From the NCBI GenBank assembly GCA_016182385.1, contig JACPGV010000002.1, positions 55,553-119,552 of the forward strand: DNA of 64,000 bases, in the 5' to 3' direction. Below are positions 1 through 64,000 of this stretch, piece by piece; positions within the stretch are counted from its first letter, which is position 1, and the number at the start of each line of letters is the position of its first letter. The position numbers and the translations under genes were made by a program. The notes below the pieces were generated by a model. The model made no database searches. It saw only the letters and a list, made by a program, of their open reading frames with translations, and had not been told where the DNA came from. The DNA is from Candidatus Moraniibacteriota bacterium (GTDB lineage Bacteria; Patescibacteriota; Minisyncoccia; Moranbacterales; UBA1568).

Positions 1-566
1 ATAATGGGAATAATGTCATCAAACATTAATTTTGCGGAGTCTGTGGCGCGTTTTAAATCAGAACAAAATACAACATCAAATTTTTTATTTTTTATTTTAT
101 TTTTTAGTTCGATTGATTGCTTTCTCCCTAATTCTGAGAGTTCGACGTCAAACCAGCCGGAAGAAATGCCTTTTTCATTATCGATCGTTGTGCCGTGAAC
201 GAAATAGGTGATATTGATTGTTGTGTTGGAAAATCGTTTGTGTGTGGTAACCCGATGAATATCTTGTTTGGTGGTTGCTGCGAGATCATCAACTTTTTTA
301 CACAATACCTCTATCTCCCCTTGGGCATTCCACACTCTTTCACGAACTGTTTGGTTGTCATCTGGCATATTGAGACCATCCAAAACGATTTCAAGAGCTT
401 GTTTCGCGCTTAAATTATTTTTTGTGGCGATGATATCAACTTGCTGAGCAACTTTTTTTCCGAGTTCAACGAGAACATCTTCGCTGAATGTTTCATTTTC
501 AAACGTTGAAAAGTCTTCTTTTTCCGGCGCAATACTCAAATCTCCGAATTGTTCCCGTTCGTTCAT
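1..566 (-). CDS. Partial CDS (5' part; C-terminus lies beyond the window start) for a histidine-phosphatase (PGAM-family)-like protein. It carries an N-terminal extension of about 115 aa.
   Basis: Hand translation of the minus strand from ATG at 566. It gives ...ITYFVHGTTIDNEKGISSGWFDVELSELGRKQ...FDVVFCSDLKRATDSAKLMF. This matches the PGAM/SixA pattern (RHG...GW.D..LSE.G.Q...SSPL.RA.QTA), but the first residue of the RHG motif is Val. The ORF is absent from the ORF track because it runs off the window edge. Confidence 0.4.
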   Translation of the reverse strand, partial: MNEREQFGDLSIAPEKEDFSTFENETFSEDVLVELGKKVAQQVDIIATKNNLSAKQALEIVLDGLNMPDDNQTVRERVWNAQGEIEVLCKKVDDLAATTKQDIHRVTTHKRFSNTTINITYFVHGTTIDNEKGISSGWFDVELSELGRKQSIELKNKIKNKKFDVVFCSDLKRATDSAKLMFDDIIPI

Positions 567-733
567 AATCCAAGCGATTTCTTGATTTCTTTGATGCGTT
601 CACTGCGAAGCACTTTTTCAAAATCGGTGATTACCTTATCCTGCTCTTTTTTGAGAGCCAGGAGGCGTTTTAAATAAACATGATAAATCTCTTCGATTTC
701 GGCAATACGTTTTTTTATTTCATCTGATTCCAT
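563..733 (-). CDS. Small hypothetical protein of 56 aa, translationally coupled to the downstream phosphatase-like gene through an ATGA overlap.
   Basis: Hand translation gives MESDEIKKRIAEIEEIYHVYLKRLLALKKEQDKVITDFEKVLRSERIKEIKKSLGL. Its stop TGA overlaps the ATG at 566. It falls below the 60-aa cutoff of the ORF track. Confidence 0.3.
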   Translation of the reverse strand: MESDEIKKRIAEIEEIYHVYLKRLLALKKEQDKVITDFEKVLRSERIKEIKKSLGL

Positions 734-833
734 AGAGGTATTTGAAAAGATACGTTCTCAGTATAGGGGAATCTTATTTTTTTGTGAAGATGGGAAAAAA
801 GGGTTTCTTATGGTATGATTTTCGTAATAATCA

Positions 834-1646
834 TTGAAATATTTTATGGAGTATTTTCGTATAGGGGAAGCACTTTCTTTCGGGTGGCGGATGTATAAGG
901 CTCATTTTGTTTTTTTGCTGGTGGTTATTGCTATCGGTTTTGCGACAAATTTGTTTTTTAGTCTGCTGCAAGATACTTTCTCCAATTCCGAGATGCATCT
1001 TTTGAGTTTCTTGACGATTGGTTGTTCTTTGGTTGTGAGCACGATTCTTCGTATGGGTCAGATGCGCATGTATTTGGATCTTGTTGATTTTCAAAAAGAA
1101 GATTCGTACGACACTATTTTTTCTCAACACAGGCTTTTTTTACGATACTTGTTGGCCGGAATCGGGTTCGCCGCGCTCATTGTTTTAGGAATGATTTTGT
1201 TTATCATTCCCGGCATTTACCTTGCTCTCACCTATCGTTTTTTTGGTTATCTTATCGTGGATAAAAATATGGGGGCCATGGATGCCCTGAAAAAAAGCGC
1301 GATTATTACGAAGGGTGTCAAATGGCGTTTATTCATTTTTTCTGGCATTCTTTTGGGTATCAATTTTCTCGGACTCCTCTTTTTTGTCGTCGGTCTTTTT
1401 GTAACGATTCCGCTTTCTGTTGTAGCAGACGTTTTTGTTTATCGAGCCCTTTCTCGTCGCTTGGTGGAGAGCGAATCCCAAAATACTCCTGTGCCAATAC
1501 CTGTCCCGGCTCCTTCTTCTCCTTCTACAGCTTCTTCCACACCGAATTTTTTAATGGAGAGCGGGAACGCTTCAGCGGATGCGGCGTCGCATCCCGATCC
1601 TATAGAGGATCTCTCAGTAAATCAGTCGCAAGAAACAAAAAAATAG
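834..1646 (+). CDS. Polytopic membrane protein of the DUF975/GDPD-membrane-domain-like type, with a Pro/Ser-rich low-complexity C-terminal tail.
   Basis: Several hydrophobic segments are present. The motifs IGEALSFGWRMYKAHF and LALTYRFFGYLIVDKNMGAMDALKKS fit DUF975-type membrane domains. The C-terminus contains PVPIPVPAPSSPSTASS. Confidence 0.5.
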   Translation: MKYFMEYFRIGEALSFGWRMYKAHFVFLLVVIAIGFATNLFFSLLQDTFSNSEMHLLSFLTIGCSLVVSTILRMGQMRMYLDLVDFQKEDSYDTIFSQHRLFLRYLLAGIGFAALIVLGMILFIIPGIYLALTYRFFGYLIVDKNMGAMDALKKSAIITKGVKWRLFIFSGILLGINFLGLLFFVVGLFVTIPLSVVADVFVYRALSRRLVESESQNTPVPIPVPAPSSPSTASSTPNFLMESGNASADAASHPDPIEDLSVNQSQETKK

Positions 1647-1661
1647 AATTTTTTTTGAGTG

Positions 1662-3470
1662 TTATTTTTGTGAGAGGACGAATGTTATTGTTTCCGGGAG
1701 GCGGAAGCGCGTACCGAAAGAAAGAAAATCTTGAGGTTTTTTGAGATTTTTATTCGGGGTGAAGTGTTTTTCGGAACTCTTTGCGATTGAAAAAGTGTTT
1801 CTTTTTGTTTCCGCGCGCCGCACAGTTTCCTCGATTTCTTTGAGAAGAGAGAGGGTTTCGTCTTCCGGCGAAGCACTTTCTTGAGGAGAAACAACCTCTT
1901 CCTCAGGTATTTCCGGCAGTGTTTCTGTGACGGGATCTAATGTTTCTTTGATTGAGGGATTGCTCTTTTCGGAAGAATGATATTGCCAGAGCCACTTCCC
2001 TTTTTTTGTTTTTTGATAAAGGACATTCTCTTTTATTGTTGTTGCGGATGTATATTTTATTTTTTGAATGGTCTCGCCATTTGGTCCGCGCAATTCCACA
2101 AGACCTTTTTTATTGGGAAGAGTAAAGAGGGCATCTTTTCTTGTCAGAGGGGCGCTTTTTTTTGCCCCGATAATGAAACTTTCTCTGATAGGGTGATTGG
2201 TGAGTTTTTTGGTGCCGGTAGCGATACTGAAATCTTTGAGGTCAACCTCTTTTTTTTCTTTGTTTTCGATGATGAGGTACTCATGATCGGCGTCTTTTCC
2301 TTGGGGATTAGGGGCAATGGCCGTAATACGGACGCGTGGAGGTTTGTATGAGGAGATAACAAGAGGAAAAGTTTCTTTGAGATCATCATGTCCATCGGTC
2401 GTGAGAAGCGTGACGGTGTAGGTGCCATTGTTTTCATAGAGGTGAGAGGTTTTTTTCTTGTAGCTTTTGTGACCATCGCCAAAATCCCACGTGTATTTCA
2501 ATGTATCGTTATCAATATCTTTTCCCTTGGCGTTGAATAGGAGAGGAACCTTGCTGAAGCCTTTTTTAGGAACCTTTTCTTTTGTTTCTGGAAGGGTGTT
2601 GAGGATATTTTCTTTTCCGGGCGTTGGTCTGCCTCCGCGCCATCCATTTAGCGTGTAATTGAGAGATACTCCTTCTTTGGTTTTTTCGTAGCTTAGCGAG
2701 TGCACGGGAAAGCCTCCTGCGTCAAAAAGCGAAAGACTTTCATTCGTATTGTTGAGAGAGAGCTTAAATATCTGATCGGTAATGACAAGGTATTCACCTT
2801 TTTTGATTATGGTTGTGTTGGGGAATATATATTTTCCCGTTTTGGCGCCGTCTCGGAGAGTCCATTTGGAAAGGTTTATTTCTTCCGTTCCAAAATTGTG
2901 AAGTTCGACAAACTCTCCCTCATCACCTTTTGTTTTTGGATTGGGAAAAATTTCATTGATACGAAGAGAAAAATTTTTCGGTTCCGGCGGAGTGGTTTTT
3001 GGTTCTTCGGATGGATCTGGTGGTAGGGAAGGGATGTCGCAAGGGGCACCGAGAGATTTTTTGTCGAGAAGTATATTGCTCTTGTCGTACAGGAGAATGG
3101 TGGTGTTGTCGGTGATATAGTATGAAGCGCCAGAATACTCGAGATCGGCATGACGAGAGGTTTTATATTTTGGGTGAGCGATAAGGAAAAATCCTTGGGG
3201 AGAAAGGATTCCTTGGAAGTGTTTGGTGCTTACCAGAGAACTTTCTTTACAGGTGTCACCGGAGAGTGTTTTTTTGGTGAGTTTAAAACCGGAAAGATCA
3301 ATCGTGTCGGTCGTTTCGTTTTTGAGACGAACAAATTCATCATCGGCGGAAACGCCGCTTATTTGTATCTCGCTTATCGTTACAGAAGGGTCAAGAGCAA
3401 AAGAGATATGAGGGGAAGAGAAAAAAGCAAGAAGGCTAATGATAAAAAAAGAGAAGGGATGTATTTTCAT
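1662..3470 (-). CDS. Large secreted surface protein with three lamin-tail (LTD) domains and one PKD domain.
   Basis: A signal peptide (MKIHPFSFFIISLLAFFSSPHISFA) begins at the internal ATG at 3470; the ORF-track start at 3806 is probably too far upstream. The LTD signature FVELHN is present (NEIFPNPKTKGDEGEFVELHNFGTEEINLSKWTL), and two further LTD-like segments occur. The PKD motif is TLKYTWDFGDGHKSYKKKTSHLYENNGTYTVTL. Confidence 0.7.
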   Translation of the reverse strand: MKIHPFSFFIISLLAFFSSPHISFALDPSVTISEIQISGVSADDEFVRLKNETTDTIDLSGFKLTKKTLSGDTCKESSLVSTKHFQGILSPQGFFLIAHPKYKTSRHADLEYSGASYYITDNTTILLYDKSNILLDKKSLGAPCDIPSLPPDPSEEPKTTPPEPKNFSLRINEIFPNPKTKGDEGEFVELHNFGTEEINLSKWTLRDGAKTGKYIFPNTTIIKKGEYLVITDQIFKLSLNNTNESLSLFDAGGFPVHSLSYEKTKEGVSLNYTLNGWRGGRPTPGKENILNTLPETKEKVPKKGFSKVPLLFNAKGKDIDNDTLKYTWDFGDGHKSYKKKTSHLYENNGTYTVTLLTTDGHDDLKETFPLVISSYKPPRVRITAIAPNPQGKDADHEYLIIENKEKKEVDLKDFSIATGTKKLTNHPIRESFIIGAKKSAPLTRKDALFTLPNKKGLVELRGPNGETIQKIKYTSATTIKENVLYQKTKKGKWLWQYHSSEKSNPSIKETLDPVTETLPEIPEEEVVSPQESASPEDETLSLLKEIEETVRRAETKRNTFSIAKSSEKHFTPNKNLKKPQDFLSFGTRFRLPETITFVLSQK

Positions 3471-3567
3471 ACAGTCACTTTCTTGTAGCATAAAGGAGAA
3501 TGCGTGATCGTGCAATGATACTGTCTTGAACATATGGTACAAGACGTGATATACTGAAAAAAAATAT

Positions 3568-3903
3568 ATGGAAGAAAAAAAATCAACACGCACAATAAAA
3601 AAGAAAGAAGGGGGTGGAGCCTTTGGGATTTTTTTTGAAAGTATTTTCAAAAATATCCAGTCTTTTGTCGATGGTATTCTGGAAAGTTTGCATGAGGCGG
3701 CACATGTTTTTGCCAAACGTCTCTTGTGGGATTTTTTTCTTCTTGTTTTTGCCTGTGTCGGTATCGTTTTTTTGTTGGTGGGCATGACTCGTTTGTTGAC
3801 GATCATGTATCCGTTGCCAGGGGTTTCTGAAATGATCGTTGGTGGAATGATTTTGTTTATCGCTGGTGTGGTCTTTATGTGGGGGAGGCGAGGGAGGGCA
3901 TAA
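3568..3903 (+). CDS. Small membrane protein with two transmembrane helices, YqjE/DUF1469-like, sitting directly upstream of an ElaB/YqjD-like gene.
   Basis: Two hydrophobic helices are present (FFLLVFACVGIVFLLVGM and IVGGMILFIAGVVFMWG). It is paired with the DUF883-like ORF, an arrangement that recalls the E. coli yqjD-yqjE pair. Confidence 0.45.
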   Translation: MEEKKSTRTIKKKEGGGAFGIFFESIFKNIQSFVDGILESLHEAAHVFAKRLLWDFFLLVFACVGIVFLLVGMTRLLTIMYPLPGVSEMIVGGMILFIAGVVFMWGRRGRA

Positions 3904-3938
3904 TAGGGATAAAAAATAATTTTTAATATATTGAGAGT

Positions 3939-4181
3939 ATGACACGAAGTAAAGTTGGTTTTGCAGAAGTGAAAGAGAGCGTGGTAAAGGAGTTTGAAAA
4001 AAGTAAAAAAATGGCAGAACGGGAGGCTATGAAAATGAAAAAGGGTGTAGAGGCCTCACTCAAGAAAATTGATGAATACATGAAAAAAAATCCCGAAAAA
4101 GCGGCAGCTATTTCCGCGGGTATTGGAGCGGCTCTGGGAGCGGCGGTAGCACTTCTTATGACGAAGAAAAAAAAGAAATAG
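3939..4181 (+). CDS. ElaB/YqjD/DUF883-family membrane-anchored stress protein (a ribosome-associated type).
   Basis: A charged, partly coiled N-terminal region ends in a C-terminal tail-anchor helix AISAGIGAALGAAVALLMTKKKKK, which is typical of DUF883. Confidence 0.5.
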   Translation: MTRSKVGFAEVKESVVKEFEKSKKMAEREAMKMKKGVEASLKKIDEYMKKNPEKAAAISAGIGAALGAAVALLMTKKKKK

Positions 4182-4192
4182 GAGGAAGTAGC

Positions 4193-4218
4193 AAAAACCG
4201 GCGGTAAGCCGGTTTTTT
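4193..4218 (+). terminator. Rho-independent terminator downstream of the ElaB-like gene.
   Basis: ccggc-ggtaa-gccgg hairpin followed by TTTTTT. Confidence 0.6.
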
Positions 4219-4233
4219 GTAAGGAAGCGATCG

Positions 4234-4989
4234 GTGTATAATGAAACTATGGGTCTCATTGCCACACTGATAGCTTTTTTTCTTTGTATCCTGGGAGTAG
4301 GGTATTTTTACTTTGGCATGGATACGAAAGAGGTGACGGTTCATAATGAACAATCCGGCATAACAGGCGGGCTGGCTCGTTATGAAGAAACAAAAAATGC
4401 TGCGTTGGAGATAAAAGAGATTCTTGAACAAAAGGCATTGGATACCGTCGAAGAGGGAGTAGAAATTCATCAACAAGAAAAAGAGAATGTTCAAGAAAAG
4501 AAGGAAGAGAGTGGTAAAGAGGCGAGTGTACAGATCATCGAGCGACTGATGGGTTCTGGTTTTGAAGTGCCGAAAAATAAACGGAAGATTGATACGATTG
4601 TTCTCCACTCTTCTTATGATGCTTTGGGAAAAGATCCGTATGCTGTGGCGGGACTTATTAAGGAATATGAAGAATATGGTGTTTCGACGCATTATCTTAT
4701 CGATCGTAAGGGGGCGGTTTATCGGTTGGTGATTGATGAGAATATCGCCTATCACGCGGGAGCATCCAAAATGCCCGATGGCAGAGTTGACGCGAATAAT
4801 TTTTCTCTTGGTATCGAAATAATGAATACAGAAACTGAACAATATACCAAAGCGCAGCATGATGCTCTTCGTGCCTTGATTGCATATCTTAAAGATCGGC
4901 ACCCGATCGCTTTTGTCGTTGGTCATAAAGATATCGCTCCTCAGCGAAAAACTGATCCATGGAATTTTGATTGGAAAAAGTTGCAGTGA
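4234..4989 (+). CDS. N-acetylmuramoyl-L-alanine amidase (Amidase_2/PGRP, AmpD-like) carrying an N-terminal membrane anchor.
   Basis: TVLHSS, HYLIDRKGAVYRL, AYHAG and VGHKDIAPQRKTDP match Amidase_2 zinc-amidase motifs. An N-terminal TM helix is present. The start is either GTG at 4234 or ATG at 4249, and a TATAAT box lies at 4236-4241. Confidence 0.8.
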   Translation: MYNETMGLIATLIAFFLCILGVGYFYFGMDTKEVTVHNEQSGITGGLARYEETKNAALEIKEILEQKALDTVEEGVEIHQQEKENVQEKKEESGKEASVQIIERLMGSGFEVPKNKRKIDTIVLHSSYDALGKDPYAVAGLIKEYEEYGVSTHYLIDRKGAVYRLVIDENIAYHAGASKMPDGRVDANNFSLGIEIMNTETEQYTKAQHDALRALIAYLKDRHPIAFVVGHKDIAPQRKTDPWNFDWKKLQ

Positions 4990-5019
4990 TTTTTTGGGAA
5001 TTATTTTAAATAATCGTTT

Positions 5020-5316
5020 ATGGGATACGTGTTTTTTTTGGAAACCAAAAAAGAGGAGTCTTCTCTTTCGCTCGTACGGGAGGACGTGTTGATAGCGGCA
5101 AAGAAGTGGCGTGAATCACGGGATATGGGAAAACAGCTTTTTTCCGCGATAGATGAACTTCTTCTCCAATATGGCTTACAGGCCGGTGATATCGGTGATT
5201 TTGTTGTGCGATCTTCTTTGCCTTCAGTGTATACGGGAGTGCGTATTGCTGAGACAGTGAAGAAGGTGTATACTTTTGGTGTGATGCATCCTTCTTCCTC
5301 GACAACTTTGAAATGA
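5020..5316 (+). CDS. Truncated TsaB (YeaZ)-like protein containing the N-terminal domain only, 98 aa.
   Basis: LSLVREDVLIAAKKW ... KQLFSAIDELLLQYGLQAGDIGDFVVRSSLPSVYTGVRIAETV aligns with the TsaB N-terminus (ILAIDTATE...HAEHLLPMIDEVL...GPGSFTGVRIG). No C-terminal half follows in any frame. Confidence 0.5.
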   Translation: MGYVFFLETKKEESSLSLVREDVLIAAKKWRESRDMGKQLFSAIDELLLQYGLQAGDIGDFVVRSSLPSVYTGVRIAETVKKVYTFGVMHPSSSTTLK

Positions 5317-5360
5317 AAAAAAGAAGGAGGGTGGGAAATATGATACAAGATTTTTCTTTT

Positions 5361-5390
5361 AGCGGCTTTTTAAGCCATTTTTTGGTTTTT
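5361..5390 (+). terminator. Intrinsic terminator ending the amidase/TsaB-like transcription unit.
   Basis: ggctt-ttt-aagcc hairpin followed by a T-run (attttttggttttt). Confidence 0.45.
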
Positions 5391-5392
5391 AT

Positions 5393-5421
5393 TTGACAAG
5401 AAAAACAAACATTGTTACACT
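5393..5421 (+). promoter_or_regulatory. Sigma70-like promoter upstream of rpoB, followed by a leader of about 225 nt.
   Basis: TTGACA, 17 nt, then TACACT. Confidence 0.4.
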
Positions 5422-5646
5422 CAAACGTATTGTTTTGAAAAGCAGTTGACTTTCTGTCTCGTATCGCCTTTGGGTGAAAGGTCTATGGCGAGACCGAGTT
5501 GGAATCGTTGCTTAGAGAGAGCAGCTAATTTTTCCAACAGAATGGAGCGCATACACGCCCCTTATACCAAGTAAATAATTTATCCGATAATCTCACTTTC
5601 CCTACTTATCTTTATTGATAAGGAGTGTGGACGTGAGGGTGTTTTT

Positions 5647-9066
<3,420 letters not shown>

Positions 9067-9102
9067 CGTTTCACTCTCTTAAATCTTTACCACTACAATA
9101 TT

Positions 9103-12100
9103 ATGGAAAACATTACGAAGGTGAGTGATTTCGATAGCGTACGATTGACGCTTGCGAGCCCCGATCAGATTTCGGAGTGGTCGCACGGCGAAGTCACTAA
9201 ACCGGAAACTATCAACTACCGTACTCAACGTTATGAGCCGGATGGACTTTTCTGTGAAAAGATTTTTGGTCCATCCAAAGATTGGGAATGTTATTGCGGC
9301 AAATACAAGCGTATTCGTTATAACGGTATCGTGTGTGATAAGTGCGGTGTCGAAGTGACTCGATCTATCGTTCGTCGTGAGCGTATGGGTCATATCAAGT
9401 TGGCGACGCCGGTCTCGCACATTTGGTTTTTACGCGGTGTACCGTCAAAAATCGGTTTGGTACTGGGTATTTCACCACAAGATTTGGAGCGTGTCATTTA
9501 TTTTTCCTCCTATATTATTATGGAGGTCAATGAAAGCTTGAAGGCACAGACACTTGAACAGTTGGAAAAAGAATACAAGTCCAAACAGAAAGAGTTGAAA
9601 GCGAGCGAAAAGAATGAGAAGGCTTTTGAAAAAAATATTGAAGAGTTGAAAGAACAATACAGAACAACGAAAGAAGAGATTCGTAATCTTCGCTCCTATC
9701 AAATTCTTTCTGAAGTGGAGTATTTCAATCTCTCTAGTCGGTTTGGACAGGTTTTTACCGCTGGTATTGGAGCTGAGGCCATCAGAAAGATTCTTGAGAA
9801 AATCGATGTAAAGAAACAGTTGAAAGCGCTCAAGGAAGAGTTGTCGGAAAATGAGGCTACGGATCAGAAGAAACTTTTGCAACGATTAAAGGTTTATCAG
9901 GGGTTTGAAAAAGCCAATCTTCGTTTTGAGTGGATGTTGCCGACGGCTATTCCAGTTATTCCTCCAGATCTTCGACCAATGGTAGCTCTTGATGGTGGTC
10001 GTTTCGCTACTTCCGATCTGAATGATTTGTATCGTCGTATCATCAACCGTAATAATCGTCTTAAAAAATTGATGGCGATCGGAGCGCCGGAAGTTATTAC
10101 GCGTAACGAAAAAAGAATGTTGCAGGAAGCGGTAGACGCACTTTTTGATAACTCGGCTCGTCGTGGTCAGGCTTCAACTGCCGCGTCAACCGGTCAGCGT
10201 CGAGCGCTGCGCTCTCTAGCGGATGCTTTGAAAGGAAAACAAGGTCGCTTCCGTCAGAACCTTCTTGGTAAGCGTGTCGACTATTCGGGACGTTCGGTTA
10301 TCGTGGTTGGTCCGAAACTGAAGTTGCATCAGTGTGGTCTGCCGAAGAAGATGGCACTTGAGCTTTTCAAGCCGTTTATCATCAATAAACTCATTGAAAA
10401 AGAACACGCTCACAACGTTCGCACCGCCGGTCGGATGGTGGACGCTGAGGCTGAAGAGGCATACGAAATACTTGATGAGATTATTGAGCACCACTACGTA
10501 TTGCTTAACCGTGCGCCAACGCTTCATCGTCTTTCTATTCAGGCGTTTCAGCCGGTACTTATTGAGGGAAAGGCTATTCGTCTTCACCCGATGGTTTGTT
10601 CCGCCTTCAACGCTGACTTTGATGGTGACCAGATGGCGGTACACGTGCCGCTTACTGATCAGGCCCGTCATGAGAGTGCCAATATTATGCTCTCTTCCAA
10701 AAACCTCTTGAAACCTGCCTCCGGAGAGCCGATCGTTTCGGCAACACTTGATATGGTGCTTGGTATTTATTATCTCACTCATATTAAACCGGAAGGAAAA
10801 GGAAAAGGAAAAGCGTTTGGCACGATGGATGAGGCGATTCTTGCTCATCAGAACGGTATTGTGGATGTTAATGTAGCGATAAAGTTGTCATGGCAAGGTC
10901 GTATGATGGAAACATCTGTTGGACGGATTCTTTTGAACGATATTTTGCCGGAAAGCATGCGTTTCGTGAACGAAGAGATGATCAAAAAGGACCTGAAGAC
11001 CCTTATGGCGCGCATCCTTGAACAGTTGGGTCAGGATGAGGCGGCGAAGTTCGCTGATCGTTTGAAAGATTTGGCGTTTCGGGCGGTTTCTCGATCGGGT
11101 ATCAGCTGGGGAATGAATGATCTTGTTGTTCCGAAAGAAAAAGCAGAATATATGGCGAAGGCGGAAGAGCGTGTCAAAGAAGTGAAGGAACAATTTAACA
11201 TGGGACTTTTGACCAATGAGGAGCGAAAGAATCGTGTTATTGAAATTTGGAATGAAACAAAGAATCAGATAACTGACGCCGTTCGCGCCTCACTTGATAA
11301 AGAAGGCCCGGTCTATTCGATGGTTTATTCCAAGGCTCGTGGTTCCGAATCCGTTGTAGTACAGATGACTGGCATGAAGGGGCTTATGGCCGGACCGACC
11401 GGTGAAACCATTGAGCTTCCGGTCAAGAGCTCATTTAAGGAAGGTTTTAATGTTCTGGAATATTTCATTTCCACTCACGGTGCTCGTAAAGGCATGGCGG
11501 ATACCGCTTTGCGTACAGCGACTGCCGGATACCTTACTCGTCGTTTGGTTGATGTGGCTCAAGATATTATTGTGCGTGAAGAAGATTGTAAAGATAGCGA
11601 GGGTGTGTATCTCTATCGTGAGGATTCTGATGCGATCGGACAAAGCTATGCCGCTCGTATTGAAGGACGCGTGACGCTTGAAGCCGTCAAAGATCCTGAA
11701 ACGAAAGAGGTTATCGTAAAGAAAGGAGTGCTTATTACGAAGGTTGATGCCAAGAGCATTGAAGGAAAAAGTATTCCGAAGGTAAAGATTCGCAGTTTGG
11801 TGACGTGTAAATCTCGTCGTGGCGTTTGTCGTCTTTGCTATGGTGTCGATTTGGGAAGAAGTGCTCTTGTTGAACTCGGTGCTTCGGTCGGCGTGGTAGC
11901 GGCGCAAGCTATTGGTGAGCCGGGAACACAGCTTACGATGCGTACGTTCCATATCGGTGGTGTTGCTGGATCGGACATTACTCAAGGTTTGCCGCGTGTT
12001 GAAGAGATCTTTGAGGCGCGTGTCCCGAAAATGGAAGCGGTGCTCGCCGAAGTGGACGGTCAGGTAAAATCAATCGTGAAAGACAGCGTGAAAGTCGTAA

Positions 12101-12696
12101 AAATAACGATTGAAGGAAACGATAAGAAGACCTACGAGTATCAGGCTCCTGCCAATGTAGCTCTTCGTATCAAGGAAGGTGATTTGGTAGGAAAAGGGAC
12201 CGTTCTTTCCGAGGGTCACTTGGACTTGCGTAAATTGTTTACGGTTATGGGGCAGGAGGCTGTTCATCGATACATTATTCGTGAAATTGAAGAGATTTAT
12301 GCGGCTCAAGGTGAAGGCATCAATGATAAGCATATCGAGGTCATTATTCGTCAGATGATGTCACGTATCCGTATTGCCGATCCGGGATCGACCATTCTTA
12401 TTCCTGGTGACGTGGTGGAGCGTGATCAATTTGAAGAAGCTAATGAAGAAGCGAGAGGGAAAAATGATCGAGAGGCGATTGGTGAGTCAATGGTTCTGGG
12501 TATTACCAAAGTGGCGCTTTCGACAGAGTCATTCCTTTCGGCAGCATCCTTCATGGAAACTGCGCGTGTTCTCATTAATGCGGCTGTTGCCGGCAAAGAA
12601 GACCGCTTGCGTGGTCTCAAGGAAAACGTCATTATTGGACGTCTTATCCCGGCCGGTACCGGTTATCGTGGTCTTGAAGAGAAAGAAAAAAAGTAA
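9103..12696 (+). CDS. rpoC: DNA-directed RNA polymerase beta' subunit.
   Basis: An N-terminal Zn finger ([23 protein letters not shown]) and the [12 protein letters not shown] catalytic motif are present. The protein is 1197 aa. Confidence 0.97.
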   Translation: [1197 protein letters not shown]

Positions 12697-12720
12697 ACAG
12701 TGTGATGTTTTTTCTTTTCA

Positions 12721-12756
12721 AATCACCCTCTCAATACGAGAGGGTGATTTTTTTGA
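12721..12756 (+). terminator. Rho-independent terminator after rpoC.
   Basis: tcaccctct-caatacg-agagggtga hairpin followed by TTTTTTT. Confidence 0.7.
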
Positions 12757-12782
12757 AGAGAGACTCTTTGGTGTGGTATAAT
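12753..12782 (+). promoter_or_regulatory. Promoter for ftsK.
   Basis: TTGAAG, 18 nt, then TATAAT, with the ftsK ATG 9 nt downstream. Confidence 0.45.
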
Positions 12783-12790
12783 CACCCTAT

Positions 12791-15172
12791 ATGGGACGTA
12801 AGAAAAAGGTAGTAGAGGAGTCGGAAGAAAAATCCGGTTTCCCATTTGAAGATATTTTGCATAGTGATGCCAAACGGAGTATCGCGGCGGTTTTTTTGTT
12901 GGCCTTTTCCGTATTGTTTTTGTTGGCCTTTTTTCATTCGGCCGGTCTTTTTGGTGTATGGCTCGATAAAGGGTGTGGTATATTTCTTGGTTTTGGAAAA
13001 TGGTTATTTCCTTTACTCCTTCTTCTTTCGGGCATCATGTTTCTTACAAGACGTACCACGACGTTGGCCGACGCTGTAAAGTTTATCGGTTTATTAACGA
13101 GTTTTTTCGCACTGCTTGGTTTATTACACCTCTATCAGGGGGGTGGAAATATAGACAGTCTTATCGTGCTCGCACGGCAAGGGGAAGGTGGTGGCTTTGT
13201 TGGTTTTGCTCTCTCTTATGTTCTCTTGTACTTTACCGGCGCTTTGGCCGGAACCATCATTGCTTTCACTCTTTTTTTGATAGGGATTATTGCCGCTTTC
13301 AACGTTTCCTTGATTCATTGTTTTGAGTATCTCCGAGAAAAAATAAAATCAAAACATTCCGAATCGGAAGTGATTGATGAATCTTTGCTTGGGTCGTCAG
13401 AAATGGATCCATCTTTGGGTACTCAGACGGAAGTGGGTGTCACCGCGCCCGAGACGGTTTCGGAACAAGAGATGGCGCTTGAAGAGAACAATATTCGTAA
13501 TGTGCAGTTTCATGACGAAGAAGAAAAGGCTTCCTTGCAACAAGAAGAAAAGAGCGAGGAAGTTTCAGTCGAAAAAAGCGAAGTATCATCGCGTCATCAG
13601 AAGACGAGGCGTCGAGGATATGTTCGCTGGGAATTGCCGCCAGTTGATCTTTTGGAATCGACCAGCGGGCAGGCAGTGGGCGGAGATACGGAACGCAATA
13701 AGCATATCATTCAAAGCACACTCAAATACTTTGGTATTCAGGTAGAACCAGGTGAGGTTCGTGTCGGACCGACTGTGACTCAATATACGTTTCGTCCGGC
13801 ATTTGGAGTGAAACTTTCTCGTATTACGACGCTTTCCAATGATCTGGCTCTTGCGCTCGCGGCACAGTCTATTCGTATTGAGGCGCCTATTCCTGGTCAA
13901 TCACTTATTGGTATTGAAATCCCCAATAAATCCGTTGCCACGGTAAGACTCAAGGCGATTCTTGAAAGCAAAGAATTTCATGAGCGTAAGTCCGATTTAA
14001 CGTTGGTACTTGGGCAGGATGTCGCTGGTAAGCATGTTCTTGCTGATCTTCGCAAAATGCCACACCTTCTTATCGCCGGACGCACTGGATCGGGAAAGAG
14101 TGTTTGTATAAACACGCTTCTTCTTTCTCTTTTGTATCAGAATTCCCCAGAGGATCTCAAACTTATTTTGGTTGATCCGAAGCGTGTTGAACTTTCCACG
14201 TATAAGGGAATTCCCCATTTACGAACCGATGTCATTGTTGAAAATAAAAAAGTGGTCAACGTGCTTCGTTGGGCGGTTGGTGAGATGGAACATCGTTACA
14301 AGGTACTGGAGGAAGTACACGCGCGTGACCTTTTTTCTTACAGGGAAAAATGTGTTCGTGGTGAAACAAAGACCACGGTAGACGCGGAAACGGGGAAGGT
14401 GCGTGAAGAATCTCTCGAATCTTTGCCGTACATTGTTATTGTTATTGATGAGATGGCGGATTTGATGGTGGCGCACGGTAAAGAAGTGGAGGCACTTATT
14501 ATTCGTCTGGCACAAATGTCTCGCGCTATCGGCATCCATCTTATTTTGGCGACGCAACGACCGAGTGTTGAAGTTCTTACTGGCCTTATTAAGGCAAATA
14601 TTCCCACGCGTGTTGCGTTTCAGGTGACGACGCAGATTGATTCACGCACCATTCTTGATAGTGGTGGTGCGGAAAAATTGCTTGGAAACGGCGATATGTT
14701 GTATGCGTCATCAGAAGGTACGGAGATGAAACGTTTGCAAGGAGTTTTTGTTTCTGATGATGAGGTAAAGCGGGTCACTGCTTTTTTGCGGAAACAGAAA
14801 GAAGATCTTGGAGAGGATGAGATCGGAGAGGATCTTGGAGGGACGACAAGAGAGACGGATAGTATTACGGCAGCGATAGATGCTTTGGACGAAGGATCCA
14901 AAGAAGATGATCTGTATGAAGAGGCGAAGCGTCTTGTTGTGGAGACGGGGCGCGCTTCTACGACGTATTTGCAAACGGCGCTTGGTATTGGTTATCCGCG
15001 TGGAGCACGGCTGATGCATCTTTTGGAACAAAATGGCGTAGTGGGAATAGTTGAGGGAAAGAAAAAAGTTCTTTTGAGTAAAAGTGAAACAGCTCCTTCC
15101 GAGATAGAGGAAAAAAAGTATGGTGATGATGCTTTCACCGATCAAACAGAGCGTGATAAGTGGCAGTTATGA
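12791..15172 (+). CDS. ftsK: DNA translocase FtsK/SpoIIIE.
   Basis: An N-terminal polytopic membrane domain is followed by a motor domain with Walker A GRTGSGKSVCINT and a C-terminal gamma/winged-helix region. Confidence 0.9.
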   Translation: MGRKKKVVEESEEKSGFPFEDILHSDAKRSIAAVFLLAFSVLFLLAFFHSAGLFGVWLDKGCGIFLGFGKWLFPLLLLLSGIMFLTRRTTTLADAVKFIGLLTSFFALLGLLHLYQGGGNIDSLIVLARQGEGGGFVGFALSYVLLYFTGALAGTIIAFTLFLIGIIAAFNVSLIHCFEYLREKIKSKHSESEVIDESLLGSSEMDPSLGTQTEVGVTAPETVSEQEMALEENNIRNVQFHDEEEKASLQQEEKSEEVSVEKSEVSSRHQKTRRRGYVRWELPPVDLLESTSGQAVGGDTERNKHIIQSTLKYFGIQVEPGEVRVGPTVTQYTFRPAFGVKLSRITTLSNDLALALAAQSIRIEAPIPGQSLIGIEIPNKSVATVRLKAILESKEFHERKSDLTLVLGQDVAGKHVLADLRKMPHLLIAGRTGSGKSVCINTLLLSLLYQNSPEDLKLILVDPKRVELSTYKGIPHLRTDVIVENKKVVNVLRWAVGEMEHRYKVLEEVHARDLFSYREKCVRGETKTTVDAETGKVREESLESLPYIVIVIDEMADLMVAHGKEVEALIIRLAQMSRAIGIHLILATQRPSVEVLTGLIKANIPTRVAFQVTTQIDSRTILDSGGAEKLLGNGDMLYASSEGTEMKRLQGVFVSDDEVKRVTAFLRKQKEDLGEDEIGEDLGGTTRETDSITAAIDALDEGSKEDDLYEEAKRLVVETGRASTTYLQTALGIGYPRGARLMHLLEQNGVVGIVEGKKKVLLSKSETAPSEIEEKKYGDDAFTDQTERDKWQL

Positions 15173-15195
15173 ATATAAAGTGAGAAGGTATATTT

Positions 15196-16176
15196 ATGAT
15201 AAATTCCGGTTTTACAAGAAAAAAAGTGGAGTCGCTTACTTTGGGCGAAAAGCTCAAGAAGTTGCGAAGTGATTGCCGAATGAGTTTGGCTGAGGTTTCC
15301 AAGGGAACAAAGATACAGGTAAAATATCTTGAGTATTTGGAAGTAGGACAATATGAAAAATTGCCGGCCGACGTGTATGTGAGAGGATTTTTGCGGAGTT
15401 ATGCTCGGTATCTCAATCTTGATGAAGAAGCGCTGGTGAAATTGTATGAGCGAGAAAGAAACATTCAAACAAATTTGGGCCTTGATGCCGGCAATAATAA
15501 TACTCACACGGAACGTTTTTTGGGAACATCTTCTCTTGTTATCACCTCAAGATCGATCATATTTATCATTATCGTCTTATTAACAAGTGGGTCTTTTTGG
15601 TATCTTTTTCGTGAATTTCAGGCTTTTGCCGGAGAACCAAGATTGACTATATTTGAACCGCTTGAAGAAAGTATCGTAGAAACAAGCCAAGTTGTTGTAA
15701 AGGGAAAAACTGACAAGGGGGCGCGGGTTTCCATCAATAATCAACCGGTATTCGTTGGTGGAGAAGGTGATTTTTCTGACACGTTATTGTTGCAACCCGG
15801 ACTGAGCACCATCACCGTTGTTTCGGTAAATCGTTTTGACAAAGAAAAAACAAAAACGTTTTCTGTGGAAGCGCGGTATACTCCTACAGTAGCTGAAGAT
15901 ATTTCTGGTAAGGAACATCAAAATCGCTTTCGTGTTAAGATACGGAGCGGACAGAGTGCCATTCGTCTTACCGTAGAATCTGATGGGCAGATTGTTTTTA
16001 ACGGAACGTTTCAGTCTGGAGAAGATGTAATCTTTGATGTCAAAGAACGTCTCAGTATTGTTTCAGAAAAACCGGAAGAGACGCTCGTTTCCTTTAATGA
16101 CGGCAAAGAAGAGTCGCTGGGAGGGAAAGAGGAGAGCCAGAAGACCTTTTTCTTTGATTCCTCAGGGAAAAAATGA
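15196..16176 (+). CDS. rodZ: RodZ-like cytoskeletal protein with an N-terminal XRE-type HTH, a single TM helix and a periplasmic C-terminal domain.
   Basis: LGEKLKKLRSDCRMSLAEVSKGTKIQVKYLEYLEVGQYEKLPADVYVRGFLRSYARYLNLD matches the RodZ N-terminus. A TM helix IIFIIIVLLTSGSFWYLF follows. Confidence 0.6.
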   Translation: MINSGFTRKKVESLTLGEKLKKLRSDCRMSLAEVSKGTKIQVKYLEYLEVGQYEKLPADVYVRGFLRSYARYLNLDEEALVKLYERERNIQTNLGLDAGNNNTHTERFLGTSSLVITSRSIIFIIIVLLTSGSFWYLFREFQAFAGEPRLTIFEPLEESIVETSQVVVKGKTDKGARVSINNQPVFVGGEGDFSDTLLLQPGLSTITVVSVNRFDKEKTKTFSVEARYTPTVAEDISGKEHQNRFRVKIRSGQSAIRLTVESDGQIVFNGTFQSGEDVIFDVKERLSIVSEKPEETLVSFNDGKEESLGGKEESQKTFFFDSSGKK

Positions 16177-16239
16177 TCGAGTGGAAGTTCGTTGAAAGAT
16201 GTATTACAATGGAAGGGTACAAGTATTAGCAATATTTTT

Positions 16240-17271
16240 ATGGCCAAGCAAAAATCAGCAGTAGAGGGAAAGAAAAAAATAGAGAGCGTTTTGGATGCCA
16301 TCCAGGAGAAGTTTGGCGAAGGAATGATGATGAAGTTAGGTGATGTTCGTAAAGTGGATGTGGAGGCTATCCCGACCGGCTCAGTGTCTCTTGATATCGC
16401 ACTCGGTATTGGTGGGGTACCGCGAGGGCGGGTGGTTGAGGTGTATGGACCGGAGTCTTCCGGAAAAACGACACTGACCCTCCATATTGTTGCCAATGCT
16501 CAGAAGGCTGGCGGAGTAGCGGCGTTTGTGGACGCTGAACATGCCCTTGATCCGGAATATGCCAAGCGTATCGGTGTCAATATTAATGATCTTCTTATTT
16601 CTCAACCGGATACCGGTGAACAGGCACTTGATATCGTAGAAACGCTTGTCCGTTCCAATATGGTAGATGTTATTGTTATTGATTCGGTGGCGGCGCTTGT
16701 GCCGAAGGCGGAAATTGAAGGTGAAATGGGCGATCAGCACGTTGGACGACAGGCACGACTTATGTCCCAGGCTCTTCGCAAATTAACTGCTATCATCGCC
16801 CGATCGAATGTGGTGGTGATTTTTATCAACCAGATCCGAATGAAGATTGGCGTGATGTTCGGCAACCCAGAAACGACAACTGGCGGACAAGCTCTCAAAT
16901 TTTATTCATCGGTTCGTCTGGAAGTGCGGAGAAGTGCTCAAATTAAGAGAGGGGAGAGTGTTGTGGGAAACCGCGTCAAAGTGAAAGTGGTCAAAAATAA
17001 GGTGGCGGCCCCATTTCGTACGGCAGAATTTGATATTATGTACAATGAGGGGATTTCTTTCGCCGGCGATCTTCTTGATACGGGAGTGCTTTATGGTGTC
17101 GTGAAAAAGAGTGGTAATTCATTTATGTTTGGAGACGCAAAACTCGGTGTCGGTCGAGAGAATGCCAAAACATTTTTGAAAGAAAATTCAAAAATTGAAA
17201 AAGAGCTGGAAAAAGCGATTTTGAAACAAGCCAAGGAAGGAACGGTACCTTCTTTGGATAAAGAGGAATAA
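16240..17271 (+). CDS. recA: Recombinase RecA.
   Basis: Walker [14 protein letters not shown]. The N-terminus [10 protein letters not shown]...[13 protein letters not shown] is RecA-like. The start is taken at the internal ATG at 16240. Confidence 0.95.
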
Positions 17272-17298
17272 AGAATTTTTCCTGTAAGAATAAAAAAA

Positions 17299-17332
17299 AG
17301 CGACTCCATCCATAAGGTGGGTCGTTTTTTTG
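17299..17332 (+). terminator. Intrinsic terminator after recA.
   Basis: An imperfect GC hairpin (gcgactccatcc...ggtgggtcgt) is followed by TTTTTTT. Confidence 0.5.
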
Positions 17333-17389
17333 TGGTAAAAATATTGTTGGTAGGAGAACGAGCGATAATATCTGTGGTATACTTTATTT

Positions 17390-18667
17390 ATGGCGAAAAA
17401 ATACATTTCAAAAACTCTCTTGTTTATCATGAGCGGAACAATTTTTGTTTCAGTTTTTTTGATGTTTGGCGACCATCAAAGCATTTTAGCAGAGGAAAGC
17501 GCGGATGAAATCAAAGACGACATTGAAAAAATAGAGAAGAAGCTTAAGGATGCTCAAAAAAAAGAAGATGTGTTGGAACAAAGTTTGTCACAAATCAACT
17601 CTTCTCTTACTTCGACACAACAGCTTATTCTCAAAACACAGACGCTTCTTAATCAAACTGCACAAACTATTGATCAGAAACAATCAGAAATAGAGAGTTT
17701 GGAACAGCAGTTGTCTTTTGAGAAGAAGGTTCTCAGTGGCCTTATTCAAGAGCTGTATTTTTCGGGATCAGTGCCATTTGCCGAGTCAATACTTCTGGGT
17801 GATGATTTGGGAAGTTTGTTACAGAATGAAGGAGGACTTTTGTCGACACAGGAAGAGATGCAGGAGGTAATTCGCAGTATTAATACCATGAAAGGAAAAG
17901 TGGTTGATGAAAAGATTTCCTTGGAGGACGTAAAAAAAGATCATGAGACGTTGTTGGCAATAAAAAATAAGCAAAAACAGAATTTGGTTTTGGAAAAACA
18001 TGAAACAGAAGACGATTTGGAGGATCAACAAGCGACTGTTTCCGAACTCGAATCGAAACTCAATGAATTGAAGGGCGATTTGAATAAATTGCTTGGGGGA
18101 AGCTATAACGCCAAGAATATTAAAGACGCAATAAAATTTGCCGCTGGAAAGACGGGTATTCGGGAAGGATTTTTGTTTGGTATGCTTTCTGTTGAATCGC
18201 GTTTGGGAGCATCGGTTGGCGGATGTGACTACAAACAAAGCAGAATGAGTAGTTATCGTTTGGGGATTTTTAAAGAAATCGCCAAGGAGATTGGCAAAGA
18301 CTATCGCAAGCTGAAGGTATCCTGCCCGCCCAGGAGCTATAAGGGAACGGGGGGTGCTATGGGCGCGGCACAATTTATGTCCGATACTTGGAAGGGGTAC
18401 AAGAGTACGATTGCCTCGCGGACAGGACATAATCCGCCGGATCCGTGGAATTTGACGGATGGTGTGATGGCGATGGCTTCTAAACTTCAAAATGATGGCG
18501 GTGCCAAAAGCGGAAAAACAACCATTACCAGTCCTTGTACTGGTAAGAAGATAAGTGTCAAATGGGAGACGTACGCTTCGATGCGATATCTCGGTTGGTC
18601 TTGTTATGCTCTCAATAATTATTCCAAGACTATCCAGAGTCTGTCCGGAAATTACAAAAATCTCTAA
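17390..18667 (+). CDS. Secreted or membrane-anchored protein with a PcsB/EnvC-like coiled-coil region fused to a C-terminal lytic transglycosylase (SLT_2/MltB-like) domain.
   Basis: An N-terminal TM or signal segment is followed by about 230 aa of heptad-rich coiled coil. The C-terminus carries GAMGAAQFMSDTW, close to the MltB-family GAMGxxQFMPST signature. Confidence 0.55.
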   Translation: MAKKYISKTLLFIMSGTIFVSVFLMFGDHQSILAEESADEIKDDIEKIEKKLKDAQKKEDVLEQSLSQINSSLTSTQQLILKTQTLLNQTAQTIDQKQSEIESLEQQLSFEKKVLSGLIQELYFSGSVPFAESILLGDDLGSLLQNEGGLLSTQEEMQEVIRSINTMKGKVVDEKISLEDVKKDHETLLAIKNKQKQNLVLEKHETEDDLEDQQATVSELESKLNELKGDLNKLLGGSYNAKNIKDAIKFAAGKTGIREGFLFGMLSVESRLGASVGGCDYKQSRMSSYRLGIFKEIAKEIGKDYRKLKVSCPPRSYKGTGGAMGAAQFMSDTWKGYKSTIASRTGHNPPDPWNLTDGVMAMASKLQNDGGAKSGKTTITSPCTGKKISVKWETYASMRYLGWSCYALNNYSKTIQSLSGNYKNL

Positions 18668-18846
18668 TTTCGTAGAGCGGACCAGTCAGCTCTTGCCAGA
18701 ATGGGAAATATCTGGTAGACTCTCTAAACAACTGAGAAAGTCCGATGTTTCTCCCGCCCGTGAAGGGATTAGGAGGAATAAGCTCCCAAGCAGAGGATTT
18801 TCTTTGTTGGGGATTTTTATTTGTAAAAGCTAGAAGCTCCATATTT

Positions 18847-19344
18847 ATGGCAGTAGAATACGAATTGTTGTATCTTGTCGGTGAATCAAAGGAAAGTGAA
18901 TTGCCTCGCATTCGTGAGACCGTGGAGAAAATGGTAACGGATCAAGGAGGGGTATTTCTTCCGGCACAGACGGAAGAAAAACGAAAGATGGCCTATATGG
19001 TAAAAAACGAAGTGCGTGGAATGTATATCGCCCGTCGTTTTACTTTGCCGGATAAGGATGAACGCGAGGAAAAAGAGGAGACACATCCGCTCACTCGTAT
19101 CAATCGGGCGCTACAGCTCTCTAAAGACGTGTTGCGTTTTTTGATTTTATCGGCAAAAGGACTTCCGGAACTCAAGGCTATTGAGCGCGTGGAGCGCGTG
19201 AAAACGGATAATCGTTCTGGACGGTATGAAAAGCGTGGCGCGGTCCGCCCTATGCCGCAGGCGCCGGTGATTGCAGCGGAAGAAACAAAGACTGTCAGTC
19301 AGGAAGAAATTGATGCTCAATTGAAAGAAAAACTTGATATTTAG
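18847..19344 (+). CDS. rpsF: 30S ribosomal protein S6, with a C-terminal extension of about 50 aa.
   Basis: MAVEYELLYLVGESKESELPRIRETVEKMVTDQGGVF...MAYMVKNEVRGMYIARRF is S6-like. The start is taken at the internal ATG at 18847. Confidence 0.85.
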   Translation: MAVEYELLYLVGESKESELPRIRETVEKMVTDQGGVFLPAQTEEKRKMAYMVKNEVRGMYIARRFTLPDKDEREEKEETHPLTRINRALQLSKDVLRFLILSAKGLPELKAIERVERVKTDNRSGRYEKRGAVRPMPQAPVIAAEETKTVSQEEIDAQLKEKLDI

Positions 19345-19452
19345 GATGAAGCGATTTTCGGTGGGGAGTGCTCGAGGAAGAAAAGAATTTTAAAAGAATA
19401 AATAATAAATCAATACGGCTTTTATGGCTTTTGAAAAAAGCCATAAAAACTT

Positions 19453-19935
19453 ATGACGAGTATGAACGTCAACAAAGCTATCCTTGTCGGGCGATTGACG
19501 AGGGATCCGGATATGCGAACCACTCCGTCCGGACAGACGGTAGCGACACTTTCGATGGCTACCAATAATTTTTGGACAGATAAGAGTGGTACGCGACAGG
19601 AACGAACGGAGTTTCATAACGTTGTACTCTGGGGACGATTGGCGGAAATTGCCGGTCAGTATCTTACCAAGGGACAGGAGTGCTTTGTGGAGGGGCGTTT
19701 GCAGACGAGAGAATATACCGCAAAAGACGGCACCCAACGCAGAGTGACGGAAATTATCGGAGAAACAATGCAACTTGGTAATCGTGCGCAGGGAAGTGGA
19801 CAAGGTTCTCCTCGCAGTACAGCGCCGCAAAAACAAAACTCTGGAGCAACGGGAGCACCCGTTGAGGAGGAAATCCCGACTATTCATCTTGATGATGAAA
19901 AGGAAGAAATCAAAATTGAGGATGTTCCTTTTTAA
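19453..19935 (+). CDS. ssb: Single-stranded DNA-binding protein.
   Basis: An OB-fold N-terminus (NKAILVGRLTRDPDMRTTPSGQTVATLSMATN...HNVVLWGRLAE) is followed by a Gly/Gln-rich linker and an acidic tail ending DVPF. Confidence 0.9.
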   Translation: MTSMNVNKAILVGRLTRDPDMRTTPSGQTVATLSMATNNFWTDKSGTRQERTEFHNVVLWGRLAEIAGQYLTKGQECFVEGRLQTREYTAKDGTQRRVTEIIGETMQLGNRAQGSGQGSPRSTAPQKQNSGATGAPVEEEIPTIHLDDEKEEIKIEDVPF

Positions 19936-19964
19936 AGAAGGAATTGTTAAGAAGTTTTTAATTT

Positions 19965-20174
19965 TTGAAGATAGAGTATATGGAAGCAGCAATGAGTAAG
20001 AAGTTGGCAAAACTTGATTATAAGGACGCTTATTTTCTTCGTAAGTTTCTTAATTCCCAAGGGAAAATGTATCCTCCGAAGCGATACGGTCTTTCCGCGA
20101 AAGAACAGCGAGCGGTGGCTCTGGCCATCAAGCGCGCTCGTTTTATGGCGCTTGTTCCATACGTTGTGAAGTAA
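19965..20174 (+). CDS. rpsR: 30S ribosomal protein S18.
   Basis: LDYKDAYFLRKFLNSQGKMYPPKRYGLSAKEQRAVALAIKRARFMALVPY. The rpsF-ssb-rpsR order is the classical operon arrangement. Confidence 0.85.
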   Translation: MKIEYMEAAMSKKLAKLDYKDAYFLRKFLNSQGKMYPPKRYGLSAKEQRAVALAIKRARFMALVPYVVK

Positions 20175-20215
20175 AAAGTGTAACCGGAGAGGAATATCAT
20201 TTTTTCTTTATTCGT

Positions 20216-20773
20216 ATGCTTGGACTAACTGAAATCAAAACAGGAAAAAGAATCATTTTTAACGGAGAACCGTTTCTCGTACTTGATTATCAACATTCAA
20301 AAACCGGTCGAGCTGGAGCGGTACTTCGTACCAAATTAAAAAATCTTCTGACCGGCGCTATTATTGATCAAACTTTTCAGGGGGCCGATAAAGTCGAAGA
20401 GGCAGAAGTTTCCAAATCACTTGCCCAATATCTTTATCATGAAGGGGAAGAGTATCTGTTTATGGATACGGAGAGTTATGATCAGTTTTCTCTTGCGAAA
20501 AATGTTCTTGGTAATGCCATTCATTATCTCGTGGAAGGTACCGAAGTGACGGTGCTTAATTGGAATGAACGACAAATAAACGTGGAAATTCCTGTGAAGG
20601 TAACCTTGACCGTTACGGATGCGCCTCCGGGTATCAAGGGTGATACGGCCTCAGGCGGCGATAAGGTTGTGACGCTTGAAACAGGTCTTCAGATAACAAC
20701 GCCGCTTTTTGTTAAAACGGGCGATTCGTTGATCGTTAATACGGAAAAAGGGTCATACGTTTCTCGAGCGTAA
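20216..20773 (+). CDS. efp: Elongation factor P, of the Arg-loop type.
   Basis: The full KOW and OB domains are present. The tip loop reads SKTGRAGAVLRTKLKNLLTG, resembling the EarP-type KSGRNAA loop rather than KPGKG. Confidence 0.9.
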   Translation: MLGLTEIKTGKRIIFNGEPFLVLDYQHSKTGRAGAVLRTKLKNLLTGAIIDQTFQGADKVEEAEVSKSLAQYLYHEGEEYLFMDTESYDQFSLAKNVLGNAIHYLVEGTEVTVLNWNERQINVEIPVKVTLTVTDAPPGIKGDTASGGDKVVTLETGLQITTPLFVKTGDSLIVNTEKGSYVSRA

Positions 20774-20888
20774 GAGAGATATCAAGGCGATGGAATGTAT
20801 AAAAAAGCTTTATTGGAAGGAAATTTTGACATAAATATCCTTTGCTTTTTTTCAAGAAAACAGCTATACTTAGAAAAGGGAGGCCCGC

Positions 20889-21320
20889 TTGTTTTTTGAA
20901 GTGGGTTTTCTTTCGGAAAAGATTTCCTTTGTTGACGATATGTCGTTTACATTTTATTTGTGGGGGATACGTCTTTTCACTTTACTTTCCTTTTTTTCCT
21001 GGATGGGCATTATTTTTATGCTTGATCCCGAAGAAGCAGGAAGGGCTGGAAGCATTCTTTTTTTCCTTAGCTTTTTCACGTTTACGATTGGCGTCATGAC
21101 ACTTTTTTTGATGTATGCCTATCGTCGAGCCCTGGGAGGTAATGGAGTGATAGAGTATATAGGAAGTATTTTTCGACAAGCAACACTTCTTGGTATGTGT
21201 TGTGTCGGCGGTCTCATCCTTCAGTATATGCGGGTGATGACGTGGTGGAGCGTCGGTTTATTGATAGCAACGCTTCTTTTGCTTGAGCTTTCTTTCCGGC
21301 GTATCTTTTCAGCAAAATAA
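20889..21320 (+). CDS. Hypothetical membrane protein of about 4 TM helices.
   Basis: The only evidence is the hydrophobic helices; no motif was recognised. The start is uncertain (20889, or the internal Met of MSFTFYLW). Confidence 0.4.
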   Translation: MFFEVGFLSEKISFVDDMSFTFYLWGIRLFTLLSFFSWMGIIFMLDPEEAGRAGSILFFLSFFTFTIGVMTLFLMYAYRRALGGNGVIEYIGSIFRQATLLGMCCVGGLILQYMRVMTWWSVGLLIATLLLLELSFRRIFSAK

Positions 21321-21344
21321 TCACTATCAAAGATTCATTATTGA

Positions 21345-23402
<2,058 letters not shown>

Positions 23403-23499
23403 CCCTTTGCTTGACCAAGCCTTTTTTGTATGGTATCGTATGGAAACTTATGAAGGATGATCGTTTTTGCTGGAGAGTCATTTGTTTGAGGTGTTCTTT

Positions 23500-23820
23500 A
23501 TGAAGATGGCACTTGAAAATATCCAATCTCTGATTCGTTGCCCGGTCTGCAATAAAAAATATCGGTCAATGAAGATGCTCGTTCTTGATGAGGACGATAA
23601 AAAGACAACCTTGCATCTTTCTTGCGAAGGATGTAAGGCGTCGTCGATTGTTTTCGTGTCAATGGGACAGTTTGGCGTAGTCAGTCTTGGTTTTCTTACT
23701 GACCTCAAACAGAGTGAAGCGAAAACGGTATTTTCGGAAGAGGTTGTTTCTACGGACCAAGTGATTGAAGCCCATCAGTTTTTGAAACAGTATACCGGGG
23801 GGGTTGAAGCATTTTTGTAA
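23500..23820 (+). CDS. Small hypothetical zinc-ribbon protein with CxxC...CxxC.
   Basis: LIRCPVCNKKYRSMKMLVLDEDDKKTTLHLSCEGCKAS contains 4 Cys. No confident family assignment was possible. Confidence 0.35.
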   Translation: MKMALENIQSLIRCPVCNKKYRSMKMLVLDEDDKKTTLHLSCEGCKASSIVFVSMGQFGVVSLGFLTDLKQSEAKTVFSEEVVSTDQVIEAHQFLKQYTGGVEAFL

Positions 23821-23858
23821 TTTTCTAGAGAAATTTAAAGCAATTAATAAAGAATGTT

Positions 23859-24536
23859 ATGGCAGAGTTACTCTTACAAGTAAAGAATCGTGAGGCAGCA
23901 GGAAAAGATTTGTATGCGATGCGAAAGCAAGGTTTTATCCCGGCAGTGCTTTATGGTCATGGTGTTAAGCAACAGATGTTTTGGGTTCGACATATTGACT
24001 TCGTTAAGCTTTACGTCAAGGCCGGCGAAAGCAGTATTGTCGAAGTAGCGCCTGAGAAGGGGAAGGTAGTGAATGTTATTATTCATGATGTCCAAACCGA
24101 CCCGCTTTCCAACCATTACGAACACGTTGATTTTTTTCAGGTACGTATGGACGAGAAACTCGAAACGCACGTGCCGCTTGAATTTGTCGGTGAGGCGCCG
24201 GCTGTTCGAGAATTGGGCGGTATTCTCGTGAAGCCACTTGAAGAAGTGCTGATCAGTTGTTTACCGAAGGATTTGCCTCGTGTTATCGCGGTGGATATTT
24301 CTTTATTGAAAACATTTGATGATCATATTCAAATCAAAGATATAGTGATTCCAGCCGGTGTGGAAATCTTGGCGGACAAGGAAATGGCTATCGTTCTTGT
24401 CGAGCCGCCACGCACGGAGTCAGAAATGGCCGCTCTTGATGAGAAGGTAGAAGGCGACGTAACAAAAGTCGAGGGCGTTGTCAAAGAAAGCGCCACGGAG
24501 ACTCCCTCTGTCACGGAAAAAGAAGGGGGAAAGTAA
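23859..24536 (+). CDS. rplY: 50S ribosomal protein L25, general stress protein Ctc form.
   Basis: The N-terminal L25 fold (NREAAGKDLYAMRKQGFIPAVLYGHG) plus the Ctc C-terminal domain and an acidic tail are present. Confidence 0.8.
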   Translation: MAELLLQVKNREAAGKDLYAMRKQGFIPAVLYGHGVKQQMFWVRHIDFVKLYVKAGESSIVEVAPEKGKVVNVIIHDVQTDPLSNHYEHVDFFQVRMDEKLETHVPLEFVGEAPAVRELGGILVKPLEEVLISCLPKDLPRVIAVDISLLKTFDDHIQIKDIVIPAGVEILADKEMAIVLVEPPRTESEMAALDEKVEGDVTKVEGVVKESATETPSVTEKEGGK

Positions 24537-24564
24537 AGCGGGAAGAAAATAGTAGTATTAAAAG

Positions 24565-24595
24565 CGCTCAGAGTTCCTATTCTGGGCGTTTTTGA
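24565..24595 (+). terminator. Probable terminator after rplY.
   Basis: The hairpin cgctcag...ctgggcg, with one mismatch, is followed by TTTTT. Confidence 0.4.
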
Positions 24596-24610
24596 ATTAA
24601 ATTCTTTTTA

Positions 24611-24823
24611 TTGACAAGAGATTGTTTTTTTGCTATAATTAAAGGTCGTAAAATATTTACAATTTGAGGCGATAAGTTTCTGTTTTCAGGGCTGAAGAAG
24701 GCATCCCTCCTAGCTTTTTTTGGCTGAAATGTATGAAGTGATGATTTTTTCATCATTTTATCGCCTGAAGGCAGAAACTTACTGCCGCAATATTCCGCGC
24801 ATCTGAAAAGGCGCGGTTTTTTT
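24611..24823 (+). ncRNA. Candidate orphan small RNA gene: a consensus promoter, a structured transcript of about 175 nt and an intrinsic terminator. Its identity is unknown; a 6S-like RNA is one possibility.
   Basis: TTGACA (24611-16), 17 nt, then TATAAT (24634-39). Long-range complementarity ggcgataa (24669-76) with ttatcgcc (24756-63). Internal hairpins gtgatgatttttt/catcat and ggcag-aaactta-ctgcc, and a repeated CUGAAG(A)AGGCA motif. Terminator ccgcgc-atctgaaaag-gcgcgg plus TTTTTTT (24795-24823). No downstream + strand gene, because pth and the LCP gene are on the minus strand. Confidence 0.5.
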
Positions 24824-24831
24824 ATGATGAA

Positions 24832-25374
24832 TTATGGATTGATGAGCCGAAGCACTTCTTCCTTGATGGTTGGAAAGAGAGCGGAAAGCGTAGTGTATTC
24901 ATCATTGGAAAAATCTTGAAGAACAAAATCGTGTATGGGTAGACAAGTGTCGGGAGTTTCTTTTGGACGACCGACACCAAGACGGATGCGATAGAAATGT
25001 TGACTGCCGATTTTATCAATAATATCTTGGACACCATTGTGGCCAGCGGCGCGCGATGAAGACGTTATCTTGTATGTTCCGAGCGGGATATCGATATCGT
25101 CGTGAAGTACGATGATGTCCGAGGAGGTGAGCTTATAAAAAGAAAGAAGTTTCAAAACCGCTTCACCGGAAGCGTTCATATACGTCAGGGGCTTGGCGAA
25201 AAGAATTTTTTCATGGAAGAGGGTGGTGCTTCCTATTTCGGCAGACATTTTTGTATCACGCGTAAGCGGCGCGTCACAAAGTGCGTCTCGAAGAAAATCA
25301 ATACAAAGAAATCCGGCATTGTGACGGGTGTGCTCATATGATTTTCCGGGATTACCAAGTCCGATAATGAGTTT
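24832..25374 (-). CDS. pth: Peptidyl-tRNA hydrolase.
   Basis: MKLIIGLGNPGKSYEHTRHNAGF... matches the canonical Pth N-terminus. The start is taken at the internal ATG at 25374. Confidence 0.9.
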   Translation of the reverse strand, partial: KLIIGLGNPGKSYEHTRHNAGFLCIDFLRDALCDAPLTRDTKMSAEIGSTTLFHEKILFAKPLTYMNASGEAVLKLLSFYKLTSSDIIVLHDDIDIPLGTYKITSSSRAAGHNGVQDIIDKIGSQHFYRIRLGVGRPKETPDTCLPIHDFVLQDFSNDEYTTLSALFPTIKEEVLRLINP

Positions 25375-25381
25375 CATAAAG

Positions 25382-26950
25382 TTAGCGAATATTATACTGA
25401 GAGGAAAAGGGTTCCTCAAGAAATATTTCTTCTTTTTCTTCTCGTAGGCCGAAAGTTTCCTCGAAATTTAAACTTTGACCGAGATTTTTCCCGATAACCA
25501 TGATGATATCTGACGTATCGCGATCGGGCAAAGAAGAATGAAGAGAAAGGGTCTGCTCGAGGGAAAACTTTTTCAGAAGAGCATCGATACTGAATGATTT
25601 TTGCGGAACACTTCTATCTGTAATCATACTCTGTTCTGGCTGGTTTTCCAAAATGCCGAGAAGAGTGATGTTTTCTTTTGCAAAACTGAGAGTTTCGATC
25701 ATAAAATCACGTATTTTTTTTGCCGCAAGGCTGTCTTCTTCGGCGTATAAAAGAGTAATGGTAGCATGTTCTTCCTCGATATTTTTTTGATTCATATTGC
25801 GCGTATCGAGATGAAAAATATTTTCATTCACCTCGCGGATTTCTTTCCAGTTGCCGGTACGGGGAACAAGAATGAAAGCGTTTATCGTTCCGACGGGAAC
25901 ATGGGAAACTCGGAGAAGACTTTCTTTTTTCCAAGCATCGACAACAAAGGAGGTGATGTTTTCTGTGTCGATTGTTTTGGCCAGACGGAGAAATTCTTCG
26001 ATATCTTCAAGGGTCATATCGGTAGTGACATTTTCCCCAAGGGTATTAAGAAGATCATTGACGGTAAAAACATTGAGAAAAGTACGTAAAGAGAAGGCTT
26101 TGTCCTTGACGGCTTGCAGAACTTGTTGTTGGCGTTTGGCGCGACCAAAATCTCCCTCTGGGTCGTCGTGTCGTTCTCGCACATATTTGAGGGTTGTGGC
26201 GCCGTCAAGAATATGCCAACCCTTTTTTAGAGAAAACGTTTCATAACTGTAATTTTTTCCGGGGTAACGCGTATCATAAAAATCTCTCTGTGCCTCAATG
26301 GCGATACCGCCAAGCGTATCAATTGTTTTTTCGAAACCGTCAAAATCAATCATGAAAAAATAGTGGAGAGGTTGCCCGATAATGTGTTCGATAGAAGAGC
26401 GTACGATATGTAATTCGCCGCCTTCACGGAGATCATATTGATAGAGCGCGTTTACTTTTGTGGAAAGGTTTGTATTTTGTATGGGAACGTAGAGGTCGCG
26501 AGGGAGAGAAAGGAGGGCCACTTTTTTTGTATGGGTATCAATACTCATAATCATAACGGTATCGGTAAGATTTTTCCCTGGATAGCGCTCGCCCGCTCTT
26601 CCGAGAAGAAGAATATTGATACGACCGTCTTTTTCGCCTCGTAAAAGAAAATCTTCTCCATCAACAAAAGAAACAGCCAGACGTTTGAGATCGGAAAGAA
26701 GCGATGGTCGAGCAGTATTTTGAAATTGGATATGGTGTCCTATAAAAAGGCTTTTCCCGAAAAGAAAGAAGAAGGTAAAAATGAAAAGAAAAAGTAGTAT
26801 ACTGGCGCCTCCAAGAAAAAAGCGAGTTTGTTTTTTCGTTGGCGTAACGGATGTTTTGGTGCGCGCGGGAAGGTTTTTTTGTACCGAAGAAGAAGGTTTT
26901 TCTTTGGGAAGATGAGGGGGAGTTTTTGGTACGCGGCGAATGCTATCCAT
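25382..26950 (-). CDS. LytR-CpsA-Psr (LCP) family cell-wall glycopolymer transferase with a C-terminal LytR_C-like domain.
   Basis: An N-terminal cytoplasmic tail and TM segment are followed by the LCP core (INILLLGRAGERYPGKNLTDTVMIMSIDTHTKKVALLSLPRDLYV). Confidence 0.8.
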   Translation of the reverse strand: MDSIRRVPKTPPHLPKEKPSSSVQKNLPARTKTSVTPTKKQTRFFLGGASILLFLFIFTFFFLFGKSLFIGHHIQFQNTARPSLLSDLKRLAVSFVDGEDFLLRGEKDGRINILLLGRAGERYPGKNLTDTVMIMSIDTHTKKVALLSLPRDLYVPIQNTNLSTKVNALYQYDLREGGELHIVRSSIEHIIGQPLHYFFMIDFDGFEKTIDTLGGIAIEAQRDFYDTRYPGKNYSYETFSLKKGWHILDGATTLKYVRERHDDPEGDFGRAKRQQQVLQAVKDKAFSLRTFLNVFTVNDLLNTLGENVTTDMTLEDIEEFLRLAKTIDTENITSFVVDAWKKESLLRVSHVPVGTINAFILVPRTGNWKEIREVNENIFHLDTRNMNQKNIEEEHATITLLYAEEDSLAAKKIRDFMIETLSFAKENITLLGILENQPEQSMITDRSVPQKSFSIDALLKKFSLEQTLSLHSSLPDRDTSDIIMVIGKNLGQSLNFEETFGLREEKEEIFLEEPFSSQYNIR

Positions 26951-26984
26951 ACGTTTTTTTCTTCAAGAGAGCCATTATTTCCCC

Positions 26985-27013
26985 TTGTCAGAGAGGGGAA
27001 AATCTGTTACAAT
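26985..27013 (+). promoter_or_regulatory. Promoter for the lepB-hisS-hit unit.
   Basis: TTGTCA, 17 nt, then TACAAT. Confidence 0.4.
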
Positions 27014-27068
27014 GCGAGTGTTTTTTATTGGATGAAGGTTTATTTTTTGGTAAAAAATCGAATAAAGT

Positions 27069-27707
27069 ATGGCGATGGAATCGGAAGAGTCGCGAGAGGT
27101 TTTTGAGGGGGGGAAACAGGAGTATTTGAGCATAAAAGGGCTCTTCTTTGAGATGATTAAAGTGTTCTTGTTGGCCGTGGTCATTATTATACCTGTTCGG
27201 ATATTTTTGTTCCAGCCGTTTTTTGTAGAGGGCTCAAGTATGGAACCGAATTTTGAGGACGGGCAGTACCTTATTGTTAGTGAATTGGGGTACAAAGAAA
27301 CCGATGTGCGTTTTTTACAGGGTGTCGGTTTTACCGTGGAGACTTTCAAAACTATCAAAAGACAGGATGTCGCTGTTTTCCGTAACCCGAAAAACACCGA
27401 TCAATTTTTTATTAAACGAGTTATTGCTCTTCCGGAAGAGACGGTTGCTATTGAAAAGGGAAGGATCGTTATTTATAATACCGAACATCCATCAGGTATG
27501 GTGCTTGATGAGAGCGGGTATCTTGTTTCGGGGACAAAAACATCCGACATGCCAAAAATAACGCTTGATGAGGATGAGTATTTTGTGTTAGGAGACAATC
27601 GTTCTCATAGTTATGATTCTCGAGCAGTGGGGCCGATTTCCAAGGATAAGATTATTGGGCGCGTGCTTTTGCGAGCGTGGCCCGTCGATCAATTTTCAAT
27701 ATATTAA
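27069..27707 (+). CDS. lepB: Signal peptidase I.
   Basis: The catalytic Ser box (VEGSSMEPNF), the Lys box (FIKRVIALPEE) and GDNRSHSYDSR are present, with an N-terminal TM helix. Confidence 0.85.
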   Translation: MAMESEESREVFEGGKQEYLSIKGLFFEMIKVFLLAVVIIIPVRIFLFQPFFVEGSSMEPNFEDGQYLIVSELGYKETDVRFLQGVGFTVETFKTIKRQDVAVFRNPKNTDQFFIKRVIALPEETVAIEKGRIVIYNTEHPSGMVLDESGYLVSGTKTSDMPKITLDEDEYFVLGDNRSHSYDSRAVGPISKDKIIGRVLLRAWPVDQFSIY

Positions 27708-27737
27708 TTATTCGTAAACCATTAAGAAAAGAATGTT

Positions 27738-29162
27738 ATGGCACAGAAAATGAAAAAAGGAGTTGTTCGTGATTCAAAAAAGAAAACAACGAAAAAAACG
27801 GATGTTTCCAAGGTGTCAGTGACGAAAAAAACGGCGGTGAAAAAAACTCCTGTTGCCAACGTGTCTCAAGAAGAGGTTTTGTTGCAGGCGTTGCGTGGAA
27901 TGCGAGATATTTTGCCTGATGAACAACCGTATTGGGAACGGGTGCGCAAGGTACTTTCTCACGCGGCGCAAGAATATGGTTTTCAGCGTATTGATACACC
28001 GCTTGTAGAATTTGTACATTTGTTTACTCGTTCTATCGGCAACCAAACAGACATAGTGGAAAAGGAAATGTATACGTTTCAAACGAGAGGTGGTGATAAG
28101 GTCGCTCTTCGGCCGGAATTTACCGCCGGTATCGCGCGAGCATTCATTGAACATGGTATGGGCGTATTACCGAAGCCGGTAAAACTTTTTTCCGTGGGGC
28201 CGGTGTATCGATATGATCGTCCACAGGAAGGACGTTATCGAGAGTTTTGGCAGGGGAACTTTGATATGTTTGGCGAGAGTGACCCGATTCTCGATGCGCA
28301 GACGATTCAGCTTGCGTATCGTGTAGTGCAACAGCTCGGTCTTAAAAATATAGAATTTCAGGTAAACTCTATTGGTGTGCCGGATTCGCGTCGTGAGTAT
28401 ACGAAGGCACTTTTGCGTTATCTTGAGGCACAACGAGGAAAGCTCTGTCAAAATTGTCGCGATCGTTTGGTGACAAATCCGATGAGGGTGCTTGATTGCA
28501 AAGAAGATAAGTGTATTCAACTTACCACGCATGCCCCGCAGTCACTTGATTATCTTGATCAGGAATCACGTGATCATTTTAAACGCTTGCTTGAATATCT
28601 TGATGAGTTGGAATTGCCGTACACCATCAATACTCGGCTGGTGCGTGGTTTGGATTATTATACAAAGACGGTTTTTGAAATTTGGTCGAGTGATAAAGAG
28701 GGAAAGAAATATTCTCTGGGTGGCGGTGGACGCTATGATGGCCTTATTGAGAGTTTGGGAGGGGAGCCGACGCCGGCTATCGGTTTTGGATTGGGGCTTG
28801 ATCGTATTATTTTGGAGATGAAGCGGACACAAGTAAAGCCGTATCAAGAAGCGAAACCAAAAGTGTTTTTAGCGCAATTGGGCGATATGGCAAAGAAAAA
28901 AAGTTTACGGCTTTTTTCGGAGTTGGAAAAAAACGGTATTCTTCTCGCGGAAAGCTTTGGTCGCGGCAGTCTCAAATCTCAACTTCGTGTCGCTAATCGT
29001 CTTGGCGTGGAGGTAACCATTATCGTCGGACAGAAAGAAGCGCTTGATGATACGGCGATTCTGAAAGATATGGTTTCTGGCACACAAGAAACAGTGACGC
29101 ATGAGAGATTGGTGGATGCCGTGAAGAAGATTTTGAAATCAAATCAATTGTTACAAGGATAA
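27738..29162 (+). CDS. hisS: Histidyl-tRNA synthetase with a Lys-rich N-terminal extension of about 50 aa.
   Basis: The class II core is present (GMRDILPDE...; motif 2 RYDRPQEGRYREFWQ; motif 3 GGGRYDGLIE; C-terminal anticodon-binding domain). It is preceded by MAQKMKKGVVRDSKKKTTKKTDVSKVSVTKKTAVKKTPV. Confidence 0.9.
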   Translation: MAQKMKKGVVRDSKKKTTKKTDVSKVSVTKKTAVKKTPVANVSQEEVLLQALRGMRDILPDEQPYWERVRKVLSHAAQEYGFQRIDTPLVEFVHLFTRSIGNQTDIVEKEMYTFQTRGGDKVALRPEFTAGIARAFIEHGMGVLPKPVKLFSVGPVYRYDRPQEGRYREFWQGNFDMFGESDPILDAQTIQLAYRVVQQLGLKNIEFQVNSIGVPDSRREYTKALLRYLEAQRGKLCQNCRDRLVTNPMRVLDCKEDKCIQLTTHAPQSLDYLDQESRDHFKRLLEYLDELELPYTINTRLVRGLDYYTKTVFEIWSSDKEGKKYSLGGGGRYDGLIESLGGEPTPAIGFGLGLDRIILEMKRTQVKPYQEAKPKVFLAQLGDMAKKKSLRLFSELEKNGILLAESFGRGSLKSQLRVANRLGVEVTIIVGQKEALDDTAILKDMVSGTQETVTHERLVDAVKKILKSNQLLQG

Positions 29163-29168
29163 CTTTTT

Positions 29169-29519
29169 ATGGAAGAAACTATTTTTCAAAAAATTATTCG
29201 TAAGGAGGTTCCTGCGGATGTTGTTTATGAGGACGAGGACGTCATGGCTTTTTACGATATTCATCCATTGGCGCCGGTGCATGTGCTTATTATTCCTAAA
29301 AAACGCATTGAGAGTATCGCGACCATGGAAAAAGAGGATATTGCGCTTGTCGGAAAAATGCTCTATGTGGCGCGCACAATAGCTTCGGACTTGCATATTG
29401 CCGATAAAGGGTATAAACTACTTACCCGGATTGGCAGAGACGGGGGACAAGAAATACCTCATTTGCACCTGCATCTTTTGGGCGGAGCCAAGCTTGTGGA
29501 GCGTATTTATCCGGAGTAA
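29169..29519 (+). CDS. HIT-family (Hint) nucleotide hydrolase.
   Basis: IFQKIIRKE..P...VYEDED..AF.DI.P...VH.L.IPK... with a histidine-triad HLHLHLLGG. Confidence 0.85.
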   Translation: MEETIFQKIIRKEVPADVVYEDEDVMAFYDIHPLAPVHVLIIPKKRIESIATMEKEDIALVGKMLYVARTIASDLHIADKGYKLLTRIGRDGGQEIPHLHLHLLGGAKLVERIYPE

Positions 29520-29635
29520 GAGTTGAGTAAAAGATGTTTTTTTGGAAAACATCCGAATGATTTGAAGAGGGATTCGTATTGTTCGGATGTGGTTCATGAA
29601 AAGTATGAATCGCACAGGAAAGGAGGTCGTTTGAT

Positions 29636-29884
29636 ATGATACAAGTACGAAAAAAAGAACGAGAAACCGCTGAAAGCCTTATTCGGCGTTTTTCACGACG
29701 TGTTCAGCAAAGCGGTGTGTTGAAACAGGTGCGTAAGATGCGCTTTCGTCAGGAAGAAAAAAGTCGCGGAAAACGAAGAGACGAGGCCTTATATAAAGTA
29801 AAGATTCGTAAAGAAATCAATCGTCTGAAAAAACTCGGAAAATTTGATGAAGACGCTTTGCGCGACATCAAAAAGAGAATGTAA
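29636..29884 (+). CDS. rpsU: 30S ribosomal protein S21.
   Basis: MIQVRKKERETAESLIRRFSRRVQQSGVLKQVRKMRFRQEEKSRGKRR matches the S21 pattern (V...E..ALRRFKR.....G.L.E.RRR.FYEKP). Confidence 0.8.
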   Translation: MIQVRKKERETAESLIRRFSRRVQQSGVLKQVRKMRFRQEEKSRGKRRDEALYKVKIRKEINRLKKLGKFDEDALRDIKKRM

Positions 29885-29984
29885 AGGAAGAACATCTCGC
29901 GAAAGCGGGATGTTTTTTTGTGAGAGATGGTGTTTGTGCGGAGAGTTTGCTATGATGAAGAGGTTAATGATTATTGTGGATCTT

Positions 29985-30437
29985 ATGTCTCTTTATCAGA
30001 CGGTTGCTGATCACGTGAAAGAAGCCATGAAACAGGGCGATATTTTGCGCCGTGATACTTTGCGTATGCTTCAGAGTGCTATAAAAAATGTAGCTATTGA
30101 AAAACGCGTGCGGCCAGAAGAATTTACCGATGCTCAGGTGGAAGAAGTGATCCGTCGCCTCGTAAAACAAAGAAAGGATAGTATTGAGCAGTATACGACT
30201 GGGGGACGTACCGATCTTGTTGAAAAGGAGAGTGCGGAGCTCAACCTTCTTTCGACTTATTTACCGCAAGCGATGCCCGAAGAAGAATTACGATCTCTGG
30301 TCGCTGGTGTTTTGAACGAAACGGGTATTTCTGCAAAGGCTGAGATGGGACAGGCAATGGGCGCGGTAATGAAAAAGGTTTCCGGTCGCGCCTCGGGAGA
30401 TGATGTACGGAAGGTGGTAGAATCTTTGTTAAAGTAG
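29985..30437 (+). CDS. yqeY: GatB/YqeY-domain protein.
   Basis: MSLYQTVADHVKEAMKQGDILRRDTLRMLQSAIKN...GQAMGAVMKKVSGRASGDDVRKVV is the typical YqeY pattern. The start is taken at the internal ATG at 29985. Confidence 0.75.
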   Translation: MSLYQTVADHVKEAMKQGDILRRDTLRMLQSAIKNVAIEKRVRPEEFTDAQVEEVIRRLVKQRKDSIEQYTTGGRTDLVEKESAELNLLSTYLPQAMPEEELRSLVAGVLNETGISAKAEMGQAMGAVMKKVSGRASGDDVRKVVESLLK

Positions 30438-30438
30438 T

Positions 30439-30888
30439 ATGGCTGTTGTTTTGGAGTATACCGAAGAGGAAGCAGTTTCTCTTCCGAAAGAGTTTTTTGT
30501 CGCGGTGGTTGAACAGACGATACGAGACGCTTTTCTTCGCGAGATGAATCAAGAAGAAATACGAGTAAGTCTTGTCATGATGACAGAAGAAAACATGCGG
30601 CGATTGAATCGCACCTATCGCCAGAAAGATGCCGTTACGGATGTGCTTTCGTTTGGAGAATATACAAAGAAGATATTGAAAGAAAAGTTTTCGACCCCGA
30701 TATTTCTTGGAGAAATATTTTTTTGTCCGGCGTTTATCGAGAAAGCAGCCAAAGAAGATGGAGTGACCGTGAAGCGTGAAATGGCTTATATTGTTTCTCA
30801 CGGAGTACTGCATCTTTTGGGATTTGATCATGAAGAGGAAATGTTTGTTATTCAGGAAAGAGTAACTGATAAGATAGCCACTTTATAA
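30439..30888 (+). CDS. ybeY: rRNA maturation endoribonuclease YbeY.
   Basis: TDVLSFG... and the H-motif SHGVLHLLGFDHEEE are present. Confidence 0.85.
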   Translation: MAVVLEYTEEEAVSLPKEFFVAVVEQTIRDAFLREMNQEEIRVSLVMMTEENMRRLNRTYRQKDAVTDVLSFGEYTKKILKEKFSTPIFLGEIFFCPAFIEKAAKEDGVTVKREMAYIVSHGVLHLLGFDHEEEMFVIQERVTDKIATL

Positions 30889-30895
30889 ATTTTCT

Positions 30896-31258
30896 ATGGG
30901 AAGATTGACGCGAAGTTTTTTTTATGCCGTAAAAGGAGTTCTTTTCGCTTTACGGAACGAAAAAAATTTTCAAATTGAAATGGCGGCTGGTGTGTTTGCG
31001 TGTTTTCTTATGATATTTTTTCCTCTCTCCGGTCTTGAGCGAGCTCTTATTTTATTGTCGATTGTTTTGGTGTTGACTTTGGAGCTTGCCAACACGGCCC
31101 TTGAGCGAGTAATGGATATTTTGAAACCGCGTATTCATCCTTACGCGCGTGTTATAAAAGACGTGATGGCCGGATCGGTTCTCTTGGCTTCGCTTGCGGC
31201 ACTCGCTATTGGCATCGCAATTTTTCTTCCCTATGTGGCGAACTTCTTTCGTTCCTGA
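30896..31258 (+). CDS. dgkA: Diacylglycerol kinase / undecaprenol kinase (DgkA family).
   Basis: A 120-aa 3-TM protein with EKNFQIEM...LTLELANTALERVMD matching the DgkA signature. The ybeY-dgkA adjacency is conserved in many bacteria. Confidence 0.75.
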   Translation: MGRLTRSFFYAVKGVLFALRNEKNFQIEMAAGVFACFLMIFFPLSGLERALILLSIVLVLTLELANTALERVMDILKPRIHPYARVIKDVMAGSVLLASLAALAIGIAIFLPYVANFFRS

Positions 31259-31356
31259 TCCCTCTTTGCTTTTGGAATAATTCGGGGTATAATAAAAAGT
31301 GCAAAGCTTCGCTGGTGAGAAGCTTGGTCTTCTTTTTTACTTTTTCGATTTTATTT

Positions 31357-32616
31357 ATGTCAAAAGGTCGATGTTATGTTGGTTTAGATATCGGTTCTTC
31401 GGAAATTCGGGCGGTTATCGCTCAAGAGGTTTCCGGTGAAGAGACACTGCGTGTCGTCGGGGTAGGATCTGCCCCTTCTTCGGGTATGCGTAAGGGCGTG
31501 GTGGTGGATGCTGAAGGCGTTGCAAAAACGTGTAATATTGCTCTGGAACAGGCTGAGCGCATGGCTGGACATGCGGCTGAACATGTTGTTGTGAGTTTGA
31601 GTGGAACAGAAATCGTTTGTCAGGATGCTTCCGGAGTGGTTGCCGTAGGTCGTGCCGACAGTGAGGTTGTCGAGGATGATGTGGCAAGAGCCAATGAAGA
31701 GGTGCATGCGCGTTTTCCTTTGCCTTTGAATAGGGAAATTATTCATGTTATTCCCAAAGAATATCGACTTGATGATCAAAAAAATATAAAAAATCCGATT
31801 GGTATGAGAGGTGTGCGTCTTGAGGTGAGCGCTCTCGTTATCAGTGGAAGTACGGTCCATTTGAAAAATATTACTCGTAGCCTTGAATTGGCGGGAACAA
31901 ACGCGGAAAGTTTTGTCGTTGAGCCTCTCGCCTGCGCGGAAGCTGTGCTTAGCGCGAGACAGAAAGAATTGGGAACGGTATTGGTAAATATCGGAGGAAG
32001 CACGACATCCATAGCTGTCTTTGAAGATGGTGATCTTTTGCATCTTTCTGTTTTTCCGGTGGGAAGTACGCATATTACCAATGATATTGCTATTGGTTTG
32101 CGAACTTCGATCGAAGTGGCGGAGTCGGTTAAATTACAGTTTGGTAGTGCCCTGCCGGAAGAAATTCACAAAAAAGAGGAAATAGACCTTTCGTTGTTTG
32201 ATGCTCAAGACGACGCAATTGTTTCTCGTCGACATGTGGCAGAAATTATTGAGGCACGTTTTGACGAAATTCTTTCTTATGTGAATGCAGAACTGAAGAC
32301 GATCGGTCGTGAAGGATTACTTCCTGGAGGTGTTGTTTTTTGTGGTGGTGGCGCGCTCTTGCCCGGAGCGATTGAGAGAGCAAAAAAAACATTGCGACTG
32401 CCTGTTCAAATCGGATATCCCAAGACTTTGGGGGGTATTCTTGATCAGGTGGATACTCCGCAGTTTGCCACCGTGATCGGTTTGTTGCTTTTGGCACAGT
32501 CGAATCATTCGAACAGGCAATCTTTTACTGCCCAGAAGGCGCTTGCCATTGTCCCTGAAGGGGTGCATACTGTAATAGGAAAGATAAAACAGTGGTCAAA
32601 GCAATTTTTGCCCTGA
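31357..32616 (+). CDS. ftsA: Cell division protein FtsA.
   Basis: An actin-like ATPase (YVGLDIGSSEIRAVIAQ...; GGGALLPG). The start is taken at ATG 31357. Confidence 0.9.
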   Translation: MSKGRCYVGLDIGSSEIRAVIAQEVSGEETLRVVGVGSAPSSGMRKGVVVDAEGVAKTCNIALEQAERMAGHAAEHVVVSLSGTEIVCQDASGVVAVGRADSEVVEDDVARANEEVHARFPLPLNREIIHVIPKEYRLDDQKNIKNPIGMRGVRLEVSALVISGSTVHLKNITRSLELAGTNAESFVVEPLACAEAVLSARQKELGTVLVNIGGSTTSIAVFEDGDLLHLSVFPVGSTHITNDIAIGLRTSIEVAESVKLQFGSALPEEIHKKEEIDLSLFDAQDDAIVSRRHVAEIIEARFDEILSYVNAELKTIGREGLLPGGVVFCGGGALLPGAIERAKKTLRLPVQIGYPKTLGGILDQVDTPQFATVIGLLLLAQSNHSNRQSFTAQKALAIVPEGVHTVIGKIKQWSKQFLP

Positions 32617-32809
32617 ATCTCTCCTTTCATATAAAAACAAAACATCCTTTAAAATCCGGTTTTTTGCCGTTTTTTTCTTTGTCTTGACACTGTTTCTTTC
32701 GGTGTGATACATTGAGATTTCAGAAACTTTTTCCTTTGGGTAAGGGTTTCGGGAAAAATAAAACGATTGTTTGACTGTTTATTTAATCAAATTATCTTTC
32801 AGGGGATAT

Positions 32810-34045
32810 ATGGCCGAAATCAAACCCGATATTGAAACGTTTGCAAAAATAAAGGTGGTAGGTGTTGGCGGTTCTGGTAATAACGCTATTTCACGAATGA
32901 TTGATGCCAAGATAAAGGGTGTTGAGTTCGTGGCTATTAATACTGATGCTCAGGCACTGCATCATTCCAAGGCGCAGGAAAAGGTACATATTGGAAAAAA
33001 TTTGACGAAGGGTCTTGGCGCGGGAATGAATCCGGAAATTGGTCGTCAGGCAGCAGAAGAGAATCGTGATGAAATCCAGGAGGTGTTGAAGGGAGCCGAT
33101 ATGGTTTTTGTTTCTTGTGGTCTTGGTGGAGGAACCGGTTCTGGCGCCGCGCCTATTGTCGCAGAAACCGCTAAAGAACTCGGCGCTCTTACGGTGGGCG
33201 TGGTCACAAAACCATTTGCTTTTGAAGGGTCTCAGCGTCGTGCTATCGCTGAAGAGGCTTTAGAAAATTTGAAAGATCGTGTTGATACTCTTATCACCAT
33301 ACCGAATGATAAATTGCTTTCCATCATTGATCGTAAGACAACGCTGGTGAATGCTTTTCGTATCGTTGATGATGTCTTGCGACAAGGCGTGCAGGGTATT
33401 TCGGATCTTATTACCAAGCCGGGTATCGTCAACGTCGACTTTGCTGATGTGCGAGCTATTATGGAAGATAGCGGAAGCGCGCTCATGGGTATTGGTATTG
33501 CCGCCGGAGATAATCGCGCAATGGAAGCGGCGAAAGCAGCCATCAATAGCCCGCTTCTTGAGCTTTCGATTGACGGAGCCAAGGGTGTTCTTTTCAATAT
33601 TTCCGGTTCAAGTGATTTGACGATGCTCGAAATCAATGAGGCGGCGAGTATTATTACCGAAAATATCGATCCGAACGCCAAAGTTATCTTTGGTGCCGTG
33701 ACGGATGATCAGATTCGTAAAGGCGAGATTCAGATTACGGTTGTTGCTACGGGTTTTGATGTGGCCCGCGTTAAAGAGCCATCCATCGGTCTTATCAATC
33801 GCGCTCCGTCTCAATCGAATAAACCACGCCTTACTTCGTCGACACCTGTGGAAGAAAAGAGGCGAACGGAAGAGGCGGTTGTTGAGGAGTTTGATTTTTC
33901 CAGTCGTAAGATAGAACAGCCGGCGATGATCATTGAGGAAAAAATTCAACCGCGTAGTGTCAGTCCACGAAGCGAATCCAAAGAACTTGTAGAGGATGAA
34001 GATTTGGAAATTCCTGCCTTTATCAGACGGAAAATGAAAAAATAA
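32810..34045 (+). CDS. ftsZ: Cell division GTPase FtsZ.
   Basis: [17 protein letters not shown], tubulin signature [10 protein letters not shown]. An SD-like aggggatat precedes ATG 32810. A disordered C-terminal linker and a terminal peptide (IPAFIRRKM) are present. Confidence 0.95.
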
Positions 34046-34125
34046 TGGAAATGTACAGGGAGGGGCGATAAGCCCCTTTTCGTTTGGGGAGGATTTTGAT
34101 ACAGTAAGAACAAAGAGAAATACGT

Positions 34126-34572
34126 ATGAACTGCCCTTTTTGTAGTCACCCAGAAACCAAGGTTATTGATTCACGCGATACGCAGGAAGGAAGAGCGACG
34201 CGTCGTCGGCGAGAGTGTGAAAAATGCTCAGCCCGTTTTAGCACGTATGAGGAAGTGGAAATTTTTCGCCTGTTGGTGATAAAAAAGGACGGACGAAAAG
34301 AGGAATATGATCGTACGAAGATCGAACATGGTTTGGAGCGAGCCTTCGTGAAGCGTCCCAATGCTGAAGAGCGTATTGAAAAAATTATGGGAGAGATAGA
34401 ATATGCGCTTCACGAAAAAAAGACGGACGATATCTCTAGTAAAGAAATCGGCACGTTGGTGATGCAAAAATTGAAGGAGTCTGACGAAGTGGCATATATT
34501 CGTTTTGCTTCCGTGTATAAATCTTTTGGAAGTGCGAAAAGTTTTTTACGAGCTTTGGAAACCTTGGAATGA
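34126..34572 (+). CDS. nrdR: Transcriptional repressor NrdR.
   Basis: MNCPFCSHPETKVIDSRDT...RRRECEKCSARFSTYE zinc ribbon plus an ATP-cone. Confidence 0.9.
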   Translation: MNCPFCSHPETKVIDSRDTQEGRATRRRRECEKCSARFSTYEEVEIFRLLVIKKDGRKEEYDRTKIEHGLERAFVKRPNAEERIEKIMGEIEYALHEKKTDDISSKEIGTLVMQKLKESDEVAYIRFASVYKSFGSAKSFLRALETLE

Positions 34573-34805
34573 TTAGGTGTATAGAGGTGCGCGTCATTTC
34601 TCGCGCTTCGAAAAATTCGGTGCAACAAAGAGGAGAAAAAACGTATTGTGTTCGTTTGACCAAGGCACCAGTACAGAATGCCGCCAATGAGCAGATGAAA
34701 AAATTATTAGCGAAACATTTTTCCGTGCCCGTTGGCGCTATTCGTATTTTGCGCGGGAAGACGAGCCGCACCAAGATCGTTGAAGTGGTGGCATATGCTT
34801 CATAA
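34569..34805 (+). CDS. DUF167/YggU-family protein.
   Basis: V.V.P.A.KN.V.........L.APP..G.AN..L...LA..F.V....I.I..G..SR.K...V matches the YggU pattern. An ATGA overlap with nrdR is present. Confidence 0.6.
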   Translation: MIRCIEVRVISRASKNSVQQRGEKTYCVRLTKAPVQNAANEQMKKLLAKHFSVPVGAIRILRGKTSRTKIVEVVAYAS

Positions 34806-36261
34806 AGCAAAACTTTTCTGTTTGTTGTGTTGTGGGTATATCGGCGGAGTCTTTGCAGGCTCTTTTTTTGTGTTTGCAGAATGGATACTTTTTCTTTGTG
34901 GCGCGTTCCTTGTTATTTTTGGCGTTTCTTTTCGCGGGCGATATTTTTTGTGGGGTATTTTTGTGGTGCTTATTTTTTTGACAGGGTACGGTGTTACGCG
35001 TCATGCCGTACAAGAAGTTTATGCACTTCCCGAGACTTCATTTACGGTGCAGGGTGTGGCTCGTATCGTGCGAGAGCCAGAAGAAAAGATATGGCAGCAA
35101 GAGGTTGTTGTGCGTATGGAGAGTTGCCAAAAAGAACCTTGTCCGCGAGAGAAGATATTATGGAGAGCACCTTTGGGGATGCCGGGGAAAAGAGGGGAAC
35201 GTTTGTCATTCGCTTGTTCTTTGACTGTTCCAAAAAAAATCAATGAACAATTTGATTACCGGATGTTTCTTGCCAAGGAGGGGGTTTTGTATATGTGTGA
35301 AAAAGCGGATTTCGCGCATACTATTCCTGATGATGGATTCACCCGCGTTATCGCAGGAGTATTTGCGCCAAAGAGAGCGCTCGAAAATGCCTTGGAAAGA
35401 AGCGTCCCACAACCGGAGGCGGCTTTGGCACAGGGACTTCTCTTGGGAGGGGACGAACGACTTCCCTCGGAATGGCAACAAGCATTTCGTGCTACCGGAC
35501 TTTCTCATATTATTGCCATTTCCGGATATAATATCGTATTGGTAAGCGCCGCTTTTATTATTCTGGGGCTTGGGCTGGGGCTTTGGCGGCGTCAAGCGTT
35601 TCTTCTGGCAGTTATGGGAACGATTTTCTTTGTTTTGTTGGTGGGGGCGCCTGCTTCTGCTATTCGAGCCGGTATTATGGGATGTTCGGTATTTGCGGCA
35701 CTTTCTTTCGGACGACTAGCTTATTCGCCTCAAACATTGTTGGGAACCGCTTTTCTTATGCTTTTTTTTAACCCACTTCTTTTACGTTATGATATTGGTT
35801 TTCAGTTATCTTTTTTGGCGACTTTTGCTTTAGTATGCGTTGCCCCCCTTTTTATTCTTTTGTTTCCCAAGCATTTTTTTGGCAGAGGTATATTGGAAAT
35901 CGCTTTTTTTACTTTCGCGATAGAACTTTTTATTATCCCGCTTCTTATATACCATTTTCACATCGTTTCTCTTGTAGGTATTCTCACAAATATGCTTGTT
36001 TTACCTCTCATACCGTATCTTATGGCGAGTGCTTTTGTGACGGCTCTTATCTTTTTTTTCTGTCCGCCACTTGTTTTGATAGGTGCCGGCATAACGTATG
36101 GATTGGCGCATGGCATTTTTGTTATTGTTGACAGGGTACATACTTGGTCGCAGACGACTATGAATGTCTCTTGGTCGATAGAAATAATTTTTTTGTGGTA
36201 CATAGTATTATTTCTTGGTATGGTAGGAATACGAAGATATATACGTACGCGTTATGTTTGA
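34795..36261 (+). CDS. comEC: ComEC/Rec2 DNA-uptake channel, N-terminal part (DUF4131 plus the Competence polytopic membrane domain).
   Basis: YRMFLAKEGVLYM...; QGLLLGGDERLPSEWQQAFRATGLSHIIAISGYNIVLVSAA is the ComEC Competence-domain signature. Many TM helices are present. Confidence 0.8.
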   Translation: MLHKAKLFCLLCCGYIGGVFAGSFFVFAEWILFLCGAFLVIFGVSFRGRYFLWGIFVVLIFLTGYGVTRHAVQEVYALPETSFTVQGVARIVREPEEKIWQQEVVVRMESCQKEPCPREKILWRAPLGMPGKRGERLSFACSLTVPKKINEQFDYRMFLAKEGVLYMCEKADFAHTIPDDGFTRVIAGVFAPKRALENALERSVPQPEAALAQGLLLGGDERLPSEWQQAFRATGLSHIIAISGYNIVLVSAAFIILGLGLGLWRRQAFLLAVMGTIFFVLLVGAPASAIRAGIMGCSVFAALSFGRLAYSPQTLLGTAFLMLFFNPLLLRYDIGFQLSFLATFALVCVAPLFILLFPKHFFGRGILEIAFFTFAIELFIIPLLIYHFHIVSLVGILTNMLVLPLIPYLMASAFVTALIFFFCPPLVLIGAGITYGLAHGIFVIVDRVHTWSQTTMNVSWSIEIIFLWYIVLFLGMVGIRRYIRTRYV

Positions 36262-37099
36262 GCGCTTGAGAAGTCGTGTTTTCTGGGGGGTGTTTTTTAT
36301 AGTGTGTTTTTTCGCCCTTCTTATTTTCTTTTGGTGGGAGGAATATACGACCATGAGGGTTGTTTTTTTGAATGTGGGACAAGGAGACGCTTTTTTACTC
36401 TCTTTTGGTTCTGAGCAGATCCTTATTGATAGTGGCCGGTCCGGAAAAGAATTGCTTCATCGTTTGAGTCGACATATGCCTTTTTGGGACAGAACGATCG
36501 AGGCGGTTATCGCGACACATCCCGATGCCGATCATATCGGTGGTTTTCCGGCACTTTTTCGGGCGTATAAAGTCGAAAGAGTGTTTACGACTGGCGCGGT
36601 TGGCGATAGCGAGACCGCTCTTCTTTTTCAAGAGGAAATTGTACGAGCAACCGGTAGACAGCCGGACGTGTTGTTTCGTGGCGGAGAGCTTTCCTTTCCG
36701 GAACAAGGGAAGCTTTTTATTCGTTATCCCATAACCCCGTTGCCGCCTGATACGAAAGACACAAATGCCGGAAGTCTCGTGGCGCGCTTTGTTTATGGGA
36801 AGACAAGTTTTTTGTTTACCGGTGATTTGCCACGAGAAGAAACAGTTCTTGCCGATGAAGAGTCGGTAACCGTTCTTAAAGCGGCGCATCATGGTTCGAG
36901 GTACTCGACGAGCGATGCTTTCTTGGAACAAGTGTTGCCGAAAGAGACTATTATTTCCGTTGGTAAAAATAGTTACGGTCATCCTGCCGAAGAAGTATTA
37001 GAGCGATTACGCGTAAGACAGATAACGATTCGTCGGACGGATCGAGACGGAGATATAGTCTATGTGTGCGCGCTTGATTCTTGTTCTGTCAGAGAATAG
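36254..37099 (+). CDS. ComEC C-terminal metallo-beta-lactamase domain protein, encoded as a separate translationally coupled ORF.
   Basis: MBL fold: VVFLNVGQGDAFLL, IATHPDADHIGG, FTGDL, LKAAHHGSRYS. Its ATG at 36254 lies inside the last codons of the upstream ORF (ATGTTTGA, an 8-nt overlap, +1 frame). Confidence 0.7.
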   Translation: MFERLRSRVFWGVFFIVCFFALLIFFWWEEYTTMRVVFLNVGQGDAFLLSFGSEQILIDSGRSGKELLHRLSRHMPFWDRTIEAVIATHPDADHIGGFPALFRAYKVERVFTTGAVGDSETALLFQEEIVRATGRQPDVLFRGGELSFPEQGKLFIRYPITPLPPDTKDTNAGSLVARFVYGKTSFLFTGDLPREETVLADEESVTVLKAAHHGSRYSTSDAFLEQVLPKETIISVGKNSYGHPAEEVLERLRVRQITIRRTDRDGDIVYVCALDSCSVRE

Positions 37100-37174
37100 T
37101 GCCTCTGTTGCCTTTTTGTTTTTTTTGTGGCACTATGAATGGTAATGAATATTCACTCGTAATTATGAAGTAGT

Positions 37175-37780
37175 ATGAATGAACATCCTAAGAAAGAACG
37201 ATCATTGGTAATTATCAAACCGGACGGTATACAGCGGGCGCTTACCGGCGAAATTATTTCTCGTTTTGAGCGGACGGGACTCAAGTTTATCGCCATGAAA
37301 CTTCTTGTTCCCAAGGCGGAGCAATGCTGGACACACTATAATAAAGATGAAGAATGGTTTCTTAAGAAGGGCGCGCGTATCATTGACGATCGTAAGACGC
37401 ACGGGATGCCTATTGAAAAAGAGGTTATTGAATACGGCAAGGATATTATTCAGGCGAATGTGGATTTTTTTACTTCTGGACCGGTACTCGCCTTTGTCAT
37501 TGAGGGCAATCAGTCGGTGGCTATCGTGAAAAAAATTGTTGGCGGAACAGAGCCAACCACTTCGGATGTAGGGACTATTCGTGGTGACTTGACGGTGGAC
37601 TCGTATGCGCTTTCGAGTCTTGATAATCGCGCGGTACGCAATTTGGTTCATTGTTCTGATAGTCCTGAAGAAGCAGAACGAGAAATTCCCATTTGGTTTC
37701 AGGAGAATGAATTGATCAATTATCGTTTAGTAGGTGAGCAAATCCTCTACGATGTGAATCTTGACGGTATCTTGGAGTAA
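37175..37780 (+). CDS. ndk: Nucleoside diphosphate kinase carrying an internal insertion of about 30-40 aa.
   Basis: ERSLVIIKPDGIQRALTGEIISRFERTGLKFIAMK...SGPVLAFVIEG...GTIRGDL...HCSDSPEEAEREIPIWF. The total of 201 aa compares with about 140-150 typical. Confidence 0.85.
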   Translation: MNEHPKKERSLVIIKPDGIQRALTGEIISRFERTGLKFIAMKLLVPKAEQCWTHYNKDEEWFLKKGARIIDDRKTHGMPIEKEVIEYGKDIIQANVDFFTSGPVLAFVIEGNQSVAIVKKIVGGTEPTTSDVGTIRGDLTVDSYALSSLDNRAVRNLVHCSDSPEEAEREIPIWFQENELINYRLVGEQILYDVNLDGILE

Positions 37781-37793
37781 ATTTTTTCGGCGT

Positions 37794-37824
37794 AAAAAAT
37801 CCCTTTTTGAAGGGATTTTTTATT
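37794..37824 (+). terminator. Rho-independent terminator after ndk.
   Basis: aaaaaatccc-tttttgaa-gggatttttt hairpin followed by a T-run. Confidence 0.65.
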
Positions 37825-37825
37825 A

Positions 37826-37854
37826 TTGACAAAACATCATGTTTTTGGTACAGT
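37826..37854 (+). promoter_or_regulatory. Sigma70-like promoter driving the small-ORF/tRNA-Pro region.
   Basis: TTGACA, 17 nt, then TACAGT, immediately after the ndk terminator. Confidence 0.4.
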
Positions 37855-37990
37855 ACTTAGTAATTGGAGCGACCGAAGAGCTCAAGAGGAGGGGAATGGG
37901 GTAATATTCTCTTTTTCTTTGGTAAAGTTGTTCCAACGGTGTCCCAAGTCAACGGTTAACGGGACAAAAAAATGAAACTCTGGAGGTGTT

Positions 37991-38152
37991 ATGGAAAAAA
38001 AGGAGGATATTGCTCTTCCTCAGAATAGAGAGGAGTTATTGGAGATGATGTGGGCGGCAATAGCAGTGGGGCTAAGAAACCCACGCAATGCCCAAATCAT
38101 AGAACGTGTAAGGAGAGGAGACGAACGTCTCCTCTCTCAGCAAAGAAATTAG
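37991..38152 (+). CDS. Possible small protein of 53 aa with a strong SD. Alternatively it is part of a structured RNA leader.
   Basis: GGAGG lies 4 nt upstream of the ATG. It translates to MEKKEDIALPQNREELLEMMWAAIAVGLRNPRNAQIIERVRRGDERLLSQQRN. It contains a perfect 11-bp hairpin (gagaggagacg/cgtctcctctc) and is followed by a terminator-like hairpin (gggtagtcg...cgactaccc plus T-rich) at 38164-38197. Confidence 0.2.
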   Translation: MEKKEDIALPQNREELLEMMWAAIAVGLRNPRNAQIIERVRRGDERLLSQQRN

Positions 38153-38229
38153 TTGCGCGAGGAGGGTAGTCGCATCGTCGACTACCCCTTTTCATTTGTT
38201 TGAGAAAATGATACGGTGAGGAATGTTTG

Positions 38230-38303
38230 CGGGCTGTAGTATACCGGTAGTACGCGTCCATGGGGTGGATGTAGACCGGGTTCAATTCCCGGCAGCCCGA
38301 CCA
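38230..38303 (+). tRNA. tRNA-Pro (anticodon GGG), with the CCA end encoded.
   Basis: Cloverleaf folded by hand. Acceptor stem CGGGCUG/CAGCCCG, D-arm GUA..UAC, anticodon stem CGUCC/GGAUG with loop AUGGGGU (U33, GGG, G37), T-arm CCGGG-UUCAAUU-CCCGG, discriminator A plus CCA. Confidence 0.75.
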
Positions 38304-38335
38304 AGATTGAGAATTTAATAGGTGCTTCACGCGAA

Positions 38336-38449
38336 GCGTCCATGGGGGTGAAAAGTAAATTGCTTTACTTTTCACGGGCGTTTCCGCAAGTCGTCCCTGA
38401 CTTGCGGAAAAAGAATGCTTTGGGGGATGTAGACGGCGGTTCAATTTTT
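38336..38449 (+). other. Degenerate partial duplicate of the tRNA-Pro anticodon and T-arm region, interrupted by an insert of about 70 nt carrying two perfect hairpins.
   Basis: gcgtccatgggggtg (38336-50) matches tRNA positions 26-40, and gggggatgtagacggcggttcaattttt (38422-49) matches the tRNA 3' half (ggatgtagaccgggttcaattccc). Between them lie hairpins gtgaaaagtaaa-ttgc-tttacttttcac (12 bp) and ccgcaagtc-gtccct-gacttgcgg (9 bp). Confidence 0.45.
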
Positions 38450-38465
38450 GATAGTCTGGACAAAT

Positions 38466-38501
38466 AAAAAACTCTCTTTATTTTTTTAAGGAGAGTTTTT
38501 T
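38466..38501. terminator. Bidirectional intrinsic terminator between the tRNA region (+) and rpmB (-).
   Basis: aaaaaactctc ... gagagtttttt perfect inverted repeat flanked by A- and T-runs. Confidence 0.6.
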
Positions 38502-38507
38502 AGAATG

Positions 38508-38684
38508 TTATTTCGTTTCTTTGGCCAAAGTGCGGATTGCTTTTGTGGAGAGACGAAGTTTTACACCACCGATGCGTTTCGTTTGAAGATTGACCTTGAA
38601 AGTTCGGCGACTGGCAATATTGGAATGACTGCGTGAATTACCAGTTTTCGTTCCGCGTCCGGTGAGTTGACAGGTGCGGCTCAT
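38508..38684 (-). CDS. rpmB: 50S ribosomal protein L28, 58 aa.
   Basis: Hand translation of the minus strand gives [58 protein letters not shown]. This matches the L28 consensus MSR.CQ.TGK....GN.RSH....++R.F.PNL. It falls below the ORF-track size cutoff. Confidence 0.8.
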
Positions 38685-38780
38685 AAAAATCTATTGAAGA
38701 GTTACAAAAATGAGAGTATCATAGCTTTATTGCTTTGGCAAGAGGAGATTTTGTTTTTAGGTGTTTCTAATATTTTTGTT

Positions 38781-39503
38781 ATGGCGCATGAAATTGTTTT
38801 GATAGGGTTTTATTTGTTGACTCTGGTGTATTCCGTCATTATTCATGAGGTGTCACATGGTGTTGTGGCGCTTTGGCTGGGTGATTTGACTGCCAAATAT
38901 GCCGATCGCTTGAATCTCAACCCCTTAAAACATATTGATCCGTTTGGATCGGTTCTTTTGCCGCTTCTTCTTGTTGTGACTACGGGATTTGCTTTTGGGT
39001 GGGCAAAGCCGGTTCCTTACAACCCCTATAATTTGCGCGATCAGAAATGGGGGCCGGTGTGGGTGGCGCTTGCCGGACCGGCTTCCAATTTTCTCTTGGC
39101 GACTCTGGCGGCCTTATTGGCAAAAATTTTACCTTTGACCTTGCTTGCTAAGGCGGATATTTTGGAACGCTTTATTGGTGTTATCGGCGGACAAGGAGAG
39201 TTTTTTGATCGTTTCGGATTATTGGCAGAAGCGCTTTCCGGATCTTTGGCAAATGTGTTTTTTGGACTTTTTCTTTTGGTGATTTTTTGGAATGTTGTTT
39301 TAGGATGCTTTAATCTTTTGCCTATACCACCGCTTGATGGTTCCAAGCTTTTATACGCTTTTGTGCCTCTTGGCGAGCAAACAATTTTCTTTTTGGAGCG
39401 CTTTGGCCTCTTTTTGCTTCTTTTTATCGTTCTTTTTCTTTCGACACCTATCAGTATGTTTATAAATTTCGTTTTGAGTCTTTTTTTGCGTTTTGCGTTA
39501 TAG
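38781..39503 (+). CDS. Site-2 protease family zinc metalloprotease (peptidase M50).
   Basis: HEVSHG (HExxH) lies in TM helix 1. Multiple TM helices and an LPIPPLDGSKLL-like second motif are present. The start is taken at ATG 38781 (MAHEIV...). Confidence 0.75.
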   Translation: MAHEIVLIGFYLLTLVYSVIIHEVSHGVVALWLGDLTAKYADRLNLNPLKHIDPFGSVLLPLLLVVTTGFAFGWAKPVPYNPYNLRDQKWGPVWVALAGPASNFLLATLAALLAKILPLTLLAKADILERFIGVIGGQGEFFDRFGLLAEALSGSLANVFFGLFLLVIFWNVVLGCFNLLPIPPLDGSKLLYAFVPLGEQTIFFLERFGLFLLLFIVLFLSTPISMFINFVLSLFLRFAL

Positions 39504-39580
39504 AATCGATAGCGTAAAAAAGGGGAGTTTTGTATCTTTTTGTCTCAGATAATCTTTTTTTCGACAGAAAGAGAGTGGGG

Positions 39581-39609
39581 TTGACAAGGGTATTTGTTTT
39601 CGATACTAT
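39581..39609 (+). promoter_or_regulatory. Promoter for the rpsL-rpsG-fusA unit.
   Basis: TTGACA, 17 nt, then TACTAT. Confidence 0.4.
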
Positions 39610-39680
39610 GGGTAGTACGGAAAAACAAAGCCGTTTTTTGTTTGTATCTTTTCTTTGTAAACAATTTTAAACTTTTTTTT

Positions 39681-40097
39681 GTGTCTACCATCAATCAACT
39701 TGTAAAGCGTCCGCGATATTCTTCTTCTAAAAAATCGAAATCGCCCGCGATGACGTATTCGATCAATAATATTAAGAATCGAAACACCTATCATGACAGT
39801 CCGTTTAAGCGCGGTGTCTGTATCAAGGTGTCGACAACCACTCCCAAGAAGCCAAACTCTGCTTTACGTAAGATTGCTCGTGTCCGTTTGACAAACGGTA
39901 TGGAGGTAACGGCTTATATTCCCGGTGAAGGACACAACTTGCAGGAACACTCGATCGTTATGATTCGCGGCGGACGCGTAAAGGATTTGCCGGGTGTGCG
40001 TTATCATATCGTTCGTGGCACTTTTGATGCCGCCGGTGTACAACGTAAACAGAGTCGTTCGAAATACGGCGCCAAGAAAGAAAAGAAAAAAGAATAA
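39681..40097 (+). CDS. rpsL: 30S ribosomal protein S12, probably with a GTG start.
   Basis: (V/M)[11 protein letters not shown]...[61 protein letters not shown]. Confidence 0.9.
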
Positions 40098-40173
40098 TGA
40101 GATTTCAGTTTCCCACGATGTTTTTTTAGGAAAAATGTTTATTAAGTCGATAAGTTAAGAAGCTCGTAAAGAT

Positions 40174-40641
40174 ATGCCACGAAGAAAGAGACAATTTGCC
40201 CGTGTTTGGGAAGCGGATGCTTTGTATGATAACGCGCTTGTTGGTCATTTCATCGGAATGATCATGTGGAATGGCAAGAAAAGCGTTGCGGAAAAGATCA
40301 TATATAAGTCTTTTGAAATTATTCATGAACGCACCAAAAAAGGCGGATTGAATGTTTTTGAACAGGCTATCAAGAATGTTTCCCCGCTTCTTCAATTGAA
40401 ATCACGTCGTGTTGGTGGCGCGAATTATCAGGTACCGGTGCCGGTATCCGGTGAGCGTCGTCAGGTTTTGGCAATGCGCTGGATTCGTGATGCTTGTCGC
40501 AACAAAAAAGGAAAATCGATGGCTGAAAAGTTGGCTGATGAACTTCTGGATGCCGCCAACAAAACCGGATCGGCGATGAAGAAACGTGAGGAAACTCATC
40601 GTATGGCCGAGGCAAACAAAGCTTTCGCTCATTTTGCGTAA
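40174..40641 (+). CDS. rpsG: 30S ribosomal protein S7.
   Basis: MPRRKRQ...; NVSPLLQLKSRRVGGANYQVPV. Confidence 0.9.
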   Translation: MPRRKRQFARVWEADALYDNALVGHFIGMIMWNGKKSVAEKIIYKSFEIIHERTKKGGLNVFEQAIKNVSPLLQLKSRRVGGANYQVPVPVSGERRQVLAMRWIRDACRNKKGKSMAEKLADELLDAANKTGSAMKKREETHRMAEANKAFAHFA

Positions 40642-40720
40642 TAGTATTAAGATATATAAAATAAAGAAACGCGAAGCATCAAGAGAGAGTGTCTCTTGTC
40701 TGTGCGTTTGAGAAACTTTT

Positions 40721-42820
40721 ATGACCCGGAAAACTTCCATCGAAAAGTATCGTAATATCGGTATTATCGCGCATATAGATGCCGGAAAAACGACAACGAC
40801 GGAGCGCATTCTTTTTTATACCGGTATCACCCATAAAATTGGTGAGGTTCATGAGGGTGAGGCGACAATGGACTGGATGGAGCAGGAACGAGAGCGTGGT
40901 ATTACCATTACTTCCGCTGCCACCACGTGTTATTGGAAGGATTATCATATTAATATTATTGATACTCCCGGGCACGTTGATTTTACCGTTGAGGTAGAGC
41001 GTTCTTTGCGTGTTCTTGATGGCGGAGTGGTTGTTTTTGATGGAAAAGAAGGAGTGGAACCACAATCGGAAACAGTATGGCGACAAGCGGAAAAATATAA
41101 AGTGCCGCGCATTTGTTTTATTAATAAGATCGATAAAGAAGGAGCGGTTTTTGAGGATGCGCTTTCTTCTATTTGGAATCGTTTGACCCCGCATGCCGTT
41201 GCGGTGCAGTATCCGCTTGGTGAGCGTGGTGATTTTTATGGTCTGATTGATCTCATTAAAATGAAGGCTTATACCTTCGATGGAGAAATGGGAGAGAAGG
41301 TGATAGAAGGAGAGATTCCGGCCGAATATGTCGAAACAGCAAAAACATGGCGAGAGAAAATGGTGGAAAAGATTGCCGAAACGAGTGATGCCTTGACCGA
41401 AAAATTTTTGAATGGCGAGGAAATTTCTGAGGAAGAACTCAAACAGGCTTTGCGAAAGGCAACGATTGAGGTGCGCTTGCATCCCGTACTCACCGGTACC
41501 GCTTTGCGAAATAAAGGAGTGCAACTTGTTTTGGATGCGGTGGTGGATTATCTTCCGTCGCCTGTCGATATTCCGGCTGTGAAAGGAATCAATCCAAAGA
41601 CGGAAGAGGAGATTTTTTGTGAGACCAAAGATGATGTTCCTTTTTCAGCCTTGGCCTTTAAGATTGCTACCGATCCGTTCGTGGGGCAATTGACGTTTTT
41701 TCGTGTTTATTCGGGAACTATTAAAGCGGGATCGTACGTACTGAATTCTACAAAAGATGAAAAGGAACGTGTCGGACGTATTGTGCGTATGCATGCGAAT
41801 CATCGTGAAGAAATTGAGGAGCTTTCAGCGGGTGATATCGGCGCGCTTGTTGGTATGAAAGCAACGACTACGGGTAATACGTTGTGTGATCTGGATCATC
41901 CGGTTATTCTCGAATCTATATCTTTTCCTGAACCGGTTATTGATATTTCCGTTGAACCGAAGACGAAAGCCGATCAGGAAAAAATGGGCGTGGCCTTAAA
42001 AAAACTTTTGGAAGAAGATCCTACTTTCCGTGTACATACGGACGAAGAGACAGGACAGACGATTATGTCAGGAATGGGTGAGCTTCACCTTGATATTCTT
42101 GTGGATCGTATGAAGCGTGAATTTAAAGTGGAAGTCAATGTTGGTCGCCCACAGGTGGCATATCGTGAAACGATTCGACAAATGGCCGAAGCGGAAGGAA
42201 AATATATTCGTCAATCCGGTGGTCGTGGACAGTATGGTCATTGTTGGATTCGTTTGGAGCCGAATGAACAGGGCAAGGGATATGAGTTTATCGATGAAAT
42301 TAAAGGTGGCGTTATTCCTCAGGAATTTATCAAACCGATCAACAAGGGTATCGAGGAAGCCTCTCAGACAGGCGTGCTTGCTGGTTACCCGACTGTCGAC
42401 ATTAAGGCGACGGTCTATGACGGTTCTTTTCATGATGTTGACTCGTCGGAAGCGGCGTTTAAGATTGCTGGATCTTTGGCATTCAAGGAAGCGATGCGGA
42501 AAGCAAAACCGGTTATCCTTGAGCCGATTATGAAGGCAGTGGTTATTACGCCGGAACAGTTTATGGGAGACATCGTGGGAGATATTTCCGCCAAACGAGG
42601 TGTTATCAAAGAAATGAACGCGCGTGGTGAGGGGGCGGCTCAGGTCAAAGAAATTCACGCTGAAGTACCGCTTTCTTCGATGTTTGGTTACGCGACACAG
42701 ATGCGTTCGATGAGTCAGGGTCGCGCCAGCTATTCGATGGAATTCGGACATTATGCTGAAGTGCCGAACAACGTGGCTACCGAGATCATCGGCGCTCGGA
42801 CAACGAGCGAGGGGAAATAA
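40721..42820 (+). CDS. fusA: Elongation factor G.
   Basis: [27 protein letters not shown] and domains II-V are present. The protein is 699 aa. Confidence 0.97.
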
Positions 42821-42851
42821 AGAGAAAAAATTGATTTTCAGATCGAGACAT

Positions 42852-42880
42852 TTGACAGAATTTTGATTGATTGGTATCAT
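42852..42880 (+). promoter_or_regulatory. Promoter upstream of tuf.
   Basis: TTGACA, 17 nt, then TATCAT. Confidence 0.4.
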
Positions 42881-42989
42881 AGCGAGTGACGCTTTTTTTC
42901 CGAGCTTTTTTCGTTTTTACGGAAAGATTCTTCGGAAAAAAAATTAAATAGACAAGTTTTATTAATTTATAATTTATTACTTAAAGGGT

Positions 42990-44180
42990 ATGGCAGAGCA
43001 ATTTCAGCGAACCAAGCCGCACGTAAACGTCGGCACCATCGGTCACGTTGACCATGGTAAGACAACTCTCACGGCTTCTATCCTCCATGTGCTCAGCATG
43101 AAGGGTTTTGCCAAAGAGAAGGGCGTAGACGAAATCGATAAGGCTCCGGAAGAAAAGGAGCGTGGTATTACTATTTCGACGTCTCATTGCGAATATGAGT
43201 CTGATAAACGACACTACGCGCACGTAGACTGTCCCGGACACGCTGACTATATCAAGAACATGATTACCGGCGCCGCCCAGATGGACGGAGCTATTTTGGT
43301 GGTGTCCGCTACCGATGGTCCCATGCCTCAGACACGCGAGCACATTCTTTTGGCTCGTCAGGTAGGCGTGCCGGCTATCGTTGTTTTCTTGAACAAGGTT
43401 GATATGGTTGATGATCCGGAACTTATTGACCTCGTAGAGGCGGAAGTTCGCGAATTGCTTTCCAAGTACGAGTTTGATGGTGATAACGCTACCATTGTTC
43501 GTGGAAGCGCCTTGAAGGCCTTGGAATCGAAATCGATTGATGAAGATGCGGCCAAGCCGATTCTTGATCTTATTTCTGCGCTTGATGAAAAAATTCCTGA
43601 GCCGGTTCGTGATACCGATAAGCCGTTTTTGATGCCGATTGAGGATATTTTTTCGATTGAAGGTCGCGGAACGGTAGTAACCGGTCGTATTGAGCGAGGT
43701 GTTATCAATATCAACGAAGAAGTGGAAATTGTTGGTATTCGTGATACGGCAAAGACGGTTGTTACCGGTATTGAGATGTTTAACAAATCTCTTGATCGTG
43801 GTCAGGCTGGTGATAATGCCGGTCTCCTCATCCGAGGTATCAAGAAAGAAGATGTGGAACGTGGTCAGGTGCTTGCTAAGATTGGCTCTATCACTCCGCA
43901 CACAGAATTTGAAGGTGAAGTCTACGTTCTTTCCAAAGAAGAAGGTGGTCGTCATACTCCATTTTTTTCCAATTATAAACCGCAGTTTTATATTCGTACC
44001 ACTGATGTAACCGGAGAGGTGAAGTTGCCCGAAGGTACTGAAATGGTAATGCCTGGAGATACGGTGAAACTTACCGTGAAGCTTTTGGCTCCGGTTGCCA
44101 TGGAAGAAGGTATGCGTTTCGCTATTCGTGAAGGTGGACGCACGGTTGGTGCTGGTGTAGCAACGAAGATTTTGAAATAA
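42990..44180 (+). CDS. tuf: Elongation factor Tu.
   Basis: [20 protein letters not shown] and NKVD are present. The protein is 396 aa. Confidence 0.97.
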
Positions 44181-44281
44181 ATCTCTTCGAGAAAATTGAG
44201 TGGTGGGCGATAGTGGGAAAAAATATCGCCTCCACGAATGTTTTCTGGACGAGAAGAAAAATTTATAGTATTGTTGACACA

Positions 44282-44608
44282 ATGAAAAAGATAGAGACGG
44301 CGCAAAATTTGCGCGTGAGAATTAAAATCAAGGCATACGATCATAAAGTGATCGACCAGTCCGCGCGTAAGATCGTTGAAACGGCCGAACGTACGGGCGC
44401 TCAGATTACCGGTCCGGTGCCTCTTCCTACGGAGATTCACAAGGTGACGGTAAATCGTTCGACCTTTGTTCACAAGAATTCTCGTGATCAGTACGAGATG
44501 CGGGTGCACAAGCGTTTGATCGATATCGTCAATCCTACTGCTAAAACTATCGACAATTTGACGAATCTTGATTTGCCGGCAGGGGTAGATGTAGAAATAA
44601 AAATGTAA
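44282..44608 (+). CDS. rpsJ: 30S ribosomal protein S10.
   Basis: [40 protein letters not shown]. The start is taken at ATG 44282. Confidence 0.9.
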
Positions 44609-44797
44609 AGTAGAGAATGCGGTTTTTTGCAAATATACAAATTTTACGGAGAATAATCGATAAAACGATTGGTCTGTGAAGTTTGTAGATTTGTAAAGAT
44701 TTTCGTGGTCTACAAAAAAACTCGTTTGAGTCTCTTCCTTTTCAGGCATGTGGTGGAGGATGAGATACTAAGCGAAACCAAGTTTCAATTTTTGAGA

Positions 44798-44826
44798 CTG
44801 GCTGGCTTAGCCCAGTTTTTTGTTTG
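44798..44826 (+). terminator. Intrinsic terminator or attenuator in the unusually long (253 nt) rpsJ-rplC spacer.
   Basis: ctggctggcttagcccag hairpin followed by TTTTTTGTTTGT. Confidence 0.4.
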
Positions 44827-44861
44827 TAAGTTGAAAAGTATAAGATACCGAAGACACGATC

Positions 44862-45470
44862 ATGAAATTTCTGATAGGAAAAAAACTTGGCATGACAACA
44901 CTTTTTGATGAAACAAAGGGTGCTTTGAACGTGACGCTTATCGTGTGTGATCAAAATACGGTTACATCGCATCGTACGATGGAAAAGGATGGGTATATGG
45001 CGGTACAGGTGGAAACGCAAAAGACCAAAAAAAAATCAGTTCGTAAAGAATTTCGTTTTGATAAGGGTATTGCCGCAGGTGAAGATCGGACCACTCTTCT
45101 TAAGGAGCTTGAACAATATACGGTTGGCGCTCCTCTCGATGTAGCATCCTTTTTGGTTGGAGAGCGAGTGCATATTACGGGCGTGACCAAGGCAAAAGGT
45201 TTTCAAGGCGTGGTGAAGAGACACGGTTTTGGAGGTGCTCCGGCGAGTCATGGTCGGAAACATGATATGCGAAAACCTGGTTCTATTGGGCCGACTTTTC
45301 CTGAGCACGTTATCAAGGGTCGTCGTATGGCCGGACGTATGGGTGGTGTCAATATGACGGTGCGCAATCTTTCTATCGCGTATGTTAATAAGGAAGAGGG
45401 TATTATCGCTGTTCGTGGTGCTGTCCCAGGAGTAAATGGCCGATTGCTTACCATAGTAAGCGCCAAGTAA
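44862..45470 (+). CDS. rplC: 50S ribosomal protein L3.
   Basis: GKKLGMTTLFDE...; the GVTKAKGFQGVVKRHGF motif. Confidence 0.9.
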   Translation: MKFLIGKKLGMTTLFDETKGALNVTLIVCDQNTVTSHRTMEKDGYMAVQVETQKTKKKSVRKEFRFDKGIAAGEDRTTLLKELEQYTVGAPLDVASFLVGERVHITGVTKAKGFQGVVKRHGFGGAPASHGRKHDMRKPGSIGPTFPEHVIKGRRMAGRMGGVNMTVRNLSIAYVNKEEGIIAVRGAVPGVNGRLLTIVSAK

Positions 45471-45481
45471 TAAAGAAACGT

Positions 45482-46138
45482 ATGATGCGTGTTACGGTGA
45501 AAAACATAGCTGGAGAGGATGTTAAGGAAATCTCATTAAAAGATTTTATTTTTGATGTTCCTAAAAACGATGCCTTGGTTCACCAGGTATATGTAGCTCA
45601 GTCCGGCAATAAGCGGATTGCTATTGCTCACACAAAAGATCGAGCCGAACGTGCTGGTTCCGGTATTAAGCCGTGGCGACAAAAAGGTACCGGACGAGCC
45701 CGAAGCGGATCGGTACGGAGTCCGTTATGGCGAAAAGGTGGAGTGACGTTTGGTCCCACGAAGGATCGTAACTTTAGTAAAAATACCACTCATAAAATGC
45801 GCCAGAAGGCCACGATGATTGCTTTGAGTGAAAAGATTCGCCAGGGTGTCTTCATCGTGCTTGATGAATGGCGTTATACCGAAAAGAAAACAAAGCTTTT
45901 TGCTCATACTTTGAGTGCTCTCGGCGTTGGCAAGAAGAGCGCGTTACTCGCTCTTGCCGCTGATGAAAAACACGTGTCTCTTATGAGTCGCAATATTCCC
46001 AAAGTAGAGCATATGCCGGTAGAAGCTATCAACGTGCTCCAACTTCTTGATCGAGAGTATGTTGTTGTGACAGAAGCTGGTATCAAGGCATTGGAAGCGC
46101 GTTTTGCTGCTTGGGAACGACAAGAAACGAAACAATAA
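45482..46138 (+). CDS. rplD: 50S ribosomal protein L4.
   Basis: Its position within the S10 operon and L4-like sequence (...KPWRQKGTGRARSGS.RSPLWRKGG). Confidence 0.9.
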   Translation: MMRVTVKNIAGEDVKEISLKDFIFDVPKNDALVHQVYVAQSGNKRIAIAHTKDRAERAGSGIKPWRQKGTGRARSGSVRSPLWRKGGVTFGPTKDRNFSKNTTHKMRQKATMIALSEKIRQGVFIVLDEWRYTEKKTKLFAHTLSALGVGKKSALLALAADEKHVSLMSRNIPKVEHMPVEAINVLQLLDREYVVVTEAGIKALEARFAAWERQETKQ

Positions 46139-46145
46139 AGAAACT

Positions 46146-46523
46146 ATGGCATTATTTAGCAATACAACTGAAGAAAAAACGACGAAAGAAAAAGCGGTCG
46201 CGACAGAGAAAAAAGTTGCTTCCGGTAAGGAGAGCGTTTTGGCTACTCGAGTTCTTGCTCGCCCGCGTATTACGGAAAAAGCGTATTCCTTGAATGCTTT
46301 TCGTCAGTATGTTTTTGTTGTAACGAAAGAGGCCACGAAAAAATCCGTGAAAAGGGCTATTGAAGAGGCATATGGTGTGCATGTAGAAAAGGTTCGCATG
46401 ATATGTTTGCCGGAAGAGACACGGGTATTTGGAAAAACGATGGGAAAGAGAAGTGCTATAAAAAAGGCGATTGTTACCTTACAGGAGGGAGAGTCACTGG
46501 AGTTGTTCAAAGGTGGAATGTAA
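46146..46523 (+). CDS. rplW: 50S ribosomal protein L23, with an N-terminal extension of about 30 aa.
   Basis: VLARPRITEKAYSLNAFRQYVFVVTKEATKKSVKRAIEEAYGVHVEKVRM. Confidence 0.85.
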   Translation: MALFSNTTEEKTTKEKAVATEKKVASGKESVLATRVLARPRITEKAYSLNAFRQYVFVVTKEATKKSVKRAIEEAYGVHVEKVRMICLPEETRVFGKTMGKRSAIKKAIVTLQEGESLELFKGGM

Positions 46524-46531
46524 AAAGAATT

Positions 46532-47359
46532 ATGGCAATAAAGATTTACAAAAAAAATACAGCCGGCCGGCGTTTTATGTCCATAGTAAAACCGGAAGGT
46601 ATTACCGATAAGGCTCCTGAGAAGTCTCTTTTGGCCGCGCACAAGAAAAGAGCCGGTCGTTCTGGTGGAAAGATTTCCGTTCGTCATCAGGGTGGTGGAC
46701 ACAAGCGTCGCTATCGAGTGATAGATTTTCGTCAAAATAAAATTGGCGTTCCCGGTCGGATAGCTCATTTGGAAAAAGATCCTAATCGTTCAGCTCTTAT
46801 TGCTTTGGTGCACTATGTTGATGGTGATAAACGGTATATTTTGGCTACTGACGGAATGAAGCAGGGTCAACATATCGTGACGGACGAAGGGGCACCGGTG
46901 GTCAATGGAAACCGTTTGTTGTTAAAAAACATTCCTGCCGGCTCAACTATTTGTAATATTGAATTGACCATCGGAAAGGGAGGACAAATTGTACGAAGCG
47001 CCGGATCGCAGGCGACACTTATGGCTCTTGATGGACCGATGGCTCAGGTAAAATTGAGCTCTGGTGAGGTACGTTTGGTAAATAAAAATTGTTATGCCAC
47101 TCTTGGACAAGTAAGCAACTTCGAACATAACGCCGAACGCATCGGAAAAGCCGGACGTGCTCGTTGGCTCAATCGTCGGCCGACTGTTCGTGGTACTGCT
47201 ATGAACCCGGTAGATCACCCTCATGGTGGTGGAGAGGGTCGTCAACCACTCGGTATGCATCCGAAGACTCCCTGGGGAAGACCGGCGCTTGGGAAAAAGA
47301 CAAGAAAAAAGAAACACCGGAGCAATAAGTATATTGTCAGTCGTCGTTCTAAAAAATAG
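46532..47359 (+). CDS. rplB: 50S ribosomal protein L2.
   Basis: MAIKIYKKNTAGRR...; VRGTAMNPVDHPHGGGEGR. Confidence 0.95.
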   Translation: MAIKIYKKNTAGRRFMSIVKPEGITDKAPEKSLLAAHKKRAGRSGGKISVRHQGGGHKRRYRVIDFRQNKIGVPGRIAHLEKDPNRSALIALVHYVDGDKRYILATDGMKQGQHIVTDEGAPVVNGNRLLLKNIPAGSTICNIELTIGKGGQIVRSAGSQATLMALDGPMAQVKLSSGEVRLVNKNCYATLGQVSNFEHNAERIGKAGRARWLNRRPTVRGTAMNPVDHPHGGGEGRQPLGMHPKTPWGRPALGKKTRKKKHRSNKYIVSRRSKK

Positions 47360-47382
47360 GATAGTCTAACACGTAGAAACGT

Positions 47383-47730
47383 ATGTCGAGAAGTCTCAAA
47401 AAAGGTCCCTATGTTGATCCTCGAGTGCTCAAAAAACTCGAAGGGAAAAAACTTGGTGATCGAACAATTATCAAAACATGGTCTCGGGCTTGTACAATCT
47501 CTCCGGAGATGATAGGCTTTACCTTTGGCGTGCATAATGGAAGGGAATTTGTTTCGGTTTTTGTCACCGAGGATATGGTGGGACATAAGCTTGGAGAGTT
47601 CTCTTCAACAAGGAAATTCCAACGTCATGGTGGTAAGATGCAGAAAGATTTGGAAGCGGCAGCCAAGCAACGAGAGCTCGATGCTGCCAAGGCTGCCAAG
47701 GCCGCTGCTCCAGTAGCTGGTAAAAAATAG
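47383..47730 (+). CDS. rpsS: 30S ribosomal protein S19, with a C-terminal extension of about 25 aa that is Lys/Ala-rich.
   Basis: [18 protein letters not shown]...GHKLGEF..TR.F.. plus the tail [18 protein letters not shown]. Confidence 0.9.
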
Positions 47731-47735
47731 CAATT

Positions 47736-48269
47736 ATGAAAGTATACGCAACACTCAACAATCTTCGTATTGCCCCTCGTAAGGTGCGTCTGGTGACACA
47801 CATGCTTGTTGGTGTTGATGCTCGTGAGGCTCTGGCGCAACTTGATAGACAGGCGAAGCGATCATCAAAACCGATTCAGACCTTGTTGAAAAGCGCTTTG
47901 GCCAATGCCACAAATAACTTTGGCTTGGACGAAAGCAACCTCTATATTTTTGAGGTATGTGTGGGAGATGGTTTGCGTTTGAAACGTTGGCTCCCGAAAG
48001 CTTTTGGTCGGGCAACCCCGCTTTTGCGTCGTGGTTCTAATGTTACCGTGGTGCTTGAAGAGAAGGTAGAAGGAAAAAACCGTATATTGAAAAAAGATAT
48101 AGCGGCAGAGGAAACGGTAAAAGAGGGAGAGGTGATTTCTAAGGAAAAGGAAGAAAAGAAATCTCACGTTCTTAAATCGGAAACAAAAACTCTTTCCGGA
48201 AAAGATATTTCCAAGAAAACAGCGAATAAAACAGCTATTAAAAAAGTATTTCAACGAAAATCCGTATAA
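47736..48269 (+). CDS. rplV: 50S ribosomal protein L22, with a charged C-terminal extension of about 65 aa.
   Basis: NLRIAPRKVRLVTHMLVGVDAREALAQLDRQAKRSSKPIQTLLKSALANA. Confidence 0.9.
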   Translation: MKVYATLNNLRIAPRKVRLVTHMLVGVDAREALAQLDRQAKRSSKPIQTLLKSALANATNNFGLDESNLYIFEVCVGDGLRLKRWLPKAFGRATPLLRRGSNVTVVLEEKVEGKNRILKKDIAAEETVKEGEVISKEKEEKKSHVLKSETKTLSGKDISKKTANKTAIKKVFQRKSV

Positions 48270-48284
48270 ATCATACACAGTGTT

Positions 48285-48935
48285 ATGGGTCATAAAGTTA
48301 ATCCAACAGGTATTCGTATCGGTATCACGACCAATTGGCAGTCGCGTTGGTTTGGTGTGAAAAAAAATTACCGAGAACAACTGCGCAAGGACGTGGAGAT
48401 CCGCGAGCTTATTATGAGTAAATGGAAGGCCGCGGCTATTTCTTCCGTGGAAATTGAGCGTTCGGCGAACGCGGTTCGCCTTATGGTTCATACGGCGCGC
48501 CCGGGAGTGCTTATCGGTCGTGGTGGTACTGGCATTGAAGATTTGACCCGAGTTGTTCGTAAGAGATTTTTTGCCGGGAAAAAAGTTGAACTCAAGGTTG
48601 AGGTGCAGGAGGTAAAGAATCCGGAAATGAACGCGATGCTTGTCGGACAGCAGGTCGCCGAGCAACTGGAGAAGCGCATGCCTTTTCGACGGGTATTAAA
48701 GGGTATGCTTGATCAGGTAGAGGCAAACAAGGCCGTACAAGGAGTAAAGATAGAAATTGCCGGACGTTTGGGTGGCGCGGAAATGTCTCGTCGGGAATGG
48801 CTTTCTCGTGGAAAAATTCCTCTTCATACATTGCGAGCCGATATTGATTTTGCCCGGACGGAAGCAAGAACGACGTATGGGGTTATCGGAGTGAAGACAT
48901 GGATTTATAAAGGAGAAAAGTTTTCCGAGATTTAA
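48285..48935 (+). CDS. rpsC: 30S ribosomal protein S3.
   Basis: MGHKVNPTGIRIGITTNWQSRWF; KH domain. Confidence 0.95.
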   Translation: MGHKVNPTGIRIGITTNWQSRWFGVKKNYREQLRKDVEIRELIMSKWKAAAISSVEIERSANAVRLMVHTARPGVLIGRGGTGIEDLTRVVRKRFFAGKKVELKVEVQEVKNPEMNAMLVGQQVAEQLEKRMPFRRVLKGMLDQVEANKAVQGVKIEIAGRLGGAEMSRREWLSRGKIPLHTLRADIDFARTEARTTYGVIGVKTWIYKGEKFSEI

Positions 48936-48978
48936 AAAAAGAATGAAAGAGATGCAACAGCAATAAAGAGCACTGTTT

Positions 48979-49389
48979 ATGTTAATGCCAAGAAAAGTAA
49001 AACATAGAAAGATTCATCGCGGTGGCTGGTCCGGAGGAAAGGCGACAAGCGGCGATAAGGTGAGTTTTGGAAGTTATGGCCTCAAAGCAACCGAAGAGGG
49101 TCTTGTTTCCGCTCGCCAAATTGAAGCGGCGCGTCGAGCGATGACTCGTTCTATCCAGCGTGGAGGCAAGGTGTGGATTCGCATTTTTCCTGATAAGCCG
49201 ATGACAAAAAAAGGGGAGCAAACACCAATGGGAAAAGGAAAAGGAAGCGTGGATCATTTTGTTGCCAAAATCAGAGCCGGAAAGATGTTGTTTGAACTCG
49301 ATGGTATCGCTAAGGAAACAGCAGCAGAAGCGATGCGTTTGGCGGCACACAAGTTGGCGATAAAAACCAAGTTTGTGGAGCGACAGTAA
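48979..49389 (+). CDS. rplP: 50S ribosomal protein L16.
   Basis: [15 protein letters not shown]...; [12 protein letters not shown]. Confidence 0.95.
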
Positions 49390-49416
49390 GAGAAGAGTAT
49401 TTATGAATCAAGAAAT

Positions 49417-49635
49417 ATGAAAGCAAAAGAGTGGCGGGAAAAATCGAGCGGTGAAAGAGAAAAGATGATCGCGGAATTGCGTGATAAATTGCGCACGGTT
49501 CGTTTTGGTTTGGTAACTCGCGAAATAAAAAATAACAGTGAGTATCAAAAGATAAAAAAAGATATTGCTCGTCTCCTCACTCTGCAGAGAGAAGATTTCG
49601 ATGAAACATCTGATGTTAAGAAAAATATCGTATGA
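49417..49635 (+). CDS. rpmC: 50S ribosomal protein L29.
   Basis: KEWREKSSGEREKMIAELRDKLRTVRFGL... Confidence 0.85.
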   Translation: MKAKEWREKSSGEREKMIAELRDKLRTVRFGLVTREIKNNSEYQKIKKDIARLLTLQREDFDETSDVKKNIV

Positions 49636-49892
49636 ACACTCAAGCGACAGCACAAAAAGTAAAGAAGGCGCCAAAGATGAGCGGCGTTGTGGTGAGTAAC
49701 AAGATGGTAAAAACCATCGTGGTTGCCGTTGACACATTGAAAACGCATCCGAAATACTTGAAACAGTATCGTTCAACGAAGAAATATAAAGTTCATACAG
49801 AAGGAAATCATGCGATAGGAGAGAAAGTGGTATTTCAGGAGTGCCGACCGATAAGTAAGGACAAGCGTCACAAAATAGTTACTGAAGAATAA
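49632..49892 (+). CDS. rpsQ: 30S ribosomal protein S17.
   Basis: [42 protein letters not shown]... Confidence 0.9.
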
Positions 49893-49897
49893 CGAGT

Positions 49898-50269
49898 ATG
49901 ATTCAAGCGGAAACATGGTTAAAAGTAGCAGATAACACCGGCGCTAAAATGATCGAGTGTTTTAAGGTGCTCGGCGGTACTCGTCGACGGTATGCGACGC
50001 TTGGTGATATCGTTGTGGCGTCTGTGAAATTTGCCGAGCCGCGTGGTATGGTGAAAAAGGGCGATAAGGTAAAAGCGGTTATTGTGCGTCAGGTAAAGAT
50101 GTATCGACGCAAAGATAATTCTTACATTCGATTTGATGAAAATGCTGCCGTTATCCTTGAGGCAAATAATATTGATCCCAAAGGGACGCGTATTTTTGGA
50201 CCAGTGGCTCGTGAATTGCGTGAGAAAGGTTTCGCTAAAATCGTATCTCTCGCTCCGGAAGTTCTCTAA
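49898..50269 (+). CDS. rplN: 50S ribosomal protein L14.
   Basis: [27 protein letters not shown]... Confidence 0.95.
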
Positions 50270-50282
50270 TGTTTTTACGATT

Positions 50283-50588
50283 ATGAAGATTAAGAAAAAT
50301 GATCAAGTGGAAATAATAGCTGGTAAAGATCGCGGAAAACGCGGTGAGGTTTTGCGTGTTTTTCCGGGGTTGGAGAAAGTGATTGTAAAAGGAGCCAATG
50401 TGATGAAGCGCCACATTCGTTCTCGGCGCGATGGAGAGAAAGGTCAACGCGTAGAAAAAGAGATGCCGATACATGTTTCCAACGTTATGCTCGTCTGTCC
50501 TCATACTGACAAGCCAACCCGTGTGGGATATGTTTTTCAGGGAGGTGAGAGAGCGCGAATGAGTAAACAGTCGAAGAAAACTATCTAA
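50283..50588 (+). CDS. rplX: 50S ribosomal protein L24.
   Basis: MKIKKNDQVEIIAGKDRGKRGEVLRV (KOW domain). The start is taken at ATG 50283. Confidence 0.9.
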   Translation: MKIKKNDQVEIIAGKDRGKRGEVLRVFPGLEKVIVKGANVMKRHIRSRRDGEKGQRVEKEMPIHVSNVMLVCPHTDKPTRVGYVFQGGERARMSKQSKKTI

Positions 50589-50598
50589 GTGAGAGAGA

Positions 50599-51171
50599 TT
50601 GCATATGAAAATGCCACGTATAAAACAAGTGTATAAGGAAAAAGCGATACCCGGGTTAAAGAAAGAACTTGGTATTGAAAATCCGATGGCTATACCACGT
50701 CTTGCCAAGGTGGTTGTTAACGTTGGAGTAGGAAAGATTCTCAAAGACACTAAGCGCGTGGAAGACGTGATTGCTTCTCTGGAGGCTATAACCGGTCAAA
50801 AGGTAGTGCAAACAAAAGCGCGTAAAGCTATCGCTGGTTTCAAGACACGTGAAGGACTGGAAATTGGAGTGCGAGTAACGCTGCATGGCGCGCGGATGTG
50901 GGATTTCCTGGACAGGCTTTTTCATGTGGCATTACCGCGAGTCCGTGATTTTCAGGGTATTCAGAGAAGTGCTATTGATAAGAGCGGTAATGGAAACATT
51001 GGTATCAAAGAACACACGGTTTTTCCAGAAATTGTTCCCGAAAAAGTTCAGCATATTTTCAGTTTTCAAATTAATATTGTAACGACGGCAAAAAATAAAA
51101 AAGAAGGTGAAGCCTTGTTTCGCCTGATCGGACTTCCTTTGCGACAAGAAGAAGATAAACAAGAGAAATAA
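50599..51171 (+). CDS. rplE: 50S ribosomal protein L5.
   Basis: PRLAKVVVNVGVG...; its position in the spc operon. Confidence 0.9.
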   Translation: MHMKMPRIKQVYKEKAIPGLKKELGIENPMAIPRLAKVVVNVGVGKILKDTKRVEDVIASLEAITGQKVVQTKARKAIAGFKTREGLEIGVRVTLHGARMWDFLDRLFHVALPRVRDFQGIQRSAIDKSGNGNIGIKEHTVFPEIVPEKVQHIFSFQINIVTTAKNKKEGEALFRLIGLPLRQEEDKQEK

Positions 51172-51192
51172 CATGATACAAGAGTAATTTTT

Positions 51193-51378
51193 ATGGCCAA
51201 AACATCTACAGCTGCACGAGCGCTTAAAACCCCGAAATTTTCCACCCGTATTGTCAGACGGTGTTGGAAGTGTGGTCGGAAGCGGGGATACCTGCGCCAA
51301 TTTGATATATGCCGTATTTGTTTTCGTGAACTGGCTAATACCGGTGAGATTCCCGGAGTGAAGAAGGCCTCCTGGTAG
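51193..51378 (+). CDS. rpsN: 30S ribosomal protein S14, type Z (zinc-binding).
   Basis: 61 aa with [23 protein letters not shown] (a C4 zinc ribbon). Confidence 0.9.
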
Positions 51379-51411
51379 TTAATAGCTAATGCCCTTAATG
51401 TTCGTAAAGAT

Positions 51412-51819
51412 ATGCTTGATCCAATCGCAGACATGTTAACAAGAATTCGAAACGCGCAGGCCGCCGGTCACGCGAGCGTTTCTTTGCGCTCCTCGAAACT
51501 AAAATTTATTATTGCCGGGATTTTGGAAAAAGAGGGTTTTGTTGACCGTGTTGAAAAAATCAAGGATGAAAAAAATCTGGAAACCCTTACTGTTTGGCTT
51601 AAATACACGAAAGTTTCTCAAACACAAAAGGTTCCTGCGATTCGTGAAATATCTCGAGTAAGCAAACAAGGATGCCGTATTTACGTGAAAAATGGAGATA
51701 TTAAGAAGGTGAAAAATGGTTATGGTATCGCTATCGTTTCAACATCGCAAGGGGTAATGACGGGCGGTGAGGCCTTTGCCAAAGGTTTGGGCGGCGAATA
51801 TATTTGTAAGGTTTGGTAG
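51412..51819 (+). CDS. rpsH: 30S ribosomal protein S8.
   Basis: MLDPIADMLTRIRNA... Confidence 0.95.
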   Translation: MLDPIADMLTRIRNAQAAGHASVSLRSSKLKFIIAGILEKEGFVDRVEKIKDEKNLETLTVWLKYTKVSQTQKVPAIREISRVSKQGCRIYVKNGDIKKVKNGYGIAIVSTSQGVMTGGEAFAKGLGGEYICKVW

Positions 51820-51847
51820 TGAATAAAAAGAGCATAAGATTGTTATT

Positions 51848-52384
51848 ATGAGCAGAATTGGAAAAAAACCAGTACATATTCCGGACAATGTGGAAGTAAA
51901 AATTTCCGCCAATGTGGTGGATGTGAAAGGACCGAAAGGCACCCTCCAATTTGTGCATCGTCGCGAGGTGAAGGTCATGATTGGCGAAAAAGAAGTATTG
52001 GTGGAAAAAATCGGTGAAACAAAAAAAGCCAGCGCTATTTGGGGGACAACAGCCAAGGTAATTGCTAACATGATACAGGGTGTAACGGTTGGTTTTCAAA
52101 AGCAATTGGAATTGAATGGAGTAGGGTTTCGTATGGCCGCGCAAGGAAAGAAGCTCAATATGGCTCTTGGATTTTCTCATCCCGTGGAACAGGTTTTGCC
52201 GGAGGGGATAGACGCGAAGATCGAAAACAATATTTTGACGCTTTCCGGTATCGATAAACAAAAAGTCGGTCAATTTGCCGCGGTTGTTCGTAAATTAAAA
52301 CCGGTAGAACCGTACAAGGGAAAAGGTTTCCGTTATGTGGGAGAGGTTGTTCGTCGTAAAGAAGGTAAAAAGGCGGCTGCCTAG
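51848..52384 (+). CDS. rplF: 50S ribosomal protein L6.
   Basis: [17 protein letters not shown]... Confidence 0.95.
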
Positions 52385-52421
52385 AGAGGGGCCGGAAGTT
52401 AACAGCTATAAGCATCGTATT

Positions 52422-52778
52422 ATGTTACAACGAGAGAGAAGAGCAGAAAAAAGAAAAGAGCGTAAGCGTCGTGTACGCGCCAAGATAAGCGGTACGGCTT
52501 CTTGTCCGCGTCTTTCCGTGTTTCGCAGTTTGCGGAATATTTCTGTTCAGGCTATTGATGATGAGACAGGAAAGACAGTAGCGCAAGCGAGTTTGCGTGA
52601 TGCCGGAAAAAATTCAACGAATTCTGTTGAAGGAGCTGCGGCTGTTGGAAAGATTATTGCTGAGCGTTTAGTAGAGCTTGGCGTGGAGAAAGCCGTGTTT
52701 GATCGTTCCGGGTATAAATATCACGGAAAAGTGAAAGCGCTCGCTGAAGCCGCGCGTGCCAATGGACTTACATTTTAA
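52422..52778 (+). CDS. rplR: 50S ribosomal protein L18.
   Basis: [44 protein letters not shown]. The start is taken at ATG 52422. Confidence 0.85.
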
Positions 52779-52805
52779 GGGATAATTTAGAAACGAACGT
52801 ATTTT

Positions 52806-53318
52806 ATGGCAAAGCAAGCAAAAAAAATGGGAAGACGAGAGAAACCGGAGTTTGATCAAAAACTCCTCGATTTGGCGCGCGTTACTCGTGTAGTAAAAGG
52901 AGGGCGTCGTTTTCGCTTTCGTGCCACGCTTGTTATCGGTAACCGCAAAGGAAAAGTGGGAGTGGGTATCGCCAAGGGTTCCGATGTTTCTGATGCTATC
53001 CAGAAGGCTTTTAACGATGCTAAGAAAAATATGATTACCGTTGATTTAGCCGGTTCAACGATTTCTCATGATGTCACCGCAAAACTTGGAAGTGCCAAAG
53101 TGCTTTTGAAGCCAGCGTCTGAGGGTCAGGGAGTTATTGCTGGAGGAGCCGTGCGTGCGGTAGTGGATCTTTTGGGCGTGAAAGACGTTGTGTCAAAATC
53201 TTTGGGCGCATCCAATCCGCTCAATGTGGCTCGTGTTACTATTAAAGCATTGTTGCAGTTGAAGGCACCACGCGTTCAAGAGAAAAAAGAGGAAAATACT
53301 CCTGTTCTTACCGCCTAA
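52806..53318 (+). CDS. rpsE: 30S ribosomal protein S5.
   Basis: LLDLARVTRVVKGGRRFRFRATLVIGNRKGKVGVGIAKG. Confidence 0.95.
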   Translation: MAKQAKKMGRREKPEFDQKLLDLARVTRVVKGGRRFRFRATLVIGNRKGKVGVGIAKGSDVSDAIQKAFNDAKKNMITVDLAGSTISHDVTAKLGSAKVLLKPASEGQGVIAGGAVRAVVDLLGVKDVVSKSLGASNPLNVARVTIKALLQLKAPRVQEKKEENTPVLTA

Positions 53319-53339
53319 AGATTTTTAAGTTTTACAAGT

Positions 53340-53765
53340 ATGCAGATTCATCAATTGAAAGTAGCAAAAAAACAAGAGCGAAAACGCATTGGTCGTGGCG
53401 GAAAGCGAGGAAAGACATCTGGCCGTGGAAGCAAGGGTCAGAAATCTCGTTCTGGTGTTTCCATAGACCCGTTGTTTGAAGGTGGAAGATCCACATTTCT
53501 TGAGCGCTTAAAAAAAGTGCGTGGATTCAAATCTATTCATCCGAAAAAATGCGTTGTGACGCTTGCTTTGTTGGAACGATCCTATAGCGATAAAGAAACC
53601 GTTACCCTCGCTTCTTTGGTAGAAAAAAGGGTGGTTTCCAAAAAAGCTCTTTCCTCAGGGGCAAAAATTGTTGCCAGCGGAACATTAAAAAAGAAGCTTT
53701 TTCTTGGTAACGACGTGGCAGCTTCGGAAAAGGCTCGCACATTCTTTCAAACCACCGCAAAGTAG
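53340..53765 (+). CDS. rplO: 50S ribosomal protein L15. It follows S5 directly with no L30 gene between them.
   Basis: RIGRGGKRGKTSGRGSKGQKSRSG. Only 21 nt separate the end of rpsE from its start. Confidence 0.9.
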   Translation: MQIHQLKVAKKQERKRIGRGGKRGKTSGRGSKGQKSRSGVSIDPLFEGGRSTFLERLKKVRGFKSIHPKKCVVTLALLERSYSDKETVTLASLVEKRVVSKKALSSGAKIVASGTLKKKLFLGNDVAASEKARTFFQTTAK

Positions 53766-53809
53766 GATATACTGCTCTTTGAGGGAGTCAATATATTTTT
53801 CTTTTTCTC

Positions 53810-55081
53810 ATGCGTGATATTTTTTTTCATATTTGGCGAGTCTCTGAATTGCGGAATAAAATCCTTTTTATTTTAGGATTGCTTGTCGTGTATCGTTTGG
53901 CGGCGAATATTCCTCTGCCGGGGGTGGACGTGCTTGCTCTCAAGCGTCTTTTTGAAGAAAATGCCTTTTTAGGTTTGTTGAATATTTTTTCCGGTGGTGG
54001 GCTTTCCAATATCTCCATTGTTCTTTTGGGTGTCGCCCCGTATATTACCGCTTCCATTATCATGCAACTTTTGACAACCATTGTCCCGAGTTTGGAGCGT
54101 CTCTACAAGGAAGAAGGAGAACAGGGTCGGCAAAAGTTTAATATGTGGACTCGCTGGTTGACGGTGCCGCTCGCGGCGCTGCAATCTTTCAGCATGTTGT
54201 CTTTGTTGCGTTCGCAAAATATTCTCGGAGAGGTTTCTCCTTTTAATATGACGGTGATTGTTATTAGTGCTACAGCGGGGACGGTTTTTCTTATGTGGCT
54301 TGGTGAGCTTATCACCGAAAAGGGATTGGGAAATGGTGTTTCCATGATTATTTTTGCTGGTATCGTTTCTGGTTTACCTACCGGCATTTCGCGTTTTGTT
54401 GCTACATGGGATCCATCGCAGATATTCACGTATCTTATTTTTGCGCTTTTGGCGATTGTTACTATTGCGGGCGTTATTTTTATTAATGAAGGTCAACGTA
54501 TTGTTCCGGTGGCGTACGCGAAACGTGTGCGAGGGGCACAGGTATATGGTGGCGCGGCGACGCATTTACCTCTCAAAATCAACCAGGCGGGAGTTATTCC
54601 TATTATTTTTGCCGTGTCACTTATTCTTATTCCGACGATGATAGCGAACTATTTTACGCAGAGCGCGAATGCTCAAATAGCGAGTATCGCTGTTTCGGCA
54701 AGCGCGTGGTTGCAAGACGCCTGGGTATATGGCATCATGTATTTTGTTCTTGTGGTATTGTTTACGTATTTCTATACGGCGGTCGTTTTTGATCCGGTAA
54801 AAATTTCTGAAAATTTGCAAAAGCAAGGAGGGTATGTTCCTGGTATTCGACCGGGTAATACGACGGCGGAATATCTGTATCATATTATCAATCGCATTAC
54901 ACTGGCTGGAGCGTTCTTTTTGGGTCTTATTGCTGTTTTGCCATTTATCGTTCAGGGGCTTACGGGTATTCAAGCGCTTTCTATCGGTGGCGTGAGTATC
55001 CTTATTGTCGTGTCGGTGGTTTTGGAGACGGTGAAGCATACACAGAGTCAGCTTATGATGCGTAGTTACGAGGCGTTTTAA
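53810..55081 (+). CDS. secY: Preprotein translocase subunit SecY.
   Basis: A 10-TM protein of 423 aa with SecY signature regions (GVAPYITASIIMQLL). Confidence 0.95.
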   Translation: MRDIFFHIWRVSELRNKILFILGLLVVYRLAANIPLPGVDVLALKRLFEENAFLGLLNIFSGGGLSNISIVLLGVAPYITASIIMQLLTTIVPSLERLYKEEGEQGRQKFNMWTRWLTVPLAALQSFSMLSLLRSQNILGEVSPFNMTVIVISATAGTVFLMWLGELITEKGLGNGVSMIIFAGIVSGLPTGISRFVATWDPSQIFTYLIFALLAIVTIAGVIFINEGQRIVPVAYAKRVRGAQVYGGAATHLPLKINQAGVIPIIFAVSLILIPTMIANYFTQSANAQIASIAVSASAWLQDAWVYGIMYFVLVVLFTYFYTAVVFDPVKISENLQKQGGYVPGIRPGNTTAEYLYHIINRITLAGAFFLGLIAVLPFIVQGLTGIQALSIGGVSILIVVSVVLETVKHTQSQLMMRSYEAF

Positions 55082-55097
55082 ATGTTTTTTTGACGAA

Positions 55098-55760
55098 ATG
55101 CATCACAAAGACACATATATCTTATTGGGATCGGCCGGGAGCGGTAAAAGCACGCAAGCAGAACTTTTAAAAAGTTCTCTGCATTTGGCGCATATTGATA
55201 TTGGTGCTGAGTTGCGGGCTGTCGCGGCACATGATTCCCCACTGGGCAGAAAGGTCAACGATGTTATTAACAATCGACATGAACTTTTGCCTGATGATAT
55301 TATTCACGATGTTCTGGAAAATGCTATCCGGGCTGTGCCGGCGACTGCCGGAGTGCTTATTGACGGCGCGCCTCGTCGAGAAAGTCAGATTCGCGACGTG
55401 CTTGCCGTTTTGAAAGAAACGGACCGAGAACTTAACAAGGTTATTTTTATTGATGTGCCGGAAGCGGTTTCTGTGGAACGAATTTCCAGGAGATATGCCT
55501 GTCAGAACTGCAAAAGGACATATATTCTTGGAAAAAACCTTATCGATAGCCACATGCCGTGCCGTTATTGTAAAGGGGTGATCACGCAACGACAGGATGA
55601 TACGGAAGAGGGAGTGCGTAAGCGTCATCAAGTGTTTCGAAATGATACTTTGCCGGTGATTGAATATTTCAAATCATCGGGACACTTGCTTGCCGTTGAT
55701 GGTAATCAAGAAACGTATAAAGTTTTTAAATATATATTGGAACATTTGCGACCTGAATAG
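55098..55760 (+). CDS. adk: Adenylate kinase with a zinc-binding LID.
   Basis: P-loop GSAGSGKSTQAE. The LID carries CQNCKRTY...CRYCKG. Confidence 0.9.
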   Translation: MHHKDTYILLGSAGSGKSTQAELLKSSLHLAHIDIGAELRAVAAHDSPLGRKVNDVINNRHELLPDDIIHDVLENAIRAVPATAGVLIDGAPRRESQIRDVLAVLKETDRELNKVIFIDVPEAVSVERISRRYACQNCKRTYILGKNLIDSHMPCRYCKGVITQRQDDTEEGVRKRHQVFRNDTLPVIEYFKSSGHLLAVDGNQETYKVFKYILEHLRPE

Positions 55761-55778
55761 AAATGTTTTGTTGTCATC

Positions 55779-56552
55779 ATGAACGAATGGATAAAAACCG
55801 AAGAAGAGATTGGGCGAATGCGTCAATCGGGAAAACGTTTGGCTTTGGTTTTGGAAACAGTTATAGAGTCGGTTTGTCCGGGAATGACTACGCTTGCCGT
55901 TGATGTTTTGGCGGAGCGTCTCATTCGTGAACAAGGAGGAATCCCTATATTTAAAGGGTACGGAGGAGGTTCCGGGCGTCCTTTTCCGGCAACGGTATGC
56001 ACATCATTGAATAATGAGGTGGTGCATGGTATTCCCAATCAAGAAAGAGTGATTCGTGATGGCGATTTGCTTAAGCTTGATATTGGCATGCGATATGATG
56101 GAATGGTGACGGATATGGCAAGGACGGTAGCGGTGGGAACGATTTCTGATGAAGCAAAAAAACTTCTTCGCGTAACGGAAGAAAGTTTATCTTGTGGTAT
56201 ACAAACACTTTGCCCGGGAGGTCGCCTTTCCGTGTATGCTCGAGCCGTTCAGGAACACGTTGAGAAAAATGGTTTTTCGGTAGTGCGCGACCTCGTGGGA
56301 CATGGTGTCGGAAGAGAGCTTCATGAGGAGCCGCAGGTTCCCAATTATTATTCTTCTTCCTTTCGTGAGGTTGTTTTGAGAAAAGGCATGGCCCTTGCTC
56401 TTGAACCGATGGTCAATCTTGGTGGTTTTGCTGTTACCATAGCTCCTGATGATTGGACATTTGTGACAAAGGACGGAAGCTTGTCGGCACATTTTGAGGA
56501 TACGGTGGTTATAACGGAAAAGGGAGCGGAAATTGTGACGCGGCGTTTTTGA
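55779..56552 (+). CDS. map: Methionine aminopeptidase type I.
   Basis: Pita-bread fold with metal ligands D..D..H..E..E (GDLLKLDIG..., HGVGRELHEEP). Confidence 0.9.
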   Translation: MNEWIKTEEEIGRMRQSGKRLALVLETVIESVCPGMTTLAVDVLAERLIREQGGIPIFKGYGGGSGRPFPATVCTSLNNEVVHGIPNQERVIRDGDLLKLDIGMRYDGMVTDMARTVAVGTISDEAKKLLRVTEESLSCGIQTLCPGGRLSVYARAVQEHVEKNGFSVVRDLVGHGVGRELHEEPQVPNYYSSSFREVVLRKGMALALEPMVNLGGFAVTIAPDDWTFVTKDGSLSAHFEDTVVITEKGAEIVTRRF

Positions 56553-56565
56553 TGATTGTGAGCCT

Positions 56566-56997
56566 ATGTGTTTTGTGAAAAATATGTTTCAAGAAGCAAA
56601 AAAAAATTATTTAGGAATTGACTGGGGAGCATCTGATGTCGGTGTGGCACTGGCTCATGAGGAGACAGGAGTAGCTGTAGCATATGAAACGCTTCGGAAT
56701 GATAAAAATCTTTTAGAAAAATTGGGTGAGATTATCGCGCGCGAAGATATTGGAGTGGTAGTGATCGGTATTCCGTCTCATGTCAATCGTACGCAAGTGG
56801 AATATGCCGGAGAAAAACTCGGAAAAGCTTTGGGGGAGTTGTTTTTTGTGGAGGTCGTCTATCAAAACGAAATGTTTACGACAAAACTCGCTCAACAAAA
56901 TCTCATTCATCGTGGAGTGAAGCAAGTTTCTTTGCATGATGATGAAGAGGCGGCGAAACTTATTCTTGAAGGATGGTTGGAAAAACGAAGAAAATAA
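56566..56997 (+). CDS. ruvX: Holliday-junction resolvase-like protein RuvX/YqgF.
   Basis: YLGIDWGASDVGVALAHEETGVAVAYETL...GVVVIGIPSH matches the YqgF RNase H-like fold pattern (LGLDLGTKTIGVAVSD...VVGLP). Confidence 0.7.
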   Translation: MCFVKNMFQEAKKNYLGIDWGASDVGVALAHEETGVAVAYETLRNDKNLLEKLGEIIAREDIGVVVIGIPSHVNRTQVEYAGEKLGKALGELFFVEVVYQNEMFTTKLAQQNLIHRGVKQVSLHDDEEAAKLILEGWLEKRRK

Positions 56998-57085
56998 TGA
57001 GAGAAGTAAAAGGGTATAAGGATACCCTTTTTGTTTGTTCGTGTTTGTGGTAAAATCAAAATGTAAATTATGAGTTTTTTACCGT

Positions 57086-57868
57086 ATGGAACAGCCGTTT
57101 CTTTCGGTTATCGTGCCCGCCTATAAGGAAGGTGATCGTATCGGGCGCAATCTTTTGGAGATCGACAAATATTTGAAGGGAAAGGATTATACGTATGAAA
57201 TCGTAGTGGTTGTTGACGGGTCACCGGATAACACCGCCGAGGTATCGCGTAATTATGCCCTACAAATTCCCCATTTGCGTGTTATTGATAACAAAGAAAA
57301 TCACGGGAAGGGGTATGTTGTTCGTCAAGGTTTGCTCGAGACGAATGGTAAATGGCGTCTTTTTTTGGATGCTGACGGATCAACGTCTATCACTCACTTG
57401 GAAACACTGGTTCCTTTGTTTGGTACCGGTTGCGATGTTTTTATTGGTTCGCGGAAGATAGACGGATCATTCATTCAAGTACATCAACCGAAGCATCGGG
57501 AAATTATGGGTGAGGGTGGCAACTGGCTCATTCGTATTGTATTGGGACTGTGGCGTTATCCGGATACGCAGTGTGGCTTCAAGGTTCTTTCGGACAAAGC
57601 AGCGAAAGCGATAGCAACACGCATGGTGGTAGATCGTTTCGGTTTTGATTTTGAACTTATTGTTCTTGCCATAAAGCTTGGTTTTACGGTAAAACAACTG
57701 CCGGTTCGTTGGATGAATGAGGAAGGGTCAACCGTCAAGTTGACTGGGCCAAACGGATTTATTCAGGTCTTGATCGATCTTTTTAAAACGAAGTGGCGTT
57801 TGCTTACCGGTGCTTATCATGTCAGGGAATATTATCAGGAGATAAAGGCACAGAAAGAAACTTCTTGA
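57086..57868 (+). CDS. Family-2 glycosyltransferase, polyprenol-phosphate hexosyltransferase-like.
   Basis: LSVIVPAYKEGDRI...YEIVVVVDGSPDNT...LFLDADGS is the GT2 (DPM1-like) DxD architecture. Confidence 0.75.
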   Translation: MEQPFLSVIVPAYKEGDRIGRNLLEIDKYLKGKDYTYEIVVVVDGSPDNTAEVSRNYALQIPHLRVIDNKENHGKGYVVRQGLLETNGKWRLFLDADGSTSITHLETLVPLFGTGCDVFIGSRKIDGSFIQVHQPKHREIMGEGGNWLIRIVLGLWRYPDTQCGFKVLSDKAAKAIATRMVVDRFGFDFELIVLAIKLGFTVKQLPVRWMNEEGSTVKLTGPNGFIQVLIDLFKTKWRLLTGAYHVREYYQEIKAQKETS

Positions 57869-57891
57869 ATTTTTCCTTTTCGTAAAAACAA

Positions 57892-58920
57892 ATGACAAAA
57901 GAATCTTTAGAAAAAACAAAACAGAACGCGGCATACGGATCAGAACTTCGTCAGGATATCGTGACGGGTGATTGGGTGGTTATCGCTACCGGTCGGGCGA
58001 AACGGCCCGATGAATTTGCTGAGTTTCAGCGTATCGCTCCTGATTATGCCAATGATCCTTTTGATAATCCCGAAGAGAGCGATCAGGAAAAGGATGTTCT
58101 TATTTATCGACGAGATGATCATGACTGGAGTTTGCGTGTATTTCCCAATAAGTACCCGGCCTTTTTGCGTGGTCGAGTGGCGCGAGAACTTTCTGATGGT
58201 CCCTATTATGCTCTGACGGGCGTCGGATATCATGAAGTGATTGTCACGCGTGACCCTCGCCGTTTTTTGGGACTGCTTGAGGTATGGCAGGTTGCCGAGG
58301 TGCTTGATGCCTATCAGGAGCGGTATTTGGCGCTTATGAATAAAAAAAGCGTTAACTACATTCAAATTTTTCATAATCACGGTAAAGAAGCGGGGGCGTC
58401 TATCGCTCATCCGCATTCTCAACTCATGGCGATCCCGGTTGTTTCCCCCTATATTGACTTGGAACTTTCCGGCGCGGAGCGTTATTACAAAAGCAACAAA
58501 CAAAATGTGTATACCGTAATGACGGAATATGAAAGTGAAACGAAAAAAAGAGTTATTTTTGAGAATGATCATTGTATCGCTTTTTGTCCTTTTGCTTCGC
58601 GAGCAGCATTTGAGGTCTGGGTGGTAGGGAAGCGACCGAATCCTTATTTTGAACGAATTACTGATGAAGAAAAATTTGCTGTCGCCGAGGTATTACAGAA
58701 AGCACTCTTTGCTATTCATGGTGGTTTGCAGGATCCACCCTTTAATTTTTATATCCATACGGCGCCTTGTGATGGTAAGGATTATCCTCATTATCAGTGG
58801 CATATTGAAATTTTGCCTCATACGGCTACGTGGGCCGGTTTTGAGCTTTCTACGGGTATAGAGATATCGACCATACAGCCGGAAGTGGCGGCGCAGCATT
58901 TACGCGCTCAAATTTCTTAA
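57892..58920 (+). CDS. GalT-family nucleotidyltransferase, HIT superfamily branch III (galactose-1-phosphate uridylyltransferase-like).
   Basis: Two half-barrel repeats. SIAHPHSQLMAIP matches the GalT HPHGQ active-site motif. Confidence 0.6.
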   Translation: MTKESLEKTKQNAAYGSELRQDIVTGDWVVIATGRAKRPDEFAEFQRIAPDYANDPFDNPEESDQEKDVLIYRRDDHDWSLRVFPNKYPAFLRGRVARELSDGPYYALTGVGYHEVIVTRDPRRFLGLLEVWQVAEVLDAYQERYLALMNKKSVNYIQIFHNHGKEAGASIAHPHSQLMAIPVVSPYIDLELSGAERYYKSNKQNVYTVMTEYESETKKRVIFENDHCIAFCPFASRAAFEVWVVGKRPNPYFERITDEEKFAVAEVLQKALFAIHGGLQDPPFNFYIHTAPCDGKDYPHYQWHIEILPHTATWAGFELSTGIEISTIQPEVAAQHLRAQIS

Positions 58921-58933
58921 AGGAGATCAGATT

Positions 58934-59731
58934 ATGCAGAAGACATTTTATGTGGTGGGTAATTTGAAAATGAATATGTTGTCCTGTGATGAAGCGGGAC
59001 AATATCTTTCTGTTTTGAAGCGGGAAATGCGTGGAAGAGAGTTTTCTTTCACTCAAGGAGTTATTTGTCCGTCTTTTTTGTATCTTTCTCTTTTTGATCA
59101 TCTGCCAAGCGGACTGACAAAGGGCGCGCAAAATCTTTTTCCGGAAAAAAGCGGCGCGTATACAGGAGAGATTTCCCCGGTTATGTTGAAAAATGATGGC
59201 GTGACACATGTCATTCTTGGTCATAGTGAGCGGCGCTTGTACGCGGGTGAGACCGATGAAGATGTGCGAGAGAAGGTTTTGGCGGCTTTAAAATATCATT
59301 TGGTACCGGTTGTGTGTATCGGTGAAACGAAAGAAGAAAGAGCGCGAGAAGAAACAGAAGAAGTGCTTTTGCGTCAGGTGAAAGCTGTTTTTGATGGACT
59401 TTCCAAATTGCAGGCGGAAAGTATTATGATAGCGTATGAACCACGTTGGGCGATTGGAACGGATGTTTTGCCGACGACGAGTGAGATTCTTCAGGTACGG
59501 GTCTTCCTTCGTAAGTTTTTGACGGAAACTTTTGATGCTTCCGTCGCGGAACGGGTTGTTATTTTGTATGGGGGATCCGTTAAGAGTTCTTTTTTGCCTG
59601 CGATTTCCTGGGAAGCTCAAGTGGATGGGGTTTTGGTTGGGCGGGAGAGTTTGTTTCCTTATGAATTGGTAAAAATGATGGAAATGTTTGAGAATGAGGC
59701 AAAAAAAGAAAAAACAAAAAAGAGAATATGA
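58934..59731 (+). CDS. tpiA: Triosephosphate isomerase.
   Basis: VVGNLKMN, ILGHSERR, CIGETKEER, AYEPRWAIGT. An SD aaggag lies upstream. Confidence 0.9.
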   Translation: MQKTFYVVGNLKMNMLSCDEAGQYLSVLKREMRGREFSFTQGVICPSFLYLSLFDHLPSGLTKGAQNLFPEKSGAYTGEISPVMLKNDGVTHVILGHSERRLYAGETDEDVREKVLAALKYHLVPVVCIGETKEERAREETEEVLLRQVKAVFDGLSKLQAESIMIAYEPRWAIGTDVLPTTSEILQVRVFLRKFLTETFDASVAERVVILYGGSVKSSFLPAISWEAQVDGVLVGRESLFPYELVKMMEMFENEAKKEKTKKRI

Positions 59732-59802
59732 AACGGTTTTTCAGCGATGACGTGTCGCGGCGACATTGAGAAGATTTTAATTTTTGATTGTATCATGGTC
59801 TT

Positions 59803-60660
59803 ATGATTGCTAACGTTAAAGAAATGCTTTTGCAAGCCAAAGAGGGAGGGTATGCTGTCGGGGCGTTTAATACGGTTAATTTGGAAACAACGCGTGCTAT
59901 TGTTGAGGCCGCCAAAGAGCTCCGTTCCCCGGTTATTGTTCAGATGACGGAAAAGACATTTGATTATGCGGGTGGTCGGGCTATTTTTAATCTTGTGAAA
60001 AATATTGCTGAGTTTTACGCGAGTGATATTCCTATCGGTATTCATTTGGATCACGGAAAGAGCTTTGAGGTGGTTGAGCGAGCGATAGATATCGGTTTTA
60101 CGTCGGTGATGTATGATGGTTCGCGGAAGGAATATCCTGACAATTTGATGATGACGAAAAAAATTGTTGAGTTGGCTCACGCTCGCGGTATTGTCGTGCA
60201 AGCAGAACTTGGAAATGTTCCGTATCTTGGCGAGATGCAAATGGAAACAATCGAATGGGACAGGTATATGACCAATCCCGATCAAGCAAAACAATTCGTC
60301 GAGGAAACCGGTCTTGATACGCTCGCGGTAGCGATTGGGAATGCACACGGATTTTTTCGTGAAAGGAATGAGCCGGATTATGCTCGTTTGAGCGCTGTGG
60401 CATCTTTTGTGGACGTACCACTCGTTCTTCATGGGGCGTCGGATTGGAATAACGGTCGGGTAGGGGAAGTGGTGAAGCGCGGCATTTCTTGTTTTAATGT
60501 TGATACGGCGACAAGAATAGCCTTTATCGGAGGATTGCGTGAGGCGCTTGTTTCAGAAGAGGAGACGGATGTGCGTAAAGTACTGGGAAACGCCAAAGAA
60601 CACGTGAAAGAGGCGGTGAAAAATAAAATAACAGCCTTTGGAAGCGCGGGACGAATCTAA
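59803..60660 (+). CDS. fba: Class II fructose-bisphosphate aldolase.
   Basis: MIANVKEMLLQAKEGGYAVGAFN...HLDHG... . The ORF-track start at 59788 is a TTG; ATG 59803 is the likelier start. Confidence 0.85.
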   Translation: MIANVKEMLLQAKEGGYAVGAFNTVNLETTRAIVEAAKELRSPVIVQMTEKTFDYAGGRAIFNLVKNIAEFYASDIPIGIHLDHGKSFEVVERAIDIGFTSVMYDGSRKEYPDNLMMTKKIVELAHARGIVVQAELGNVPYLGEMQMETIEWDRYMTNPDQAKQFVEETGLDTLAVAIGNAHGFFRERNEPDYARLSAVASFVDVPLVLHGASDWNNGRVGEVVKRGISCFNVDTATRIAFIGGLREALVSEEETDVRKVLGNAKEHVKEAVKNKITAFGSAGRI

Positions 60661-60680
60661 TTGTAATAAAGGAGAAATAT

Positions 60681-61685
60681 ATGGAAAAAAAACGTATTGC
60701 CATCAATGGTTTCGGTCGGATTGGTCGCGCGGCTTTTAAAATAGCCCTTGAAAAAAGTGACGTGGAAATTGTCGCTATTAATGATTTGACTGACGCTGAA
60801 ACACTTTCTCATTTGCTTCGTTATGATACGACGTATGGCAAGTATCGCACGGAGATTTCAGTGCGTGATAATGCGTTTGTTGTGCGTGAGCAAAAAATTC
60901 CGATATACGCTGAACCAGATCCAAAAAAATTACCATGGAAGGAGCACGCGGTTGATGTCGTATTGGAATGTACCGGACGCTTTACTGAGAGTTCTACAGC
61001 CAAACAACATATTGAGGCGGGAGCGAAAAAGGTTATTCTTTCGGCACCATCCAAGGGGGATGACGGCTCTGTTCCGACGTTTCTTATTGGTGTCAATGAT
61101 ACGCAGTATACTTCGGAGACGATTCTTTCCAATGCTTCTTGCACAACAAATTGTTTGGCGCCGGTAGCCAAGGCCCTGCACGCGGCTTTTGGAATAAAGA
61201 AAGCCATGATGACAACGGTGCACTCCTATACGGCTGATCAAAATCTTCAAGATGGTCCGCATAAGGATTGGCGGAGAGCGCGAGCGGCGGCACACAATAT
61301 CGTGCCAACCACTACCGGCGCGGCTATTTCTGTTACTCAGGTTATGCCTGAGCTGAAAGGATTGTTCGATGGTTTGGCGGTGCGTGTGCCTACGATTGTT
61401 GTTTCTCTCACGGATTTCACATTTCTTCTTGGGAAAAAGACAACAAAGGAAGAAATAAACGAAGCGTTACGAAAGGCGTCTCTTGATCCGTCCTACCAGA
61501 ACGTTCTTGCCGTGACCGAAGAATTGCTCGTTTCGTCTGATTTTATCGGGAACCCACACTCAGTCATTGTTGATTTGTCTCTTACGAAAGTTGTGGATGG
61601 AGATTTTGTCAAAGTCGTGGCGTGGTATGATAATGAATGGGGATACGCGAATCGGCTGGTGGAGATGGCACAAAAAATAATATAA
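60681..61685 (+). CDS. gap: Glyceraldehyde-3-phosphate dehydrogenase.
   Basis: INGFGRIGR; active site SNASCTTNCLAP; an SD ggag is present. Confidence 0.95.
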   Translation: MEKKRIAINGFGRIGRAAFKIALEKSDVEIVAINDLTDAETLSHLLRYDTTYGKYRTEISVRDNAFVVREQKIPIYAEPDPKKLPWKEHAVDVVLECTGRFTESSTAKQHIEAGAKKVILSAPSKGDDGSVPTFLIGVNDTQYTSETILSNASCTTNCLAPVAKALHAAFGIKKAMMTTVHSYTADQNLQDGPHKDWRRARAAAHNIVPTTTGAAISVTQVMPELKGLFDGLAVRVPTIVVSLTDFTFLLGKKTTKEEINEALRKASLDPSYQNVLAVTEELLVSSDFIGNPHSVIVDLSLTKVVDGDFVKVVAWYDNEWGYANRLVEMAQKII

Positions 61686-61692
61686 AGTTTTT

Positions 61693-62862
61693 ATGGTTAA
61701 AGAAAAAGTAATGTCTGGAACTCCTACAATAGAAGAGTATGCCGCTCGTTTGGCAGAAATTGCCCAAATGTCTTTGGGAGCGCTTTCCGATGAGGAGACA
61801 CTCGCGCTTTTGGCCGAACGCCAACAGCTTGAGAAAACTCTTACGGCAGAAAAAGCGCGAAAAGAAGAAGCTCGTCTTTTGGCAGAGCAGGCGGCTTTGG
61901 AAGCAGAAAGAAAACAAAAGGAAGAAGAACAAAAAAACAAAGAAACAGCGTTGCTTGCCGAATTAGAAACACTGAATGCCTCCATTACCCCAAAACAATC
62001 AAGTAATGAGTTACTCGCGCTTGTTGCCAAACGACAAGAGATAGAAGAGGCGCTCGCAAAGTTACGTGAAGAATCTTTATCTGCTTCTTCTCAAGTGGCG
62101 CCGGTTCCGAAGTCGGCAAAAAATGAGAAGATTGTTTTGATGGGAAAACCGGCCAATGAGGAAAATGTATCGACCGAGGAAAATGTATCGACGACCAAAA
62201 TAGAACAAAAAGACACGGTACCCACACAAGAAACGCCGTCGAACGAGAACGCGGAAACACCCGAACCAAGACTAGAAGCAAAGAGCGATGACTCTTCGTT
62301 TAAGGCGGGATTGCGGGAGGAGACTGGAAGTGAGGGTATCGCGGAGGATCCTTTTCGAGAAGGAAGTGAATTGGCAAGATATCTTGATCAGTTGAAAAAT
62401 AATACCGGCTCTTTGGGGACACTTCTTCAAGAAATGCCGAAAAAAGCCGTGGAGAGCAAGGCTTTTATGTTGAAAGTGGCGGAGATTGATCCGGCATACG
62501 CGATGCATTATGCTCATGAATCTTTGAAAAAGGATGAGGATTTCAATGTGCGTATTGCCTCTATGAATAATCCGCGAAATTCCGGTAACGCCCTGGCGGA
62601 AATGTTGCCTGAAATGAGAACTTCCCGTGTGGTATTGGCCGCGGTGAAACAGGATTATCGTAATATTCGTTTTATTCGACCAGAGATGGAAGAATATGAT
62701 GAAATTATCCGTTTGGCCAAAGTAAGTGTATTGGAGCGAGCAAAAGAGCTGAAAGAAAGCGCGGACGTTTCTGTTTTGGTGCCAAAAATATTGCAACAGG
62801 ACACGATGTTTATGCAGGAGGTGGAAGCGGCACATTCTTCCACTCAGAAAAAATCGGCATAA
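61693..62862 (+). CDS. Hypothetical protein with a long charged coiled-coil N-terminal half and a C-terminal globular region.
   Basis: No family was recognised. It contains a tandem ENVSTE repeat (an 18-nt direct repeat at 62160-62195). Confidence 0.4.
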   Translation: MVKEKVMSGTPTIEEYAARLAEIAQMSLGALSDEETLALLAERQQLEKTLTAEKARKEEARLLAEQAALEAERKQKEEEQKNKETALLAELETLNASITPKQSSNELLALVAKRQEIEEALAKLREESLSASSQVAPVPKSAKNEKIVLMGKPANEENVSTEENVSTTKIEQKDTVPTQETPSNENAETPEPRLEAKSDDSSFKAGLREETGSEGIAEDPFREGSELARYLDQLKNNTGSLGTLLQEMPKKAVESKAFMLKVAEIDPAYAMHYAHESLKKDEDFNVRIASMNNPRNSGNALAEMLPEMRTSRVVLAAVKQDYRNIRFIRPEMEEYDEIIRLAKVSVLERAKELKESADVSVLVPKILQQDTMFMQEVEAAHSSTQKKSA

Positions 62863-62883
62863 TTTTTTTGGTATTTGTTTTTC

Positions 62884-64000
62884 ATGTACGATATCATTAT
62901 TAAAAATGGCACGGTGATCGATGGGAGCGGTCGACCAATGTATCGGGCCGATCTTGCCGTGAGCGAGGGACGTATCGCGGCGATTGGTGATGTGGGAGCA
63001 GCGGGAGCCGAGCGCGTGATCGATGCCACCGGACAGTATGTTTGTCCGGGCTTTATCGATGTCAACAATCACTCTGACACCTATTGGCAACTCTTGGCTA
63101 ATCCGGAATTGGAAAGTCTTCTGTATCAGGGAGTGACCACGGTCATCGGTGGCAATTCCGGTTCATCTTTGGCACCGCTTACTGATCCGAAAATTATCCG
63201 ATCTATTCAAAAGTGGACAGACGTAGAAAAAATAAATTTCAATTGGCTGTCGATGGAGGAATTTTTGAATGAGATAGAGAAAAGGCGTCCGGCCGTGAAC
63301 TTTGCAACATTGGTAGGTCATGGAACGATGCGTCGCGGTGTTATGTATGACAGGACGCGTACCATTACTCCGGAAGAGATACGTATGATGGAACAAATGC
63401 TGGAACGTTCTTTCGAAGAGGGGGCCATCGGCCTTTCCACGGGTCTCAAGTATACGCATGCCGCCGGAGCGGGGATGCGAGAACTGTCTACATTGGCGAA
63501 AATAGTCGCTTCTTTTGATGGTGTGTATGCCACGTACGTACGTGATGAAGGCGAGGGTCTGGTAAAATCCGTGGAAGAAACTATCGCGATAGCGCGCAAT
63601 ACCGGAGTGAAACTTCATATTTCACATTTGAAAGCCGTGGGGAAGAAAAATTGGCCGCTGATGGATGAAGTATTCAATCACATTGAGGCGGCGGCGCTTA
63701 ACGATGTGCGTATCAGTTTTGATGTTTATCCGTATACGACGACGGGATCGGTATTGTATACATTTTTGCCGGAATGGGTGACCAATGAAGGACGGAAAAT
63801 GATGCTGGCTCGTTTGCGTGATCCGGGAGTGAGAAGTACCGTTATTCGTGATATGCAGAAAAAAGACATTGATTACTCCGAGATAGTTATCGCTTCTTCA
63901 GATTTGAGTAAAATGCTTTCACGACGCAAGATTTCTGATTTGGCTCTTTTGTACGGAAAGTCACCCGAAGAAACCGTACTCGATTTTCTTATCGCCAGCA
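62884..64000 (+). CDS. Partial CDS (3' truncated by the window) for an amidohydrolase of the N-acyl-D-amino-acid deacylase (D-aminoacylase) family.
   Basis: MYDIIIKNGTVIDGSG...CPGFIDVNNHSD...VTTVIGGNSG... matches the D-aminoacylase N-terminal pattern (GFIDVHTHDD). It runs off the window end. Confidence 0.65.
   Translation, partial: MYDIIIKNGTVIDGSGRPMYRADLAVSEGRIAAIGDVGAAGAERVIDATGQYVCPGFIDVNNHSDTYWQLLANPELESLLYQGVTTVIGGNSGSSLAPLTDPKIIRSIQKWTDVEKINFNWLSMEEFLNEIEKRRPAVNFATLVGHGTMRRGVMYDRTRTITPEEIRMMEQMLERSFEEGAIGLSTGLKYTHAAGAGMRELSTLAKIVASFDGVYATYVRDEGEGLVKSVEETIAIARNTGVKLHISHLKAVGKKNWPLMDEVFNHIEAAALNDVRISFDVYPYTTTGSVLYTFLPEWVTNEGRKMMLARLRDPGVRSTVIRDMQKKDIDYSEIVIASSDLSKMLSRRKISDLALLYGKSPEETVLDFLIAS

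Follow-up and report, generated by a model that had tools for sequence, protein, structure and literature searches.

A predicted stand-alone small RNA family of Candidatus Moranbacteria with a pyrimidine-rich, anti-Shine-Dalgarno-like loop

Introduction

The alphaproteobacterial small RNAs (sRNAs) cuckoo, CcsR and NfeR1 display CCUCCUCCC anti-Shine-Dalgarno (anti-SD, ASD) motifs in hairpin loops and act on ribosome-binding sites (PMC4615179, PMC8034643, PMC10746234). In Flavobacteriia, the ribosomal proteins bS21, bS18 and bS6 keep the ASD sequestered and genes are devoid of SD sequences, whereas rpsU, the gene of bS21, retains a strong SD for its autoregulation (PMC7797042, PMC9976891). The OLE RNA carries an ASD mimic, CCUCCU (P6), which is identical to the core of the 16S tail and helps to determine the binding of bS21 (PMC12054373). 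This RNA of Bacillota has a length of about 600 nt and is found at the membrane together with OapA, OapB and OapC. Its mimic is paired to an SD-like strand, whereas the corresponding motif of the RNA described below is predicted to be single-stranded in a loop. The Firmicute C-rich-loop sRNAs, such as RsaE/RoxS and the hairpins of RNAIII, regulate independently of Hfq and target SD regions with loop seeds that are C-rich or read UCCC; they share no homology with the RNA described below, have a different architecture, and belong to another phylum, in hosts that use SDs widely.

To our knowledge, the regulatory and structural RNAs of the Candidate Phyla Radiation (CPR) are almost entirely uncharted, and we know of no CPR organism that is genetically tractable as yet. 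Here, we analyze a putative sRNA unit located at positions 24611–24823 of the plus strand in a stretch of 64,000 nt (hereafter, the window) of contig JACPGV010000002.1 (GCA_016182385.1) of a Candidatus Moraniibacteriota bacterium. It resembles the cuckoo, CcsR and NfeR1 sRNAs in having an apparent promoter and Rho-independent terminator of its own, in presenting a conserved CCUCC-containing motif in a loop, and in the covariation of its stems (PMC4615179, PMC8034643, PMC10746234). It differs from them in that those RNAs consist of short hairpins, two or three in number, all of which bear the motif, whereas the Moranbacteria sRNA has it once, on a long rod built around a three-way junction. Furthermore, the two groups have no sequence or covariance-model similarity, and the Moranbacteria host is an SD-poor CPR bacterium. 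A limited search of the literature on Moranbacteria, Patescibacteria, CPR sRNAs and 6S returned no description of this RNA. Judged by its sequence, it represents a new and so far unannotated family of sRNAs, which stand alone and have a loop that is rich in pyrimidines and resembles the anti-SD. Its support by covariation is unusually good.

Results

A predicted transcription unit between rplY and pth

The putative sRNA gene and its surroundings comprise the following elements.

23859–24536, plus strand: rplY (L25/Ctc, two-domain TL5 type; Pfam PF01386 and PF14693), the upstream neighbor
24564–24588, plus strand: hairpin GCGCUCAGAGU/AUUCUGGGCG of the predicted rplY intrinsic terminator, with a U run to 24593 (from folding)
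24611–24616, plus strand: −35 element TTGACA of a sigma-70-type promoter, followed by a 17-nt spacer
24631–24632, plus strand: TG of an extended −10 element
24634–24639, plus strand: −10 element TATAAT
24645–24665, plus strand: predicted transcription start (about 24645 ± 2, from the position of the −10 element) and 5′ leader
24795–24816, plus strand: hairpin CCGCGC/GCGCGG of the predicted intrinsic terminator (from folding and sequence)
24817–24823, plus strand: U7 tract of the same terminator
24832–25377/25419, minus strand: pth (peptidyl-tRNA hydrolase; PF01195, E = 2.7e-53), convergent, downstream of the sRNA
Beyond pth, minus strand: LCP-family gene (PF03816), likewise convergent on the sRNA unit

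The promoter matches the consensus at 12 of 12 positions and is the sole such match in a 20–30 kb promoter scan. An exact TTGACA-N16–18-TATAAT arrangement occurs once in the whole 64-kb window, where shuffled sequences are expected to contain 0.03. The initial annotation of this DNA, which had called the promoter perfect and the strongest in the window, is thus upheld, as is its description of a clean GC hairpin and U tract at the end of the unit. It had further stated that rplY possesses a terminator of its own. This is correct for the window, where the region 24537–24605 folds with −22.5 kcal/mol (z = −4.3), but it does not extend to three relatives described below. Open reading frames (ORFs) of the window include no plus-strand gene downstream of the sRNA, as the initial annotation had also noted. 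With no co-directional gene downstream and a terminator of its own, the sRNA does not appear to be a leader.

The free energy of folding of the 178-nt RNA that begins at about 24646 is −69.7 kcal/mol compared to −40.5 ± 4.0 kcal/mol for its dinucleotide shuffles (z = −7.36), none of which (0 of 200) folded as well. The unit is best described as a predicted, separately transcribed gene for a structured RNA of about 177 nt, with homologues of about 165–180 nt.

Homologues and their distribution

Querying with the L25 protein yielded 23 loci (L001–L023), one per GTDB species, nearly all of which are labeled Candidatus Moranbacteria/Moraniibacteriota or Patescibacteria. The intergenic sRNA sequence was matched by nhmmer in 11 of these 23 loci. 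A covariance model with 125 positions and 40 pairs, which we call R1, was built from 12 sequences. It scored these 12 at 99.6–118 bits on the plus strand and at only 22–40 bits on the minus strand, a difference of about 80 bits. A metagenome collection scanned with a spaced pattern of invariant positions gave 25 matches; ten were true as judged by R1, and four of the ten duplicated species that were already known. The complete set comprises 18 distinct sRNA sequences, that of the window and 17 others, with R1 scores of 63–118 bits.

All 18 copies follow rplY and adjoin the 3′ end of a convergent pth. Even where an insert of about 3 kb separates rplY from the sRNA (L014), the latter still adjoins pth. 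Of the 17 full-length homologues, 16 have a −35 element (TTGACA or TTGACT) and, downstream of it, a TAnnnT hexamer that resembles a −10 element, in most cases with the upstream TG; the promoter is not recognizable in L008. A GC hairpin and then a U run lie 3′ of every full-length homologue. The 5′ leader, on the other hand, differs in both length and sequence. In L008, L017 and L023, the rplY terminator is absent from the space before the sRNA, so that rplY transcripts in these species probably run into the sRNA and stop at the terminator of the latter. An A-rich linker precedes the terminator hairpin in most copies. Transcribed from the opposite strand, this linker would be a U tract, and the element may therefore also be able to terminate pth transcription, which would make its use bidirectional.

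The L25 proteins of sRNA-bearing species are 56–72% identical to that of the window. Four close relatives with the same rplY–pth synteny (L001, L003, L005 and L006) lack the sRNA at this site. The gap between their rplY and pth contains only a terminator or, in L005 and L006, an unrelated long palindrome. Relatives without the sRNA include MFRV01, JAHFOO01, JBBTWT01 and JBAQCV01, and several of the genomes of the set come from Rifle and Hainich. More distant fetched loci show neither the synteny nor the sRNA, and none of the 12 loci that lack the sRNA has a copy within about 4 kb of rplY either. Its absence from close relatives suggests that the gene is dispensable or movable. No protein gene within the loci tracks the presence or absence of the sRNA. 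The window contains no paralogue, even with search filters off, and the gene is therefore present there in a single copy. By these sequence comparisons, the sRNA is conserved in part of Candidatus Moranbacteria (Patescibacteria).

A phage or other mobile origin was considered and rejected: the invariant-position pattern matched 19 times in the viral contigs of IMG/VR, and the covariance model accepted none of these matches.

A three-way junction supported by covariation

An RNAalifold consensus and the counting of pairs agree on a modeled fold that is a rigid three-way junction composed of an outer helix P1, a helix P2 stacked on P1, a joiner J2/3, a variable hairpin P3 and a joiner J3/1. The elements of the model, in the numbering of the window, are as follows.

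24666–24689, plus strand: 5′ strand of P1 (24 bp), with the conserved sequence box UUUCU.UCC
24690–24702, plus strand: 5′ strand of P2 (13 bp)
24703–24712, plus strand: apical loop of P2, 10 nt, AUCCCUCCUA, containing CCUCCU and unpaired in both the minimum free energy structure and the consensus
24713–24725, plus strand: 3′ strand of P2
24726–24730, plus strand: joiner J2/3, GAAAU, unpaired in the consensus
24731–24761, plus strand: hairpin P3, variable in length and sequence, with a UUCG cap in several relatives
24762–24764, plus strand: joiner J3/1, CGS (CGG in eight sequences, CGC in seven, CAG in two and GGC in one)
24765–24788, plus strand: 3′ strand of P1, with the conserved sequence box CUG.GG...GAA

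Compensatory double changes are present at 32 of the 40 modeled pairs, including 18 of the 24 pairs of P1 and 12 of the 13 pairs of P2. Standard pairs occupy 91.6% of all cells (92.3% in P1), compared to 39–50% after a shift of the 3′ partners by one to three columns, and none of 500 column shuffles reached the observed covariation values. The P3 base pairs 69–71/99–101 covary, and the body of this hairpin is different in each homologue. Columns 4–27 of P1 pass directly into columns 28–40 of P2 with no unpaired base on the 5′ strand, and the 3′ side of the junction carries GAAAU, P3 and CGS. The first pair of P2 is a G·U (G24690–U24725) in 17 of the 18 sequences. On the other strand, this pair becomes a C–A mismatch, in agreement with the strand asymmetry of the R1 scores. 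In the stretch UUUCU.UCC/GG...GAA of P1, the sequence itself is conserved, beyond what pairing requires.

The consensus revises two structural details proposed initially from the window's sequence. A long-range helix ggcgataa/ttatcgcc had been suggested; the complementarity exists, but it does not correspond to a conserved helix, as P1 pairs 24666–24689 with 24765–24788 and ttatcgcc makes up the 3′ side of P3 and the joiner. A repeated CUGAAG(A)AGGCA motif proved to be particular to this genome: its two copies are the 5′ strand of P2 and the 3′ strand of P1, both of which vary in relatives. The broader proposal of a non-coding, structured RNA that stands alone, between a promoter and a terminator of its own, has fared better, since both signals are conserved in relatives, covariation is strong, and there is no conserved ORF. 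The comparison of homologous loci that had been suggested along with it supplied the 17 further distinct sequences and their compensatory changes, and shows the region to be conserved.

Coding potential and known RNA families

No ORF is conserved among the homologues, the frame and the length being different even between close relatives. ORFs that start from a conserved ATG in CUGAAAUG shift frame with the length of P3, those of the minus strand lie in differing frames, and L018 has no ORF of 25 amino acids or more. As ORF frame and length are not kept and the helices change by compensatory substitutions, we rejected a small-protein gene, which the initial annotation had named as the alternative to an RNA. 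An ‘ARRDA’ peptide on the minus strand arises merely because the invariant loop is read there as its reverse complement.

At the gathering score, Rfam 15 reports a single match in the whole window, a tRNA at 38230–38300. Permissive scans, with E ≤ 10 on 24500–24900 (401 nt) and E ≤ 5 in the homologue loci L013, L017 and L044, gave no match to 6S, SRP, RNase P, 5S, riboswitch or ribozyme families. The sub-threshold matches of the region and of these three loci are inconsistent with one another and comprise generic hairpins, miRNA precursors, leaders and C/D snoRNAs; the best of them, Arrc14, scores 26 bits against a threshold of 99. The C/D snoRNA matches arise because UGAUGA and CUGA occur in the variable P3 of this genome only. 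ARAGORN found neither a tRNA nor a tmRNA in 24000–25500.

The Rfam and ARAGORN results agree with the earlier statement that the RNA is not SRP RNA, RNase P RNA or tmRNA, and likewise show no tRNA-like RNA or 5S rRNA. For the bacterial (4.5S) SRP RNA, the absence of an Rfam match is accompanied by a structural difference, as the apical loop of the sRNA is a 10-nt loop on an uninterrupted 13-bp helix and not the GNAR tetraloop of a helix 8 with symmetric and asymmetric internal loops. The 6S-like identity that had been put forward for the RNA was not borne out: the scan against Rfam models that had been recommended for this purpose matched neither 6S (E ≤ 10) nor SRP_bact nor, at the gathering score, any other family in the region, and the fold has no central bubble. 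A riboswitch or cis-regulatory leader was rejected given that pth is convergent in all 18 copies and the RNA has its own terminator. The hammerhead, the k-turn, loop E, the TPP and glutamine riboswitches and 5S were also rejected, since their defining junction sequences appear by eye to be absent, in line with the negative Rfam scans.

An invariant loop that resembles the 16S rRNA tail

Sequence conservation in the sRNA runs opposite to pairing, with the loop and the joiner high and the helices low. The loop is identical in 14 of the 18 sequences, and the remainder have single changes only at its first two positions or at its last. Its column identity is 97.8% compared to 68–72% in the helices. 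The GAAAU joiner is invariant in 17 of the 18 sequences (98.9% column identity). The consensus contains no conserved GGAGG-like partner for the loop within the sRNA, and the motif is unpaired.

In sequence, the loop resembles the 3′ tail of 16S rRNA (..AUCACCUCCUU..), that is, the anti-SD sequence. It holds CCUCCU, the canonical 16S ASD core. As the 3′ end of this organism's own 16S rRNA lies outside the window, it is the SD of rpsU, AAGGAGGU, that points to a canonical ASD in this lineage.

The Shine-Dalgarno context and rpsU

The genes of the window are almost all devoid of SD sequences, and the genome is SD-poor. Pairing with the ASD ACCUCCUU at −7 kcal/mol or better is found at only 4 of 71 ORF starts, and mock sites placed within genes give the same rate (4 of 54). 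The gene that stands out is rpsU, with by far the strongest SD.

29620–29627, plus strand: extended SD AAGGAGGU of rpsU, a candidate target of the sRNA
29636–29884, plus strand: rpsU (bS21), 82 amino acids, identified by comparison with solved ribosome structures; it has a Tyr53, a candidate counterpart of bS21 Tyr54, which is among the residues that sequester the ASD in Flavobacterium johnsoniae

This SD ranks at the top of the 71 ORF starts for pairing both with the canonical ASD (−11.2 kcal/mol) and with the sRNA loop (−10.6 kcal/mol). The sequence GAAAGGAGGU (GGGAGGU in one case) is found upstream of rpsU in all six distinct sRNA-bearing genomes in which rpsU is part of the fetched locus. 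The pairing of the loop with the rpsU SD amounts to only 6 bp (AGGAGG:CCUCCU), to which the invariant loop flanks, AUC on the 5′ side and A on the 3′ side, add none. Within the window, sequences complementary to the loop are no commoner than expected by chance (42 matches compared to 41.4), the fetched loci contain no second conserved target among GGAGG-type sites, and a GAGGGAU site upstream of the window's rpsU is not conserved. In L015, which has no sRNA within 4 kb of rplY, a strong GGAGG is located just upstream of an ORF whose beginning resembles that of rpsU. Considering that the RNA is absent from close relatives and that L015 keeps its GGAGG, the sRNA is not obligatorily coupled to the rpsU SD.

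Discussion

The high identity of the loop relative to the helices, together with its unpaired state in every fold, suggests that it is the functional module of the sRNA, a look-alike of the ASD. We tentatively propose that the sRNA acts in trans by mimicking the anti-SD: it would pair with the rare SDs that are strong, that of rpsU in the first place, and thereby block initiation. We hold this reading to be possible although far from assured. The exposed loop would base-pair with the few strong GGAGG-type ribosome-binding sites of an SD-poor genome and would block the access of 30S subunits to them, rpsU (bS21) being the prime candidate target; in a closely related alternative, the same loop would bind the bS21 protein. 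The helices and the junction would constitute a stable, nuclease-resistant scaffold and may also offer a site for protein or tertiary contacts. Stability of this kind would be provided by the long stacked helices, in a host that probably lacks Hfq-type chaperones.

It is the 6-nt identity with the ASD core that suggests this mechanism, and several observations count against it: (i) the core of the loop is invariant, so that covariation with a target cannot show; (ii) the pairing extends over 6 bp only, and the window shows no excess of loop complements; (iii) the RNA is missing from close relatives; and (iv) the invariant GAAAU and the conserved sequence of P1 are left unexplained by a simple antisense model.

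In the main rival explanation, a protein decoy or reservoir, the loop would mimic the single-stranded 16S 3′ tail and bind bS21 in the first place, or else Era, YbeY or a KH-domain protein, thus buffering the pool of that protein or tying it to the status of the ribosome. Era and YbeY are binders of the 16S tail. The loop, with its CCUCCU, resembles AUCACCUCCU and is invariant over a wider stretch than SD pairing needs, and both the junction, which is invariant, and the conserved box of P1 resemble a protein footprint. A precedent exists in the binding of bS21 by OLE through its CCUCCU mimic (PMC12054373), and the combination of few SDs with a strong rpsU SD is a Flavobacteriia-like signature (PMC7797042). 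The OLE mimic, however, sits in an SD–ASD-like duplex, whereas the motif of the sRNA is an unpaired loop in which the position equivalent to A1534 is a C or missing, and we regard a decoy as unlikely. The sRNA could instead be the scaffold of an uncharacterized ribonucleoprotein (RNP) or an orphan ligand-binding or catalytic RNA, with its active site at the junction (the G·U pair, GAAAU, CGS and the P1 box) and the loop in a secondary role. Many strongly covarying orphan bacterial RNAs prove to be RNP scaffolds or ligand-binding or catalytic RNAs, the junction nucleotides of the sRNA are as invariant as its loop, and part of P1 is conserved beyond pairing. This proposal, which we consider as unlikely as the decoy, is weakened by the lack of any consistent riboswitch or ribozyme match in Rfam, even a weak one, across four homologues, by the absence of a co-directional downstream gene that could be regulated, and by the fact that no protein gene within the loci co-varies with the presence of the sRNA.

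Two weaker explanations were also considered. A purely local element would act as a bidirectional terminator or insulator at the rplY–pth boundary or as an antisense to pth read-through, with no role in trans. The fixed location beside the 3′ end of pth in 18 of 18 loci, the U tract that the A-rich linker presents on the pth strand, the three relatives in which the rplY transcript would end at the sRNA terminator, and the unrelated long palindromes that occupy the gap in L005 and L006 are all in line with such a role. A terminator, however, needs no consensus promoter, no covarying three-way junction of 125 nt, and no invariant loop and joiner. In a variant of this explanation, the RNA would be an L25-binding mimic of 5S rRNA in the 3′ region of rplY, and this is at odds with the lack of both a loop-E-like internal loop and a 5S rRNA match. 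We therefore consider a local element, in either form, very unlikely. An RNA that imitates an open promoter and so sequesters the RNA polymerase holoenzyme, as 6S RNA (RF00013) does, is extremely improbable. The sRNA is similar to 6S RNA in length (about 177 nt), is a mostly helical, largely double-stranded rod, has a strong promoter and is probably abundant, but the Rfam 6S model matches neither the region (E ≤ 10) nor the three homologue loci (E ≤ 5). Furthermore, the passage of P1 into P2 with no unpaired base leaves neither a central bubble nor a template strand for a product RNA, and the sRNA is patchy among close relatives, being absent from their syntenic sites.

In a wider setting for the anti-SD mimic, this CPR lineage would have independently evolved a regime like that of Bacteroidia, with almost no SDs apart from the one strong SD of rpsU, and would have added an abundant anti-SD-mimic RNA to it. 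This RNA would either vie with ribosomes that lack bS21 for the SD of rpsU or take up free bS21. Such a scenario is decidedly unlikely on present evidence; if true, it would make the sRNA an RNA-level controller of both the SD-blindness of the ribosome and bS21 homeostasis.

The locus presents a clean, strongly covarying RNA family that is ready for modeling: its ends and its fold are defined, and its likely functional module is obvious. If its loop is an anti-SD mimic, the family would join the anti-SD-loop sRNAs, the bS21-bound ASD mimic of OLE, and the autoregulation of rpsU in SD-blind Bacteroidia, and the link would be testable in vitro with the RNA, bS21, 30S subunits and rpsU mRNA alone. 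If the anti-SD reading is wrong, the Moranbacteria sRNA would still be a well-supported orphan structured RNA that is worth an Rfam entry.

Shine–Dalgarno sequences and the exception of rpsU

Shine–Dalgarno (SD) sequences are essentially absent from the host genome. Over the whole window, pairing of SD strength with the anti-Shine–Dalgarno (ASD) sequence (−7 kcal/mol or lower) is found at 4 of the 71 ORF starts, a level equalled by internal mock sites. The strongest SD in the window by a wide margin is the extended AAGGAGGU of rpsU, the gene for bS21, and a strong rpsU SD is also kept in relatives. The few further genes with a recognizable SD, AAAGGAGA, are those of triosephosphate isomerase and glyceraldehyde-3-phosphate dehydrogenase.

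Genes with recognizable SDs in the window, and the rpsU SD in related loci
29620–29884, rpsU (bS21 gene) with its SD
58934–59731, triosephosphate isomerase gene (Pfam)
60681–61685, glyceraldehyde-3-phosphate dehydrogenase gene (Pfam)
L025, 6527, rpsU SD
L040, 800, minus strand, rpsU SD
L041, 666, minus strand, rpsU SD
L015, 5342, minus strand, SD of a putative rpsU

Neighborhood of the structured RNA

Upstream of rplY, the tblastn matches to GyrB are broken into two or three pieces in five related loci (L007, L015, L022, L029 and L040), with the pieces more than 1 kb apart in some of them. Unlike these, the gyrB of the window (21354–23402) is unbroken, which suggests that an intein or other insertion is present in the gyrB of those relatives. 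In the window and in almost every related locus, with or without the structured RNA, the gene listed next stands between gyrB and rplY; its product has no match in Pfam.

23467–23820, gene for a zinc-ribbon-like protein of 117 aa (two CxxC pairs)

In L014, an insertion of about 3 kb (4651–7731) separates rplY from the structured RNA, which still adjoins pth. In L005 (about 4830–4945) and L006 (about 4790–4870), both of which lack the RNA, the rplY–pth gap is occupied by a long, unrelated palindrome that is bordered by A and T runs and looks like a bidirectional terminator.

The longest pth ORF begins with a TTG at 25419 and shares 38 nt (25382–25419) with the end of the LCP gene, its minus-strand neighbor. 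An ATG at 25377 is the more likely start; a TATAAT-like box lies upstream of it, and, counting from this codon, the Pfam match starts at residue 3.

Comparison with Flavobacteriia

In Flavobacteriia, the ASD is sequestered and rpsU is autoregulated (PMC7797042, PMC9976891). The bS21 of the window has Tyr53, which may be the counterpart of the Flavobacterium signature Tyr54. A limited literature search found no account of a comparable pattern in Patescibacteria. The SD-poor genome described here, with its strong and conserved rpsU SD, mirrors the Flavobacteriia system.

What the first reader, a model, noticed from the sequence alone, without database searches (positions are those of the whole stretch)
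37826..38501. tRNA-Pro locus: promoter, SD-driven mini-ORF with hairpins, intact tRNA-Pro(GGG), then a split tRNA-fragment duplicate
Downstream of the intact tRNA-Pro there is a second copy of its anticodon-stem/loop 5' side (gcgtccatgggggtg) and a second copy of its anticodon-3'/variable/T-arm (gggggatgtagacggcggttcaattttt). They are separated by an insert of about 70 nt made of two perfect hairpins of 12 bp and 9 bp. This resembles either a decayed second tRNA gene with an anticodon-loop insertion or a relic attachment-site duplication left by an excised integrative element. No integrase is nearby. Upstream lies a 53-aa ORF with the best Shine-Dalgarno in the region (GGAGG), which itself contains a perfect 11-bp hairpin and a terminator-like hairpin. 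The whole unit from 37826 to 38500 may be one structured RNA precursor rather than protein-coding.
Basis: seen in the sequence. Interest (0 to 1): 0.5.

Follow-up and report, generated by a model that had tools for sequence, protein, structure and literature searches.

The report
Broken tRNA-Pro copy with structured insert
Behind the working proline tRNA gene lies a dead, truncated second copy, split just after its anticodon by a conserved folded 77-base insert; related Moranbacteria carry the same insert at the same site, sometimes holding a complete replacement tRNA gene inside the old one.

Summary
Bases 38336-38347 and 38425-38446 repeat parts of tRNA-Pro(GGG) (38230-38303) in order: an exact-match chain of 31 nt against at most 19 in 5000 shuffles. 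Between them lie 77 nt that fold into two 12-bp hairpins plus a 7-bp helix. The organism is a Candidatus Moranbacteria (CPR) bacterium.

The copy is not a gene. It lacks the acceptor stem, the D arm and the 3' T stem. In the 17 non-redundant relic-bearing loci of 58 with an intact tRNA-Pro(GGG) at the same ndk-rpmB site, tRNA pieces surround one intact tRNA. The 5' pieces lie upstream and the 3' pieces downstream. The breaks fall in the anticodon loop (37/38), the T loop and the D loop.

The same hairpin element sits at 37/38 in 13 copies. In seven of them its stem encloses the intact tRNA, giving a tRNA within a tRNA, up to three layers deep. Its helices covary, and it is 62-86% identical where synonymous sites of ndk are saturated.

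Best reading: a relic of repeated tRNA-Pro replacement by a small structured cassette, now carried in the tRNA's 3' trailer. No integrase, intron ribozyme or viral copy was found. The enzymology is unknown.

The 53-aa ORF is an orphan. The locus holds two transcription units, not one precursor.

The parts
37793..37822 (+). Terminator hairpin after ndk (13-bp stem, T run)
   Evidence: I2. It directly follows the ndk stop at 37780.
37826..37854 (+). Sigma-70-like promoter TTGACA-17-TACAGT of the upstream, lineage-specific unit
   Evidence: 10 of 12 matches, TG before the -10. No sequence similarity in relatives.
37991..38152 (+). 53-aa orphan ORF containing the 11-bp palindrome 38113-38136. Coding status is unsupported.
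   Evidence: Its only match among 5.8 billion proteins is itself. No Pfam hit. No tblastn hit in related loci. It is not a member of the small-protein family found at this place in relatives. The region folds with z -5.9.
38164..38187 (+). Terminator-like GC hairpin that closes the upstream unit
   Evidence: A hairpin occupies the same position in about 30 related loci.
38188..38217 (+). Conserved promoter-like module of the tRNA unit (CTTTTCATTTG, then TGATACGGT as an extended -10)
   Evidence: Motif conserved upstream of the tRNA unit in about 30 loci. Function as a promoter is inferred.
38230..38303 (+). Intact tRNA-Pro(GGG) with encoded CCA
   Evidence: ARAGORN. Rfam RF00005, 51.4 bits. 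Identical over its first 72 nt (without the CCA end) to the tRNA of L046.
38336..38347 (+). Relic tRNA-Pro piece, standard positions 26-37 (5' strand of the anticodon stem plus the loop through G37)
   Evidence: 12/12 identity to 38254-38265.
38348..38375 (+). hp1: 12-bp hairpin with 4-nt loop, the first helix of the insert
   Evidence: (I4) and fold. In 16 family members 95.5% of cells pair, with 41 double-change cells against 11.5 expected.
38376..38420 (+). Helix P (38376-38382 with 38414-38420, including 3 G-U pairs) enclosing hp2 (38383-38392 with 38399-38408, loop GUCCCU) and a 5-nt bulge
   Evidence: Minimum-free-energy fold. Covariation in 6 copies. (I5).
38421..38424 (+). 3' junction strand of the insert (TGGG; YGGA(A) in relatives)
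   Evidence: Alignment A1.
38425..38446 (+). Relic tRNA-Pro piece, standard positions 39 to about 59 (3' strand of the anticodon stem, variable loop, degraded 5' T stem, T loop). The 3' T stem and the acceptor strand are missing.
   Evidence: (D4, D12). Sequence read.
38465..38502 (.). Bidirectional terminator shared by the tRNA unit (+) and rpmB (-)
   Evidence: 16-bp stem with a T run. rpmB = L28 at 38508-38684 on the minus strand.

Best explanation
Bases 38336-38446 are a dead remnant of an earlier tRNA-Pro(GGG) gene copy. The copy was split between positions 37 and 38 by a 77-nt element. With the old anticodon stem, this element forms a three-way junction: hp1, helix P, and hp2 on top of P. 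The remnant lies between the working tRNA and the terminator. It is therefore most likely transcribed as the tRNA's 3' trailer.

It is one late-stage example of a recurrent process at the ndk-rpmB locus of Moranbacteria. A small structured cassette enters a loop of the resident tRNA-Pro(GGG) gene, mostly the anticodon loop. The cassette consists of hp1, a closing stem P/Q, a complete tRNA-Pro(GGG), and the other strand of the stem. The new tRNA is transcribed from the old gene's promoter and is presumably released by RNase P and RNase Z. The halves of the old gene stay behind as leader and trailer. Repetition gives nested copies. In the window the element has no inner tRNA (variant I), and the old copy has lost both ends.

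Shown: the duplication, the fold, the covariation, the family, the strict polarity of the pieces, the nesting, one filled/empty pair, and conservation far above neutral.

Inferred: the direction of events, the mobility of the cassette, co-transcription and processing. The enzyme that inserts the element is unknown.
For: 1. Duplication is beyond chance.

2. The same element follows YTGGGG(G) of a tRNA-Pro anticodon loop in 13 copies in 12 loci. Model R1 finds it nowhere else in 64 kb of window plus about 1 Mb of related loci.

3. Census: of 58 loci with an intact tRNA-Pro(GGG), 19 (17 non-redundant) have same-strand tRNA pieces within 450 nt, at 0.71 per kb against 0.03 per kb elsewhere. All upstream pieces are 5' parts and all downstream pieces are 3' parts, apart from one likely chance 12-mer and the 26/27-37 pieces of 5'-truncated downstream copies as in the window.

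4. Nesting with matching outer halves is seen in L027 (5'A-5'B-C-3'B-3'A), L012, L018, L004, L145 and L029. The innermost copy is always the intact one.

5. The flanks of the inner tRNA pair with each other as helix P/Q (RNAalifold). The whole 264-nt L012 unit folds nested with z -5.1.

6. The window element folds exactly as the family consensus, z -5.1. In 29 pairs, 94% of cells pair and 12 pairs show double changes, reached by 0 of 500 shuffles.

7. The same inner unit (leader GAATTGTCGGT, tRNA, trailer CAATTATTAAATTCC) sits inside different outer tRNA types in L018, L009, L027 and L029.

8. States are scattered over the ndk tree.

9. Every interrupted copy is defective as a tRNA (sequences).

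10. Precedent for an insertion that kills a host tRNA and supplies its own copy of the same isotype: tRNA-dependent lysogeny (PMC10865867).
Against: - No recombinase, transposase or homing endonuclease lies near any copy.
- No copy of the element or of either tRNA type is found in IMG/VR. The two hits are chance matches.
- No free or 'donor' form of the cassette was seen.
- The window lacks the 5' part of the old copy that an insertion model predicts upstream of the working tRNA.
- The non-tRNA parts are 62-94% identical between species whose ndk four-fold sites are saturated at 17-47%. That fits selection for a function at least as well as recent mobility.
- The filled/empty pair can equally be read as a deletion between direct repeats.
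- All comparators are metagenome assemblies.
Confidence: 0.55

Rival explanations
1. Functional RNA module. The tRNA-derived pieces and the hp1-P-hp2 junction are kept by selection as part of the tRNA-Pro transcript. Possible roles are a processing stalk, a stabilising trailer, a trailer-derived small RNA, or a sensor that pairs with the GGG anticodon through the UCYC loop of hp2. This does not exclude an origin by insertion.
For: - The element is 62-86% identical, and the cassette flanks 72-94%, where ndk four-fold sites are saturated.
- Compensatory changes occur in all three helices.
- G-U pairs outnumber A-C mismatches 9 to 2, pointing to folding of the + strand.
- The loop GUCYCU and the junction strands are conserved.
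- The leader 'CGGGMTGTAG-hairpin-TAAATATAT' is kept in at least 9 loci even without a 3' partner.
- In all 6 copies the hp2 loop can pair with the relic anticodon.
Against: - Many close relatives have the tRNA followed directly by a terminator with no such module. Some lack the tRNA altogether. It is therefore dispensable.
- The flanking tRNA pieces are truncated differently in each lineage.
- No Rfam family matches.
- The proposed pseudoknot shows no covariation.
- No downstream gene is available to regulate, because rpmB converges on the locus.
Confidence: 0.3
2. Classical integration scar. A tyrosine-integrase element that crosses over in the anticodon loop once integrated into tRNA-Pro. 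The working tRNA is attL and the 26/27-to-3' fragment is attR. The island was later deleted, and the hairpins are remains of the att arms.
For: - The relic copies in the window, L017, L046 and L059 start at position 26/27, and L096 has a contiguous 28-72 fragment.
- The insert in the window is flanked by TGGGGG on both sides.
- L010 differs from L011 and L019 by a block bounded by a 19-21-bp repeat of the tRNA 3' end.
- tRNA fragments of this kind are the usual marks of islands (Islander abstract; PMC9897764).
Against: - An attR fragment should be uninterrupted. Here the insert lies inside it.
- No integrase or island is present in any of about 140 loci.
- Independent decay would not leave the same 75-nt folded element, with covarying stems, in six lineages.
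- 5' halves upstream of the intact tRNA are not produced by the classical scheme.
Confidence: 0.12
3. A true intron-containing second tRNA-Pro gene that is spliced to give a working tRNA.
For: - The insert is at 37/38, the canonical intron site of archaea and eukaryotes.
- L012's outer copy keeps all four stems.
- Introns are common in Patescibacteria RNA genes (PMC13011429, PMC11270868).
Against: - The window copy has no acceptor stem, no D arm and no 3' T stem.
- ARAGORN in intron mode finds no intron-bearing tRNA-Pro in any locus.
- Outer T or anticodon stems are broken in L027, L029, L018 and L145.
- There is no group I or II signal, and 77 nt is far too short.
- The junction is a three-way junction, not a bulge-helix-bulge.
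- An intact copy is always present.
Confidence: 0.03

Closest known systems
tRNA-dependent lysogeny of actinobacteriophages (Guerrero-Bustamante and Hatfull 2024, PMC10865867)
   Same: An insertion splits a host tRNA gene without rebuilding it. [quoted passage not shown] The host then depends on the insert.
   Different: There the insert is a whole prophage with a tyrosine integrase and a roughly 10-bp core. Here the insert is 150-200 bp with no protein gene. It is bounded by a hairpin and a stem that pairs across the inner tRNA. It is layered up to three deep, and no integrase is in sight.
Displaced tRNA gene fragments at the ends of genomic islands (Islander, PMC4383910; tRNA gene fragments, PMC9897764)
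   Same: Partial tRNA copies lie next to an intact tRNA, with break points in the anticodon loop or T loop. Direct repeats of the tRNA 3' end occur (L010).
   Different: Those fragments are uninterrupted 3' parts that lie kilobases away across an island. Here 5' parts also occur upstream, the pieces lie within 30-200 nt, and they carry folded inserts in their loops.
Canonical 37/38 introns and disrupted (multi-intron, split, permuted) tRNA genes of archaea and eukaryotes (PMC4390854, PMC4090602)
   Same: The position is one nucleotide 3' of the anticodon. Further inserts occur in the D and T loops. The 3' end of the insert is complementary to the anticodon region.
   Different: There is no bulge-helix-bulge motif, the exons are incomplete, the organism is a bacterium, and an intact copy always accompanies the interrupted ones. 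A splicing endonuclease could not be looked for.
[quoted passage not shown] 2026, PMC13011429)
   Same: The same phylum, and an anticodon-loop insertion that hides a tRNA from standard tools.
   Different: [quoted passage not shown] That survey found bacterial group I introns at nearly every anticodon-loop position except 37/38. The present insert is 77 nt with no group I core.
[quoted passage not shown] 2024, PMC11270868)
   Same: Structured inserts in the genes of structural RNAs, typical of this radiation.
   Different: More than half of those are group-I-like, and they frequently encode LAGLIDADG endonucleases. The present elements are tiny hairpin modules without an ORF and sit in non-functional tRNA copies.

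Membership tests
Functional tRNA gene | Complete cloverleaf: acceptor stem, D arm, anticodon arm and T arm | tested here: not met
   ARAGORN (with and without intron mode) and Rfam detect only 38230-38303. The copy lacks positions 1-25 and about 60-76.
Group I (or II) intron in a bacterial tRNA | Conserved ribozyme core detectable by the Rfam models; length of roughly 200 nt or more | tested here: not met
   No intron family among all Rfam matches up to E = 10 in 37700-38750. The insert is 77 nt.
Group I (or II) intron in a bacterial tRNA | Both exons intact, so that splicing yields a tRNA | tested here: not met
   Exon parts are missing in the window. Stems are broken in most relatives.
Archaeal/eukaryal protein-spliced tRNA intron | Insertion at 37/38 | tested here: met
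   Identity to the tRNA runs through G37 and resumes at position 39. The same holds in 13 family copies.
Archaeal/eukaryal protein-spliced tRNA intron | Bulge-helix-bulge motif at the exon-intron junctions | tested here: not met
   The predicted and covariation-supported structure is a three-way junction. Its 5' single strand is 6-7 nt (6 nt in the fold of the window copy), 0-1 nt separate hp1 from helix P, and its 3' single strand is 4-5 nt.
Archaeal/eukaryal protein-spliced tRNA intron | Splicing endonuclease and ligase encoded in the genome | not testable with these tools
   Only 64 kb of the genome is available. No such gene was seen among the genes scanned with Pfam or otherwise recognised.
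Island attR/attL tRNA fragment (tyrosine integrase) | Displaced fragment that repeats the tRNA from the crossover loop to the 3' end | tested here: inconclusive
   The copy starts at 26/27 as expected. It is interrupted at 37/38 and cut off at about 59. L096 and L010 have cleaner examples.
Island attR/attL tRNA fragment (tyrosine integrase) | Integrase-bearing island between the intact tRNA and the fragment | tested here: not met
   Only 32 nt separate them in the window. No integrase lies at 25-45 kb or in the intervals of the relatives examined.
tRNA-dependent-lysogeny type insertion | [quoted passage not shown] | tested here: met
   Met in the relatives L004, L009, L012, L018, L027, L029 and L145. 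In the window the insert has no inner tRNA.
tRNA-dependent-lysogeny type insertion | The insert is a prophage with an integrase | tested here: not met
   Inserts are 150-200 bp without an ORF. There are no viral matches.
Miniature inverted-repeat element | Terminal inverted repeats and a target-site duplication | tested here: inconclusive
   The flanks of the inner tRNA are inverted repeats (helix P/Q). hp1 lies outside them. The flanking repeat is only TGGGGG in the window and YGGA elsewhere. No other copies exist in the window.

The most novel reading that the evidence does not exclude
The hp1-P-hp2 module is a new kind of bacterial intervening element that is specific for position 37/38 of tRNA-Pro(GGG). 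In its full form it carries a replacement tRNA-Pro at the tip of its stem. It would be a protein-free 'tRNA-in-tRNA' cassette that kills the resident gene, is expressed from that gene's promoter, and thereby makes itself indispensable. It would spread between Moranbacteria lineages by an unknown route, either RNA-level or through a recombinase acting in trans.
Probability: 0.3. Interest if true: 0.85.

Novelty: new variant of a known kind. Interest (0 to 1): 0.6.

Why it matters
Partial tRNA genes are normally read as scars of large integrated elements. Here the scars carry a small, conserved, covarying RNA-like structure at the canonical intron position. In relatives the structure holds a complete replacement tRNA.

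If the cassette is mobile, it would be the smallest known element that ensures its own retention by replacing an essential-type gene. It would also add a third kind of insert to the RNA genes of CPR bacteria, beside group I introns and rRNA insertions. If it is instead kept by selection, it would be an unrecognised processing or regulatory module of a tRNA transcript.

In practice, such loci mislead tRNA counting, completeness estimates and assembly. One assembly of this organism breaks exactly at the tRNA.

Tried and rejected
- **Rfam.** Run at gathering thresholds on the whole window and at E up to 10 on 37700-38750. Only the tRNA was found; there was no ribozyme, intron, riboswitch or known sRNA.
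- **Hammerhead-like reading of the three-way junction.** Rejected. The order and sequence of the junction strands do not fit, and there is no Rfam hit.
- **Bulge-helix-bulge reading.** Rejected from the fold and covariation.
- **ARAGORN intron mode.** Run on all loci. No interrupted tRNA-Pro was recognised.
- **Collection scans.** An exact-pattern scan for the element found nothing in viral contigs or JGI metagenome contigs. Scans for both tRNA types in viral contigs found nothing. A looser two-anchor pattern gave two chance hits in phage coding DNA.
- **Look-up of the L28 protein by identity.** Not on record.
- **The 53-aa ORF.** No Pfam hit, PHROG E = 0.018 only, no homologue, and not a member of the neighbouring small-protein family.
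- **The small-protein family of the relatives.** No Pfam or PHROG match, so no hint of an excisionase or recombinase.
- **Genes in enlarged ndk-rpmB intervals of relatives.** ORFs were listed only; none was recognisable by eye as an integrase.
- **Pseudoknot between the hp2 loop and the relic anticodon.** Always pairable, but without covariation, so uninformative.
Full report
**What is in the window**

The region lies between ndk (37175-37780, Pfam NDK) and a convergent rpmB (38508-38684 on the minus strand, Pfam Ribosomal_L28). The single tRNA of the whole 64-kb window is tRNA-Pro(GGG) at 38230-38303 with an encoded CCA.

Downstream, the repeat finder reports three co-linear repeats of the tRNA:
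- 38336-38347 equals 38254-38265 (12/12).
- 38422-38434 matches 38264-38276 (12/13).
- 38438-38446 equals 38279-38287 (9/9).

A chain of exact matches totals 31 nt. The best of 5000 dinucleotide shuffles gave 19. In standard numbering the copy holds positions 26-37 and 39 to about 59. The acceptor stem, the D arm, the 3' strand of the T stem and the 3' acceptor strand are absent, so it cannot be a tRNA.

The 77 nt between the two pieces (38348-38424) fold, together with the old anticodon stem, into a three-way junction (minimum-free-energy structure, -40.5 kcal/mol, z -5.1):
- hp1: 12 bp, 38348-38375.
- Helix P: 38376-38382 with 38414-38420, including three G-U pairs.
- hp2: stacked on P, 38383-38392 with 38399-38408, loop GUCCCU.

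**Organism and locus**

Relatives of the NDK protein place the window in Candidatus Moraniibacteriota (CPR/Patescibacteria). The only database match of the 53-aa ORF is NCBI HYV45_00540 of a Candidatus Moranbacteria MAG.

The gene order MBL-fold protein, ndk, variable interval, rpmB(-), M50 protease, rpsL is conserved. The interval ranges from about 100 nt to more than 4 kb and does not always hold the tRNA.

**The same thing in relatives**

I fetched 160 related ndk loci. Of these, 58 have an intact tRNA-Pro(GGG) in the interval, and 19 of the 58 (17 non-redundant) have further same-strand pieces of tRNA-Pro within 450 nt. That is 0.71 pieces per kb against 0.03 per kb elsewhere in the loci.

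The pieces obey a polarity rule. Those upstream of the intact tRNA are 5' parts (positions 1 to 36-38). Those downstream are 3' parts (38-40 to 72, or 54/55 to 72). The exceptions are one likely chance 12-mer in L020 and the 26/27-37 pieces of 5'-truncated downstream copies, as in the window. The breaks fall in the anticodon loop at 37/38, in the T loop at 54-57, and in or next to the D loop.

In L027 the order is 5'A, 5'B, intact C, 3'B, 3'A, with matching acceptor strands for A and for B. L012, L018, L004, L145 and L029 have one or two such layers. In all of them the innermost copy is the only one that ARAGORN accepts, with or without intron mode.

The tRNA at this locus exists in two sequence types (CGGGCUG... 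and CGGGGYR...) plus mosaics. Either type can be the outer or the inner copy.

**The insert is a family**

In 13 copies in 12 loci, the sequence right after YTGGGG(G) of the interrupted anticodon loop is a hairpin of 11-13 bp with a 4-nt loop (hp1). It is followed by C and GGG.

- **Variant I** (window, L016, L017, L018, L046, L059): the GGG opens helix P, which is capped by hp2. The hp2 loop GUCYCU is conserved.
- **Variant II** (L004, L009, L012, L027 twice, L029, L145): P (GGGAATTT with AAATTCCC) and a second helix Q enclose the intact inner tRNA.

RNAalifold recovers hp1, P and the cloverleaf. The 264-nt L012 unit folds as a fully nested structure closed by the outer acceptor stem (z -5.1).

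The insert ends with YGGA(A) (TGGG in the window), directly before position 39/40 of the old tRNA.

A covariance model of variant I scores 83-106 bits on the six variant I copies and 19-41 bits on variant II. It finds nothing else in the window or in about 1 Mb of related loci.

**Evidence that the fold matters**

- On six variant I copies, 94% of the cells of 29 pairs are standard pairs. Twelve pairs show changes on both sides. None of 500 shuffles and none of the slid registers comes close.
- For hp1 alone, on 16 copies of all variants, 95.5% of cells pair. There are 41 double-change cells against 11.5 expected.
- G-U pairs outnumber A-C mismatches 9 to 2, mostly in helix P. This favours folding of the + strand, the strand of the tRNA.
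- Four-fold degenerate sites of ndk are saturated between these species (17-47% identity). Variant I elements are 62-86% identical. The hp1-plus-leader flanks of variant II are 72-94% identical.

These sequences are therefore either under constraint or have moved recently. Identity of variant I does not track NDK identity: L018 and L059 share 72% of NDK residues but 86% of the element. The states are also scattered over an NDK tree. This leans towards movement or recombination, but the sample is small.

**Filled and empty sites**

L010 equals L011 and L019 plus a 173-nt block placed directly after the tRNA. The block ends in a second copy of the last 19-21 nt of the tRNA, and the downstream flank is shared. 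The block is a diverged version of the same architecture: an anticodon-arm remnant, an hp1-like hairpin, a T arm with a hairpin in its loop, and the 3' acceptor strand.

L096 shows an intact type-2 tRNA placed between a 5' remnant and a contiguous 28-72 remnant of a type-1 tRNA. This explains why the downstream copies of the window, L017, L046 and L059 begin at 26/27.

**What it most likely is**

The window segment is a late-stage relic of this process. It is an older tRNA-Pro copy, interrupted at 37/38 by the family element, then truncated at both ends. It now sits in the 3' trailer of the working tRNA.

The simplest account of the nesting is repeated insertion of a small cassette that brings a complete tRNA-Pro into a loop of the resident gene. 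This also accounts for the matching outer halves, the intact innermost copy, the inverted-repeat flanks of the inner tRNA, and the same inner unit lying inside different outer types. The new tRNA would be transcribed from the old promoter and cut out by RNase P and RNase Z.

A documented precedent for 'disrupt the host tRNA and supply your own' is tRNA-dependent lysogeny (PMC10865867). That case involves whole prophages and integrases.

I could not identify any enzyme. No integrase, transposase or endonuclease lies near the locus in the window or among the ORFs listed for the enlarged intervals of relatives. No viral contig carries the element or either tRNA type.

The conservation data fit equally well a module kept for a role in the tRNA transcript. 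That reading does not exclude an origin by insertion.

A true spliced intron is excluded for the window and unlikely for the relatives, whose outer copies mostly have broken stems. Bacterial group I introns have been reported at nearly all anticodon-loop positions except 37/38 (PMC13011429). The insert has no ribozyme signature.

**The upstream part of the finding**

The promoter-like site at 37826-37854 is real as a consensus match.

The 53-aa ORF (37991-38152) has no homologue but itself among 5.8 billion proteins. It has no Pfam family and no tblastn hit in related loci. It does not belong to the conserved 65-72-aa protein family that occupies this place in several relatives. The region folds unusually well (z -5.9), but nothing can be concluded without relatives. 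Bases 37781-38180 have no nucleotide similarity in the related loci.

A GC hairpin (38164-38187) followed by CTTTTCATTTG and an extended -10-like TGATACGGT is conserved in position and sequence upstream of the tRNA unit in about 30 loci. The locus therefore holds two transcription units rather than one long precursor. This is inferred from motifs, not measured.

**Limits**

- All comparators are metagenome assemblies. The pattern is also consistent across about 20 loci.
- The window's relic itself is not covered by the second assembly of this organism, which stops at the tRNA 3' end.
- Direction of events, mobility, transcription and processing are inferences.

Noticed in passing
L010 4799-5011, L011 4797-5009, L015 4809-5003, L027 1211-1405, L029 4517-4735, L046 4774-4992, L135 994-1179: A conserved 65-72-aa protein (motif LTxxQRxxLxxVxxR.G.DD..NPNxxDT..H..EHGF) lies between ndk and the tRNA in relatives. 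It has no Pfam or PHROG family. The window's ORF53 occupies the same place but is unrelated.
   Followed up: partly
L027 1511-1525 and 1820-1840; L029 5069-5090 and 5142-5162; L004 1181-1200; L059 4887-4906 and 4987-5005; L001 5161-5180: A small GC hairpin family (CCGCC-AGA-GGCGG, often ending ACAGG) is inserted in the D loop, at 25/26 and in the T loop (56/57) of the relic tRNA pieces. In L059 it even sits in the loop of hp1. Copies within one genome resemble each other.
   Followed up: partly
L064 4681-4716, L091 3610-3643, L121 3247-3281, L059 4688-4721, L027 1501-1534, L029 4824-4857, L096 4117-4178: A leader 'CGGGMTGTAG-hairpin-(A)TAAATATAT' (tRNA positions 1-10, a hairpin and a D-loop remnant) precedes the intact tRNA in at least 9 loci, often with no 3' partner. 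It is 74-97% identical across species with saturated synonymous sites.
   Followed up: partly
L081 4056-4128 (= window 38230-38302): An independent Logan assembly of the same organism (identical NDK and ORF53) ends exactly at the 3' end of the tRNA. This may reflect strain heterogeneity or a repeat-induced break at the relic.
   Followed up: no
L072 851-1189 (-): ARAGORN in intron mode finds a tRNA-Gln(CTG) with a 243-nt insert in the anticodon loop. It is probably one of the group I introns known from Patescibacteria.
   Followed up: no
window 38164-38217 and about 30 related loci: A conserved terminator-plus-promoter module (GC hairpin, CTTTTCATTTG, 8-10 nt, TTTGNTAYNCT) lies directly upstream of the tRNA-Pro unit.
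   Followed up: partly
Intact tRNAs of L001-L156 (list): tRNA-Pro(GGG) at this one locus comes in two discrete sequence types plus mosaics (L007, L008, L067: type-2 acceptor with type-1 anticodon arm; L036 and L037 the reverse). This suggests exchange of tRNA segments between lineages.
   Followed up: partly
window 38393-38398 with 38344-38347: The hp2 loop (UCCC, or UCUC in relatives) can pair with the relic anticodon GGGG in all six variant I copies. It also contains the cognate codon CCC in the window. There is no covariation, so the significance is unknown.
   Followed up: partly
window 37862-38200: The leader and the ORF53 region are rich in hairpins: z -2.6 for 37862-37990 and z -5.9 for 37991-38200. 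One is a perfect 11-bp palindrome with a 2-nt spacer inside the ORF.
   Followed up: partly
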